NCBI RefSeq assembly: GCF_963921235.1 | Contig: NC_086108.1 | Location: 50,780,001-50,844,000, forward strand | Reading direction: 5' to 3' | Source of the DNA: Mobula hypostoma | Taxonomy: Eukaryota | Length of the DNA stretch: 64,000 bases | Shown here: piece after piece, positions 1 through 64,000 of the stretch | How positions within the stretch are numbered: position 1 is the stretch's first letter | Layout: each line of letters opens with the position of its first letter | Translations under genes and position numbers: made by a program | Notes under the pieces: model-generated | Seen by the model: only the letters and a program-made list of their open reading frames with translations | What the model was told of the DNA's origin: nothing | Database searches by the model: none

Positions 1-146
1 GAGGAGAGTGGGAGAGAGGGAGGACAGAGGAAGAGACGAGAGGTAGAGAGAGGCATGTGGGAGACAAAGGGTGAGAAGGAGAGAGGGGGAGAGGGAGGGA
101 AGAGGGTGCGGAGACAGAGGGCAAAGGAAGGGGTAGTGGGTGGGGG
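1..146. repeat. Purine-rich (GA/GGA) low-complexity tract
   Basis: Almost entirely G and A with degenerate GAGA/GGGA units. Confidence 0.8.
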
Positions 147-250
147 ATCTCTGAAGGAATCATTGTGAATTTTATAGTTAGTGAAAAAATATTATCAAAT
201 GTTGATGAAAGGTAATGGAAAATGTAGGACAAATATCTCAGTTATCTTAC

Positions 251-1093
251 TGTCACAATGGGGGCGCTGGTAGCGGACCCAAATGCAAGACACAAACACC
301 TCTTGCGGTTAACTTAAATTGAGTTTATTGCTAGTTACAAGGAGAGCAAAGCAGAAGCTGGGATAGCGTAACGGACAAGGACTCAGGCCTAGGACTAGCC
401 AGGGACTAAGGGTCTGGGCTAGGACTCGGAATCACGGACCACCAGGGCCAGGACTTGAGACTTGGAGCTGCCGGGGCCGGGACTTGAGACTTGAAACCTC
501 CAGAGCCAGGACTTGAGACTTGGAGCCTCCGGAGCCAGGGACTCTTCTTATTCACGGGACAGACTCAGGCACAGGACATAAAACATAGAGCCGGGAATCC
601 TCCTTAGACACAGGATGGAGTCGGGACTCTTCTTGACACAGGGTCAGGACCCTTCCAGGGTACAGGGCCAGGACCCCTTTTAGACGCACGATATGGATAC
701 AGAGACCACACAACGATGGACAGAACTATAACCAGGCTCAAGTACGCTCCAAGCCGCGGCGAGCTCTAGACTCTCCCCAGCAGGTTAACTTAGACTGACC
801 CGTACTGCCAAGGGAAGGCGGCTTGCTGGCACTTGCTTCGGGAGGAGACTAGGCTTGCTCCGGCCAGGTGACGTTGGCTCGCAGTCCTTCAGTGACTTTG
901 TTAATGCTCTCGCGCTGAACGGCTGAAAGCCAGAGATGTATAAACTGCCGGTTCAGCTGAGAGTAAATTGCCTCCAATCACCAAGCCCGAGGGACACGAG
1001 AAAACAGGGAACCAAAGGGAAGCAGGAAGTCAACGGTCCGGATCGTAACACAAACAAAGTAAATTTAAAAGGACCTCGATCCGGACCATGACA
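251..1093 (-). mobile_element. Solo LTR (843 bp) with 5-bp TSD
   Basis: Termini TGTCA...TGACA are flanked by CTTAC at 246-250 and 1094-1098. AATAAA lies on the minus strand near 324-329. Internal ~29-bp tandem repeats (GGACTTGAGACTTG) at ~450-540. Confidence 0.85.
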
Positions 1094-1415
1094 CTTACTG
1101 GTTCATTGGGTTAGGTTGGTGCATGAAAAATATTTGTTCCTGTAAGAACATTGAAGCAACAAAATATTTTGCCTTGAGGGCTATTTGTCATACCAGATTG
1201 AACTCTGTGTTCTATTTTGTTCCCAGCTGAAATCCTGTAGAAATAAATGCTGCACTTTGTTAATTATTTTAATGTGTCAATACTATTAGAATCTTCTAGT
1301 TTCATATTTAATTATCAGTTGAGCACTGGGATAAAGGAAAACACATCATTGCATAAAGAATGTTATTATTTCAGAGGACCTGTCCTGGCCCCAGCACGTA
1401 AGTGCAATTATGAAG

Positions 1416-1935
1416 GGCCAGCATGGTAGCAGAGCTCTTTACAGTACCAGCAACCCGGGTTCACTTCCTGCCACTGCCTGTAAGGAGTTCATAGTCCAAA
1501 GACATACCGGTTGGTGGGTTAAATAAAAAGTCTGTCCCGAGCCTTATAGGCTCATCAGGCTGGTGCTTATGCCAGTTTCCGTGGTGTGAAGCGACTGAAC
1601 GTACAAGACTCCCCCTCGGATAGGACACCAGTCTATCGCGAGGTTAACCCCCAGCATTTTGCTGGTACCCATTTTCAGCTGAGTGGGCTAGAGAAATGCG
1701 TGGTTAAGTGCCTTGCTCAAGGACACAACACACTGCCTCGGCTGGGGCTCGAACTCACGACCTTCAGATCGCGAGTCCAATGCCTTAACCACTTGGCCGC
1801 GTGCCACACAGGTGCATTAATTAGTTATTGTAAATTGTTCTGTGATTAGGCTAGGGTTAAATTGTGGTTACTAGGAGGCACGACTCAAATGGCCAGAAGT
1901 GCCTACTGCATGCCGTATCTCAATAAATAAATAAG
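1416..1935 (+). mobile_element. tRNA-derived V-SINE-like element (HE1-like), interrupted by a second SINE
   Basis: tRNA-like head (…CCGGGTTCACTTCC), then GTCCAAAGACATACCGGTTGG. It resumes after ~1810 (…TAAATTGTTCTGTGATTAGGCTAGGGTTAAA) and ends in an AATAAATAAATAA tail. Matches the minus-strand copy at ~4190-4470. Confidence 0.6.
1523..1809 (-). mobile_element. tRNA-derived SINE nested in the V-SINE
   Basis: The minus strand starts GTGGCACGCGGCCAAGTGGTTAAGGC (A box), has GTTCGAGCC (B box), then the conserved SINE body motif GTTGTGTCCTTGAGCAAGGCACTT. Confidence 0.7.
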
Positions 1936-2624
1936 TAAGAAAGCATGGAAATACCTCTACTTCCTTAGGCCTTTGTGCAAACACAAAAAGAAAGAAAAAG
2001 ATAATAACAGTCTGTTGTTCTTTGCACACCAGTTGTCCGCCCTGTTGGGAGCCGTCTCTCACTGAGTCCATTATAATTATCGGATGTTGTTGAGCAGCTC
2101 GCCAAACGGGCTTATTAGATAAGCTTTAATATAGAGACCCTAGAACTTTTTTTCTATGTAACCAGTGCAAGATGAAGATAAAGTTTTGCTGAGCTTCATG
2201 GTATAGTTTTTAGTCGAAACTGTTCAAGGGGAAGCAAGACGTGAGCCAAACTCACCAAAGGCAAGAGGGAGGTATTGAGTGACACTCAGCAGGTTCAGAC
2301 TTGCCTCCTTCATTCATTTGGATTAGTTTAGTTCTTGAGGTTGAAGGGGAATTTCCAACTTTATTTCCCAATTGTCTTGGTTTTCCAGCGGATGTTCTTC
2401 TCCCTGAGGAGGTAACATTCATACACCCTGTGAATGGGAATATCAATGATTTGATTACAAGGAATTGCAGTTTGAGAAATGCTGGAAGGAAATACGGGCA
2501 TTTTTTTGTCCGGCTCAATTTGCATCTTTAAATACTAACATTTCCTCCATTCTTATTTTTCATTTCACTTTTTTCAATAATAATTTCTCACCTTGAGAGC
2601 ATACAACATAACAAGCCTAAGCTA

Positions 2625-3331
2625 AGGTACCGGTGACCCCTGTTTCCATCCAGGGGGTCAGTGTGGACATGGTGGAGGATTACAAGTACCTGGGAACATG
2701 AATTGACAATAAACTGGACTGGTCAAGGAGCACTGAGGCTGTCTACAAGAAGCATCAGAGCCGCCTCTATTTCCTGAGGAGACTGAAGTCCTTTAACATC
2801 TGTCGGATGATGCAGAGGATGTTCTACGAGTCTGTGGTGGCCAGTGCTATCATGTTTACTGTTGTGTGCTCGGGCAGCAGGCTGAGGGTAGCAGACACCA
2901 ACAGAATCAACAAACTCATTGGTAAGGCCAGTGATGTTGTGGGGATGGAACTAGACTCTCTGACGGTGGTGTCTGAAAAGAGGATGCTGTCCAAGTTGCA
3001 TGCCATCTTGGACAATGTCTCCCATCCACTACATAATGTACTGGGTGGGCACAGGAGTACATTCAGCCAGAGTCTCATTCCACCGAGATGCAACACAGAG
3101 CATCATAGGAAGTCATTCCTGCCTGTGGCCATCAAACTTTACAACTCCTCCCTTGGAGGGTCAGACACCCTGAGCCAATAGGCTGGTCCTGGACTTACTT
3201 CCTGGCATAATTTACATATTACTATTTAATTATTTATGGTTTATTACTACTTAATTATTTATGGTGCAACTGTAATGAAAACCAATTTCCCCCAGGATCA
3301 ATGAAGTATGACTATGACTACGACTATGACT
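2625..3331 (+). mobile_element. Rex1/Babar-like LINE, 3' fragment
   Basis: Post-RT C-terminal motifs (YKYLG…, RLYFLRRLKSF, HPLH, SFLPVAIKLYN) and a (TATGAC)n tail at ~3308-3331. Confidence 0.8.
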
Positions 3332-3588
3332 AAGCCTGTCTTTCATTAGTTTGAACCAAAAATCTTTTGCCTGTGAGTTGTGGTTTAGCTATATGTATTG
3401 TTGTAGAACTGCTTACATTTTACATTGAAATTATATTGATTAAGCCTTTTCCACTTGCAAAGCGAAAACTTTTCCTTTATAATTCAGTCTTCTGTTATCT
3501 AGGATCACTTTGTAGAAAGCACAGAAACAGAGGGAAGATTGCTCATCATCAATCCCACTCCAAGAAGATGATTGACAAATTGTAACTA

Positions 3589-3973
3589 CGAGGGGTGATT
3601 GATAAGTTTGTGGCTTAAGGTAGAAGGAGTCAATTTTAGAAAACCTAGCACATTTATTTTTCAACATAGGCCCCTCCTGCAGCTCTCGTTACATGCACGT
3701 GCAGTTCAACTCTTTGAGTGATTATACCAAGAGTTTGAAGTTAATAACTCATCTCCTTCTACCTTAGGCCACGAACTTATTAATCACCCCTGCTGTGGAC
3801 CACTTTCTGGATGTCCAAGAGGCCGACTTCTACAAAGAAGGGATCCGTATGTTCTATGATTGCTGGGCTAAGTGTGCAAATGTAGGAGGGGACTATGTTG
3901 AAAAATAAATGTGCTAGGTTTTCTATAATTGATGCCTTCTACCTTAGGCCACAAACGTATCAATCACCCCTCG
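3589..3973. mobile_element. Non-autonomous mariner (MITE), TA TSD
   Basis: TA|CGAGGGGTGATTGATAAG…ATCAATCACCCCTCG|TA with ~90-bp inverted arms. 3825-3908 translates as a mariner transposase C-terminus, DFYKEGIRMFYDCWAKCANVGGDYVEK*. Confidence 0.85.
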
Positions 3974-4189
3974 TATTTCCAAAGATTCTCTTTAATTTCA
4001 ACCTATCTTATAAGACTTTAACTTAACTATTTTAAAATGTCCAGAAGAAAATAACGTTTTCTGTTTGGTGGATTATTTATTTTCTCCTTAGTCAAAACAA
4101 TTCTTCCTAAGGTCACAAAACTTCCTACTTCAATGGAATTTTGGATAATAATCAAAATTTTTATTCCCATATGCTTTTGAACATGTTTT

Positions 4190-4470
4190 CTATTTCTATT
4201 TATTTTTGTTTTTTGAGAAAAAGAGTGAAATAGGTCCTTCTGACCCTTCGAGACACGCCACCCCAGCAACCCCCGATTTAACCCTAGACTAGTCACAGGA
4301 CAATTTACAATCACCAACCAACCTACCAACCAGTATGTCTTTGGACCTTGAGAGGAAACCGGAGCATACAGAGGAAACACAGGCGGTCACAAAGAGAATG
4401 TGCAAAATTCTTCCAGACAGCAGTAGGAATTGAACGTGGGTCTCTGGTGCTGTAAAGTGTTGTGCTAACC
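4190..4470 (-). mobile_element. V-SINE-like element (HE1-like)
   Basis: The minus strand contains TGCTCCGGTTTCCTC…GTCCAAAGACATACTGGTTGG, homologous to the SINE at 1416-1935. Confidence 0.7.
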
Positions 4471-4664
4471 ATTAAGCTGCAATAGCCTGTAGATTGTAGA
4501 ATCTAATCAAATACTAATCATGTTAGTTTCTCTGCTTTTGATACCATCCTCTCCTTTATAAAGTTTTTAAACCAATTAATTTCTGCTCTATACTATTAAA
4601 CACACTAAAATGGGAATCTAGGAAAAAAGTTGCTTCAACTGATTTCACACGTTATTGCTATATA

Positions 4665-5211
4665 CGAGGGGTGATTGATAAGTTCGTGGCCTAGGGTAGA
4701 AGGAGTCAATTTTAGAAAACCTACCACATTTATTTTTCAACATAGTCCCCTCCTACATTTACACACTTAGTCCAGCAGTTGTGGAGCATATGGATCTTGG
4801 ACCTCCAGAAAGTGTCCACAGCAGGGGTGATTGATAATCACTGATAATCACTCTTTGGGTGATTATGCAGAAAGTTTGAAGTTAATAACTCATCTCCTTT
4901 CACCTTAGGCCACGAACTTATCAATCACCTCTGATGAGTTATTAACTTCAAACTTTCTGCATAATCACTCAGAGTTGAACTGCACGTGCATGTAACGAGA
5001 GCTGTATAACTCATCTCCTTCTACCTTAGGCTACAAACTTATCAAACACTCCTGCTGTGGACACTTTCTGGAGGTCAAAGATCCATATGCTCCATGATCG
5101 TTGGACGAAGTGTGTAAATATAGGAGGGGACCATGTTGAAAAATAAATGTGCTAGGTTTTCTAAAATTGACTTCTTCTATCTTAGGCCACAAACTTATCA
5201 ATCACCCCTTG
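4665..5211. mobile_element. Non-autonomous mariner (MITE), same family as 3589-3973
   Basis: TA|CGAGGGGTGATTGATAAG…TTATCAATCACCCCTTG|TA with ~175-bp inverted arms and internal TIR copies. Confidence 0.85.
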
Positions 5212-5329
5212 TACGTCATAGAACTGAATGTAGGCATTTAAGCAAACAGCATGCTAATTCGTGACAGTGTATCACATGTGGAGGACTGTTTAAGGCTCTG
5301 GATAGTAGTGAGGGAAGAGGCGTAGGGGC

Positions 5330-6010
5330 CGGTGTAACAGTTAGCGTAGTTGTAAGGAGGGCACAGCTATGAGAATTAGAAGAGATGCAGGCAAGGGCTC
5401 CATCCAGAGCAATGTCGGGAGTGAAGGGGGATCTCTGCACTCTGGAAAAAGAGCTCATCCTGGATGTCCTGGCATGGAAGGCTTCATCATGAGAACAGAA
5501 GACGCAGAGACAGAAGACCTGAGAAAAGGGAATGGCATCATGCAAGCAATAGTATGGGAAAAGGTATCATCAAGGTATCAGTGCGAGTCAGTGGGTTTGT
5601 AGAAGATCTGTTTCCTGAAATGGAGACAGAGAGATCAAGAAAGGATAAAGGTGTCAAAGTAAATTTGAGTGCTGGGTTGAAGTTTTTGGTGTCGAAGCTC
5701 TGCATGGGTGCAGAAAGTAGCACCAATACAGCCCTCAGTGCAGTGGAGAAAGAGTTGGAGAATGTTGCTGGTGTAGGATTGGCACATTGATATCTCCATG
5801 TAATAATTGAAAAGGCAGGCATAATTAGGGCCCATGCAAGTGCACATGTCTACACCTTTGGTCTGAAGGAAATGGAAGGAGGCAAAAGGGATATTGTTGA
5901 GGGCAAATACCGGTTCAGCCAATGGAGGAGGGTGGTAGTGGAGGGAAGCCGGTTGGGTGAGTTATTTAGAAAGAAATGAAGAGCCCTGAGGCCTTCCTGA
6001 TGGGGGCATA
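5330..6010 (-). mobile_element. Penelope-like element RT relic
   Basis: The minus-strand translation QTKGVDMCTCMGPNYACLF resembles the PLE RT motif QxxGxAMGTxMGPxYAxLF. FTLTPLSFLDLSVSISG is also present. Frameshifted. Confidence 0.7.
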
Positions 6011-6514
6011 GAAGTGTAAAGGGAAATAAAATGTTTAGTTAAGACCTATTATTTTGACACAATACCTGCACTCAGTCCAGTATACTAGATCTAATCAGTC
6101 TGTGAAGGGGAAGAAGCACAGGACCAAAATCCACCTATGGAAAGCAATGTATGTGTTCAACACATACAAGTCCTTTGAATGTCAATTCATATTTTTGCTT
6201 GTGCTGCAATGAATAGCAAGAATGCAGCCAAACAGACTGGGCTAGAAAATTACCACAGATGGAAAATTATAAATGCCTAAAAAGTACTGAATGAAACCAT
6301 TCCTCTCCAAATCACACACCATCCAAATCTGCAAAATTATCCTTCCTCCATGATTGCTGAACCTTTATACTGGAATTCCTTCTCACAATAAGAATTACAG
6401 CTCAAGAAAGCAGCTCACACACAACCTCTCAGTTAACAATGGGTAATACCCTCAGGCTCTAATGGCCACATCATAAAAATAAGAAGAAAAAAAGTAGCAA
6501 GTTTCACTTACGGA

Positions 6515-6628
6515 GACACAAGAGATTTTGCAGATGATAGAAATCTTTGAGCAACACATAGAAAATGCTGGAGGAATCCAGCAGGTCAGCAGCATCTATG
6601 GAGGGGAATAAACACTTCATCAGGACAG
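6515..6628 (-). mobile_element. Penelope-like terminal repeat fragment
   Basis: AAAATGCTGGAGGAATCCAGCAGGTCAGCAGCATCTATGGAG is shared with 48700-48830 and, inverted, with 40820-40900. Confidence 0.6.
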
Positions 6629-9128
6629 GCTTCCTCTTTCAACTACTGAAGCTCTAAAGCTATGCCATGATGATCATAATGTGGTGAATTCTGGTGTATT
6701 GACCAAAAGGTAATAGTTAACGTAGAATGGCAGAGATTTTGAAAGGAATTATTGTCGGAGTAGCTTTGGAGAGTTGGAATTGTTCACCCAGTGCACCATA
6801 CTTCCTGCTAACAAGGTGGCCTTGCCATGAAAAGGATCAATGGTCATTGTTTCTGGATGCCAGGTCACCCATAAAGCCCAAGATTCACACTTAGGTGGTA
6901 TCTAAATGTGAGCTTCTTGTACAACTTGTGAGCTTAAAGCAGGTAGAAGAGCGACAACTATCCCTCACACTTCCAACTGGACAATGAGAAAGAGTTTTCA
7001 ATAAGTCAAAAACGGGCCGCATTTTGCAGTGTGCCCACCCCTTGCCCTATTGCTGTGCCGATATAGTTGTTGGCATTAACATGAGTGACCATGCATTTCA
7101 AACATGTAGAGTACATTGCTGGTAAAAGAGTAACTTGCCAGGGCCGACCACTTCATTATTCAGTACATCAGAATTCAGGCAGGTAATCCCCCAGACAATA
7201 AATGGATTTATGGACTATTGTATTTAAAAAGTTTGAAGATGTCATCATATCTTACTTGTCTTAACATATTCATGATTTAATACTTTCAAAATGAGAAATT
7301 CACAGCAGAGAAGACTGGAACAATGATTTCATCAGACTTGAAAGTAATTGCCTACATGCCTGGTGCATTACAAAGAATGAATAGTTTCACTGTTTCCTTT
7401 CTTCTCTCTTGTAGGTCCATTCATACAGAATATTATCAAAATATTTATGTACAAAGGCATGCTTATAAACAAACTATTTTATTATCAATCTGCATTATAA
7501 TGAACAATTCATATCCATGACATTTCTGATACATTGAGACCATTTGTCAGTTGTGCAGTAAATATAATACATACCTCCACATACCCAATCCTCAGAACTC
7601 AAACATCTTTACTCAAAGTACCAAATCATGAGATCAATCTGTGTAAGTTAGATAATGTATTTTTAGATTTGATGAAGGCATTAGGAGATGAAGGTGGGAT
7701 GGTGATGCAGCAGGTAGGATGGGATGGTGATGCAACTGTCTTACAACTTTAGGTTATGTCCTGTCCCCTGTCCCCTGTCACTGAATGTATGGAGTTTGTG
7801 TGTTCTCCCTGTGACCAAGTTAATGGAATTGTAGGGGCAATAGAATATGATTATTGTAGGATTAGTGCATTGTGTAAATGGGTTTGTAATCCTCACTGTG
7901 GACTTCATAGGCTAAAGGGATTGCTTCAATCTATGAATCACTCTAAAGGGTGCAGGAGATTAGAAAATTACTCCATAAGTGTATTGGTTTCGGAACTTAA
8001 CAGATGACTTCACTGCAAAATTGCTCTATCTGGTTTCCCCCTCAGGGCAGAAAACAGCACATGAGAAACATCATCTATTGCATCAACATTCTCCACCTGC
8101 AAGGTAAAAAACCTTTCCGGAGGAAAGCATTAAAGTGTGGAGAGCCTCTGGCATTTCTTGTACAATATAGTCAAGTCACTAAGTTAATGGTGAAGTCAGA
8201 GTTTCATTGTTAAATGTAATGACTGTAATATGTAACTATCCAACAGAAAGTGTGAGAAATTATTCAAAGCTTGGCTTATTTTGAATTTTGCTGAACTCCC
8301 GTTGCCTTGACAACCTGGTGGATGTTAACACAACACTGCACTGGATTCATGCCATAAACTATGACATAACATCTTCAACAGCCTTTCAGGCCTGAGACTC
8401 AGGTGCTGAAATATGGAGCAACAAAAATTCTTCTGGGGGAACTCATAGTGAGTTAAGCAACAATTGTGGGAGGAAAAGAATTGACCTCATTACAATAAAT
8501 TAGTGCAGTTTCAACCTAAAATGTCAGTAAGTCCTTTACTCCCACTGGTGATGCTTAACCTACTGAATTCCTCTAGTAAATTGCTTGTGGCAGTTCAAGC
8601 CTGCTGCCCATTGAATATGGTTTTGGCTAATCATCAGAACTCTCTTCCCTATGCCATCTGGTTCCTCAAATTCCTTAATCCCTCTGAGGCTTAGGAAAAC
8701 ATCCAATCCTTCCTTGAATGTATTTAATAATCTGACTTCAACTGCTGCACATTGGTTGAGAATTTCAGATATTTACCATTCACTGGGAGAAGAGGTTTAT
8801 TGTCATCTTAAAGGGTTAATATTTGGTCGTAAACCGTGACTCAAGTCTGGATTCCCACTCACATTACAATAAAGGCCAGCATAGTAATCCTAGAATTCAA
8901 CATACTTCACTGAAGAATGAGTGTACTATGACCCATTCAATTTTTTTGCTATGATATTTGTATTTTTAAAGCTGTGATTCTGAAACACCAATAAAATACA
9001 GCAAAGTATCTCTGTGGTCTCAGACACATGAATGGGTGGCATGGAAGATCGCAGAGAGGAAATGAGGCGAAAGTGCAGGAGGAATAATGCACCTAAGTAT
9101 GAATAGCTGACACTCTTACTTCTATCAA

Positions 9129-10012
9129 TTCAAAGATTCAAAGGACATTTATCATCAAAGTACTTATGCAGTATACAACCCTGAGATTTGTCTTTCCACA
9201 GACAGTCACCAAACAAAGAAAACCATGGAACCCATTCAACGAAAAACATCAACCTACCATGTGCAAAAAAAAACAAAAACAAATCACGCAAATGGCAACA
9301 CAAAAATGAATGAAGGACACAGAATAAAACTGAACATCAAAAAGAGTCCATATTCAGTTCAGCTCAGTTTATTATCTGCAGGCCGGCCCGATCAAACTCG
9401 CCCAAAATAGCATCAAAAAAAGGAGTGACCAGAAACCAGAAACACATCATAGCATGAACTACAGAGTCCAATCCGCAAACCATGTCACTTAAACTTTGCC
9501 CAAATCCCAGAACTCCGGCACCATCCTCTAACAGCATCGAGGGAGGGAGGGAGGGAGAAAGAGAGAGAGACAGAGAGAGAGAGAGAGACCATTTGAACGC
9601 AGGGACCTTCCTTCGGGTGCAGTGGGCATGAGGGAGAGTGAGACCTTCACATGCCGACACCTTCCTCTGGTGACAGCGAAATGAGGCTGGTAGATAGTGC
9701 TGAGCACCCTCTCACCTTGATGATTTCAATCTTCCTCAGTGCTTTAATCAACAAGAAATGGAGTCAATCATTATGGGCACACGCCCCGTCTCCAGGCTTC
9801 TTGGCCTTGAAGCCATTCAAAATCTCACAGAAACCTCTTGGAGAGAGCAAAGTGCCAGATCACACTGAAAGCACGTCACCAAAATGTAGATCTCAGGCTC
9901 TAGCAGTAGCAGAACCAGATTTGAAAGAAAAAAGTGTGAAAGAAGTGAAAAATGTAGTTTCGTGAACCATCCGGAGGACATCGTCCTTGGTCGTACGATT
10001 GGTAATGCCATC
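9129..10012 (-). mobile_element. Non-coding ~0.9-kb retroposon (non-autonomous LINE/SINE-like)
   Basis: Colinear with 20371-20996 plus 25918-26090. It has a (TTCAAAG)-like tail at the left end. Shorter 3'-end copies lie at ~12160-12325 and ~27255-27350. Confidence 0.65.
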
Positions 10013-10723
10013 CCAAAATATCCACTTTCCATTACTTTAAGATTTAAATTTTATTAGTATTAATACAATGTGCAGAATTGCATGCAGATACTCGGTAAAT
10101 TTGCTAATCTTCTTAGTCTTCCCCAGTTTGAAATAATGATAAGCTTCTTGCTGAGACAGACAGACAGACTATTAAAACAAGCTGACGCAAGTGAGTCCAA
10201 GTGTTTTATGTGATCTGTATCTTCTCTGCAAATGGTGTGGGAAGCCAAATTCTTTGTGTTAAACTATCAAATAACCTGACGTTTAAATTCACATACTCCA
10301 GAGATCCTGTTTTGTGTCTTGTGTTTCTGTGATATCATTCTGGAGGAACAAATTGTATCATTTCTTAATGCAGGCATTACTAAATGACAATAAAAGCGGA
10401 CTGCGTGTCCTCATAATCTAAAAAAAAGTAAATGTGATTAGACAACCTGAAGGAAATTCTTTGTAACTACTAGCTAATCAGCTATTGGCATGGAAAGAGG
10501 GGAAGGTGACTGAAGAGAAGTAATTTTAAGCAACCGTTGCAAAACACAAGGGCAAGTGATTGCAATTGGTCAAAGTCCCAGTTACAGAGGAAAATGGTTC
10601 AGTCCTGCAAATTAGTTCAGAACAAGTTTTTGAACGGATGTTATATATCACAACTCAGTACTTGATGCAACTGAAAGGGTTTTATTTTGTAACACATCCC
10701 AGCTGCTAAAGAAGCTTAATCTA

Positions 10724-11268
10724 CACTCCATCGTCATTTTATTAGATACTTATTACTGCAAATATCTGATCAGCCAATTGTGTGGCAGAAAATCAATGCA
10801 TAAATGCAAGTAGACCTGGTCAAGAGGTTCAGTTGTTGTTTAGCCCGAACTTCGGAAAGGGGGAAAAATGTGATCTAAGTGACTTTGGCCATGGAATGAT
10901 TGTTGATGCCAGACAGGGTGGTTTGACGATCTCAGAAACTGCTGATTTCCTCAGATTTCACGCACAAGAGTCTAGAATTTACAGACTATTGTACAAAAAT
11001 CATCCAGTGAGCGGTAGTTTTGTGGGTGAAAACATCTTGTCAATGAGAAGTCTAAAGAGAATGCCATACTGGTTCAAGCTGACAGGAAGGTGACACTAAC
11101 TCAAATTACCACGTGTTACAACAGTGGCGTGCAGAAGAGCATCTCTGAATGCACAAACCATTGAACGTTGAAGTGGATGGGCTACAGCAGCAGAAAACTG
11201 CATCGGGTTCCATACCGGAGGCCACTTTATTAGGTACGCTCTTGTACCTAATACAGTGGCCACTGGTG
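10724..11268 (+). mobile_element. Internally deleted Tc1-like DNA transposon
   Basis: TA-flanked with degenerate TIRs (CACTC…TTTATTAG / CTAATACAGTGGCCACTGGTG). The transposase N-terminal HTH remnant reads GKGEKCDLSDFGHGMIVDARQGGLTISETADFL. Confidence 0.75.
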
Positions 11269-12764
11269 TATTTGGCAGTGTCAGATTGTCAGATCGTCAC
11301 CTGCTGGGACAGAGTGAAAAAGAAAATGATTTGGATCTTATGTAAAAGGCTGTAATCCTGTGTCTATTTCAATGGAAACAATTTACATGAAAGAAAAAAA
11401 ACTATTTCCTGTTGTAATTCTCTGCTGATGTATCAGCTTTTCTACTTGCTTAAATGTCTGCAAATTCTATGAATGAAAGACCAAAGCACTCTACCAACCT
11501 CAAGTGGCTAAAGGCTACTATTACAATTATTGCTTCCAGTGTATTTTCCTCAACTCATGCTGCACTCCCAGTGTAAGACAGTGTTGTTTTTGAAGAAGCC
11601 TCCATTTATTCACGTAATGACAGATTTCAATGATCCCCCAAGAAATTGCAAAAAAGAAACCCTAAAATAATCACAATAAGCATGGTTGTATTTTCATTTC
11701 CTTTTGATACCATTATTGTCGTACATTTAAAATCACCTTTGAATGATACGCCTCAGGAGAAGACAAGAGACTAGTTTGCTGCTTGGAATTCCACTTGAGG
11801 TTGTTCCATTTACCTGAATCAAGTATGAAGCACTGAGCTCCTTCTCTCCTTCCCTGCTTCCTGGAGTCAGAGACAAGTCGCAATGGTAACATGGCCACAA
11901 GAAGAGGCACAAACACCACCCCCCCCCCCCCCACCAAGACACTCCACACAAGTTTGGACAGAAAGCAAAGTTAGCTTTGCCTTTTGTGGAAGTTGTCATT
12001 CAATTTAAGTACTTACAGCATCCATAGATATTAAAAAGCATAGGTAACCATAACATTTTAAAAAATTAGTTTGAAACACATGTGCACTGAGAAATAGTTG
12101 AAAATAAACTAAATCATGAAACTGAAAGGCTGGATCTTCATTGAAAATAATGAAGTCTAAAGTTCAAAGTTCAAAGAAAATTTATTATCAAAGTACATAT
12201 ATTTCTCCATATACTACCCTGAGATTCATTTTCTTGTGGGTGTTCACAGTAAAGAGACACAATAGAATTAATGAAAAACTGCACAGAAAGCGGACAAACA
12301 ACCAATATGCAGAAGACGACAAAGTCACAGCCACGGACTCCACGGACAGGTGGGTTGTGGAATAGGTTTGGTAATCATATTCATGGGTTTACATGTTTCA
12401 GCCAATTAGTGTTTCATTATGATGATATTTAACTCCTTACCTCTTCTTCCACTTTTGTCAAGGTTTGACAAAAAGCTGAGCAACATCTACTTTTCCTGCT
12501 TACTGTTGGCCTGGTTCTGGGAAAAAAAGACTACTATTTAGTCCAATGCTGCCAGGCAGCGTGGTATTTATTTAGTACTAAGCTACTAGGGCCGAGGCGC
12601 TGTATTGGTGTTAACCTGGATTTGATATTTCTAGCTAACAACCCTGTTGGCCTCGCATTTATTGTTTTCTCCCTCCCCCCTCTATTTTTTGCACAATTTT
12701 GACCTGTTGCTCCACTTCCCTGTCTCTTTCTCTTTCTCCACACTGGGGGCATCACTGCACATCC

Positions 12765-13070
12765 TGTCAAACAAGCTGTAGAAAAAGAAAAAGGAAAAAA
12801 AAACAACAAATAATAATAATAATAAATAAGCAATAAATATCAAGGACATGGATAAATAGTCCTTGGAAGTGAGTCCATTGGTTGTGTAAACAGTTCGGTG
12901 TTGGGGAGAGTGAATTTATCCCCCCGATGGTTGAGGGACAATAACTGTTCCTGAACATGGTGTTGTGGGTACGAGGCTTCTGTGACTCCTTCCTGATGGC
13001 AGCGAGAAGAGAGCATGGCCTGGATGGTGGGTGTCCTTGATAATGGATCCCCGTGTGGGTCTGTTGAGCC
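12765..13070 (-). mobile_element. Rex1/Babar-like LINE 3' fragment
   Basis: The minus strand gives DPHGDPLSRTPTIQAMLSS / RTHNTMFRNSYCPSTI, similar to the C-termini of other Rex1 copies in this window. Confidence 0.6.
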
Positions 13071-14417
13071 CCATAAGACCATAACACCGTAAGACATAGG
13101 AGCAGAACTAGGCTATCTGGCCCATCGAGTCTGCTCCACCATTCAATCATGGCTGATCCTTGTTTTTTCTCCTCCTCAATACCAGTTCATGGCCTTCTCC
13201 CCGTAACCTTTGATGCCATGTCCAATCAAGAACCATTCAATCTCTGCCTTAAATACACGCCACCACAGCTGTACGTGGCAACAAATTCCACAAATTCACT
13301 ACCATTTGGTGAAAGAAATTTCTCCGCATCTCTGTTTTGAAAGGATGCCCCTCTATCCTGAGGCTGTGCCCTCCTGTGCTAGACTCTCCCACCATGGGAA
13401 ACATCCTTTCCACATCTACTCTGTCTAGGCCTTTCAACATTTGAAAGTTTTCAATGAGATCCCGCCTCATCCTTCTGAATTCCAGCGAGTACAGACCCAG
13501 AGCCATCAAACATTCCTCATATGATAACCCTTTCATTCCTGGAACCTTGTGAAGAACCTTTCATCCTTTGAACCTCCTCTGGACCCTCTACACAGCCAGC
13601 ACATCTTTTCTAAGATGAGGGGTCCAAAACTCTTCACAATACTCAAGATGAGGCCTCACCAGTGCCTTTTAAAGTCTCTGCATCACGTCCTTGCTCTTGA
13701 ATTCTAGACCTCTTGAAATGAATGCTAACATGGCATTTGCCTTCCTCACCACTGACTCAACCTGCAGGCTAACCTTTAGGGTGTTCTGCACAAGGCTCCC
13801 AAGTCCCTTTCCATCCTAGATTCTTGGATTTTATCCCCGCTTAGAAAGTAGTCCGCACATTTATTTCTACTACCAAAGTGCATGACCATGCATTTTCCAA
13901 CATTGTATTTCATTTCCCACTTCTTTGCCCATTCTCCTAATCTGTCTAAATCCTTCTGCATCCCTCCTGTTTCCTCAACACTACCTGACCCTCTACCAAT
14001 CTGTGTATCATTTGCAAACTTGGCAACAAAGCCATCTATCCTATTCTCTAAATCATTTATATGCAGCATAAAAAGAGGTGGTCCCAACACCGGCCCCTGT
14101 GGAACACCACCAGTCACTGGCACCCATCCAGAAAAGCATCCTTTTATTCCCACTCGCTGCCTCCTACCAATCAGCCAATGCTCTAACCATGTTAGTAACT
14201 TTCCTATAATACCAAGGGCTCTTAGCTTGGTTAGTAGCCTCATGTGTGGCACCTTGTCAAAGGCCTTCTGAAAATCTAAATATACAACATCCATTACATC
14301 CCCTTTATCTATCCTACTTGTAATCTCCTCAAAGAATTCCAACAGGTTCGTCAGGCAGGATATTCCCTGAAGGAAACCATACTGACTTTGTCCTATCTTG
14401 TCCCATGTCACCAAGTA
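13071..14417 (-). mobile_element. CR1 LINE, 5'-truncated (RT to 3' UTR)
   Basis: ORF 13776-14414 has YLDFQKAFDKVPH, GVPQGPVLGP and KFAND. ORF 13249-13536 is the CR1 C-terminus (LYSLEFRRMRRDLI…VVNLWN). A (CCATAAGA)n tail is present. Confidence 0.9.
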
Positions 14418-14419
14418 CT

Positions 14420-16592
14420 AGAGGTTCTGTTTAGAAATACTGGTCACATAATGTAGGAATTAGAAACAGGTGAAGGCCACTCATAAAGATGAGAAAATTA
14501 AAGAAACCAAAAAGATCCGAACCACTGGATTATCAACAACTACAAAACAACCCTCATCTGAAAACAGAATACACAATCAAGGTGAAAAACTATTTTCAAT
14601 TGCTGCAGGATGAAGGAGGCAAATCTTCCTGGGACATACTGAAGGAATCCATGGTTGTAGCTGCAAAAGAAACCACCTCACGAAAAGAACGGAAAAGTAA
14701 GAAGAAATGGATAACTGAAGATATAATACAATTGATGCAACAAAAACAGACCATCAAACCAAGAAACAGCGAAGAATACAAACAACTTGATAAGACAATA
14801 AAAAGAAAATGCAGAGAAGCTAAAGACAGATGGCTAAATGAGAAATGCTCAGAGAGAGAAATGCTATAAATCCATAACCCTGGAACAAAGTTGATGCACA
14901 ATAAGATTAAAGAACTAACGGGGAAATTACCTTGCTCAGCAAGTGGATGCATCAAGGCAAAAGATGGCAGCTTAATTATGAACAAAGAGGAAATCCTAAA
15001 CAGATGGACAGAATATATAAAAGAACTTGAAGACCAAAGAGGAGAAAAACTGAACATAAAGAAGAATCTTGAAGGACCTAGCATTCTAAAATCAGAAATT
15101 CGAGCAGCCGTAAATGAAACAAAACATAACAGAGCAACTGGTCCGGACAACATCGCTGTTGAAATGATACTGGCCTTAGAAGATTTTGGAATAGAGAAAA
15201 TAACAGAAACAGCAAATAAAATCTATGATCATGGGGAGATACCTGATGATTTAAGTAAATCAGTGTTCATCACACTTCCAAAGAAAGAGGGAGCAACAGA
15301 ATGTGAGTTACATCGTACAATAAGCCTGATGAGCCACGTGGCAAAAATTATTCTCAGAGTAATCATGATGAGAGCAAGAAGCTGTATAAAACCAGAAATC
15401 AGTAAAGAACAATGCGGCTTTGTGGAAAACACTGGAACCAGAAATGCAGTTTTCATGCTACGGATGATCTGTGAACGAGCCATCCAGGTACAAAAAGACA
15501 TCTACCTATGTTTCATTGTCTATACAAAAGCTTTTGACACTGTCAGACAGCGAGGTCTTCTGGAAATGCTTCAAGATCTTGACATAAATGGGAAAGATAT
15601 ACGTTTCTTAAGAAACTTATACTGGGACCAGACAGCATCCATCAGAATAGAAGGAGAAGTGAGTGAGTATGTGAATATCACGAGAGGGGTCAGGCAAGCT
15701 TGTGTCTTTTCACCAGACTTATTTAACCTGTACCTGTATAGTGAAAATATCTTGAGAAGTATCAAAGACATCAAAGGATTCACAATTGGGGCCATAATAT
15801 AAATAACATCAGATATGCTGATGACATCATACTAATAGCTGACTCAGAAACAAAACTTCAAGAACTACTCACTATAGTGGCAGCAGAAAGTAATCGCAGA
15901 GGCCTCTCAATCAACACCAAGAAGGCAGAAAGCATGGTCATCTCCAGAAAGACAAACATCCCACAATGTGTGATCAAGATCGGAAATACAAACACCAAAC
16001 AAGTCAACAAACTCAAATATCTTGGTAGCCTAATAACAAGTAATGGCAGGTGCGACACAGACATCAAATACAGCATAGCAATGGCAAAAGAAACTTTCCA
16101 AAAAATGAAGACCGTATTAACAGACAGAAAGATGAGCATGTACACTAAAAACAGAATACTGCAGTGCTATATTTATTCTATCCTGACTTATGGAAGTGAA
16201 TGCTGGACCATTTCTCCAGCAATGGAGAAGAGACTAGAAGCAGCTGAATTATGGTTCTACAGGAGAATATTAAAAATATCATGGACCACACACACATCAA
16301 ATGAAGAAGTCTCAGAAGAGCCCAAGCAGTTCGCTCACTCATACCAACAATAAGAGGAAGACAACTCAGGTTCCTAGGACACATCGTGTGGAAAGATGAA
16401 CTAGAAAAACTCATACTCTCTGGAAAGATTGAGGGGAGCAAACCTAGAGGAAGACCTCAGCTTATGTACATCAAAAGCTTAGCCAGGTGGCTACACATCG
16501 AGGAAATGGAAGTCATCCAAAAAACGAAGGATAGATCTATATGGAAAACCATGGTCACCAAAGTCCGCATCGTTTATGGTACCTAGACGGAC
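14420..16592 (+). mobile_element. RTE-clade LINE, 5'-truncated, several stops and frameshifts
   Basis: RT motifs (HRTISLMSH, EQCGF, YTKAFD, GVRQACVFSPDLFNLY, IRYADD at ~15808-15825), then KYLGS, YGSECWT and the RTE-type C-terminus GKIEGSKPRGRP. Confidence 0.9.
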
Positions 16593-17549
16593 AGAAGGCC
16601 CCTCATCCCTCAAGTCTACTCCACCATTTAATAACATCAAGGCTGATCCAGCTGTAACATCAATTCTCCATTCCCATCTGTCCATATTGCTAAATTAAAA
16701 TTTCCTGTAACTTAATGATGGCAGTTGAAGGCAGTGGATGAAGAGGATAATGGCACAGCCAACATCAACAAATACGGCAGGAAGTTAAAAAAAAATTAAG
16801 AACCCGTGGATATCAATCTTTCTCTTGGCTTTGTTTGTGTAGTGGTGGGTGGTAGGCGTGTGTGATGACGAAAGGGAAATCGAAAAGAAAGGAGAAAGAG
16901 AGCAGTGAAAAAACTGTGTTTATAAATGAATGTCAGAAGCTAAAGCAATCCAGAAGTTGTTGTGTTATTTTATTGATAATTAAAGGGTAACTTGCTGTGT
17001 TATGGAAGTAGTTTATCATGGAGGAAATTAACCAGAGGTTATCCATGACCTACAAGAAACCTTGGAGCAACAGGAAAGTATGACGCAACAGTGTTTAATA
17101 TAGTTGAGCTTATGGGGAAAAGATGTGGTGAATGTTGAACTATGGCATCTGAGGAATTTAGAGTTCTTCCCACGAATGTGTGGTCTGTCATATTGAATGC
17201 TTCCTGTATTCCAGGTCTTTTAACTGCAATATCTACAAGACAGATTAATGGATTCAGAAACTCAAAGAAGAATATATAAACAAAATTTACTTTTTCAGAC
17301 TGAACAATGATATCCTGTGACAGTCGCAATTGATATACTGTAGTTCACATTTCCAATTCTTCCAAATCTCATCAAGTACTTTTGTGTTTATAAAATGATA
17401 TTAAAAAAGTTACTTTTTTTTGTAAAGTGGTTCCTTTTATTTTTCCCCTATCATACATGGCATGTTGACACCATTAGCAATATCGGCATTAATCATCTTT
17501 AATCAGAGTGGAATGCCCAATCATTTCAGAACAGATACTATAAAACAAC

Positions 17550-17862
17550 ATCTGGATTACCGAGCTTGGCAAAATGTTCGCCGATGTTTCAGCTCAAATC
17601 AAGAAATTCTCGTTCTTTTCTTGTTCTTGCTTGAGTCAGGTCTCTGGCTGTGTCCAACTGAAATGGACGACAGCCTGAACTGCAAAACAGTGTTTTGAAC
17701 CAGCCAACCAGACCATGATGTCTAATCAATATCCATTCAGACCCCGGAGGAGGATATAAGCCGGCAGTCTGAGGAGACCACACCCTCAACTGTGCATTGA
17801 TGGTGACTTCTTGCTTGGAGCCGAAATGTCTGCAAACATTTTGCCAAGCTTGGCAATCAACC
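17550..17862. mobile_element. Penelope-like terminal fragment with ~50-bp inverted repeats
   Basis: GATTACCGAGCTTGGCAAAATGTTCGCCGATGTTTCAGCTC (~17554) is inverted relative to GAGCCGAAATGTCTGCAAACATTTTGCCAAGCTTGGCAATC (~17818-17858). Confidence 0.5.
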
Positions 17863-17919
17863 AAACTTACAAATAGCCAACCCAAGCTACCAATATTCTG
17901 CAATATTTCATATAACATT

Positions 17920-18078
17920 ACCATAAGACCATAAGATACAGGTGCAGAATTAGCCTACTTGGCCCATCGAGTTTGCTCCACCATTTCATCATGGCTGAGC
18001 CATTTTCCCTCTCAGCCCCAATCTCCTGCCTTCTCCCCGTATCCTTTCATGCCCTGACTAATCAAGAATCTATCAACC
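17920..18078 (-). mobile_element. CR1 3' UTR/tail fragment
   Basis: CCATAAGACCATAAGATACAGGTGCAGAATTAG… matches the CR1 tails at 13071 and 45535. Confidence 0.75.
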
Positions 18079-18344
18079 ATGGATCTGGAGTTACAAGTAA
18101 GACAAGAAAGACAATAAACCAGAGGATTTTTATGATAATCCACCAATTTGGCAATCACCATTATTGATGCCAGCAATTTTATTCCAATTGCATTTAATTA
18201 ACTGAATTGCAGTGGGGTGATTTGAACTCAGGTCAGTGATTCAGCAATCCCAATTCTTATTTGTTTAGGGGTGGGCGGGAGGGAAGCTATGGAAAGAGTG
18301 TTCAAAGTAAACTTTATTATCAAAGTACGTGACTTGCTTGAAGC

Positions 18345-18810
18345 AGGTGAGTATCCCACACTGTCAAAGTGAGAGGTTAAAGATCTTGGGGAACACACCA
18401 GCCAGTTGATCAGCACCAATCTTTAGTACCTGGCCAGGTATCCCATTTGGGCCAGATGCTTTTCGTGGGTTCACCTTTCTGGAGTCTGCTTGCGTCGACT
18501 TCGGAGACTGGGATCGTAGGATCATCGGGGGATGTGGGGGTTCATGATGGTTTCTCCATGTTTTGGTGGTCAAAGTAAGCATAGAAGGCATTGAGCTCAT
18601 CTGGAAACGAAGCCCTGCTGTCTCCTATGTCACTTGATTTAACTCTACAAGAGGTGATAATATTCATGCCCTGCCACAACTGTCGAGCATTCTTCGTGGA
18701 TTCAAGTTTGGTCTGAATTGCCACTTTGACTGTGAGATGGCTTTCCAGAGATCATACCTGGACCTCTTGTAACTTTCTTGATACCAGACTGGAATGCCTC
18801 TGATCTGGAG
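18345..18810 (-). mobile_element. Rex1/Babar-like LINE internal fragment
   Basis: ARQLWQG…ASFPDELNAFYAYFD and KVNPRKASGPNGIPGQVLK…ADQLAGVF…IFNLSL, homologous to 57100-57440. Confidence 0.75.
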
Positions 18811-19179
18811 GTTGGAATTGTTGTTGATTGAGGAGGTGTCAAGAAGAAAGGCAGAGAAAGAAGGCGCTATTATCCCAGTAGCCCAGCCAACAAGCGATCA
18901 TGCCCAACACATGAATCATTTTAATTCGTTATATAACTATATCAATTAATTTATGAGTAGTAACCATGTTAGGTGCCATGAAACAAAGGAATTTTTGTTT
19001 TACAACGAAGTAATTTTTTTGCTATACGAAGAAGCATAGGCCTAACACAAACAGATACAAATCAAATATAAACCTACCACAACTCTTTAAGATTATTGGC
19101 CCTAAAAGATAAGTCTTCAATGCAGCCAGATTTCCAACAATATATCAGTTGAAGTGTCACTTAAGCAGGGCCTTGAGAT

Positions 19180-20090
19180 TAAGTATGACTTCTTGCACTG
19201 CATTTCATTTCGTAGATTGTAAGGCAGCAATGAAGCCAAAGTGAGACAGATGACGGATGATGGGTTAGGAAAGTCAGGTAATTTGTGAGGTGCTACAAAC
19301 CATCAACCATTTACCCAAAACCTCTGTGCATCCCTGAAGTATGGCTTCAAGGTTCTTAATAACATCCTAAATGATCCTTCTCCCTTTTGAGCAATCATGG
19401 ATTCCCAAGAGTCAGTTAGAACGTTGCACTTCAAGAAACTTTGAGCCCATCCTTGAACCTTTTCCTTTGTCTGTCTGAGTACCTCCTCCCATGGCGGAAC
19501 TGAGAATGGATTGCTTGCTTCAAGCCTACAATTGATGCAGCCTGCCCAAAAGTAGCCAGCTGAGTGTAACCATGGTAGTGATATTGGCCTGCGAAAGGTC
19601 TTTAGTTTGCTTGTCCTTGCAATGAATATAGATGATTTTGTGGATATAAAAATTTTCCCCTGCAGGAGGTGAGTTCAGGTCTTAAAAGCATTAGGAGCAG
19701 AGAGATTACGGTTGTCCACTAGACCACAAGTTTTGTTTGAACTCTTCAGATTCTCTTTCTCTCAAACACTATGCTGGTACATTGAAAGCAGAGAAGAATT
19801 TTATCAATGACTGCCTTTATTGAGAGTTAGCTCCTGAGTTATGGAAAGTGATCTATGTTTTTGCAAGGTCTTTTTATGATCTATTGAAAGGAAAGTGGTG
19901 TAATGGGAGATGACTGCAAGAAGACCTTCATCTTAGGTGCATAGAGCGTAAGGCCTAACTTCACATATACTTCAATGAAATGGTCTATAATGTGTCACCT
20001 ACTGTGTGAAAACAGAGTCATCTGTATACAGCAGCCTGACTATTGAAAACTTGATTATCTTGATTCTGCTCCAGTCACAATCTGTTAAAC
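19180..20090 (-). mobile_element. Highly degraded RTE-like LINE 3' region
   Basis: The minus strand near 19380-19470 gives KRFKDGLKVS…SWES, like an RTE C-terminus. Otherwise decayed. Confidence 0.4.
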
Positions 20091-20996
20091 AGTACTATAA
20101 AACATAGAACAGTGAAGCACAGTATAGGCCCTTCAGCCCACAATGTTGTGCTAACTGACTTTAAGATGAATCTAACACTACTCTTCCACATAGCTTCCAA
20201 TTTTCTTTCATCCATGTGCCAATCACTTCCAATCAGAGAGGAGGTCCAGGAGCCTGAAGATGCACAAACGGTTTAGGAACAGCTTCTTCCCCCCGCCATC
20301 AGATTTCTGAATGGTCCACGAACCCATGAACACTACCTCGCTATTCCTCTTTTGCACTATATTTTTTATTATTCAAAGATTCAAAGTATGTACGCCGTAT
20401 ACAACCCTGAGATTCATCTTTCTGCGAGCAGCCATGAAGCAACGTTACACTATGGAACCTGTTCCAAGAAAACATCGAACAACCAATGCGCAAAAAAGCC
20501 AACAGTTCACAGAAACAGCAAAACGTGCGAAAAGCACAGAAAATAAAACATCAATGAAATAAGTAGTCTAGGGCTGTTTGGTTTTGTTCAGTTCACTCTA
20601 GTGCTGTGTTGTTTGTTGAGTGCAGGCTGCAGAGCCAGTCCACCCTGATCAAAATCACACAAAATGGCAATAAAAAAAGGAGCAATCAGAAACACGTATA
20701 ACATGAACTACAGAATCCAATCCACAAGCCACTTTGATTAAACCTTGCCCAAGACCCTGGTCTCCGGCAGCATTAAGTGGGAGGTACAGAGAGAGACCAG
20801 TCACATTAAATGCAGGCAGACAGTGCTGAACACCCACTTGCTGCCTGGAGTCATCCTCATTGATTTCAACCGTGCTTGACACTTCAATCGGCAAGAAATG
20901 GAGTCGAGCATAGGCTTGTGCCCTGTCTCCAGGCTTCTTGGCTCCCCAAAGCCACACACTCCGCTTGAAACTTCACCGAGCTCCCTCGGAAACAGC

Positions 20997-21856
20997 TGTT
21001 ACATACCCCGTAACTGGGTTGCCAAACCAGCAGAAATGGATCACTCAGTTGGAGTCTGGAGTACTAGAACTAAGAAAGTTTTATTAAAGAAACAAGCAAC
21101 ACATTAATCGAAAGGATAATAAATGCAACAGTTCAGCGATGATAAACACACATGTGCACAGAATTAAGATAACAGCATCAATCAAGCTCTATCGTTGTCT
21201 AGGGGGTAAATGACCAAATTTCAAAATGACTCAAAGTTCAGTCCAGTTCAGTTTGCAGTAATCGTTGCCATGGCGAGGGACAACGTGGGGGGAGAGAGAG
21301 AGGGAACAGGAACAACTGATCATTCAGAACACGGCTTCACTCACAGACCGGCGATATTGCTCACAAGCAGCTTTTTGGGCGGGTCCTTGGTGATGTCACC
21401 TGAGGTCACCGACTGTGACCCCTCCTCCAGATGCGGTCGATCCTCTGCAGTGAACCCGGCACCCAGGCAAGGGCGGACACACACCGGGTTCCCGCTGATC
21501 GTACCTTTCCACCCTTGTCGTTATCTGGTACTTCTCACCCACTCGTGAGAGGCACACCGCTTCCAGGGTCTCGTTACCTCGGGTGGCGTGTGTGTCCCTG
21601 TCTTAGCGAACCTGTCCCTTTTTATCCCCCTGCTGGGGTATCGCCTGTCCATCACTTCAAACAGCTCAGGGTTCAAAGGGGGAGCCGCTCCAGACAGCTC
21701 TCTCTCTCCCACGTCCCTTCATTACACATCTCCAGATGCTGCTCCATTGTTCCTTATCTCTCCTTCCCCTGAGGGCAGGTGGCAGACCAACTGCTGATGT
21801 CACTGATGCTAACCCAGGCCAGCAAACATCTTAATTTTATGTGTATTCTCGTAACA
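20997..21856 (-). repeat. 3' LTR (860 bp)
   Basis: Direct repeat of 25061-25917. About 16 substitutions and 2 small indels by manual comparison (~98% identity). Confidence 0.95.
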
Positions 21857-21870
21857 CTTCCCCCCTTTAA
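21857..21870 (-). other. Polypurine tract
   Basis: The minus strand reads AAAGGGGGGAAG immediately before the 3' LTR. Confidence 0.85.
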
Positions 21871-22028
21871 GGATTTTTACCGAGAGGTAAAAATTACAAA
21901 CATGACTACATTATTTGATACATACACAATATACATCTTTATCAGCCATTTGGCTAACACAGCGAGTTTGAAGCTGTCAACACCTTGACAGACAGTCATC
22001 ACATTTTCTGTTCCTTTTACACGTGTTA

Positions 22029-24962
22029 TTAATAATCCCTTAGACCAGGCTCCAACTCAGCAAACTTCATAGTGGCCAAAAACACTGATGAATTGCGACC
22101 AATATAACCTCTCATTTGGTTTTGTCCCGGACCACAATAACAAGGGTCATCCCATTCCGACTCAGTTTTCTCTCGCAAGGGTTTAGTAGGAGGGGGACGG
22201 GTATTGACCGCAGAGTTATTGCAAAACTTCCTGCAGTACCCCACCATCTCCAAAAGCCTTCTGAGGGCCCTCTTGTCTGTCGGGGTTGGGAGGTCAGCGA
22301 TAGCCTGCACTGTAGCTTGCATCGCTGCCAGCTGCCCCTGTGTCACCACAATTTCCAGGTAAGTGACCCTCGTGTGGCCGAATTCATTTTTTTCAAGGTT
22401 CACTATCAAACTGGCTTCAGACAGCCGTATAAAATTGCCAATACACACCTCTGTGTTCATCAGCCCTTTAGTCACTGAATTACTCAAAAAATATGGGTGT
22501 TGTTTACTTGGCTGCCCTATTGTAACCACAATCACCCAACGTCCCAGTTCTTTGCATTTCCTCGGGACAATCAAACACATGGGTGCGAGTCGTTTAATTA
22601 CTCCTTCTAAAGATTCGCTTTGTTCGGGGATTAAGGGAGAGACCTTATCAGTAGACCTGGCCAAAACAATAGCCTTCTCCCATCTGACCGATCCCATCCT
22701 AATCTTTTCAAAATGGTTTTTTCCTCTTATCAGGGGGCCCCTAGCTTCATTGATTTCCATGCTAACACCGACTAGGTTTGTTAGCATATCAAAAGCCGGT
22801 GACCGTCTCAGTTCGCGTCGGTCATGATCAATAACATTCTTCCCCCTGGGCAGCCGGTAAATCTCTTTCATGATTCCACCAACTGTTTCCTCCAGCACCG
22901 CAAAATGTCCACCGGGGGGTACCTCGTGGGCCATGTTAAAAACCCCATCCCCATAACTCTTTTGCACCACCCCCCATTCCTCATCTGCGGGTACTGTACT
23001 TGATTTCCCTTTTTTCCTTAGCACTTCCTCCTCCGCACAATAGCTTGTCAAGGCTGTGTCAGAGAGAGCGGTCTCTGCCAAAACCATCAGCCCCTCGTCT
23101 CGCTCCTGCGTCTGCACAAATTCTTTCCTGGCTACTGCTACGTCTGTCCCAGCTCCCTCACTACCTCTTATCTCACTACACCCTGTCTCATACAAGGTTG
23201 GCAGAAATGTTTCAGCCAAATTCACCATTGGGGGCCCGCGATGAACCTGTGAGTCCATGGGCCGGGCCTCAATGCTGGCAGGCTGACCCGTCAATCTCAC
23301 GACTGGGAACACAATTCCTCCGGCGATGTCATTACCAAGCAAGACTTCCACGTCTTTCATCGGTAATTCGGACCTCACCCCGATCGTGACTAGTCCAGAG
23401 ACCAGGTTGCTCTGTAAGTGTATCTGGTGCACAGGGACTGACTCTGTCCCTTCCCCAACACCTTTGACCTCTACCTCCCCAGTCTGGGTCTCTGAACTAA
23501 ACTCTAATACACTCTTCAGTATTAGTGACTGACACGCTCCCGTGTCTCTCCAGATCCGCACTGGAACTGGTTTTAACCCCTCCTTCAATGACACCAGTCC
23601 GGCTGAGATAAACCTCTCGCGCCCTTCCTGGACTTTTTCAGACCTGTCCTTCCCTAGCGGTTCACTTAACAGCTCGATACAGCCATTCCAAATTTCCGCT
23701 TTTCCTTTCCCCGTCTCCTTCCTTGGGGCAAAGCACCTGGACGCAAAGTGTCTGACTTTCCCACAATTATAACAGACGACCCCAGGAGACTTCCTACCAG
23801 ACTGCTCCCGGTCTACCTTATCCTTTTCACTAGTCCCCGGCTTACTTTCTGACTTTTCCGGCGGACTCTCCCCTCCGTCCTGACTACCCTTCTGGTAGCC
23901 TTTACTCGGGGCAAACTTCATTTTATGCGTCAACGCATACTCATCCGCTAACTTAGCAGTTGCGGCTAACGTGGCTGCCTCTTTCTCATCGAGGTAGGAT
24001 CTCATACCCTCAGGGACACAACCTTTAAACTGCTCAATCAGAATCAGCTGCAGCAGTCTGTCATAATCCCCCTCTACCCCTTTCGAGGCGCACCAACGCT
24101 GACAATATGTTTGCATCTCATGAGCAAACTCCAAATACGTGCGGTCCCACCACTTCCTCGCATTCCGGAACCTCTGCCGGTATGCCTCCGGGACCAACTC
24201 ATAAATCCTGAGGATGGCCTCTTTCACCACCTCATACCTCTGGGCATCTTCCGCGGACAAAGCTGAGTAAGCTTCTTGGGCCTTCCCTTTCAGTACACTC
24301 TGAAGTAAAACAACCCACTTATCCCTCGGCCAGTCCTGACTTATAGCCACTTTTTCGAAATGGAGAAAGTACCGATCCACGTCGGTATCGTCAAATGGGG
24401 GAACCATCCTAACCTCCTGGGTCGCCCGGAACCCTCCACCTTGGTTCGGCACGAGCCCCTGCTCGGCCCTTATCTTTAACTTCTCCAGCTCAAATTCCCT
24501 TTCCCTCTGTTTCTCCTCTCTCTCCAACTGTCTGTCCCTCTCTCTCTCTTCTCTCTCCAACTGTCTTTCTCTCTCTTGCCTTTCTACCTCTTTCTCTTTC
24601 TCCCGCCTTTCTAACTCTCTCTCTTTCTCCCGCCTTTCTAACTCTCTCTCCTGCCTTTCCAACTGTCTCTCTTCGTGTTCTAACTGCCGTACCCGGAACT
24701 CGTGCTCGAGTCTCAGTTTTTCAAGCTGTACCTGTACCGCGTCTCCAGCAGGTTTTTCAATAGACACCATCCCCAGCTCACCTTGGGGAAACACACCTTT
24801 AGATACATAGTGCTCTACAATAGCTCTGTGTATCTCCTCTCTCCTCATTGTCGACTTCACCTTAGCAAGATTCAACCGTTTGGCCACAGCTATCAATTCC
24901 GATTTCCTGGCATCCTCTAATGCCTCCAAGGTCGGCGCCTTTATAAATTCCTCAACCTCCAT
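22029..24962 (-). CDS. Gag-protease polyprotein with degenerate pol-derived tail (977 aa)
   Basis: E/R-rich coiled coil; capsid/SCAN-like region (VPEAYRQRFR…LILIEQFK); CCHC knuckle CYNCGKVRHFASRC; protease RDTGA. These are followed by remnants of the IN zinc finger, RT thumb/connection and RNase H, with no YxDD or DDE core. Confidence 0.9.
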   Translation of the reverse strand: MEVEEFIKAPTLEALEDARKSELIAVAKRLNLAKVKSTMRREEIHRAIVEHYVSKGVFPQGELGMVSIEKPAGDAVQVQLEKLRLEHEFRVRQLEHEERQLERQERELERREKERELERREKEKEVERQERERQLEREERERDRQLEREEKQREREFELEKLKIRAEQGLVPNQGGGFRATQEVRMVPPFDDTDVDRYFLHFEKVAISQDWPRDKWVVLLQSVLKGKAQEAYSALSAEDAQRYEVVKEAILRIYELVPEAYRQRFRNARKWWDRTYLEFAHEMQTYCQRWCASKGVEGDYDRLLQLILIEQFKGCVPEGMRSYLDEKEAATLAATAKLADEYALTHKMKFAPSKGYQKGSQDGGESPPEKSESKPGTSEKDKVDREQSGRKSPGVVCYNCGKVRHFASRCFAPRKETGKGKAEIWNGCIELLSEPLGKDRSEKVQEGRERFISAGLVSLKEGLKPVPVRIWRDTGACQSLILKSVLEFSSETQTGEVEVKGVGEGTESVPVHQIHLQSNLVSGLVTIGVRSELPMKDVEVLLGNDIAGGIVFPVVRLTGQPASIEARPMDSQVHRGPPMVNLAETFLPTLYETGCSEIRGSEGAGTDVAVARKEFVQTQERDEGLMVLAETALSDTALTSYCAEEEVLRKKGKSSTVPADEEWGVVQKSYGDGVFNMAHEVPPGGHFAVLEETVGGIMKEIYRLPRGKNVIDHDRRELRRSPAFDMLTNLVGVSMEINEARGPLIRGKNHFEKIRMGSVRWEKAIVLARSTDKVSPLIPEQSESLEGVIKRLAPMCLIVPRKCKELGRWVIVVTIGQPSKQHPYFLSNSVTKGLMNTEVCIGNFIRLSEASLIVNLEKNEFGHTRVTYLEIVVTQGQLAAMQATVQAIADLPTPTDKRALRRLLEMVGYCRKFCNNSAVNTRPPPTKPLREKTESEWDDPCYCGPGQNQMRGYIGRNSSVFLATMKFAELEPGLRDY

Positions 24963-25030
24963 TTCTGCTGTTTGTCTTTTCTTTCTTTCAGGAATTTTAA
25001 CCCAATCAATTACTCTGTCCCAAATTTAGC

Positions 25031-25056
25031 GTTCAAAATCGCGGACGAGAACCCCA
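25031..25056 (-). other. Primer binding site, tRNA-Pro type
   Basis: The minus strand reads TGGGGTTCTCGTCCGCGAT, 4 nt downstream of the 5' LTR. It resembles the tRNA-Pro PBS TGGGGGCTCGTCCGGGAT. Confidence 0.8.
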
Positions 25057-25060
25057 CTTA

Positions 25061-25917
25061 TGTTACGTACCCCGTAACTGGGTTGCCAAACCAGCAGAAA
25101 TGGATCACTCAGTTGGAGTCTGGAGTACTAGAACTAAGAAAGTTTTATTAAAGAAACAAGCAACACAGTAATCGAAAGGATAATAAATGCAACAGTTCAA
25201 CAATGATAACCACACATGTGCACAGAATTAAGATAACAGCATCAATCAAGCTCTATCGTTGTCTAGGGGGTAAATGACCAAATTTCAAAATGACTCAAAG
25301 TTCAGTCCAGTTCAGTTCACAGTAATTGTTGCCATGGCGAGGGACAACGTGGGGGGAGAGAGAGAGGGAACAGGAACAACTGATCATTCAGAACACTGCT
25401 TCACTCACAGACCAGCGAGATTGCTCACAAGCAACTTTTGGGCGGGTCCTTGGTGATGTCACCTGAGGTCACCGACTGTGACCCCTCCTCCAGATGCGGT
25501 CGATCCTCTGCAGTGAACCCGGCACCCAGGCAAGGGCGGACACACACCGGGTTCCCGCTGATCGTACCTTTCCACCCTGGTCGTTGTCTGATACTTCTCA
25601 CCCACTCGTGAGAGGCACACCGCTTCCAGGGTCTCGTTACCTCGGGTGGCGTGTGTCCCTGTCTTAGCGAACCTGTCCCTTTTTATCCCCCTGCTGGGGT
25701 ATCGCCTGTCCATCACTTCAAACAGCTCAGGGTTCAAAGGGGGAGCCGCTCCAGACAGCTCTCTCTCTCCCACGTCCCTTCATTACACATCTCCAGACGC
25801 TGCTCCATTGTTCCTTATCTCTCCTTCCCCTGAGGGCAGGTGGCAGACCAACTGCTGATGTCACTGATGCTAACCCAGGCCAGCAAACATCTTAATTTTA
25901 TGTGTATTCTCGTAACA
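25061..25917 (-). repeat. 5' LTR (857 bp)
   Basis: Direct repeat of 20997-21856, adjacent to the PBS. Confidence 0.95.
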
Positions 25918-26364
25918 CAGCAAAGCGTCAGATCGTTAAATCAGCCCGAAAACTCACCATCAAAATGCAAATCACAGGTTCCAAGCTTTGTAGCAGAATC
26001 ATGACTAAAAGAAGAAGAAGTAAACAGAGTAGTTTCGCAAACTTTCTGAAGGACATGACCTTTGGTTGTGTTGTTTGCTGGCATCATCTTCATTATTGTA
26101 AGATAATCATTTGTATGTCTCGCGGGGTACTGCTGTCACAAAGACAGCACACTGTATGACCTACGCCACTGATAACAGACAGATTCTGAAGACTAGCTCA
26201 GTTTCTGACAGATGTTTTTGGTGGTAGGCTGCAACACAACAGTGAGAAAATACTGAGAAAAACATTGGTGCAACGTAAATTTTCACTGAAATTTATTCTG
26301 TTGTTAGAATCATGCTTTGCATTGTTACATGCTCAAGGAGATCTGTTTTTTTTAGTGAGAATGA

Positions 26365-27213
26365 TGTAATGGTCTTTTGGAGGTCACCCGATGTGATTTT
26401 CCCACCGATGTGAGGTCACGTGATGACATGTGCCCCATGACTATATAAGAGTCGACCCAGGTGATGCAGTTGGTTTTTGAGTTTGTAGATTTCCAGGTAG
26501 AACGTGCTGTATCTCTGTTTCTGTTGCGTGTTTGTTTTTGGTGACGCAGTTTCATTTTTAAAACGGTTGTGCGCTCTGTTGCAAAATACCTTATAAGTTG
26601 GACTGGAAATTTTTGTTAGATGTGTTGATTTGCTCAATTCCAACATTCGAAGGGAGAGTGAAGAATTTATCGAAGTGCAGAATCGAAGGATGGAGAGGAG
26701 TCGGCATCGTTTGGCAGTTTAATGAAGGATCGACCTTTTTGAGTCTTGGTTGGAGTAGCAACCTGCATTGAGATAACTCTTGCCAGAAAGAGCAATGAGT
26801 TCATGCAAAACGGTGCTCTCTCTCTCTCTAAAGGAATTTAAGGTCAGTCGTTTTAAACTGTTTATTTTCGGCATCGTGAATCCTGTGGACAGAACCAGCA
26901 GTAAAGGTGCGTCTGTGAAGAAATCCTTCTCCAGAGAAGTCTCTCCCAATTGAACGTGTAAATCTGTTGGACTTTCAAAGTTATCGCTTTAAGAACTATA
27001 TCTGACTGTATCGCTTTAAGAACGGTTTTTGCATTTAATGCTTGAAGAACCAGAGCCAAGTGGCGAGTTGGTGGACAGCTGCATTTCTGTTAACTTCCAG
27101 TTAAAGTTTTCCTTTGTTTTTTTCCCCTTATCGTTTATACGTGTTTAATAAATGTTTGGTTGTTTTTATATAACCTGTCTCAATTGATATTCATTGTTGC
27201 CATTTAAGTAACA
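26365..27213 (+). mobile_element. Probable solo LTR of a different family
   Basis: TGTAAT…GTAACA termini, ~850 bp, TATATAA at 26442 and AATAAA at 27147. No matching TSD found. Confidence 0.5.
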
Positions 27214-27357
27214 GCATGTTGTCGTGCAACAGTTGGAAGAAGCCAAGTTTCTGCAAACAGTCACATCTTTCCACAGGCAGCCATGAAACAAAGAAACACC
27301 ATGGAATCTATTCAAATAAAACATCAAACACCCAACACACACAAAAAACATTTCTTC

Positions 27358-30300
27358 TTCCTCAGAGACCTTGGCCTTCACCCTGCCTTGTGCAGCTGGA
27401 TGCTAGACTTCCTGTCAGATCGCCAGCAGGTGATAAGAGTGGGCTCCCTTCCCTCTGTCCGTCTGAACCTTAACACAGAAGCCCCCCAGGGATATGTCAT
27501 AAGCCCCCTCCTTTACTCTCTGTATACCCATGACTATGTCGCCACCCACAGCTCTAATCTGCTAATTAAATTTGCTGATGGTACTACATTGATTGGCTTT
27601 ATCTTAAATAATAATGAGGCAGCCTACAGAGAGGAGTCATCTCCCCGACATAGTGGTGTCAAGAAAACAACCTCTCACTCAACGTCGCAAAAACAAAGGA
27701 GCTGATTGTGGACTACAGGAGGAATGGAGACAGGCTAATCCCTACTGATATCAACGGATCTGGGGTTGAGAGGGTGAACAGCTTTAAATTCCTCGGCATA
27801 AACATCACTGAGGACCTCACGTGGTCTGTACGTACCGACTGTGTGGTGAAAAAGGCACAACAGCGCCTCTTTCACCTCAGACGATTGAAGAAGTTTGATA
27901 TGAGTTACCAAATCCTAAGGACTTTCTACAGGGGCACAATTGAGAGCATCTTGACTGGTTGGATTGCTGGCTGGTATGGGAACTGTACTTCCCTCGGTCG
28001 CAGGACTCTGCCGAGAGCAATGCGGACAGACCCAGCACATCTGTAGATGTGAACTTCCCACTATTCAGGACATTTGCAGAGACAGGTGTGTATAAAGGGC
28101 CCAAAGGATCATTGGGGACTCGGGTCACCCTGAACACAAACTGCTCCAGGTGCTACCATCTGGGAAACGGTATCACAGCATAAAAGCCAGGACCAACAGG
28201 CTCCAGGACAGCTTCTTCCACTAGGCCATCAGACTAATTAATTCATGCCAACACAATTGTACTTCTATGCTACATTGACTGTCCTGTTGTACATACTATT
28301 TATTACAAATTACTATAAATTTGTAAATTTAAAATATACTGGCACAGAGTCCGGCCCTGTGGCTCAGAAGGGTAGGGAAAGGAAGAGAAAGGCAGTAGTA
28401 ATAGGGGATTCTATAGCTAGGGGGTCAGCAGGTGATTCTGTGAATGCAGGAAAGAAACTCGGATGGTAGTTTGCCTCCAGGCTGCCAGGGTCCGGGATGT
28501 TTCAGATCGCGTCCAAGATATCCTGCAGTGGGAGGGAGAACAGCCAGAGATCGCAGTACATATTGGTACCAACGATATAGGTAGGAAAAGGGAAGACGTC
28601 CTGAAAATAGACTACAGGGAGTTAGGAAGGAAGTTGAGAAGCAGGACCACAAAGGTAGTAATCTCGGGATTACTGCCTGTGACACATGACAGTGAGTATA
28701 GAAATAGAGTGAGGTGGAGGATAAATGTGTGCTGAGGGATTGGAGCAGGGGGCAGGGATTCATATTTCTGGATCATTGGGACCTCTTTTTGGGCAGGTGT
28801 GACCTGTACAAAAAGGACAGGTTGCACTTGAATCCCAGGGGGACCAATATCCTGGTGGGGAGGTTTGCTAAGGCTACCGGGGAGAGTTTAAACTAGAATT
28901 GTTGGGGGGTGGGAACTGAACTGAAGAGGCTGGGCAAGAGGCTGTTGGCTCACAAATAGAGAAAGCTTGGAGACAGTGTGTGGGGGAGGATAGGTAGGTG
29001 ATAGAGAAGGATGCGCTCAAACCGACGATTTGAGATGTGTCTATTTTAACGCAAGGAGTATTGTGAACAAAGTGGATGAGCTTAGAGCGTGGATCAGTAC
29101 TTGCAGCTATGACATTGTGGCCATTATAGAGACTTGGATGGCTCAGGGACAGGAATGGTTACTTCAAGTGCTGGGTTTTAGATGTTTCAGAAAGGACAGG
29201 GAGGGAGGCAAAAGAGGTGGGGGCGTGGCACTGTTGATCAGAGATAGTGTCACGGCTGCAGAAAAGGTGGACATCATGGAGGGATTGTCTACCGAGTCTC
29301 TGTGGGTGGAGGTTAGGAACAGGAAGGGGTCAATAACTCTACTGGGTGTTTTTTATACCCTGCCCAATAGTAACAGGGATATCGAGGAGCAGACAGGGAA
29401 ACAGATCCTGGAAAGGTGTAATAATAACAGAGTTGTCATGATGGGAGATTTTAATTTCCAAAATATCGATTGGCAACTCCCTAGAGTGAGGGGTTTAGAT
29501 GGGGTAGAGTTTGTTAGGTGTAATCAGGAAGGTTACTTGACACAATATGCAGATAAGCCTACAAGAGGAGAGACTGTACTTGATTTGGTATTGGGAAATG
29601 AACCTGGTCAGGTTTCAGATCTCACAGTGGGAGAGCATTTTGGAGATAGTGATCATAGTTCTATCTCCTTTACAATAGCATTGGAGAGAGATAGGAACAG
29701 ACAAGTTAGAAAAGCGTTTAATTGGAGTAAGGGGAATTATGAGGCAATCAGGCAGGAACTTGGAAGCTTAAATTGGGAACAGATGTTCTCAGGGAAAGGT
29801 ACGGGAGAAATGTGGCAAATGTTCAGGGGATATTTGTGTGGGGTTCTGCATAAGTACCTTCCAATGAGACAAGGAAGTTATGGTAGGGTACAGGAACTGT
29901 GGTGTACAAAGGCTGTAGTAATTCTAGTCAAGAAGAAAAGAAAAGCTTACAAAAGGTTCAGAGAGCTAGGTCATTTTAGAAATCTAGAAGATTATAAGGC
30001 TAACAGGAAGGAACTTAAGAAGGAAATTAGGAGAGCCAGAAGGGGCCATGAGAAGGCCTTGGCGGGCAGGATTAAGGAAACCCCCAAGGCATTCTACAAG
30101 TATGTGAAGAGCAAGAGGATAAGACGTGAAAGAATAGGACCTATCAAGTGTGACAGTGGGAAAGTGTGTATGGAACCAGAGGAAATAGCAGAGGTACTTA
30201 ATGAGTACTTTACTTCAGTATTCACTATGGAAAAGGATCTTGGTAAGTGTAGTGATAATTTGCAGCGGACTGAAAAGCTTGAGCATGTATATAAGAGGAT

Positions 30301-31985
30301 GTGCTGGAGCTTTGGAAAGCATCAAGTTGGATAAGTCACTGGGACTGGATGAGATGTACCCCAGGCTACTATGGGAGGTGAAGGAGGAGATTGCTGAGCC
30401 TCTGGCAATGATCTTTGCATCATCAATGGGGACGGAAGAGGTTCCAGAGGTTTGGAGGGTTGTGGATGTTGTTCCCTTATTCAAGAAATGGAGTAGAGAT
30501 AGCCCAGGAAATTACAGACCAGTGAGTCTTACTTCAGGGATGTTAAGTTGATGGGGAAGATCCTGAGAAGTGGGATTTATGAACATTTGGAGAGATATAA
30601 TATGATTAGGGTTAGTCAGCATGGCCTTGTCAAGGGCAGGTCGTGCCTTACGAATCTGATTGAAATTTTTGAGGATGTGACTAAACACATTGATGAAGGA
30701 AGAGCAGTAGATGTAGTGCATATGGATTTCAGCAAGGTATTTGATAGGGTACCCCATGCAAGGCTTATTGAGAAAGTAAGGAGGCATGGGATCCAAGGGG
30801 ACATTGCTTTGTGGATCCAGAACTGGCTTCCCCACAGAAGGCAAAGAGTGGTCGTAGACGGGTCATAGTCTGCATGGAGGTTGGTAACCAGTGGCGTGCC
30901 TCAGGGATCTGTTCTGGGACCCTTACTCTTCGTGATTTTTATAAATGACCTGGATGAGGAAGTGAGGGATGGGTTAGTAAATTTGCTGATGACAGAAAGG
31001 TTGGGGATGTTGTGGATAGTGTGGAGGGCTGTCAGAGGTCACAGCAGGACTTCAATAGGATGCAAAACTGGGCTGAGAAGTGGCAGATGGAGTTCAACCC
31101 AGATAAGTATGAAGTGGTTCATTTTGGTAGATCAAATCTGATGGCAGAATATCGTATTAATGGTAAGACTCTTGGCAGTGTGGAGGATCAGAGGGATCTT
31201 GGGGTCCAAGTCCATAGGACACTTAAAGCTGCTGCACAGTTTGACTCTGTGGTTAAGAAGGCATATGGTGTATTGGCTTTCATCAATCGTGGAATTGAAT
31301 TTAGGAGCCGAGAGGTAATGTTGGAGCTATATAGGACCCTGGTTAGACCCCACTTGGAGTACTGTGCTTAGTTCTGGTTGCCTCACTACAGGAAGGATGT
31401 GGAAACCATAGAAAGGGTGCAAAGGAGATTTACAGAGATGTTGCCTGGATTGGGGAGCATGCTTTATGAAGACAGGTTGGGTGAACTTGGCCTTTTCTTC
31501 TTGGAATGACGGAGGATGAGAGGTGACCTGATAGAGGTGTATAAAGTGATGAGAGGCATTGATCGTATGGATAGTCAGAGGCATTCTCCCAGGGCTGAAA
31601 TGGCTGTCACAAGAGGGCACAGGTTTAAGGTGCTTGGGAGCAGGTACAGAGGAGACGTCAGGGGTAAGTTTTTACACAGAGAGTGGTGAGTGCGTGGAAT
31701 GGGCGGCCGGCAACGGTGGTGGAGGCAGATACGATAGGGTCTTTCAAGAGACTTTTGGATAGGTACATGGAACTTAGAAAAATAGAGGTCTATGGGTAAT
31801 CCTAGTAATTTCTAAGGTAGGGACATGTTCAGCACAACTCTGTGGGCTGAAGGGCCTGTATTGTGCTGTAGGTTTTCCATGTTTCTATCTTTCTAAATTG
31901 CACATTGCACATTTAGACGGAAATGTAATTTAAAGATCTTTACTCATGTATGTGAAGGATGTAAGAAATAAAGTCAATTCAATTT
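27358..31985 (+). mobile_element. Rex1/Babar-like LINE (27358-28321; 3' UTR resumes 31894-31985), split by a CR1
   Basis: [18 protein letters not shown]…KFADG, FKFLGINITEDL and KKAQQRLFHLRRLKKF. The AATAAAGTCAATTCAATT tail lies after the CR1. Confidence 0.85.
28338..31893 (+). mobile_element. CR1 LINE: ORF1 esterase part plus degraded ORF2
   Basis: SGNH esterase motifs VVIGDS, HIGTND and DRLHLN. APE endonuclease 29030-29680 (NARS, ETW, GDFN, SDH). RT with stops and frameshifts. TTTCTAT-type tail. TAAATT is present at both junctions (28316-28321, 31894-31899). Confidence 0.92.
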
Positions 31986-33419
31986 GAGGAGGGCATTCTG
32001 GAGTGTCTTGCTGAGTTATAGAATCAGAAGTTTTAGTGAGGTTGAAACCGTTTTGTTGACTAGTGTTGCTCACTGCATTTTTCTGAAGATCATGCCCAAC
32101 GAGCCTCTAGGGTCTTAACGAATGGACACTACATGAAAAATCAGGGAGCAGCTCTCCAGGCAGTGAGGGGTTAACTGAGGAATATTCTGGCAAAGACATT
32201 CTCTGTGGTAAACTGTAGACTGTGAACATCACCTTGTTTATGCCCCTCAGCCTGAATGAATTTACTGTAGTGGTGTGGTGGAGCACCACAAATCCCAAAA
32301 CCAGTCCTAATATAAATGAAAGATCATTAGCTAAGTGCGAATAGAAGGTCTCTGCACAATGCCCAGCATACATCTAGCTCCCTGTAGTGGAACCTCATCC
32401 AACAAAGTGGACAGGAAGCAAGCTGTATGATCCTTTGCACTCATGCGAACTGGAGCACTGCAAATGGAATCTTCGGTCTAAAATTTGAGATTTATAAACT
32501 GAAATATTCTACAAGAGATAAATAATGTCTTAAACAATTCTTGTAGTTTTTAAATAATATTGTGAGAGTAATGTTAAAATATGTATTCTATTTTGATTCC
32601 CCATGAAATCCTACAGCTGTGATTAATTGACCATGAGCCAAGAGAAATTGTTCTATTATGTGACAGACTAATTCAAAGTGTTAACAAAATTGTGTCGGTG
32701 TTTTCAAGGATCACTAGATCTTTGCTTTTCTCTGTTATTTTCAAGTCACTGGGCATGCCTGGTTTTCTCTATAAGTCCTTTATTCATCCAAAAAGAAATA
32801 AATAAAATTCTGTTTTTGCTCAATTCCTGGATTTCCATTGGAAAAGGAAACACGTAAATGCTTCTCTAAAACAGATTACTTCAAGTCTAAGATTTCAAGT
32901 TGAACTCAATCCAACTTCATGCGTCAGTAAAGTGCAGACGCACTTAAACCTCGTGAGTATGGGGAGACGTGGCGTACAACAGGCTTTTGGCCACTGTAAC
33001 TGGCGTGGCTGACCTGTGTTAATCAGGAATCTGATTACTGCTTGAGGTCACAGCCTTTTGAAAGCACCTGGTCAGGATCAAAAAATGTCAATAATGGTGC
33101 TGCCCACGGATCAATCACTGCTGAGTCACTTTAATGTTTTCACTTTGTTATGAATTGATGGTCAATGTGGAAATGATGCTGCTGCAGAGTTCAACTTGAG
33201 TTTACTGGGCTAGAGCGCTCACACAGCTCATGATTTTTTTATATGATCGCATGATTTTTCATTTTCTCAAGCCAATTTCCCGAGTGAGCTGCCAAGATTA
33301 TAGTGTGAGTAAAGTAACAAATGTCCACCGGAAACACAATCTGTGTTGGATTTTCGGAGTCATACAAAACTTTCATTACAGAGTAAGCGAGACACTGAGG
33401 GGTCAATTGAGACAAATCT

Positions 33420-34220
33420 TAATGGACACCTTTAACAGTCCACTGTCCCTGCAGGCTTCAAGGCAGTCACCATCGTTCCAATGCCCAAGAGAGCCATGAT
33501 TAACTGGTGTAAGTGATCACTGACCAGTGGCACTGACTTCAATAATCCTGAAGTGCCTTGAGCCACTGGACAATCATCTCCCAGAGGATGGTGGGTAAAC
33601 TGTCCTTGTTGATGCTCAACACTCCTCTCTGTAACTGGATCTTGGGCTTAATGAAACAACCCCAGTCAGTCCGAGTCAGATCGACTGCTCTCCATTGCAC
33701 TTCCATGGCTCTGCCGTGGAGAGAGTGAAGAGCACAACGTTCCTTGGTGTGCACATAACGGTTAATCTAACCTGGACCCACAACTCTTCCTCACTAGTCA
33801 AGAAGGCACAGTAGCGTCTATTCTTTCTGAGGAGATTGTGGTGTGCAAGACTCCTCGCCCCTGTTCGCTCTACAGGAGCACAGTTGAGAGTGTCCTATAT
33901 GGCTGCCTCATTGTGTGCTATGGAAGCTGAGAGGCTTCAGACCACAAGAGCCAACCGAGGTGAGTTAAAATGGCCGAGAGCATCACTGGCGCCTGCCTCC
34001 CCCACATTTGCGACAATTACCAGGAGGACTGCAGAAGACAGGCCCGAAGCATTGTTGAAGATCCCTACCACCTGTCCCACAATCTCTCTGACCCACTATC
34101 AGGAAGGAGATACAGAAGCATCAGGACTAGGACTGCCAGACTATGTAACAGCTTCCTCCTTCAGCCTGTGAGACTAAAAGAACTCCCTGCCGCCACCGAG
34201 GTCTCGTCTTTAGGTCAATG
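33420..34220 (+). mobile_element. Degraded, internally deleted Rex1/Babar-like LINE
   Basis: Fragments PVALTSIILKCLE, FLGVHIT and RSIVEDPYHLSHNLSDPLSGRRYRSIRTRTARLCNSF. Confidence 0.7.
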
Positions 34221-35097
34221 ACAAGGCATTCTATGGCACCTCACAGACGAGTCATAAAACAAATTTGATACTGAATCTCAAGAAGATTAAGGACATATTT
34301 AAGAGAGATATTATATGTTTAAGGGGGGGGAAGGTTCAGAGCAGAAGGTCTTGATGTCTGAAGTCAACATCAATGCTGAAGCAGTCAAGAGGTCAATTGT
34401 GGAAAAACCCAGAAATTTCAGGGGTTGCTTGGTTAGAGGAGTTTACAAAGTCATGGAGGTATTTCAAAATAAATGTCAGAATTCTGATGTGGATGAGGTT
34501 TTTCTTAAAGCAAGCACAAACCTGGTGCTTTTGAAGTTAAAAAAATCTACTGGAGGAAGTCAGCAGGTCAAGCACCATTTGTTAGGAGGAGGATAATTTC
34601 AGGATAAGACTGTGAATCAGGACTCAGGAATAACAGACTTTACTCACTGCCAAGACCAAGGGACCAAGACATCAGAACTTTGAGTGACTAAAGTGAATGG
34701 AGTTTACTGCTCAGATGATTAGATAGGAGTATTTTGATGGGTTAAGATAATTTATGACGTAATCAGTGAGGCTGTAGAGTGAAAGAATGAAAATTAGCCT
34801 TCGTGATGTGTAGTCAGGAGCTCTTCACAGATTCAGACTTCAAAGCTGCAAATAGTTTACAACAGCTTCAGGGAGTTAGGCAGAAGCTAGAGAAAGGAGT
34901 GGACTTAATAACCAGGGAACAGCCATTGGAAGTGGAATATATGGCTTAAATCATATTTAATGCAGCTGGGGTTTGTTTTCCTTGGGGTAAAGGACATCTG
35001 ATATACATACAGAAAATAAGGTACATAAGATATATATAGGGTATATAGCAAGAAATGTTACCCCAAGCAGAGGTATCCAAAATTAAAAGCTATAGGT

Positions 35098-35745
35098 TTT
35101 GAACATAGAACACAGAACAATACAGCACAGGAAAAGATCTTTTGCCCATGATGTAAATTTAAACTTAATCCCATTTGCCTGTATATGGTCCATAACCCTC
35201 AATCCGTGGACTCTTAATACTCTGTCTAAATGCCTCTTAAAACTTACTAATATATCTGCTTCCATCACCTTCCTTGGCAATGTGTTCGAGACACCAACCA
35301 TTCTCAGTGTAAAAACCATGTCTGGCAAATCTCCTTTAAACTTTATCCCACTCACCTTACAGATATCTCCTCTTGTATTTGACATTTTGACCCTCAGAAA
35401 AGTATCTCTTTGCTCTCTCCTAATTTTATATACTGTATTTCTATCAAGTTGCCCCTCAGTCTCTGATGCTTCAGGGTAACCAGTCTAATCTCCCTGCATT
35501 GCTAACACTCCCTGATCCAGGCAACGTCTCTTTTAACTCTCTCCAGTCTCCACATCCTTTCTGTAATGCAGCAAGCAGGACTGCATACAATATTCCAAAT
35601 GCAGCCCAACCAACGCTTTACACATGTAACATTTCTTGCCACCTTTCACACTCAATGCCCTGACTAATGAAGGCAAGTAAACTGTATGCCTTTGCTCCAC
35701 CATGTCTACTTGTGTTGCCATTTTCACGGAGCCTTGGACTGGTCA
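35098..35745 (-). mobile_element. Degraded CR1 3' fragment
   Basis: KALVGLHLEYCMQ and SFKRHLDR. (GAACATA)n tail at the left end. Confidence 0.75.
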
Positions 35746-35934
35746 GGCAAACAGTAAAAGGTTTAGATGTGATCCATAGAAGAACCTTCTTATCAGAGGG
35801 ACATGGAATCAGGGATGCACTGCCTAGTGGGTGGGGGGGGCAGGTGCTCTAACATTTAATGATCTAGGCAAGCATTTGAATCACCAGGGGATGTAAACTA
35901 TCAATCCTAAAGCTAGTGAATGAGATCAGTATAG

Positions 35935-36612
35935 GTTGGTACTTCAAGGTGAGGTGTTGTTATTTACTGCATCTGGTGCTCCCAGCGTGGTCTCCTCTAC
36001 ATTGGAGAGACCTGATGTAAGTTGGGAGACAACTTTGTTGAACACATTGTTGTGGTCCATTCTCCACAATAGGCGGGATTTCCCAGTGACTACCCATGTT
36101 AATTCAACCTCCCATTCTCATTCTGACATGTCGATCAATGGCCTCCTCTACTGCCATCATGAGGCCATGTTCAGGTTTGAGGAATAAAACTTATATTCAT
36201 CTGGGTAGAATGGCCTACTTCTGCTCCTTTGCCCTGTGATTTTGTGAGCCTCCAATCTGATGGCATGAACAATTTTTCTAACTTCCAATAATTCATCATA
36301 CCTCCTCTTCTCTCTTTTCCTCTTTCTCATTCTGGTTACCCTCACTCCCCTTCTCTTCTCCTCACCTACCCATCACCTCCCTCTGGTGCCCCCCCTCCTT
36401 CCCTTTCTTCCATGGTCATTCTCCTCTCCGATCAGATTCCTTCTTCTTCAGACCTTTACCTTTTCCACCTATTACCACCTCACTTCATCTCCCTTCTTCC
36501 ACCCACTCACCTGCGAACATGTATATACTCCTCAAAAGATGATGCCTGACCTACTGAGTTCCTCCAGCATTTTGTGTGTTATTCTGGATTTCCAGCATCA
36601 ATGGAACCTCTT
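35935..36612 (+). mobile_element. Penelope-like element 3' part (GIY-YIG region plus terminal repeat)
   Basis: Has a YIGET GIY-YIG motif (~35998), FPVTTHVNSTSHSHSD, a pyrimidine-rich tract and the terminal GATGCCTGACCTACTGAGTTCCTCCAGCATTTTGTGTG. Homologous to 48700-49449. Confidence 0.75.
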
Positions 36613-38123
36613 GTGTATATTAATAAAGCCATCCCTCAATACTGGAACAAAAGGGGTATGTTTTAGGTGTTTAGAGTTTATATTCAAGAGACCTTTGGAA
36701 CAGGCACCAGTATTGAATATTCAAATTGGCTCTGCTAGTTGGGATGTGCTATCATTGTAAATTTTAGATTCTCTTGAACTTTCTCTGGAGGTTTGCCATG
36801 TGAGTAAGTTTCCCAATTACAGCTTCAATACAGCTCAGTTTTAGTCAGTCACAATACAAATCATATCTACACTATTTATTTTCATCTCCTCATTTCACTC
36901 AATATTTTCAATTCCTCCCCGCCCCCACAGAGTCAACACTCCATGTGACTAACTGTGCCTGCAGCATTTTAAACTTGAGATATACTAAGTGCTACCTAAA
37001 TGTAATGTGCCTTAAAAATGTTAAAGCTAATAGTTTCAATAAATGAAATAAAAAGTCACATGTAGCCAAGTTTGTTTTAAGTCTTTTTCAGAAGGGCATT
37101 GATACTGTAGGTCCAATAGAATAGTGCTTGTGCTTTCACAGTTTGGAGGGAATTCCATGTCTCCTGGGTTTTCCGGAAATAGGTCGTCACATTATTCAAA
37201 TTAACATCATTGTCCAGTCTTAAACAGTGACATACAAAATGGTCACCGTGATTGCAAAATCTTTTACTTTTCCAGATGGAGTTTCCTGAATGATGATTTG
37301 GAATCAGTTGCCTAATTCGTAACCCGGTCAAATGGCTCATCGTGGTCATGATGAGTACCAGTGCTATATTATTATCCTAACTTTTATTCCTCTACTCAGG
37401 AGGGAAGGTTTAAGGGCTGGAAATACAGAAGTGAGGCCTTTGTTTTTTTTTCAGCAGCACGTCTGAAAATTGCATATTTCCACTAAGACATAACATTTAG
37501 AGTTGAATCAAAAACTCAGACACTCCCAGTCACTCTTCATCCCATGCTGAAGATACAATACAACTTTTGAGTCATATAGCCTGGGTAATTAGGTTGCATT
37601 CTGACAAAGAATTTCTGCCATTAGTCATTGCTGGGTCAGCAGGGCTTTCACAGGTATGCTGCATGAGCACTAGGTTAATTTTAAGGGGACCTTCTACAGA
37701 AGGAGTGGCTGCTCAGTACTTAATAACTAATCTTCTAAAATGTATCTGCTTTCCTTCTGCTCTTCCTCAATCTCCCATGCCCCATTCACTTGCAAGCTTC
37801 TAATAAATGCCCCCACCTCAGTCTCGCTGCACAGTCCTTGACCTTTGGGCAATCCTTGGGCTTCCATATCCCACCACATATTCCTCTTGAAGCTCCTGAT
37901 TGTGTCCCCCCTCCCGCCCCCCCCCGACTCCTGGTCCCACTCAACTTTGATTCCCTGGATCCAGTCTCTCTTATTTACCTTCACATCCTCGAAGTGTGCT
38001 GCAGTGCCACCCACTTCCTCGGCCCCTGGGTGCTACTGCACTTCGCAGCACGGGCCCAGGAATGAAACAGCCATTTGTTTAACAACTCAGTTTTCCTTTA
38101 GGTGTTTAAGTGCTGTAGTTGTG

Positions 38124-38530
38124 AAAAAGCTCAGCAGCAGATCAGGCGGTATTTATGGAAAGAGAAATGGGCAGGTACAGATTTGGGAAAGATTTCTGAT
38201 AGAAGATCCCGGTGGTGATTCCAACCAATGTGCCAGTGTCCCACACATCCACAATCCCCAATGGTCATGCACCCTTGTGTCGGTCTGTACTCCAGACCAT
38301 GTAAATCACATTCCAGATCTCCATTCTTCATTTGCCTACTCCCACCTACTTCAGGAAACCTCCTCTTAATCAGCAATAAAAACACAAAATGCTGGAATCA
38401 CTGCCAGGATCCTTCATCAGAAATTTTTCCCAATTCTGTACCTGCCCAAGTCTCTTTCCATAAATACTGCCTGAACTGCTGAGTTTTTTCAGAGAGTTTT
38501 GTTTTTTGTTTTGTTTGAACATCTGCAGTG
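38124..38530. repeat. ~110-bp inverted repeat pair derived from a Penelope-like terminal repeat
   Basis: 38126-38232 is an imperfect reverse complement of 38381-38490. A third copy lies at ~40440-40570. Confidence 0.7.
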
Positions 38531-38584
38531 TTTTGCGAGCTTCCTCATCATTCGTGCCAACTAACATTTGTATCCTCACTACAA

Positions 38585-39850
38585 TCAAATCGTCCACCAT
38601 TGTCTCTGTAGCTATGAAAACCAAGGTAGCATGCCTGAATGATTGGTGCCCTGTTGCTCTCACCTCAATTATAAGCAAATATTTTGAGAGGCTGGTTAAA
38701 TACTCCATCTGCAGCATGGACCCTCTACAATTTGTCTACCGACGGAACTGGTCTACCGATGACACACAGCCACAGCACTATACACTGTCCTCACCCACCT
38801 GGAGAAGAGGGATGCGTACATTAGAATGCTGTTCCTGGACTACAGTTCGGCATTCAACACCATAATTCCCTCCAGACTTGACAGGATGCTCAGCGACCTC
38901 GGCCTGCTCCTGTGCTCTGTGCGGCTGAATCCTAGACCTCCTGTTAGATCACTGACAGGTGGGAAGGATGGGCTGCCTCACCTCTGCCCCCTGACCCTCA
39001 ACACAGGTACCCCCCAGTGTTGTGTCCTGAGTCCCCCCCTCTTCACCCATGACTGTGCTGCCATACACAGCTCCAATCTGCTGTTCAAATTCGCAGATGA
39101 CACGACATTGATCGGCCTTATTTCTAATGGTGACGAGACAGCCTACAGAGGAGCAGTTAATAACCCGACATAGTGGTGCCAAGATAACAACCTCTCCTTC
39201 TAATTCCAAAAAAACAAAAGAGCTGATCCTGGATTACAGGAGGAACAGAGACAGGCTCACCCCAATCAACGTCAATAGGTCAGAATTTGAGAGGATGAGT
39301 AATTTCAAGTTCCTCAGTATACACATCACCGAAGATATTACCTGGCCTGTACACACCAGCTGTGTGGCAAAAAAAGCACAACAGCATCTCTTCCACCTCA
39401 GGCGACTGAAGAAGTTTGGTATGAACGCTCAAATCCTCAAGTCCTTCTACAGGGGCACCATTGAGAGCATCCTGACTGGCAGTAACACCGCCTGGTACAG
39501 AAACTGCACCAACCTTGATCGCTGGGCACTGCAGGGAGTGGTATGGACAGCCCAGCACATCTGTGGATGTGAACTTCCCTCCACTGAGGACATTTACAGC
39601 AGCAGGTGCAGAAAGAAGGCCTGGAAGATCATCAGGGACACCAGTCACCCCAACCATAAACTGTTTCAGCTGCTTCTGTCTGGCAAACAGTACTGCAGCC
39701 AGGACCAACAGGCTACAGGACAGTTTCTTTCTACAAGCCACTAGACGTTTAAATTCACACGTTTGTACATTGCGATGGAGTCATAACTCAAAGATTTTTC
39801 CCTCACGTTGTGGGATGGATGTAAAATATAAATAATTCAATTCAATCCAA
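38585..39850 (+). mobile_element. Rex1/Babar-like LINE (RT to 3' end)
   Basis: PVALTSIISKYFERLV, MLFLDYSSAFNTI, GTPQCCVLSP, FKFADDTT and KKAQQHLFHLRRLKKF, with an (AATTC)n tail. Confidence 0.88.
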
Positions 39851-40589
39851 TCAGCTTCTGTTGGTTATAAACTATCACTTCATCAGCTGTGGCTAGTCTT
39901 TCAGCCATCATACTCAGAAACTTAGCATTCACATACTCAGCTATCTCCCTCCCCCACCAGAAGCTCTTTAACAGAGTATCTACCTGTCTAAGTGCTCACT
40001 TGGTCTTTTAAGTGACTTTGAAGTCTTCTTACAAGTCAAAGGCGATTTTAACTACAAAACTATGAAAACTATGAATTGTTCAGATGTTTTGGTCTCCATT
40101 CTCACATTGAATTTCCCTTTAAGGCTAGATTTTTCCCAAGTTAATGTTTAAAAAAAATTAGATCTCTTCACTGCTTCCTGATTTGGGAGGTTGCTTGGAG
40201 CTAACAATATTAATGAAATTGCTCTGTTTCAACCACTGAGTTGTTCCAGTTTCTTTTACTAAGTATTTATATTTGCAATTCCAATATATTACAATCAGCA
40301 GACAAGTGGAGAGTGTTGAGGAATGGCAGGGATAGATAAACTACGACAGTTCTTACTCCTCTTGATAAAAATGTCAATTTCTATTTGATCTCAGCCAGAA
40401 TGTGACCCCCCCACCCACAGATGTTCAAACAAAACATCTCTGAAAAAACTCAGCAGGTCAGACAGTATTTAGGGAAAGAGAAATAAGCAGGTACAAAATT
40501 GGGAACGATTTCTGATGAAGGATCCCAGCAGTGGGTCCAGAATTTTGTGGTTTTCTTATAGATAAAGAGGTCACATGTGCCCTTGCATT

Positions 40590-40905
40590 TGTAGGAAGAG
40601 GTGCAGTCGACGTTTCAGGCCGAGACCAAAGGGAGATACGAGAGAATCATGGGACAGATCTGGCCTATCACCTGTCCAGCTCTTGGCTCTATCCTTCCCC
40701 CTCCTGTCTTCTCCTATCATTTTGGATCTCCCCCTCCAACTTTCAAATCCCTTACTCACTCTTCCTTCAGTTAGTCCTGACGAAGAGTCTCGGCCTGAAA
40801 CGTCGACTGCACCTCTTCCTACAGATGCTGCCTGGCCTGCTGCGTTCACCAGCAACTTTGATGTGTGTTGCTTGAATTTCCAGCATCTGCAGAAGTCCTG
40901 TTGTT
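40590..40905 (+). mobile_element. Short Penelope-like insertion with 12-bp TSD and inverted partial terminal repeat
   Basis: TSD TGCCCTTGCATT at 40578-40589 and 40906-40917. 40590-40626 is the reverse complement of 40787-40823. Confidence 0.85.
40773..40808 (+). ncRNA. Minimal type I hammerhead ribozyme motif (PLE-associated)
   Basis: AGTC-CTGACGA-AGAGTCTCGGCCT-GAAA-C-GTC-GACT. It has the CUGANGA and GAAA core boxes, stem I AGUC/GACU, a palindromic ACGU stem III and a GUC cleavage triplet. Confidence 0.65.
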
Positions 40906-41140
40906 TGCCCTTGCATTACTTGCTGCTGAGTTCTAGGGGCAGGTGGGCCAAACTACATCTTTATTACTTGGAGCATAAGAGAACAAGAGGAGATCTCATG
41001 CTTGTTCGTAATATCATGGAGTATGGATAAGGTCATAGCTTTTCCCCCCCGAGAGTTGGGGGAATTAGAGGGCGCAAATACAAGATAAGGGAAGAGAGAT
41101 TGAAAAGCTAGCTCAGAGGTAACGCAGTCCAGAGACCCGG

Positions 41141-41575
41141 ATGGTAGTTTGCCTCCCTGGTGCCAGGGTCCGGGATATTTCTGATCGTGTCCAAGATATC
41201 CTGAAGTGGAAGGATGAGGAGCCAGAGGTCATGGTACATATAGGTACCAATGACATAGGTAGGAAAAGGGATGAGGTCCTGAAAGGAGAATATAGGGAGC
41301 TAGGAAGGGAGTTGAGAAAAAGGACCGCAAAGGTAGTAATCTCGGGATTACTGCCTGTGCCACGCGACAGTGAGAGTAGGAATGCGATGAGGTGGAGGAT
41401 AAATGCGTGGCTGAGGGATTGGAGCAGGGGGCAGGGATTCAAGTTTTTGGATCATTGGGACCTCTTTTGGCGCAGGCGTGACCTGTACAAAAAGGATGGG
41501 TTACACTTGAATCCTAGGGGGACCAATATCCTGGCAGGGAGATTAGCGAGGGCTACTGAGGTGACTTTAAACTAG
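41141..41575 (+). CDS. CR1 ORF1 C-terminal SGNH/GDSL esterase domain (5'-truncated)
   Basis: CLPGARV, VHIGTNDIG and DGLHLN motifs; ends …TLN*. Confidence 0.85.
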   Translation: MVVCLPGARVRDISDRVQDILKWKDEEPEVMVHIGTNDIGRKRDEVLKGEYRELGRELRKRTAKVVISGLLPVPRDSESRNAMRWRINAWLRDWSRGQGFKFLDHWDLFWRRRDLYKKDGLHLNPRGTNILAGRLARATEVTLN

Positions 41576-41580
41576 AATGG

Positions 41581-44500
41581 TTGGGGGGTGGGAATCAAAT
41601 TAAAGAGGCTAGGCGTGAGGAGGTTAGTTCACAACAGGGGGGTGGGAACCAGTGCAGAGAGACAGAGGGGTGTAAAGTGAGGGTAGAAGCAAAAAGTACT
41701 AAGGAGAAAAGTAAAAATGGCAGGCCGACAAATCCAGGGCAAGCATTAAAAAGGACCACTTTACAACATAATTGTATAAGGGCTAAGAGAGTTGTAAAAG
41801 AGCGCCTGAAGGCTTTGTGTGTCAATGCAAGGAGCATTCGTAATAAGGTGGATGAATTGAAAGTGCAGATTATTATTAATGATTATGATATAGTTGGGAT
41901 CACAGAGACATGGCTCCAGGGTGACCAGGGATGGGAGCTCAACGTTCAGGGATATTCAATATTCAGGAGGGATAGACATGAAGGAAGGGGAGGTGGGGTG
42001 GCGTTGCTGGTTAAAGAAGAGATTAACGCAATAGAAAGGAAGGACATAAGCCGGGAAGATGTGGAATCGATATGGGTAGAGCTGCGTAACACTAAGGGGC
42101 AGAAGACGCTGGTGGGAGTTGTGTACAGGACACCTAACAGTAGTAGTGAGGTCGGAGATGGTATTAAACAGGAAATTAGAAATGTGTGCAATAAAGGAAC
42201 AGCAGTTATAATGGGTGACTTCAATCTACATGTAGATTGGGTGAACCAAATTGGTAAAGGTGCTGAGGAAGAGGATTTCTTGGAATGTATGCGGGATGGT
42301 TTTTTGAACCAACATGTCGAGGAACCAACTAGAGAGCAGGCTATTCTGGACTGGGTTTTGAGCAATGAGGAAGGGTTAATTAGCGATCTTGTCGTGAGAT
42401 GCCCCTTGGGTAAGAGTGACCATAATATGGTGGAATTCTTCATTAAGATGGAGAGTGACATAGTTAATTCAGAAACAAAGGTTCTGAACTTAAAGAGGGG
42501 TAACTTTGAAGGTATGAGATGTGAATTAGCTAAGATAGACTGGCAAATGACACTTAAAGGATTGACAGTGGATATGCAATGGCAAGCATTTAAAGGTTGC
42601 ATGGATGAACTACAACAATTGTTCATCCCAGTTTGGCAAAAGAATAAATCAAGGAAGGTAGTGCACCCGTGGCTGACAAGAGAAATTAGGGATAGTATCA
42701 ATTCCAAAGAAGAAGCATACAAATTAGCCAGAGAAAGTGGCTCACCTGAGGACTGGGAGAAATTCAGAGTTCAGCAGAGGAGGACAAAGGGCTTAATTAG
42801 GAAGGGGGAAAAAGATTATGAGAGAAAACTGGCAGGGAACATAAAAACGGACTGTAAAAGCTTTTATAGATATGTAAAAAGGAAAAGACTGGTAAAGACA
42901 AATGTAGGTCCCCTGCAAACAGAAACAGGTGAATTGATTATGGGGAGCAAGGACATGGCAGACCAGTTGAATAATTACTTTGGTTCTGTCTTCACTAAGG
43001 AGGACATAAATAATCTTCCAGAAATAGTAGGGGACAGAGGGTCCAGTGAGATGGAGGAACTGAGCGAAATACATGTTAGTAGGGAAGTGGTGTTAGGTAA
43101 ATTGAAGGGATTGAAGGCAGATAAATCCCCAGGGCCAGATGGTCTGCATCCTAGAGTGCTTAAGGAAGTAGCCCAAGAAATAGTGGATGCATTAGTGATA
43201 ATTTTTCAAAACTCGTTAGATTCTGGACTAGTTCCTGAGGATTGGAGGGTGGCTAATGTAACTCCACTTTTTAAAAAAGGAGGGAGAGAGAAACCGGGGA
43301 ATTATAGACCGGTTAGCCTAACATCGGTGGTGGGGAAGCTGCTGGAGTCAGTTATCAAGTATGTGATAACAGCACATTTGGAAAGCGGTGAAATGATCGG
43401 ACAAAGTCAGCATGAATTTGTGAAAGGAAAATCGTGTCTGACGAATCTCACAGAATTTTTTGAGGGTGTAACTAGTAGAGTGGATAGGGGAGAACCAGTG
43501 GATGTGGTATATTTGGATTTTCAAAAGGCTTTTGACAAGGTCCCACACAGGAGATTAGTGTGCAAACTTAAAGCACACAGTATTGGGGGTAAGGTATTGG
43601 TGTGTGTGGAGAATTGGTTAGCAGACAGGAATCAAAGAGTGGGAATAAACGGGACCTTTTCAGAATGGCAGGCGGTGACTAGTGGGGTACCACAAGGCTC
43701 AGTGCTGGGACCCCAGTTGTTTACAATATATATTAATGACTTGGATGAGGGAATTAAATGCAGCATCTCCAAGTTTGTGGATGACACGAAGCTGGGTGGC
43801 AGTGTTAGATGTGAGGAGGATGCTAAGAGGATGCAGGGTGACTTGGATAGGTTGGGTGAGTGGGCAAATTCATGGCAGATGCAATTTAATGTGGATAAAT
43901 GTGAAATTATCCACTTTGGTGGCAAAAATAGGAAAACAGATTATTATCTGAATGGTGGCCGATTAGGAAAAGGGGAGGTGCAACGAGACCTGGGTGTCAT
44001 TATACACCAGTCATTGAAAGTGGGCATGCAGGTACAGCAGGCGGTGAAAAAGACGAATGGTATGCTGGCATTTATAGCGAGAGGATTCGAGTACAGGAGC
44101 AGGGAGGTACTACTGCAGTTGTACAAGGCCTTGGTGAGACCACACCTGGAGTATTGGGTGCAGTTTTGGTCCCCTAATCTGAGGAAAGACATCCTTGCCT
44201 TAGAGGGAGTACAAAGAAGGTTCACCAGATTGATTCCTGGGATGGCAGGACTTTCATATGAAGAAAGACTGGATGAACTGGGCTTGTACTCATTGGAATT
44301 TAGAAGATTGAGGGGGGATCTGATTGAAACGTATAAGATCCTAAAGGGATTGGACAGGCTAGATGCAGGAAGATTGTTCCCGGTGTTGGGGAAGTCCAGA
44401 ACGAGGGGCCACAGTTTGAGGATAGAGGGGAAGCCTTTTAGGACCGAGATGAGGAAAAACTTCTTCACACAGAGAGTGGTGAATCTGTGGAATTCTCTGC

Positions 44501-44613
44501 CACAGGAAACAGTTGAGGCCAGTTCATTGGCTATATTTAAGAGGGAGTTAGATATGGCCCTTGTGGCTACGGGGGTCAGGGGGTATGGAGGGAAGGCTGG
44601 GGCGGGGTTCTGA
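41581..44613 (+). CDS. CR1 ORF2: APE endonuclease plus reverse transcriptase, uninterrupted, no upstream AUG
   Basis: Endonuclease motifs NARS, ETW, YRTP, GDFN and SDH; RT motifs [32 protein letters not shown] and KFVDD; CR1 C-terminus. The listed start is TTG and the frame is open from 41560. Confidence 0.92.
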   Translation: MGGGNQIKEARREEVSSQQGGGNQCRETEGCKVRVEAKSTKEKSKNGRPTNPGQALKRTTLQHNCIRAKRVVKERLKALCVNARSIRNKVDELKVQIIINDYDIVGITETWLQGDQGWELNVQGYSIFRRDRHEGRGGGVALLVKEEINAIERKDISREDVESIWVELRNTKGQKTLVGVVYRTPNSSSEVGDGIKQEIRNVCNKGTAVIMGDFNLHVDWVNQIGKGAEEEDFLECMRDGFLNQHVEEPTREQAILDWVLSNEEGLISDLVVRCPLGKSDHNMVEFFIKMESDIVNSETKVLNLKRGNFEGMRCELAKIDWQMTLKGLTVDMQWQAFKGCMDELQQLFIPVWQKNKSRKVVHPWLTREIRDSINSKEEAYKLARESGSPEDWEKFRVQQRRTKGLIRKGEKDYERKLAGNIKTDCKSFYRYVKRKRLVKTNVGPLQTETGELIMGSKDMADQLNNYFGSVFTKEDINNLPEIVGDRGSSEMEELSEIHVSREVVLGKLKGLKADKSPGPDGLHPRVLKEVAQEIVDALVIIFQNSLDSGLVPEDWRVANVTPLFKKGGREKPGNYRPVSLTSVVGKLLESVIKYVITAHLESGEMIGQSQHEFVKGKSCLTNLTEFFEGVTSRVDRGEPVDVVYLDFQKAFDKVPHRRLVCKLKAHSIGGKVLVCVENWLADRNQRVGINGTFSEWQAVTSGVPQGSVLGPQLFTIYINDLDEGIKCSISKFVDDTKLGGSVRCEEDAKRMQGDLDRLGEWANSWQMQFNVDKCEIIHFGGKNRKTDYYLNGGRLGKGEVQRDLGVIIHQSLKVGMQVQQAVKKTNGMLAFIARGFEYRSREVLLQLYKALVRPHLEYWVQFWSPNLRKDILALEGVQRRFTRLIPGMAGLSYEERLDELGLYSLEFRRLRGDLIETYKILKGLDRLDAGRLFPVLGKSRTRGHSLRIEGKPFRTEMRKNFFTQRVVNLWNSLPQETVEASSLAIFKRELDMALVATGVRGYGGKAGAGF

Positions 44614-46240
44614 GTTGGATGATCAGCCATGATCATAAAAAATGGTGGTGCAGGCTCGAAGGGCCGAATGGCCTACTCCTGCACCTATTTTCTATGTTTC
44701 TATGTTTCTTGACACAGAGGGTGATGAGTACCTGGAATCTGCTGCTAGACGATGTGGTTGAATTCCAACATTCAAGAGGCATTTTTATAGGTACATGGAG
44801 AGAAAAGGCTTGTAGGGTTATGGGCTAATTGTGGACAACTGGGAGGAGCAGGGAGGATGATGTGGTCAGTTGGGGCCAGTTGGGCTTAAGGGTCTATGTT
44901 CTATTACTCTATGACTATGACTCATCTGTCACTTATCCATTTCAGTGTACAGGTGAAGAAGTCAGAGACAAGTCAACTCTACAGAGGCCATGATCATTGG
45001 TTCTCTGAAGATGTCCTGGCCAGGAGACAAATGCGTTAATACTGTGATTGGCAGTTCCATTCTGTCATACTCCATTACCAAACTTGATATGTTATTTATA
45101 ATTTAATTAATGTCATATACACTCAGTGATCCAATTTACAACTTTAATTTGATAATGATCACTTTCCTCCACTCTTAAAAAACAATTCTCTTGCACGACA
45201 ATCGTCCTCACTCACAACCATGTACAGGATTCCAGACTCAGCCTAACAGAGATTTTGTACAGTTGCAACATGACATCTCAACTCCATGTCTTGGCTGACA
45301 AGACAAGCGTGCCAACTGCCTTATTTACATGGATTGCCATTCCCAGGAAGTTATGAACTTGCCCCCAGTGTCTTCTGTAAATCTCCTGATATCCCTACTA
45401 TTTTCTCTATATGTTTGGTTAGTCCCAAAATGCCTTAACTCACGCTTTGCTGGATTACATTCCACCTGTCATACAGCTTGCTCTGCCCAACTTTTTGATC
45501 CAAGCTCATCTGTCTCCTTTAACAACTTCTTGTAAGACCATAAGATATACGAACAGGACTAGGCCATTTGACTCATCAAGTCTGCTCTGCCATTTCACCA
45601 TGGATGATCCAATTTTCCTCTCAACCCCAATCTCCTGCCTTCTCCCCATATCCCTTCATTCCCTGACTAATCAAGAACCTATCAACCTCTACCCTAAATA
45701 TACATAAAACATGGCTTCCACAGCTATTTGTGGCAAATAATTCCACAATTCACCATTGGCTGGTTAAAGAAATTCCTCCTCATCTCCATTCTAAAAGGAC
45801 ACCTCTCTATTCTGAGGCTGTGTCCTCTGGTCTTAGACCCCCCCCCCCCCCCACCATAGGAAACATCTTCTCCACGTCCACTTTATTGAGCCCTTTCACC
45901 ATTCAATAGGTTTCATTCTTCTAAATTCAAATGAATATACCCACAGAGCCATCAAACGCTCTTCATCTGACAAGCCATTCAATCCTGGAATGATTTTCAT
46001 GAACCTCCTTTGAATCTCCTCCTGTTTCAGCACAACCTTTCTAAGACAAGGGGTCCAAAATTGCTCACAACACTCCATGAAGTCTCACCAGTGCTTCATA
46101 AATTCTTAACATTATACCCTTGCTTTTACATTCTAGTCCTCTTGAAACAGCTGCTAACATTGCACTTACCTTCCTCACCACAGACTCTACCTGCAAATTA
46201 ACCTTTAGGGAATCCTCCATAAGGACTCTTAAGTCCCTTT

Positions 46241-48255
46241 GAACATAAGAACATAAGAAATAGGAACAGGAGTAGGCCATCTGTCCCATCGAGCCTGCTC
46301 TGTCATTCAATAAGATCATGGTTGTTCTGACCATGGACTCATCTCCACCTACCTGCCTTTCCCCATAACCCTTAATTCCCAACAATGCTAAAATCTACCC
46401 TACTTTGTCTTCTATATATTTGCTGAGGTAGCCTCCTCGGCTTCACTGGGCAGAGAACTCCACAGATTCACCACTCTCTGGGAAAATATACTCCCTTGAA
46501 TCTTGAGGCTATGTCTCCTAGTTCTAATCTTACCCATCAGTGGAAACAACTTTCTTGCCTCTATCTTATCTATTCCTTTCATAATTTTTTATGTTTCTAT
46601 GAAATCTCAGTCATTCTTCTGAATTCCAGTGAGTGCAGTTTCAGGCGACTCAATCTCTCCTCATAGCCTAACCCCCTCATCTCTGGAATCAACCTGGTGA
46701 ACCTCGTCTGCACCGCCTCCAAAGCCAGTATATCCTTCCTCAAGTCAGAAAACTAGAACTGCACATAGTCCTTCAGATGTGGCCTCACCAGTACCTTACA
46801 TAGTTGCAGCATAGTCTCCCTGCTCCTAAATTCAATCCCTCTAGCAATAAAGGCCAACATTCCATTTGCCTTCTTGATAGCCTGCGGCACCTGCAAACCA
46901 ACCTTTTGTGATTCGGGTACAAGCAATCCCAAGTCCTTCTGCACAGCAGCATGTTGCAACCTTTTACAATTTAAATAATAATTTGATCTTCCATTTATCC
47001 TTCCAAAGTGTATGACCTCACATTTACCAACATTGTACTCCATCTGTCAGACTCACGCCCACTCACTTAACCTATTATCTCTCTGCAGACTCTGCGTATC
47101 TTCTGCACAATTTGCTTTTCCACTCTACTTAGTGTCATCAGCAAACTTAAATACACTACACTTAGACCCCTCTTCCAGATCATTAATGTTTACCGTGAAC
47201 AGTTGTGGGCCCAGCACTGACCCCTGTGGCACCCCGTTCACCACTGATTGCCAACCAGAGAAACACTCATGTATCCTAACTCTTTGCTTTCAGTTGGTTA
47301 ACCAATCCTCTATCGATGCTAATACATCACCCCCCAACTCTATGTATCTTTAACTTATGGGTAAGTCTTTTATGTGGCACCTTATCAAATGCCTTCTGGA
47401 AATCCAAGTTAACGTCCAACTGTTCCCCTATTTCCACTGGGCTCATTATATCTTCAAAGAACTCCAGTACGTTTGTCAAACAGGGCCTGTCTTTGCAGAA
47501 TCCAAGCTGCATCTGCCTGATGATCCATTTCCTTCCAGGTGCTTTTCTGTTTCTTCTTAATGATAGCTTCAAAGGGCCCTACATTCACTTTAGCCACCAT
47601 TTTCCCCTTTGTATAATTATAAAAACTTTTACTATCTATTTTTAAATTTTGTACTAGTTTATGTTCATAATCTATCTTCACTTTCTTCATTATTCGCTTA
47701 GTGGTTCTTTGTTGCTTTTTAAAATTTTCCCAATCTTCCAGTTTCCCACTACTCTTGGCAACTTTGAACACACGAGCTTTTAGGTTGAAACCTTCCTTTA
47801 TTTCCTTAGTTATCCATGGCTGGCTCCCTCCACCCTTGTTTTGAATTGGAATATACTTTTGTTGAGCACCATGAAAAATCTCTTTGAAAGACTTCCACTG
47901 TTCCTCAACTATCCCACCATATAGCCTGTGTTCCCAGTCTACCCTATCCAACTCTTCCCTCATCCCGCTGTAGTCTCCCTTGTTTAAGCATAATACACTG
48001 GTTTTAAATCGAACTACCGCACCTTCCATTTGTATGAGAAGCTCAGTCTTACTGTGATCACTCTTTCCAAGATTGCTAACTTTACCTGTCTCATTGCACA
48101 GGGCTAGATCCAAGATAATACGTTCCCTCGTAAGTTCATTAACATGCTATTCAAGAAAGTACCACATATGCATTCTATGAAGTCCTCCTCAAGACTGCCT
48201 CAACCAACTTGATTCACTCAATCTATGTGCAAGTTAAAGTCCCCCACGATATCTT
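46241..48255 (-). mobile_element. Second CR1 (internally deleted) nested in the previous CR1
   Basis: Has its own (GAACATAA)n tail at 46241, then the C-terminus, RT (LDFQKAFDKVPH) and the end of the endonuclease (LGKSDH). Confidence 0.8.
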
Positions 48256-48699
48256 AGCACCTCAGTTTTTTGTATTTTCTCTTCATTTACAAAGTAGTTG
48301 ATCTTTTCATTTCTTCTACCAAAGTGTATGACCATATACTTCCCGACAATGTATTCTATCTGCCATTTGTTTGCCCATTCTCATAATCAGTCTAAGCCCT
48401 TCTGTAGCCTCTCTTCTTTCTGAAATCTACCAGCCCCTCCACCTATCTTCATATTGTCTGCAAAATTTGCAACAAAGCTATCAATTGCATCGTTCAAATT
48501 ATTGACATTTAATGTAAGTAGAAATGGTCCCAACACAGACCCCTGTGGAACACCACTAGTCACTGACACCCAGCCAGAAAAGGCTCCCTTTTTTCCCCAC
48601 TCTTTCCCTCCTGCCAGTCAGCTGCTGCCTTATCCTTGCTAGAATCTTTCCTGTGATACCATGGACTCATAGTTTATTAAACTGCCTCATATGTGGCTC

Positions 48700-49449
48700 A
48701 CAAACAAGAGAAAACATGCAGATGCTGGAAATTCGAGCAACACACAAAAATGCTGGAGGAACTCAGCAGGCCAGGCAGCATCTATGGAAAAAAGCAGTCG
48801 ACATTTCAGGCCGAAACCTCTCAGCAGGACTGGAGTGAAAAAGCTGAGGAGTAGATTTCAAAAGTGGGGTGAGGGGAGAGAGAAACACCAGGCGATAGGT
48901 GAAACCTGGAGGAGGAGGGATGAGCAAAGAGCTAGGAAGTTGATTGGTGAAAGAGACAGAAGGCCATGGAAGAAAAATTGGGGGGGGGGGGTGGGAAGAA
49001 CACCAGAGGGAGGTGATGGGTGGCCAAGGAGGTAACATGAGAGAGGGACAAGAGGATGGGAAATGGTGAAGGGTGGAGGTATTACTGGAAGTTTGAGAAA
49101 TCAATGTTCCTGCCATCAGGTTGGAGGCTACACAAACTGAATATAAGGTGTTGTTCCTCCAACCTAAGTGTAGCTTTATCACGACAGTGGAGGAGGCCAT
49201 GGATGGACATATGGAATGGGAATGGGAAGCAGAGTTAAAAATGGGTGGCCACTGGGAGATCCCGCTTGTTCTGGTGGTTGGAGCATAGATGCTCAGCAAA
49301 GTAATCTCCCAGTCTACGCTGGGTCTCACTGATATACAGGAGACCACACCAGGATCACTGAACACAGTAAATGACCCCAACAGACTCACAGGTGAAGTGT
49401 TGCCTCATCTGTAAGGTCTGTTTGGGGACCTGAATGGTAGTGGTGGAGG
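48700..49449 (-). mobile_element. Penelope-like element 3' part with 11-bp TSD
   Basis: TSD ATATGTGGCTC at 48689-48699 and 49450-49460. A GIY-YIG-region remnant and terminal repeat are present, with a degenerate hammerhead at 48796-48831. Confidence 0.85.
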
Positions 49450-51229
49450 ATATGTGGCTCCTTGTCAAAGGACTTCTTAAAATCCAAGTACACAAAATCA
49501 ACCAACTATCCTTTGCCTATCCTGCTTGTTACTTCAAAGAATTCCAGCAGATTTCTCAGGCAATATTTTCCTTTGAAGAAACCATGGTGACTACAGCCTA
49601 TTTCATCCTGTGCCTTCAAGTATCCTGTGACCTCATCTTTAATAATCAACTCCAACATCTTCCTAACCACTGAGGTCAGATGAACTGGCCTATAGTTTAC
49701 TTTCTTCTGCCTCTCTCCCATCTTGAAGAGTGGAGTAACATTTGAACTTTTCAGTCTTCTGGAATCATTCCAGAATCTCGTGATTCATGGAAGTTCATTA
49801 CTAGTGCTTCCACAATCTCCTCACCTACCTCTTTCAGAACCTAGGGTGTATACCATTTTGCCCAGGTGACTTATCCACCTTCAGACCTTTCAGTTTCCCA
49901 AGAGCCTTCTCTCTAGTTATGGCAACTTCACACAATTCATGCACTCTGACACCTGGAACTTCTGTCTTACAGCTAGTGTCTTCCACAGTGGAGACTGATG
50001 CAAAATACTTCTTTAGTTCACCCGCTATTTTGTTGTCCTCCATTACTACCTCTCCAGCATCGTTTTCCAGTGGTCTGATATCCATTCTCAGCTCTCTTTT
50101 ACACGTTATGTATCTGAAGAATCTTCCGGTATATTCTTTAATATTATGGCTAGCTTAATTTTGTATCCCGTCTTTACCTTTTAAATTACTTTTTTTAGTT
50201 GCCTTCTGTTGGTTTTTTAAAGCTTCCCAATCATCTAACTTCCCATTAGTTTTTGATCTATTATATGCCCTCACTTCGGTTTTTATGTTGGCTTTGATTT
50301 CTCTTGTTTGCCACAGTTATGTCATCGTTCCTTTAGAACACTTCTTCCTCTTTGGGATGTACATATCCTGTGCCTTCCAAATTGCTTCTAGAAATTCCAG
50401 CCATTGCTGCTCTGCCAGAATCCCTGCCAGTGTTCTTTTCCAATTAATTCTGATCAACTCCTCTCTCATGCCTCTGTAATTCCCTTCACTCCACTGTAAT
50501 ACTGATACATCTGACTTTAGCTTCTCCTTGTCAAATTTCAGGGGTGAATTTGATCATATTATGATCACTTCCCACAAGAGTTCTTTTAACTTAAGCTCTC
50601 TAATCAATTCTGGTTCATTACACAACACCCAATCCAGAATAACTGAACTTCTAATGGGCTCAACTACAAATAGGCACTCTAGAAATTCCCCCTCCTGTAA
50701 TCCAGCACCAACCTGATTTTCCCAATCTATCTGCATACTGAAGTCCCCCATGACCATTGTAACATTGCCTTTTTGGCATGCACTTTCTATCTCCAATTGT
50801 AATTTGTAAGCCACATTCTTAATACTGCTTGGAGGTTTGTATACAATTCCCATCAGGCCCTTTTTAACCTTGCAGTTCCTTAGCTCTATCCATAATGATT
50901 CAATACTTTCCAACTCTATGTCACCTCTTTCTAATCATTTGATTTCAATTTTTACCAACAGAGCAACACCATCCCCTGCCTTCCTGCCTGTTCTTTTGTT
51001 ACAAAGTGTATCCTTGGACATTAAAGCTCTCAGGTATAATCTTTCAACCATGATTCAATGATGCCTACAGCATCATACCTGCCAATCTGCAACTGTCCTA
51101 CAAGTTCATCTACCTTATTCTGTATACTGTGCACATTCAAATACAACATCTTCAGTCCTGTATTCATCCTTTTCGATTTTGTCTTCATTACATTGCAGTT
51201 CATCCCGCTGATTGCAATTTTGCTCTATC

Positions 51230-53560
51230 AATAAGACGAAAGGATATAGGAGCAGAATTAGGCCATTTGAGTTCGATCCACCATTTCATCATGGCTGATC
51301 CCAGATACCATACAACCCCATATCTCTTGCTCCCCTGACCAATCAGGAATTTATCAACTTCTGCTTTGAATATACCCATAACTTGGCCTCCACCGCAGTC
51401 TGTGTTAGAACATTCCACAGATTCACCATTCTTTTGCTAAAAAAATTCCTCCTTACCTCTGTTATAAAAGATCACCCCTCAATTTTGAGGCTGTGCCACT
51501 AGTTCTGGATACCTCCACCAGAGGAAACATCCTCTCCACATCCACCTTATCTAGTCCTTTCAACATTCAGTAGCTTTCAATGAGATCACCATGCATTCTT
51601 CTAAATTCCAGTGAGTACAGGCCCAAAGCAGCCAAACGATCCTCACATGTTAACCCCTTAATTTCCGGAATCATCCTCATGAATCTCCTCTGGACTCCCT
51701 CCAATGTCAACACATCCTTTCTGAGATATGGGGCCCAAAACTGTTGACAATGCTACAAGTGTGGCCTGATTAGTGTTTTATAAAGGCTCAGCATTAGCTT
51801 CTTGCTTTTATATTTTATTCCCCTTGAAATAAATATCAACATTGAATTTGCCTTCTTTACCACAGACTCAACCTATGAATTAACTTTCTGGGAGTCTTGC
51901 ACGAGGACACCCAAGTCCCTGGGCATCTCTGATGTTTGAACCTTCCCCCCCATTTAGATAATAGTCCACACTATTGTTCCTTTTACTAAAATGCATTATC
52001 GTACATTTCCCAACACTATATTCCATCTGCCACTTTTTTGCACATTCTTCCAATTTGTCTAAGTCCTGTTGCTTCCTCAGCACTACCTACCCCTGCACCT
52101 ATCTTTGTATCATCCACAAACTTTGTCACAAAGCCATCAATGTCACTATCCAAATCACTGACAAACAATATGAAGAGTTGCGGTCCAATACGGCAACTCT
52201 CGAGGATTCTCACGGAACACTGAATACCACTAGTCACTGGCAGCTAACCAGAAAAGGCCCCCTTTATTCCCACTCACTGCCTCTTGCCTGTCAGCCAATC
52301 CTTTATCCATGCCAGTATACTTCCTATAACACCATAGGATTTTATCTTGTTAAGCAGCCTAACTCCCTATATTCTGTTTTCAGGACCTCCTCACTTTTTC
52401 TACCTAACAACAGCCTTTCTTCACTACACTTTACCTCTGATTGTAAACCAGCTACCTCATCTTCGGCACTATTATCTGCTCTTCCTACAATACTTGCATT
52501 GAAATATATGCAGCTCAGGACACTAGTTGCACCATGCTCAACCTTTTGATTCCTAACTTTGTCTGAGGTCTTACCAACATCTGCCTTCACAACCTCTCCA
52601 ATAATTGTTCTGGCACTCTGGTTCCCATTCCCCTGCTACTCTAGTTTAAACCCCACCACGCAGCATTAACAAATCTTTATTAGTTCCCCTTCAGTTCATG
52701 TGCAAGCTGTCTCTTCTGTACAGGTCCCACCCTCCCTGGAAGAGAGCCAAATGATCCAAAAATCTCAAGCACAAGGAAATCTGCAGATGCTGGAAGTTCA
52801 AGCAACACACATAAAAATTGCCAGTGAACGCGGCTGATAGATGCTGCCTGGCCTGCTTCATTCACCAGCAATTTTTATGTGTGTTGATCCAAAAATCTGA
52901 CGCCTTCCCTCCTACACCAACTCCTTAGTCATGTATTAAACTGTATAATCTTCCTAGTTCTGGCCTCACTAGCACGAGGCATGGGTAGCAATCCTGATAT
53001 CACTACCCTGGAGGTCCTGCATTTTAACTTAGCACCTAACTCCCTGAACCACCTATGCAGAACCTCATCCTACCCATGCCATTGGTACCTACATGGACCA
53101 TGACTTCTGGCTGTTCACCCTCCCACTTAAGAATGCTGAGGATTCAATCTGAGATATCCCAGAACCTGGCACCCAAGAGGCAACATACCATCTGGGAATC
53201 TAGTTCTCGCCCACAGAACCTCCTGTCCCTAACTAACGAATCCCCTTTCACCACAGCGTGCTTCTTCTCTCCCCTTCCCTTTGAGTCACAGAGGCAGACT
53301 GAGTGCCAGAGACCTGACCACTGTTAGGGTCATCCCCCCACCCCCGACAGTATTCAAAGTGATATACCTGTTATTGAGGGGGATGGCCACAGGGGTATTC
53401 TGTACTGGCTCCTTATCCCCTTTCCCCTTCCTGGTTTCCTAGTTTCCTGCATCCTGCACCTTGGGTGTAAGCACCTCTCTATATGTCCAATCTATCACCC
53501 CTTCAGCTTCCCGAATGATCCAGCATTCATCCAGTTCCAGCTCTAACACCTTGACACGGT
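51230..53560 (-). mobile_element. Rearranged CR1 (3' end and RT at 51230-52360; ORF1 and ORF1/ORF2 junction at 52360-53560)
   Basis: KFVDDTKI and LSCIYFNASIVGRAD (endonuclease start). ORF1 esterase-like sequence (HVGTNG, VISGLLP), with the junction TTTAAACTAG at 52650-52641. Confidence 0.75.
52766..52884. mobile_element. 119-bp palindromic Penelope terminal-repeat insertion with 14-bp TSD
   Basis: TGATCCAAAAATCT at 52752-52765 and 52885-52898. Internal inverted repeat CAACACACATAAAAATTGC / GCAATTTTTATGTGTGTTG. Confidence 0.8.
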
Positions 53561-56500
53561 TAAAGTCTTAAGATCACCACCCCGACTCTGTCCACTCAGA
53601 TGAGGGCCACTGCACTTGCCACACCTTCCTTTAACTTGCTCTAACTAATCAACCCCAAATGCCTATTGGTCACTGGTAAATGCTCTATAACGCTGCCACG
53701 ACCCACTCCTGCCTTTTATCCTCAAGCAGTGGACCTGATTGAAGTCCCCTCCTCTTCAAACTTGCAATACCCCCATTGGCCACTGGTCAAAGCTCTTCTT
53801 CACTGTCATATATTGTTCCCAGTACCAATCCCTGTCGTACAAATGTGTAGTCAGAAAACACTCCTCTATCTCTACCCTCCATCTCCCACCATCATGCCAA
53901 ATTTGGATCCTATCTGCAGACTCATACCTTGAATCCCATGCACCCTAGCATCTGGACCAGCCTATCATGCAGCACTTCAACAAAAGCCTTGCTAAAGTCC
54001 ATCTGCTGTGCTGTCTTTTCTTAGTTATCTCCTGAAAACCTCAATAAGATTTGTGAGACAGGACTTATCCAGCATAAAACCACATTGAGTCTAATCAGTC
54101 CCTGCTTTTCCAAGCAAATGTCAATCCTTTCCCTTAAAATTTTCCCTTATTATTTTACTACTATTGATGCAAGGCTCACCAGCTTGATCACCTCCTAAAG
54201 CAATCTCATTTACATATCAGTCTGATTTGAATTAATTCTTGTTAGATTTACGATACACAGTACACAAGTGGTTATTAAATGTCTGCTTTCACATTTGGCT
54301 CTAGTCTAGTCAGATAATCGGGAGTAAACATTGATATCACAAATGGAGAGATGAGACATTTAGCAGAATCTCTCAGTCTGACTAAGCCGAAAATCCACTT
54401 TATAATAACCCTGCTGGGCAGCCTTCTAAGGTATCTACCTTTTCAACAAAGATAAGCAACTCAAGAAAGCTCGAAATTATCTTTTCCAGTCAGCGTGCAT
54501 CCAGTTCTTTTATCAGCAGGTGTTGCAACAGAAGCTTTAAGGAGTATGATTTAATTTTCCTGTGTTGGACTTCCAGTTAAGTGCAACATTCTTTGATTCA
54601 TGAAAAGGAAGAAAACTTTGGTCATAAACTATGATTACTCAAATCCTTTGACATCCTTACAAGCACTATGACATAACTCCGTCTGTGTTGTTATCTTCGT
54701 TCAAGTTGGTGATGTGTGGAAAACAACTGAGTTACGATACAAAGATCTGGGAAACACCTCCTGTCTCATTTTATTAATCAACGTTATTCCTATTCTGCGT
54801 CTTAGCAATCTGTAACACAAGCTCCACAGTTCCATGTGTTTTCTTATTTACGTGTAACCTCTCATGCAGAACTTTATCAAATGTCCTCTGAAAAGCCATG
54901 CAGATTGCTGTTTTCTTGCTGTCTCTAATCAATTTAACTAACTCCTGAATTACCCTGTACTCACTTCAGTGAGCTACTTTTCTCTCCCTGCATATCTTGT
55001 AGATGTTTGATCTTTCCACATCAGCTGGGTTGTTTTGTCAGAGCTTTTGGTTTAGATTGGTGTTGGTCCTGCTTATTCAACATTACTTTTGTCAATGTTT
55101 GCGACCTACCTTCTGCTGAAATATTGCGCTCCTCTCTCCCTTCTCCCCCTCCCATCAGACAGGAATGACATACCACCAAAATGACAGCTACCAACCCCAC
55201 TGTTATGAGACTTTTGAATGGTTCCCTAGTCCAATAACGTGGGTTCTTGAACTTGCAATCTACCTCGTCATGACCTTGCACCATATTGTCTACCTGTACC
55301 ACACTCTCTCTGTACTCATAACACTTTATTCTGCATTCTGTTTTACCCTTGTACTATTTCAATGCACTGTTGTAATAAGGAGATTAGTATGGGTGATATG
55401 TAAGACATGTTATTCACTGAATAATGAACCGAGTTACACACTCCTATTCATCAGAACTTCCTTGCTTTGTGCCACCTGACATATCATTCACAAATTTATG
55501 CCGACTCTTGCCAATTGATATTTGTTGAAGTATTCAATCATTTTGTCTCTGTTGAGAAATTCCTGTAATGTACCCATATTTGGTGTTAAGGCAAGTGGCT
55601 TCCCAGTTGCTATGGTAGCCCATGATGATAATGTACAGATATTTCACTTCTAAGGGACACGTACTAAATTCTGAAATGCAGTTGAAAACTATGACTAATC
55701 TATCTGAATTTTTCTCACAGATTTCTTTTTGACCAATGTTGCTCAACAACCTGGTTAACAGGAATTATAATTCTCATACTTAAAATGAACCACTACCTCT
55801 GTATCAATTTACATGTATAAAATGGAATGCAGTTTTTCTAGTATGCTTTCCTGACTTATTTCATGAAAAACCTAAATTTAATCAATGCCCAGTAGTCCAC
55901 TCCTCATTTTCTCTCTGTTTAATCATGAATTTCTCTTAAAAGCTGTGTAATATTTCTGAGCTTATTTCAAATGTTGTGGATTTTCGGTGTGCTCAAAACT
56001 AGATCTGCATTCTCTAAGTTTTAATGGTTATATATGTTTTGACTAAAACGTTGAACTATTAAGGAGAACCCATGGGGAAAACTGTTCCTGCTGTTTGGAG
56101 AGGGTAGGACAGAGACATCATTTTAAAACGGGCCCTTCAAGGGCAAAGTTAGAAAAGCATGCCAGGAATTTAGAATTCTGTCCTGGAAATCTTAATTTAA
56201 TGCCAGACTAGTTAATTTTCCAACCAGAATTTCTGAAAAGACTTCAAAAATTATGTAGGAGCCATGCATTTGTTTTCTACTTGCATTGTATTCTGTGTTG
56301 TGCATTTGTGTACAATAGTAACAGGATGAGTGAGTGGTAAAAGTGAAGAGAATAAGTTACATATTTGTGCTTTGTTCTGGGCACTTTGTTGCTGAGGACT
56401 GATGGATGTCATATCTTTTGTTATCCGCTTAGTTACACTTAATTACACTTAAGTTTCATCGCTTCAAGTTTGTATGTTTTGCTAGTTGTTAATAAGGGAT

Positions 56501-57084
56501 CAAATACAATTCTTCAACATTCTGTCAACAGAAGACTTTGACCGTTATGCCAAACAGTCAGCATTCAGATATGTCTCAGAAATTAGAAGCACCATAGCCA
56601 GGAGAGCTTGTGAAGTATTGACCTTTTTTGATTTATGCTGTGTGTCTGGGTTTGGAATGGTGGTCGTTGACTGAGAGCTCTATAGCGTGGTGTTTGCCTA
56701 TGAGTTTGACGCTTGGTTCTGTTGAAATGCTGAAATTCTTTGATTGTCAACATCCCAATTGAATGCTGATTCTTCGTCTGGTTTGCACACTTGGAAAACA
56801 ACATGAGTTAAGCTGGAAGCAGTGGCCTTGAAATCAGGATTGAAAGAGAAATTAAACTGACTGGGAAAGCTTTGGCAATTAGAATTGACAATGGTAGGAA
56901 GGGCTACAATAGAATGGCTAAGAAGATTAATGATTTAATACTGTAAATTAGAAGTTTCCGGTAAAAGAAGAGCAAGATGCTACACAAGTGCAGTTTCATC
57001 TGGGTGATATAAAAAATCTTTGTGAAGATGTTGCTAAGAAACATAACTTTCTATTGACTTTAATGCCTATCTCAGAACAAGATA

Positions 57085-58868
57085 AACAAACTGAAAGCTA
57101 CGCAAGCGAGGTTGGAGGTGACATCGGATGCGCGTCAACTCTGGCAGGGTTTGCAAGACATTACTTCCTATAAAGTGAAACCCAAAAGCATGAATGGCAG
57201 CGATGCTTCACTACCAGATGAGCTCAATGCCTTCTATGCCTGCTTTGAAAGGGAGAATATAATTATAGCTGTGAAGATCCCTGGCGCACTCGGTGACCCT
57301 GTGTCTCGGAGGTCAACATTAGGCTGTTTTTAGGGAAAGTGAGCCCTCACAAGGCAGAAGGCCCCAGTGGAGTACCTGGTAAGTCTCTGAAAACTTGTGC
57401 CAATCAACTGGAAAGAAAATTCAAGAACATTTTCAACTCTCACTTTTATGGTTGGAAGTTCACACCTGCTTCAAAAAGGCAACAATAAAACAGTACCAGT
57501 GCCTAAGAAAAGTAGTGTGGGCTGCCTTAATGACTATTACCCAGTAGCACTCAGATCTATGGTGATGAAATGCTTTGAGAGGTTGAGCATGGCTAGAATC
57601 AACTCCTGCCTCAGCAAGGATTTGGACCCACAACAATTTGCCTTTCACCACAATAGGTCTACAACAGATGCAACCTCAATGGATCTTGTCAAGGCCTTAG
57701 GTTACCTGGATAATGCAAATATCTGTCAGGATGCTGTTCGTTGATTTAGCTCAGCTTTTAACACCTTCATTCCCAAAATCCTGATCAATAAGCTACAGAA
57801 CCTGGGCCTCTGTACCTCCCTCTGCAAGTGGATCCTTGACTTCCTAACCAGAAGACCACAATCTGTGAGGATTGGTGATAAGACCTCCTCCTCGCTGACA
57901 ATCAACACTGATGCACCTCAGGGATGTGTGCTTAGCCCACTGCTCTATTCACTCTATATTCATGACTGTGTGGCTAGCCATAGCTCAAATACCATCTATA
58001 AATTTGCTGATGATACAACCATTGTTGGTAGAATCTCAGATGAAGAAGAGAGGGTGTACAGGAGTGAGATATGCCAACTAGTGGAGTGGTGTCGCAGCAA
58101 AACTTTGCACTCAACATCAGTAAGACGAAGAGCTGATTGTGGACTTCCAGAAGGCACACGTACCAATCCTCATAGAGGGATCAGAAGTGGAGAGAGTGAG
58201 CAGCTTCAAGTTCCTGGGTGTCAAGATCTCTGAGGATCTAACCTGGTCCCAACATATTGATGCAGTCATACAGAAGGCAAGACAGTGGCTATACTTTATT
58301 AGGAGTTTGTGGAGATTTGGTATGTCAACAAATACACTCAAAAACATCTAGAGATGTACTGTGGAGACCATTCTGACAGGTTGTATCACTGACTGCTAAG
58401 GGGGCTTACAAGACAGGATTGAAGCTACAGAAAGTTGTAAAATTAGTCAGCTCCATCTTGGGTATCCAAGGCAGCTTCAGGGAGTGGGTGCCTCTGAAAG
58501 GTGACGTTCGTTATTAAGGACCCCCGTCACCCAGGGCCTGTCCTCTTCTCATTGTTACCATCCAGAAGGAGGTACAGAAGCCTGAAGGCACACACTCAGC
58601 AATTCAGGAACAGCTTCTTCCCCTCTGCCATCCAATTACCAAATAGATATTGAACCCATGAACACTAACTCACTTTTTGGTTAATATATATAATTTCTGT
58701 TTTTGCGCTATTTTTAATCTATTCTATATACTTATATATACTTACTGCAATTGATTTAATTGTTTATCTGTCTTTTTATATTGCCATGTATTGCATCGAG
58801 CTGCTGCTGCTAAGTTAACAAGTTTCACGACACATGCCGATGATAATAAACCTGATTCTGATTCTGAT
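57085..58868 (+). mobile_element. Rex1/Babar-like LINE, degraded
   Basis: [50 protein letters not shown] and YKFADDTT, with a (CTGATT)n tail. Confidence 0.88.
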
Positions 58869-59009
58869 ATAGCCACAGCAGAGGCTGGGCAGTGGCTGAA
58901 GTAAACATATGATAATGAAGGTCAAACTGCTGGAGGAAATGAGCACGCTGTGACTATGTATAAAACTGATGAATTTCAGGGTGACATGCACCTGCAAACA
59001 GTGCACCCA

Positions 59010-61130
59010 AAATGGATGCAACAAGTTCTGTTGTTAGCAGAGTGGCCTGTACGTCTGATACCTCCTTGGCATGCATCAATCTGGAGGCTAACTTAGCTGC
59101 ATTATTTGCACGGCAGCAATCATTGAAAGACAAACATGCGTCGGAACAACAAGAGGAGCAGGTGGAAGAGGGGCTACAGAAAGGAAACAAGCACCGATAG
59201 AGAAGGAAGGAGCAGCTTAATTCCAGGAAGAATTGCAGCACAGATAGCTGAAGTGAAAGTGCTTCAAGTGCTGTGGGTGCTAAACATGCTCCAACAGAAC
59301 AGTTCAATGGTGAGAGTTCCAATGTTGACATGGCACAGAGAAAGTCCAACATACTCAATGTCAATGTGGATACATTTGTTCCTCAAGTGTCCGTGAGCCA
59401 CAAGTTTGGACCCCAAGGGGTTGTTCAGGACATTGGCTCTCAGGCTGCACCAAGGAGACACTCTGAACCCTATGCCATATCCAATAGTACAAGGTGCTTC
59501 TGAGGATATTCATTTACAGTATGGTGACACATGCGCTTCAGATAATTAAAGTCTAAATTAGTGCGCTGGAGGCTATAAAGATGCAAAAGGAAACAGCAAG
59601 CTTAGTGATGGAACAACAATGCATGAGTCTCTGCCTAAAAGATTCAAATCTTTGATGGTGATCCATTGTAATATCATTCATTTCAAAGGGCTTTCAACAA
59701 TCGCACTGAAGGCAAGACTGATGATTATGGCAACCATTTCTTTTTTCCTCAAACGGTTCACTGGAGGTTACCCTAGAAAGCTTGACAAAAGTTGCCAGCA
59801 AGCTAACCTGGAGGAAGGATATCTAAAGGCCAAAGCTTTACTACAGGAACATTTTGATAATAAGCACCAAAATGAATCAGTCTATATGGAAAAGGCTCTT
59901 TCTTGGCAGCATATCAAATCAGAAGATGTGAAAGCTCTTCAAGATTACAGTTTTTTTCTTAGAGTCAGTTGTAATGCAATGGGAGATGTTCAGCTCATGT
60001 GAGAGCTTGATATGCCTATTAATATATCGATTGTTGTAAAGAAGTTATCTTATATGCTTAGGGAAAAATGGAGATGGCTTCCTTGTGAGCTATTTGATAA
60101 TCACAACTGCAAGGCTACTGTCATCAACCTTGTCAAGTTTATTGAAGAACAAGTGAGGATTTCTACACACCTGGTGCATGGAAACACACAGGATACTGCA
60201 CCATCAGCAGTAAAAAAGGTGTGAACAAAACTAAGTCACAAATTCATTCGAAAGAAGCAGCTCTACTACTACTGTGGCTACGGTGAAAAGTGAAGCTACA
60301 ACTGAGCCCGGAACTAATGAAAGACAAATTACCTTGTCAGTCAAAAGGGTTTATCTGTCCTGCCAGGGTGAACATACTTTGGATTTGTGCTCTCAGCCAG
60401 AGAAAAAGATTCATAATGAGAAAATTGTCTTCCTAAAAAGAATGGTGTCCTCTTTGGTTGTTTGCATAAGGGCCACATCAGCAAGGCTTGCAGGAAAAGC
60501 CTTTCACGGAAGCTATGAAGTGACAAGCTTCATGTTCACTCTGATGAAAAGGGTGCAGATTCGAAACAAGCCGTAAAAAAATCAAACACAGCAGTGAGTA
60601 ACACCCTGGTATCCAATGGCCTTACGGAGGCCGGTGATCATGCTTGTAAACTTCCTGTAATTCCAGTTCAGGTGAAGTCTCAGAAGAGTTACAAGACAGA
60701 GGTTATGCTTTCCAAGATCAGGGAAGTACAGCAGTGTTCTCTACAGTGAGCCTCATGAACAAGCTCAACAGGAGAAAGAAGACACATCCTCTTACGCAGC
60801 GTGGGTCAGAAGGTTGTGAAAGCTCTGTCGTTTCAGGATTGGAAGTAGCTGGTTTAGATAGTTTGAACTATTGTGAACTGCCTAACATCTATATGCAGGA
60901 ACGTATGCCTGCCACAATGGGAACATTCCTTGTCGGAGAGATCTTCAGGAATGGTCTCACCTGAAGCATAATCATTTGCCAGAAATTGATTTTTAAAATT
61001 GAGCTGCAAATAGGGGCCTCAAGCATTGGAGCTGTTGCAAGTGACTCCCAGTGTTAGTGATGGATATCATGCAATCAGAACAATGGTGGGTTGAACTCTT
61101 ACTGGACCATTGAAAGGAGACTGTGATGGT
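59010..61130 (+). mobile_element. BEL/Pao LTR retrotransposon gag-protease relic
   Basis: GYLKAKALLQEHF…YMEKALSWQHIKSEDVKALQDYSFFLRVSCNAM, KLSYMLREKWR, a degenerate Cys-His region, and KLPVIPVQVKS followed by a DQGS protease-like site (~60716). No LTRs recognised. Confidence 0.75.
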
Positions 61131-62299
61131 GGAAGAGTGCTCAGTATTTCCTGTTATCAGATGAAGTAGGTTGACTGAAGACATGCATCCATAACAGTTA
61201 TACCCTTAGGAAGATAATATATCCACAGCGTTCTTTTGGCTAAAGATAGTTACATTTGCTTCAACCTTGTAGTCACATGCTGAACTTGACGATCATCAAG
61301 GATGCCAACATTCACTGAGCTACTTCTTTCAGTTTCTCAGTTTTAATTGATTAGCACCATTACTGAGCTTACAAATGTAACATTTTAGTCTTTTATAATT
61401 CTCATTTAATAGGAACAATGATCTGTTCAAGGCTAATAGGAAAATTAAAGCTATCATTATATCCAATTAAGAGACTTACAATGTTTCCAGAAATAGCAGT
61501 AGACTTGATGGTTTTAAATAGCCTTTGAGTGCTTTTGAATGCCAGAGAAATTAAGGTTCACCTGTGACCAACCCTGCGTGATATTGAGCATTTTGGCTAT
61601 TTTTGAGCAAAGGTAGAAAGAAACATGATACAGCCAATATAGCCTATTTTCACTTGGAGAATTGTCTAATCTGTCTGCTTGTTTTTAGTCAGCCTACCAT
61701 TTTCTTTAACTTTTGATGGATGAGACTTGTTCTGACCCCTCCCTGTGACATTGTAATATTGCACAATCAGCTGACAATTAGGTATTACTTGAAGGGATGC
61801 TCGACAAATGCTGGCTGTTAGATTGATCCAAGTATTTCAAGCTTAATTCAGAAGTCAGCAGCAAGTTCAGATTCTGGCCTACAGTAAACATCTAGGTATA
61901 GCTGAGCAGGCAATGAGTTAGGCAGATGCTTTTATAATCTAAAATCTAGGCTGAATCACACAGATTCAGAAAGCTGGGTATCACCCCATTGAAAAATGGA
62001 GACTCGTAAACCTTAAATTTGTAGTCAGGAATCTGCCAGTTAAAATCTGAGCATAAAATCTGAGCATCATACCACAGCAACTTTAAAAAGGTACATTGGT
62101 CTTAAAGTTAATGCACTCCAGGATAAGATCACAGAAACGAGAAAGGCTAGACCAGTAAGAAATACCTGTATTTTTGAAACTGTACACCAAATTCACACGC
62201 CCTAATTTGTCTTGAGTAATTGCGAAACTGAAGTTGCCTCAAAATATACCTTTTTAATTTCTTATTAACAGAAAGATTAGTCTGACAATAGGTGAAGGA

Positions 62300-62856
62300 A
62301 AAATTAAATATACATTAAATCAAAGTAAGAGGCAGTTAACATTTCCAGAAATAGCAGCAGGCCTGTTGATTGAGAGTATTTTAAAACTCAGCAAAAGAAA
62401 GCCAAGCAAGGGAAAATGGAACTGAGCCAGTAAACTAGCAGAAAATGTTTAAGTAAACCTGCAAAAGCTTCTTCAGATCCATAACAAGTATAGGATGATT
62501 AAAAGCAAATGTGAGACCCCTGTAGATATGAGAGTTTATAAAGAGGAAGAAGCAAATGGCATAGAACTCAAATGCAATTTTAGAGTATACATCTGTGGAA
62601 AGGACAGAATTCTGCCAGAAATACTAGAGAACCAAAGCTTAGTGAGAATGGGAGCTTAAAAGAAAGTTAACATTTGTTTATTTTTTAAGAAAAGGTATTA
62701 GATAAATTGTTAAGATTGAAAGCTGGTAAATCCCAAACATCTGACAACCTACATCACAGAATTTTGAAGGCAGGGGCTTTGGTGAAGGTTTATATGAATT
62801 TCATTGTTCAAACTTTTATAGATTCTAGAATTGATTCAGTAGGTTGGAGGGCAGCA
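62300..62856 (+). mobile_element. Highly degraded CR1 internal fragment
   Basis: LKAGKSQTSDNLHHRILK and IDSVGWRAA resemble CR1 KSPGPDGLHPRVLK…DWRVA. Confidence 0.55.
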
Positions 62857-64000
62857 ATAAGATATAGGAGCAGAATTACGCCATTTACCACACCGTCTGC
62901 TCTGCCAATTCATCATGTTTGATCCAAATTTCCTCTCAGTCCCAATCTCCTTCCTCCTCATCTTATCTCTTCATGCCCTGATCAATCAAGCCTCAAATAT
63001 ACATAAAAACTTGGCCTCTATGACTGCCTGTGGCAACAATTTCCACAGATTCACCACTCTCTAGCTAAAGAAATTCCTGCTCATCTCTGCTCTGAAAGGA
63101 TGCCCCTCTATTCTGAGGCTGAGTCCTCTGGTCTTAGACTCTCCCACCATAGGAACATCCTCTCCACATCCACTCTATCAAGGCCTTTCAACATTCGATA
63201 GATTTCAATGAGGTCACCCCTTATTCTTCAGAATTCTAGTGAATATGGGCCCAGAGTCATCAAATGCTCTTCATATGACACGTCATTTAATCTTAGCATC
63301 ACTTTTGTGAACCTCATTTGAACCCTCTCCAGTTTCATCACATCCTTTCTAAAGTAAGAGGCCCAAAACTTCTCACAGATGAGGCCTCACCAGAACTTTA
63401 TAAAGCCTCAATATTACATCATTGCTTTTATATTCTAGTCCTCTTGAAATGAATGCTAACATTGCATTTGCCTTCCTTATCACAGATTCAACTTACAAAT
63501 TTAACCTTTCGGGAATCCTGCACAAAAACTCTCAAGTGCATTTGCGCATCAGTTTTTTTAATATTTTCTCTCTATTTAGTAAAAGGTCAACCCTTTCATT
63601 TCTTCTACCAAAGTGCATGGCCATACACTTCCCAGCATATATTCTATCTGCCATTTCTTTGCCCATTCTCTTCATCTGTCCAAATCCTTCTGTAGCCTCT
63701 TTACCTCGTCAACACTACCTGCCCCTCCACCTATCTTCAATCATTTGCAAACTTTTCAACAAAGCCTTCAATTCCATCATCCAAATCATTGACATATAGA
63801 GCAAAAATAAACGGTCCCAACACAGACCCCTGTGGAACACTACCAGTCACTGACAGCCAAGCGAAAAATGCTCCTTTTATTCCCACTCTTTGCCACCTGC
63901 TAATCAACTACTGTTTTATCCATGCTAGAATCTTCTCTGTAATACCATGGGCTCGTAACTTGTTAAACAGCTTCATGTTGGCACCTTGTCAAAGGCCTTC
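62857..64000 (-). mobile_element. CR1 LINE 3' part, runs off the window
   Basis: Tail ATAAGATATAGGAGCAGAATT, then C-terminus and RT; ends at KAFDKV at the window edge. Confidence 0.85.

What the first reader, a model, noticed from the sequence alone, without database searches (positions are those of the whole stretch)
22029..23330. LTR element keeps a 977-aa open frame whose pol half is a string of non-catalytic fragments
Seen: after intact-looking Gag and protease (DTG), about 400 aa continue in frame. They pass through an integrase zinc-finger remnant (MAHEVPPGGHF, ~22860-22950), the RT N-terminal motif (QPSKQHPY, ~22500), the RT thumb/connection (LIVNLEKNEF…VTYL…PTPTDKRALRRLLEMVGYCRKF) and an RNase H remnant (IGRNSSVFL, from DHNPLVFL). 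The terminal VKGTENV…DCLSR motif lies out of frame at ~21985-22030. The DDE core, the YxDD palm and most of RNase H are deleted. The PR-IN-RT order is the established Gmr1 hallmark. Several large deletions that all preserve frame, together with LTRs ~98% identical, suggest a recently mobile non-autonomous family under selection for translation. It may make its own particles and borrow, or interfere with, helper Pol.
Basis: partly seen in the sequence, partly recalled or inferred. Interest (0 to 1): 0.7.

Follow-up and report, generated by a model that had tools for sequence, protein, structure and literature searches.

The report
Ray retrotransposon with translated junk tail
This is a young copy of an abundant jumping-gene family of rays that keeps its shell protein and protease but has whittled its copying enzymes down to scraps in one unbroken reading frame; the scraps drift freely as protein, so being translated, not the product, likely helps it spread with enzymes it likely borrows from an intact relative.

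Summary
Confirmed, with corrections. A 4.9-kb LTR element (LTRs 98% identical, 4-bp target duplication) carries one 977-codon frame: SCAN-type capsid, zinc knuckle, protease, then about 420 codons of pol scraps in integrase-RT-RNase H order. The tail is not three or four pieces but a chain with six or seven domain-killing deletions plus smaller ones, almost all read in one frame; three frame breaks fall only in the last 30 codons of pol. The structure is a high-copy family: same junctions in Mobula gene models and in runs of four organism labels. Shared variants show Gag-protease under purifying selection (5 silent, 1 replacement) and the tail not (8 silent, 30 replacement, no stop; p=0.006, best-supported subset only). 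Shared tail indels are mostly in frame, but one frameshift is shared by two copies. Best reading: a non-autonomous Gmr1-like family whose tail is translated filler, likely kept open for RNA stability or cis packaging; interference by the tail protein is not supported. Closest: mouse IAP 1Δ1, wheat Quinta. This scan noted the same kind of element before on other DNA of this genome (e1-8032323).

The parts
25918..25921 (-). 4-bp target-site duplication GCTG (upstream copy)
25061..25917 (-). 5' LTR, 857 bp, TG...CA
25038..25056 (-). primer-binding-site-like 19-mer 4 nt after the LTR; resembles a tRNA-Pro site (recalled, not tested) with mismatches
   Evidence: sequence
22029..24962 (-). single 977-aa gag-protease-pol-remnant frame
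24474..24677 (-). charged coiled-coil-like repeat in Gag, length varies in frame among copies
   Evidence: (joints)
23922..24191 (-). SCAN domain (capsid C-terminal), aa 258-347
   Evidence: E 1.4e-12
23733..23777 (-). CCHC zinc knuckle, aa 396-410
   Evidence: E 0.007, below Pfam cut-off
23307..23615 (-). aspartic protease, DTG at aa 473-475; 30 of 37 near-invariant columns kept
22845..23306 (-). protease-integrase linker and integrase N-terminus; both His of the zinc finger kept, CxxC deleted
22710..22844 (-). three or four short scraps of the integrase core; catalytic D, D and E regions and C-terminal domain deleted
   Evidence: 7-12 bits each, significant only as a chain
22482..22709 (-). 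integrase-RT linker and RT N-terminus (QHPY)
22428..22481 (-). RT scrap of uncertain origin at the palm deletion; no intact YxDD
22140..22427 (-). RT thumb/connection, the largest piece; 25 of 38 near-invariant columns kept
   Evidence: (E 7e-29)
22065..22139 (-). RNase H scrap, in frame, after an 86-position deletion
21980..22063 (-). end of RNase H in three out-of-frame pieces; the long frame stops at 22029
21857..21868 (-). polypurine tract
   Evidence: sequence
20997..21856 (-). 3' LTR, 860 bp, AATAAA at 21085
20993..20996 (-). 4-bp target-site duplication GCTG (downstream copy)

Best explanation
This is a young copy of a high-copy, non-autonomous Gmr1-like LTR retrotransposon family of rays whose Gag and protease are conserved while its pol has eroded, by many in-frame deletions, into a tail that drifts freely as protein and is likely kept open only so that the RNA is translated almost to the 3' LTR. 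Shown: structure, family status, shared junctions, purifying selection on Gag-protease, no amino-acid constraint on the tail. Inferred: the one frame gives a Gag-protease-tail polyprotein; the protease would free the capsid and leave the tail as waste; Gag would package its own RNA; RT, RNase H and integrase would come in trans from an autonomous relative with matching LTR ends. Inferred, least certain: lineages with an early stop spread less, most likely because a stop after the protease would lengthen the untranslated 3' end from about 0.95 kb to about 2.2 kb and expose the RNA to nonsense-mediated decay (general knowledge, untested here), or because packaging is coupled to translation in cis as reported for IAP 1Δ1.
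For: Family: 6 of 15 Mobula gene models read end at the same stop with the same junctions; contigs of four organism labels cover 30 of 30 bins of the tail and bridge the junctions, some at 82-84% identity (records 9, 20, 23, 25, 27, 31); 153 different flanks at one LTR end in run X1. Selection: shared variants 5 silent/1 replacement in Gag-protease, 8/30 with 0 stops in the tail, Fisher p=0.006; shared variable columns among six full-length copies 6 of 467 against 17 of 398 (p=0.01), while singletons are equal (27 of 467, 20 of 398; p=0.65). Frame: with no preference for frame, 16 of 18 segments down to 22064 fall in the long frame, the two others being 3 and 6 codons, and then three breaks follow in 85 nt; 5 of 6 shared tail indels among gene models are in frame (p=0.018); 4 of 5 joints net a multiple of three (one with unknown filler) and three gapped contigs lose 12, 15 and 27 nt; 4-7 stops would be expected from the tail's excess divergence, none is fixed (rough). 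Parallel: stingray relatives fill the same slot with a decayed Gag-protease duplicate, also in frame.
Against: P0004 and P0005, on different large contigs, share one frameshift near aa 876, so a lineage likely moved without the last 100 codons. 9 of 15 gene models end early within the tail (7 leave frame, 2 simply end), though 8 of these fall at 7 unshared points or the one shared point and single breaks are expected after insertion. One joint nets -31 (depth 5.6, one contig); 1-nt indels occur in the last 30 codons, up to half the depth at 22119 in run X16. Zero stops among 38 shared variants is not significant alone (1.2-1.6 expected). Variant tables are the best-supported subsets: 40 of 193 and 40 of 610 rows, 12 of 22 and 12 of 90 indel rows; only 6 shared Gag-protease variants. 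Gene models favour long frames. No helper and no proof of transcription or translation.
Confidence: 0.6

Rival explanations
1. The open frame is history and luck. Domains were lost from 5' to 3' while the downstream enzymes were still useful in cis, which forced the early deletions to stay in frame; since then a few master copies have simply not yet picked up a stop.
For: Order is protease-integrase-RT-RNase H, so integrase deletions had to spare RT. One shared frameshift exists and 9 of 15 models end early. The stop-deficit estimate is rough.
Against: Indels that still vary among copies, all of which lack the RT palm, are mostly in frame; amino-acid decay came after loss of function yet left no fixed stop; frame breaks pile up only at the very end.
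Confidence: 0.22
2. The tail is a working protein: the RT thumb or integrase N-terminal scrap docks on, recruits or poisons helper Pol inside mixed particles.
For: The thumb/connection survives as one 96-residue piece; IAP 1Δ1 fusion protein is reported to act in cis.
Against: Tail pN/pS 1.2-1.6; the thumb has the most shared variable columns, 7 of 98, and keeps 25 of 38 near-invariant residues against 62 of 68 in capsid; two copies share a break inside it; stingray relatives have an unrelated filler.
Confidence: 0.12
3. This locus is a domesticated host gene kept open by host selection.
For: Unbroken 977-codon frame; Gag-only LTR families can serve the host (zebrafish Bik, passages).
Against: Both LTRs and target duplication intact at 98%; site likely empty in organism B (record 32); the copy's near-private changes are 9 replacement to 4 silent, as for neutral decay.
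Confidence: 0.04

Closest known systems
Gmr1-like Ty3/gypsy LTR retrotransposons (PMC8220671, passages)
   Same: Integrase upstream of RT; single gag-pol frame; SCAN-type capsid; closest full-length database relatives have this order
   Different: Integrase core, RT palm and most of RNase H deleted; cannot be autonomous
Mouse IAP 1Δ1 (PMC6466679 and PMC7411935, passages; primary paper not held)
   Same: Non-autonomous, in-frame internal deletion gives a Gag-Pol fusion; translation reported to help mobilisation in cis
   Different: One 1.9-kb deletion that cuts gag, against many deletions that spare Gag and protease; betaretrovirus-like against gypsy; here the tail is measurably unconstrained
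Wheat RLG_Quinta with helper RLG_Cereba (PMC11302176, abstract and section 5)
   Same: Gag plus a C-terminal stretch of unknown function in one frame, no RT or integrase; proposed to supply Gag to a single-frame helper
   Different: Plant centromeric clade; helper identified; no protease named; its extra domain is not described as pol scraps in the section read
TR-GAG of plants (PMC8704663, passages) and zebrafish Bik-1/Bik-2 (PMC12067270, passages)
   Same: Mobile LTR elements that encode Gag and depend on a partner for Pol
   Different: No pol remnant in frame; Gag only

Membership tests
Gmr1-like Ty3/gypsy | integrase upstream of RT | tested here: met
   remnants are colinear with relatives whose order is protease-IN-RT-RNase H
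Gmr1-like Ty3/gypsy | SCAN-like capsid domain (link to Gmr1 recalled; seen in search listing) | tested here: met
   PF02023 E 1.4e-12
Gmr1-like Ty3/gypsy | RT groups with named Gmr1 elements in a tree | not tested
   no named Gmr1 sequence was among the fetched proteins; RT palm is absent
Gmr1-like Ty3/gypsy (autonomous) | intact integrase DDE, RT YxDD, RNase H | tested here: not met
   hence a derivative, not an autonomous member
LTR retrotransposon | TG...CA LTRs, target duplication, polypurine tract | tested here: met
LTR retrotransposon | primer-binding site matching a host tRNA | tested here: inconclusive
   19-mer after the LTR resembles a recalled tRNA-Pro site with mismatches; no host tRNA was available
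non-autonomous/autonomous pair (criteria in PMC11302176) | many dispersed copies with the same defect | tested here: met
non-autonomous/autonomous pair (criteria in PMC11302176) | helper sharing PBS, LTR termini and promoter half | not testable with these tools
   no genome held; no Mobula protein with intact pol among the 120 hits listed in each
TR-GAG / Gag-only elements | single frame encoding Gag only | tested here: not met
   frame also holds protease and 420 codons of pol scraps
IAP 1Δ1-like | fusion frame acts in cis to raise mobilisation | not testable with these tools
   only the evolutionary signature was tested

The most novel reading that the evidence does not exclude
Non-autonomous gypsy elements of rays are selected to be translated almost up to the 3' LTR whatever the sequence says: pol scraps here, a decayed Gag-protease duplicate in stingray relatives. 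RNA surveillance or translation-coupled packaging, not protein function, would then shape their coding capacity, and these families would act as Gag-protease donors to single-frame helpers.
Probability: 0.4. Interest if true: 0.62.

Novelty: new variant of a known kind. Interest (0 to 1): 0.42.

Why it matters
Gag-coding parasites of LTR retrotransposons are known, but a high-copy vertebrate family with conserved Gag-protease and a neutral, stop-free 420-codon tail separates selection on being translated from selection on protein. With thousands of copies likely, that is directly measurable, and it bears on why IAP 1Δ1-type elements outcompete their helpers. Practical point: these copies are annotated as Mobula genes, some as isoforms of host genes, and a long open frame here is no sign of a functional protein. 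I found no paper on this family: searches (listings only) showed none, and search 47 none on NMD shaping such frames; subscription journals and repeat databases were not searched.

Tried and rejected
Helper among proteins: full-length relatives are 48% identical or less in Gag-protease; the nearest integrase-bearing one is a partial Hypanus model (P0042, 63%); its integrase found no Mobula protein among 120 of 860 hits listed. No RNA holder listed; runs X5 and X13 are guessed RNA and hold the element, X5 with four 177-311 nt contigs at depth 475-565 and few differences, a weak hint only, since DNA of a high-copy family could give cover. Summed contig depth (80,000-510,000 inside, 15-29 in the unique flank of X1) is not a copy number; used only as order of magnitude. 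Reading aa 840-843 as the decayed YxDD was considered and left open (13 bits against a two-piece alternative). The two off-frame 3- and 6-codon segments are taken as chance; a compensated frameshift is not excluded. The other-frame controls are weak because stops are penalised. A low-depth bin in X17 (22098-22143) was not explained. Sequence look-ups of earlier findings gave nothing. The IAP primary paper was not held. No supplements were read. Five short Mobula cluster members (266-485 aa) were not read.

Full report
Structure. The element lies on the minus strand, 25917-20997, between two GCTG copies. The LTRs (857 and 860 bp, TG...CA) differ at 16 of 857 aligned bases, 11 of them transitions, plus two small indels. 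One frame of 977 codons runs 24962-22029. Pfam finds SCAN at aa 258-347 and a weak zinc knuckle; the tail alone hits nothing. Close relatives are named Mobula hypostoma and M. birostris by their source, so the window is likely from a mobulid ray.

What the tail is. I aligned aa 541-977 to a profile of 25 full-length relatives with cheap jumps. The tail reads as a colinear chain with profile skips of 20, 9, 4, 5, 18, 23+30 (or 53), 89, 142, about 146 and 86 positions. These remove the zinc-finger CxxC, the integrase catalytic regions and C-terminus, the RT palm and most of RNase H; landmarks in the reference P0052 confirm integrase before RT. The weakest stretch, aa 703-843, scores 38.5 bits against 3.2 +/- 5.6 for 300 shuffles, 0 reaching it; single scraps of 7-12 bits are not significant alone. 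On DNA with no preference for frame, 16 of 18 segments down to 22064 fall in the long frame, the other two being 3 and 6 codons; then three breaks follow within 85 nt at the end of RNase H. Aa 828-845 is ambiguous, and no reading gives an intact YxDD.

It is a family. Of 20 Mobula proteins listed I read 15. Six end at the same stop with the same junctions; seven leave the frame inside the tail, two of them (P0004, P0005) at the same point near aa 876; two end near aa 620. The catalytic DTG is kept in 14 of the 15. Twenty of 23 listed runs, under four organism labels, hold the stretch or part of it. Contigs of X1, X9, X16 and X17 cover 30 of 30 bins of the tail and bridge junctions with 31 or more bases each side, some at 82-84% identity (records 9, 15, 20, 23, 25, 27, 31), so the deleted form is older than this copy. 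X1 shows 153 unlike flanks at one LTR end.

Selection on protein. I classified 57 variant rows in the frame: 40 of 193 and 17 further ones from the 40 of 610 shown. Thirteen near-fixed rows, taken as this copy's own changes (4 silent, 9 replacement), were set aside. Of the rest, Gag-protease has 5 silent and 1 replacement, the tail 8 silent, 30 replacement and 0 stops (Fisher p=0.006; pN/pS 0.06-0.08 against 1.2-1.6). Three codons carry more than one row. Among six full-length copies shared variable columns are 6 of 467 in Gag-protease and 17 of 398 in the tail (p=0.01), singletons 27 of 467 and 20 of 398 (p=0.65); between subfamilies 4 of 482 against 11 of 288 (p=0.006). Against the Hypanus model P0042 the window protein is 72% identical in capsid, 62% in protease, 39% in the integrase N-terminus, whereas a distant intact relative shows 55, 51 and 68%. 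The tail has therefore decayed as protein.

Selection on frame. Five of six indels shared by two or more gene models in the tail are in frame (p=0.018 at one in three), though models favour long frames. In reads, the 5 joints listed net -78, -33 (filler unknown), -42, -42 and -31, the last at depth 5.6; gapped contigs lose 12, 15 and 27 nt. Of 12 small-indel rows shown (of 22), three lie after the stop, three are single-base changes in the last 30 codons (0.2% or less in the two deep DNA runs, up to half in X16), three appear to cancel each other and three belong to the 12-nt gap. UTR indels reach 1-5% in X1 and 9-53% in X9 (12 of 90 rows shown). From the tail's excess divergence (0.2-0.37 per site) 4-7 stops would be expected and none is fixed (rough). 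Against: the shared P0004/P0005 frameshift, the -31 joint, 9 of 15 models ending early, unseen rows, and the fact that early integrase deletions had to stay in frame while RT was still useful.

Parallel case. Seven stingray-type proteins (Hypanus, Hemitrygon, one unnamed) with related Gag-protease continue in frame for 148-333 aa into a decayed second copy of Gag-protease (24-42% identity, best E from 9e-17 to 0.002), not pol scraps. They are gene models and DNA was not seen. Earlier notes of this scan describe ray gypsy families with captured myosin in an open, drifting frame; these are leads I did not test, but I had reached the filler reading before opening them.

Mechanism. Shown: anatomy, family, conserved Gag-protease, unconstrained tail. 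Inferred: a polyprotein cut by its own protease, self-packaging by Gag, enzymes in trans from a helper not found here (note e1-8032323 says one with near-identical LTRs exists, untested by me). Inferred with least certainty: the frame is kept because an early stop would lengthen the 3' untranslated end from about 0.95 kb (stop 22029 to AATAAA 21085) to about 2.2 kb, inviting nonsense-mediated decay (own knowledge), or because of translation-coupled cis packaging.

Comparison. IAP 1Δ1 is the closest in working: an in-frame deletion gives a fusion that acts in cis (PMC6466679, PMC7411935, passages). Quinta has Gag plus an unknown domain and a known helper (PMC11302176, abstract and section 5). 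TR-GAG and Bik are Gag-only (PMC8704663, PMC12067270, passages). Gmr1 domain order from PMC8220671 (passages). PMC10924933 was seen as abstract only and not used. No paper on this family appeared in searches. Verdict: real, a new variant of a known kind; interest 0.42.

Noticed in passing
proteins P0043-P0046, P0048, P0049, P0051 (Hypanus, Hemitrygon, one unnamed): Related Gag-protease followed in frame by a decayed duplicate of Gag-protease; P0043 keeps the start of integrase before the filler. Three end in a K-R/S-G-E/D-G run whose codons could be the polypurine tract, i.e. the frame may reach the 3' LTR (inference, no DNA).
   Followed up: partly
names: P0002, P0018, P0023: Copies of this family are annotated as isoforms of host genes (MACC1, UBE2G2, PPM1Lb) in Mobula: chimeric transcripts or annotation errors.
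   Followed up: no
window 24474-24677: Charged Gag repeat expands and contracts in frame among copies (joints of 42, 96, 117, 123 nt).
   Followed up: partly
window 25897-26349, run X1: The contig at the LTR-flank junction has depth 14.9 while the flank bin sums to 28.7: two haplotypes, possibly a heterozygous insertion; not shown.
   Followed up: no
window 22095-22143: Two X1 contigs carry a less decayed RNase H motif just upstream of 22095, and depth in X17 drops to 1.8 in this bin with a 72-nt loose end: older subfamily or closer trace of a helper.
   Followed up: no
window 41141-44613 (+): LINE with an esterase-like ORF1 piece (GDSL, E 6e-16) and an unbroken 800-aa endonuclease-RT frame; CR1-like by recall.
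   Followed up: partly
window 29138-31371 (+) and 14489-16353 (+): Two broken LINE copies (endonuclease and RT hits).
   Followed up: partly
window 58954-60002: Fragments that look like the gag of a BEL/Pao element (recalled resemblance; no supporting Pfam hit).
   Followed up: partly

Follow-up and report, generated by a model that had tools for sequence, protein, structure and literature searches.

A conserved U_UUA_AAC heptamer at the ORF1 stop of CR1 retrotransposons points to −1 ribosomal frameshifting into ORF2

A CR1 LINE copy in a 64,000-nt stretch of Mobula hypostoma DNA (the window) carries the heptamer T_TTA_AAC directly before the stop codon of its esterase ORF1, and ORF2 continues in the −1 frame. 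The same heptamer, adjacent stop and open −1 frame recur in other ray lineages and in bird-type elements, with no start codon common to them. Since the heptamer is combined with the stop and with a −1 ORF2 that mostly lacks a start codon, a −1 slip likely makes the copying enzyme. We infer from sequence comparison that CR1 ORF2 is probably produced by −1 ribosomal frameshifting, yielding a fusion of ORF1p with the endonuclease (EN) and reverse transcriptase (RT). The features of the window copy, and two further junctions in the window, are as follows.

41122-41575, + strand: ORF1, 5′-truncated, C-terminal part of an SGNH/GDSL esterase domain, ending ...EVTLN stop (ORF list; Pfam PF13472, E 5e-16; 5′ boundary by blastn against sister copies)
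41566-41572, + strand: slippery heptamer T_TTA_AAC in X_XXY_YYZ phase (sequence read; conserved across lineages)
41573-41575, + strand: ORF1 stop TAG abutting the heptamer, TAA in some lineages (sequence read; lineage comparison)
41577-41603, + strand: lineage-specific ATG with an 8-codon ORF in the +1 frame, out of frame with ORF2
41583-41595, + strand: G-rich motif starting 10 nt past the heptamer (equal offset in ray and bird-type copies)
41560-44613, + strand: ORF2 in the −1 frame, 1017 codons, stop-free, overlapping ORF1 by 16 nt (ORF list; Pfam)
41572-41829, + strand: charged linker from the shift site to the first endonuclease motif, with no stop and no Met
41857-42423, + strand: APE-type endonuclease domain, with the first in-frame ATG (42211-42213) inside it (Pfam PF03372)
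43282-43935, + strand: reverse transcriptase domain, FVDD in the window copy (Pfam PF00078)
44614-44709, + strand: 3′ UTR with terminal TTTCTATG repeats and no poly(A)
28887-28896, + strand: decayed copy of a second CR1 lineage, whose ORF1 likewise ends in the heptamer and TAG
52641-52650, − strand: decayed copy of a third CR1 lineage, whose ORF1 likewise ends in the heptamer and TAG

The first-pass annotation had placed the heptamer in slippery phase against the ORF1 stop with ORF2 at −1, and the sequence agrees: the ORF1 terminus reads ACT TTA AAC TAG (41564-41575), and the −1 frame, closed by a TGA at 41557-59, has no further stop between 41560 and 44613. The first ORF2 methionine does lie inside the endonuclease, at residue 218 counted from 41560 rather than at about 213. 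Pfam places the endonuclease at aa 100-288 and the RT at aa 575-792 (PF03372, PF14529, PF00078), and 264 nt separate the heptamer's first T from the Asn of the NARS motif. The 3′ repeats of CR1 elements follow an octamer rule. An SGNH esterase ORF1 with relatives in sharks, rays, frogs, turtles, birds and lizards, an APE endonuclease with RT in ORF2, and short tandem 3′ repeats without poly(A) place the copy, by domain content and 3′ end, among vertebrate CR1 LINEs, and the same features are described in the accessible portions of accounts of canonical vertebrate CR1 with esterase ORF1 (CR1 subgroup 7, ORF1 type IVB, PMC4120745; PMC13343379; chicken CR1, PMC2734521). Poly(A) is absent outside Zenon, according to the accessible part of PMC13343379. 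The window copy is truncated at 41122 and is probably inactive; its RT motif is FVDD, and seven other copies checked have FADD (6/7) or FPDD (1/7). Full-length sister copies encode an ORF1 with an N-terminal CxxC..CxxC motif.

The heptamer at the ORF1 end is more than a chance occurrence. Exact matches to TTTAAACTAG number three in the window, all at ORF1 ends and in three different CR1 lineages, and canonical heptamers occupy none of the 1014 in-phase positions within window ORF2. T_TTA_AAC followed by TAG or TAA was found in all nine multi-copy ray lineages examined and at seven bird-type loci, the ORF1 proteins of the two groups being about 30-36% identical. Exact copies in the nine ray lineages were 57/60, 29/33, 19/23, 20/20, 12/19, 11/11, 4/5, 2/2 and 20/25. 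These counts are not independent, because the lineages are related, and lineages A-D and G were retrieved partly by DNA queries containing the heptamer. Among loci chosen solely by an upstream esterase motif, 26/30 had the heptamer, and 21/30 had it at a fixed offset. The position tally of these loci left out junctions at offsets outside 19-29 or with more than two mismatches, as well as L150, L161, L198 and L199 (misplaced or interrupted junctions), a filter that raises its conservation values. Seven of 32 metagenome loci have an ORF1 end of the window type, several run off the end of their contig, and L230, L237, L239, L241 and L242 are distant esterases without a CR1-type junction. All bird-type loci spanning the ORF1 end carry the heptamer (7/7); an eighth, L238, has a deletion just upstream, and its heptamer is followed by AAG.

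Codon comparisons were used to separate nucleotide from protein constraint. The codon supplying the heptamer's first T varies (GGT, GCT, AGT, ACT, GAT, TGT or TCT). Control Leu codons 20-26 codons upstream are a mixture of TTG, TTA, CTG and CTT, control Asn codons mix AAC and AAT, and internal xLN tripeptides are encoded as TTTAAAC in only 1/11 cases. ORF1 proteins from sharks, rays, frogs, turtles and birds end in xLN in 114/119 cases; residues without a T-ending codon (E/Q/K/M/W) occupy x in 3/114, compared with 33 and 36 of 114 at the two preceding positions; for representatives clustered at 50% identity the figures are 0/46, compared with 15/46 and 18/46. The three proteins ending ELN count against a heptamer reading. 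Judged by these codon patterns, the heptamer is conserved at the nucleotide level beyond the needs of the protein, and the earlier expectation that it would be held at synonymous positions is borne out, with no free synonymous variation across lineages.

The phase of ORF2 is also fixed, in agreement with the earlier proposal that it always lies at −1. Heptamer-to-endonuclease distances of 123, 153, 156, 165, 168, 207, 210, 222, 237, 264, 270 and 345 nt are multiples of three in 12/12 cases, and majority stops in the linker number zero at −1 in 9/9 lineages, compared with 3-13 in 17/18 of the other lineage-frames. Closure of the −1 frame 1-5 codons 5′ of the heptamer was seen in all ten ray clusters tallied and in 5/7 bird-type loci, with no common upstream ATG. 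Among old single-copy ray junctions, only 9/21 keep the phase when read copy by copy, and for two old ray lineages the phase was resolved by alignment alone. A seemingly out-of-phase lineage (217 nt in L147, L179 and L189) was discarded as such, the distance being 210 nt in 13/25 further copies. A weak search for a family with ORF1 and ORF2 naturally fused in frame yielded none among four longer matches, which are gene-model chimeras.

Could the motif instead carry no translation signal, and represent merely the protein end xLN, a 3′ splice acceptor (TAG), a TATA-like internal promoter, a transcriptional-slippage site or an endonuclease-cut recombination point? We take CTAG to resemble a splice acceptor, and TTTAAA a TATA box and an L1-type cut site, and chimeric elements do occur (L130, lineage C). 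However, protein constraint is unable to fix codons or a wobble T, and none of the variants predicts a −1 phase. A splice acceptor was rejected since the ORF1 stop is TAA in lineages D, G and F4, leaving no AG, and in five lineages even a shortened mRNA would have no AUG. T and A runs of three are short for polymerase slippage, the runs given in the accessible text of PMC5009743 being 9 long. These readings, which we regard as highly improbable, are largely refuted by the codon and phase tests. Contigs from four runs of other organisms (X1, X5, X9 and X18, possibly RNA) contained four joints, none ending at the stop; no indel in the heptamer was present among the difference rows listed for them, although such contigs are unable to show absence.

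A SART1-type AUG, in frame with ORF2 and overlapping or adjoining the stop of ORF1, is the majority state in 0/9 ray lineages. No majority ATG precedes the endonuclease in five of the nine, and four have one at linker codon 39, 60 or 75; individual ray copies have an in-frame ATG at codon 5 (L136, L148) or codon 6 (L145). Bird-type loci have one at codon 5, 2 nt past the stop, in 4/7 cases. The earlier claim that ORF2 lacks an in-frame AUG before the endonuclease therefore holds as a general feature, of a −1 ORF without its own start, with these lineages as exceptions. The ATG of the window copy at 41577-79, 1 base past the ORF1 stop, is missing in the other window lineages.

Termination-reinitiation, in which ribosomes would restart a few bases past the ORF1 stop at an AUG (stop-NN-AUG, bird-type) or a near-cognate codon and make a separate ORF2p, stays a rival because of the four bird-type copies with an AUG 2 nt past the stop. 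Several lineages offer TTG, GTG or ACG at codon 5-6 (TTG or ACG in four ray lineages), an open linker from the junction onward would be required by this route as well, and Alisch 2006 is said to describe L1 ORF2 translation as AUG-independent. Reinitiation, however, leaves the fixed synonymous sites in the seven bases before the stop unexplained and does not need a single fixed phase, yet 12/12 distances fit −1. At codon 5, TGG stands in lineages A, D and G and AGT in F4, and D and G have no majority CTG, GTG, TTG or ACG across codons 4-16. CR1 resembles SART1, with its UAAUG stop-start junction (a precedent described in the accessible parts of PMC3708506 and PMC3894237), and L1 in its bicistronic LINE RNA, low ORF2 output and, in some copies, an AUG 2 nt past the stop; it differs in lacking a common AUG and in having a conserved slippery heptamer and an ORF overlap in one fixed phase. 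We consider reinitiation distinctly unlikely as the general route.

The two routes might also coexist, with frameshifting ancestral and free ORF2p made in addition, by reinitiation, wherever an AUG arose near the stop (the bird clade) or in the linker. Bird-type copies with a codon-5 ATG keep the full heptamer (4/4), and the linker ATG of four ray lineages would fit as well; yet the codon-5 ATG is not common to all bird-type copies, and Met may be there simply because that linker position tolerates hydrophobic residues (L, W, M, V). This dual scheme, which overlaps with frameshifting rather than excluding it, seems to us unlikely though by no means far-fetched.

In the preferred −1 frameshifting mechanism, a fraction of ribosomes would slip back one base at U_UUA_AAC at the end of the esterase ORF1, tRNA-Leu moving from UUA to UUU and tRNA-Asn from AAC to AAA, with CUA as the next codon. 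The product would be an ORF1p-linker-endonuclease-reverse-transcriptase fusion, predicted at 1324 aa in a full-length copy of the window lineage, beside a large excess of ORF1p. Heptamer and phase are identical to those of the infectious bronchitis coronavirus site, and the short overlap and the fusion of a structural protein to a polymerase recall retroviral gag-pol. In Rous sarcoma virus and BYDV the stop directly follows the heptamer. The accessible text of PMC5009743 ranks U_UUA_AAC with the heptamers on which mammalian ribosomes shift most readily, and reports that a −1 shift can depend on a stop close by, as at an umbravirus site comparable to CR1 with its adjoining stop. Two further observations favour the mechanism. 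Distant esterase ORF1s finish in QGN or SGN (eight) or in SKN (one), ends that at the protein level only fit G_GGA_AAC and A_AAA_AAC; DNA for proteins ending QGN, SKN or FF was absent from viral contigs, and GTDB matches, all to bacterial esterases of 24-30% identity, were dropped. In G000, a single decayed Penelope-like copy reads T_TTA_ACC TAG after its esterase, with RT-like sequence at −1.

Folding of 16 copies at two lengths against shuffles revealed no conserved 3′ stem-loop or pseudoknot (z-scores −2.4 to +1.7, mostly near or above zero; pseudoknots judged by C content, only 4-23%), and two-tier G-quadruplex predictions were confined to some of the copies and differed in position. No specific partner emerged for long-range pairing with ORF2 or the 3′ end (duplex means −20.1 kcal/mol cognate, −19.7 kcal/mol non-cognate), and no BYDV-type long-distance element was apparent, shuffled motifs choosing an identical bin at −16.6 to −18.5, compared with −18.8 for the real motif; a recurring long-range match at the FWSP codons is one of the few C-rich spots. 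CR1 thus differs from viral −1 sites in having no detected pseudoknot, stem-loop or long-range pairing, and a protease domain that could cleave the fusion was not detected. The term canonical in the first-pass annotation is limited to the heptamer, because a 3′ stimulatory structure, which in canonical signals is a stem-loop or pseudoknot 5-9 nt downstream, was not found. With no conserved RNA structure downstream, the pause would most likely come from the adjacent stop codon, perhaps aided by the G-rich motif 10 nt downstream, which may be an RNA signal or a Gly-x-Gly-Asn/Asp peptide. The PRRSV motif lies about 10 nt from its shift site. There too a short unstructured motif takes the place of a structure, acting with nsp1-beta and poly(C)-binding protein (PMC5009743, accessible portion), whereas the CR1 motif is G-rich, has no known binding protein and may be only a conserved peptide.

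Published accounts describe CR1 as two separate ORFs and proteins, of about 36 and 95 kDa in chicken (PMC2734521, in the part available), in contrast to the fusion proposed here. The words frameshift and overlap are absent from the accessible text of PMC13343379 and PMC4316615, and that of PMC2734521 uses frame-shift only for mutations. No published −1 frameshift for CR1 was found in the literature, where Kapitonov and Jurka 2003, Kajikawa 1997, Haas 1997, Marschalek 1992, Alisch 2006, Kojima 2005 or Repbase notes may mention an overlap. The earlier list of characterised LINE ORF2 mechanisms, which named reinitiation or coupling (L1, SART1), needs an addition: a −1 shift in a LINE is already stated for Dictyostelium TRE5-A and TRE3-A, APE-type non-LTR elements said to need it for ORF2 (PMC5911963). 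These differ from CR1 in clade and host, and the comparison rests on a figure legend in that source, in which an esterase ORF1 is unmentioned.

LINE ORF2 translation is called an open question in the accessible parts of PMC3708506 and PMC3894237, and PMC13343379 (accessible part) describes CR1 as dominating among the retrotransposons of most vertebrates. If frameshifting operates, the CR1 enzyme would be a fusion with ORF1p instead of a free ORF2p; the esterase would be carried along on the RT, and the ORF1p-to-enzyme ratio would be set by a seven-base site. Annotations starting ORF2 at its first Met would cut the endonuclease, and CR1 would provide a natural vertebrate −1 shift site seemingly working without a 3′ structure.

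A wider joint reading is possible but, taken whole, rather doubtful. The dominant retrotransposon of non-mammalian jawed vertebrates would have made a Gag-Pol-like ORF1p-EN-RT fusion since before the shark/bird split, by a structure-free −1 shift that depends on the adjoining stop and, 10 nt downstream, on a G-rich element that binds protein or forms a quadruplex; esterase and slippery site would have moved as one cassette between CR1, Penelope-like elements and distant LINEs, with other heptamers in distant lineages.

The junction examined lies in a CR1-type LINE copy with the following features.

41122-44709 (+): CR1-type LINE copy holding the slippery-site junction
ORF1: 5'-truncated, C-terminal part of an SGNH esterase, ending ACT TTA AAC TAG
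41560-44613: ORF2, 1017 codons, APE endonuclease and RT
41566-72: heptamer T_TTA_AAC in slippery phase, stop directly after

The ORF1 end bears out the first-pass annotation, which had placed T_TTA_AAC in slippery phase before the stop and ORF2 in a TGA-closed -1 frame; the TGA sits two codons 5' of the heptamer. The first Met of ORF2 is indeed inside the endonuclease, at residue 218 instead of about 213 as claimed. An ATG one base 3' of the ORF1 stop starts a +1-frame ORF of just eight codons. Since the ORF1 start is missing and the RT reads FVDD, the window copy is probably inactive, and the question therefore concerns the CR1 family instead of the single copy. Rays and sharks supply its named protein relatives, which makes the host a cartilaginous fish. 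By eye, the sequences on either side (41050-41121 and 44710-44800) resemble an older CR1 3' fragment split in two by the insertion of this copy. Two overlapping ORFs at 38763-39744 (+) resemble the decayed C-terminal part of an RT from another LINE type.

Two further exact TTTAAACTAG matches within the window each fall where ORF1 ends in another CR1 lineage. The upstream esterase motif gave 10,229 matches in the genome searched for CR1 copies. Among the first 30 listed, chosen without regard to the junction, 26 carried the exact heptamer, 21 of them at a fixed offset; 40 additional loci with unusual anchors yielded 39 that could be scored, again with 21 at the fixed offset. Clustering of 220 junctions gave eight multi-copy ray lineages with a usable junction, in which the exact heptamer occurred in 57/60, 29/33, 19/23, 20/20, 12/19, 11/11, 4/5 and 2/2 copies; a ninth, added afterwards, had it in 20/25. 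T TTA AAC TAG also closes ORF1 in all seven bird-type metagenome loci, whose ORF1 has bird proteins as nearest named relatives and is ~30-36% identical to the ray protein. Among named ORF1 proteins of this kind, the hosts are rays, sharks, frogs, turtles, birds, lizards and an eel. The site is conserved across jawed vertebrates.

The constraint acts on nucleotides. As predicted, TTTAAAC is kept at synonymous positions (Leu as TTA, Asn as AAC), while invariant Leu and Asn controls 20-26 codons upstream split among synonyms, e.g. TTG 0.51/CTG 0.49 and AAC 0.62/AAT 0.38 (210 filtered copies in 48 clusters, the filter favouring the heptamer). Internal xLN tripeptides, x being any residue, are coded TTTAAAC in only 1/11 cases. 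The heptamer's first T falls at a wobble position, and the codon it belongs to can encode Gly, Ala, Ser, Thr, Asp or Cys. The proteins offer an independent view. Of 175 ORF1 proteins, 129 extend to the last helix; 119 of them stop at it, 114 with LN as the final pair. A residue lacking any T-ending codon precedes this LN in 3/114, versus 33/114 and 36/114 one and two places earlier. Among 140 further representatives (50% identity), 74 end at the last helix and 46 end LN, with corresponding values of 0/46, 15/46 and 18/46; many of these proteins are related, and the counts overstate independence. Splicing, promoter and protein-only readings of the motif are contradicted by the TAA lineages, the codon test or the phase.

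Three database proteins (P0036, P0149, P0157) end ELN, which is incompatible with the first T of the heptamer. Passages of PMC5009743 describe G_UUA as a variant used in equine arteritis virus. P0019 and P0064, CR1-type ORF1 proteins labelled Pseudomonas aeruginosa and Protopolystoma xenopodis, likely reflect host contamination. P0037, P0341, P0106 and P0212 continue from esterase into the ORF2-frame linker, each being apparently a single copy that bears an indel close to the junction.

In ray lineages, the spacing between the heptamer's first T and the first endonuclease motif, taken at its Asn, was 264 nt (with a subfamily at 237), 168, 345, 222, 207, 156, 153, 153 and 210 nt; bird-type loci gave 165, 123 (in three of them) and 270 nt. 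ORF2 held the expected -1 phase in all of these: all twelve distinct lengths are multiples of three (chance ~6e-6, if lengths are independent), the phase of two old lineages being visible only via alignment occupancy. Old single copies were individually in phase in 9/21 cases, as expected from decay, and lend the -1 phase no support. Going upstream from the heptamer, the -1 frame meets a stop within 1-5 codons in the ray clusters and 5/7 bird-type loci, and in all nine ray lineages the linker is free of majority stops in this frame. An in-frame AUG ahead of the endonuclease is not a general feature of ORF2, but some lineages have one: no start is common to the lineages, and a majority ATG is absent from this stretch in five ray lineages; the other four carry it at codon 39, 39, 60 or 75, preceded by open frame, and codon 5, two bases past the stop, is ATG in 4/7 bird-type loci (TCG, GTG or TGG in the others; TTG, TGG, ACG or AGT in rays). 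Ribosomal -1 frameshifting accounts most simply for the fixed in-phase X_XXY_YYZ heptamer and -1 phase, the open linker and the lack of a common start. Production of ORF2 by termination-reinitiation would account for the bird-type ATG and the open linker, yet leaves the heptamer unexplained; the two processes may coexist.

In lineage C (window 52400-52650 (-); loci L082-L100) the endonuclease start is duplicated: a first YFNA.S motif ~150 nt past the heptamer is followed by a linker from another lineage and, at 345 nt, by the second start, with the -1 frame kept throughout. Locus L130, an apparent recombinant, joins a lineage A junction to the linker and endonuclease start of another lineage, and still keeps the -1 frame (246 nt).

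Under -1 frameshifting, ribosomes would slip at the heptamer, helped by a putative stimulator, to give ORF1p and a minor ORF1p-linker-EN-RT fusion of a predicted 311 + 1013 = 1324 aa (ORF1 length from locus L034, ORF2 from the window). The site had been called canonical, which suits its heptamer but not its 3' side: in 16 copies, folding of the next 70 and 120 nt revealed no conserved structure, and a search of ORF2 and the 3' UTR yielded no specific long-range partner. What rays and bird-type copies have in common is a G-rich motif that begins 10 nt past the heptamer, at an identical offset. This motif may act as an RNA signal or encode the peptide Gly-x-Gly-Asn/Asp; GGG is also the usual Gly codon at control positions, so the two roles are not separable. 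In lineage A the motif occurs twice (window 41583-41595 and 41640-41652), and this spacing of 57 nt suggests that part of the linker was duplicated long ago. The best reading of the junction is a LINE -1 frameshift site, non-canonical and apparently structure-free.

Literature searches, covering term-matched passages of PMC13343379, PMC3708506, PMC5009743, PMC3905857, PMC5911963, PMC5405496, PMC2734521, PMC3894237, PMC2881922, PMC4120745 and PMC4316615, turned up no report of -1 frameshifting for CR1; the original CR1 descriptions lay outside this set, and an earlier remark is possible. 'CR1' occurs 0 times in the first 300,000 characters of PMC5009743, which mentions HeT-A gag. Among other elements, a -1 frameshift is stated to be required by TRE5-A and TRE3-A (PMC5911963), and +1 shifting, reinitiation or readthrough has been proposed for Paramecium LINEs (PMC5405496).

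Outside CR1, one decayed copy (L274:3972-3981, from G000:C50:463000-472000), which we take to be Penelope-type from its motif, has a weak esterase match (E 0.19) ending T TTA ACC TAG, one mismatch from the heptamer, with RT-like sequence in the -1 frame and no G-rich motif after the site; as one copy with one mismatch, it offers only a lead. Among distant ORF1s, QGN or SGN is the ending of eight and SKN of one; several carry FF or FL close to the C-terminus. As protein sequences, the form in which they were seen, these endings would be compatible with other slippery heptamers.

Distant esterase ORF1s ending QGN, SGN, SKN or FFx: P0235, P0236, P0237, P0241, P0244, P0249, P0269, P0292, P0246, P0238, P0297, P0300
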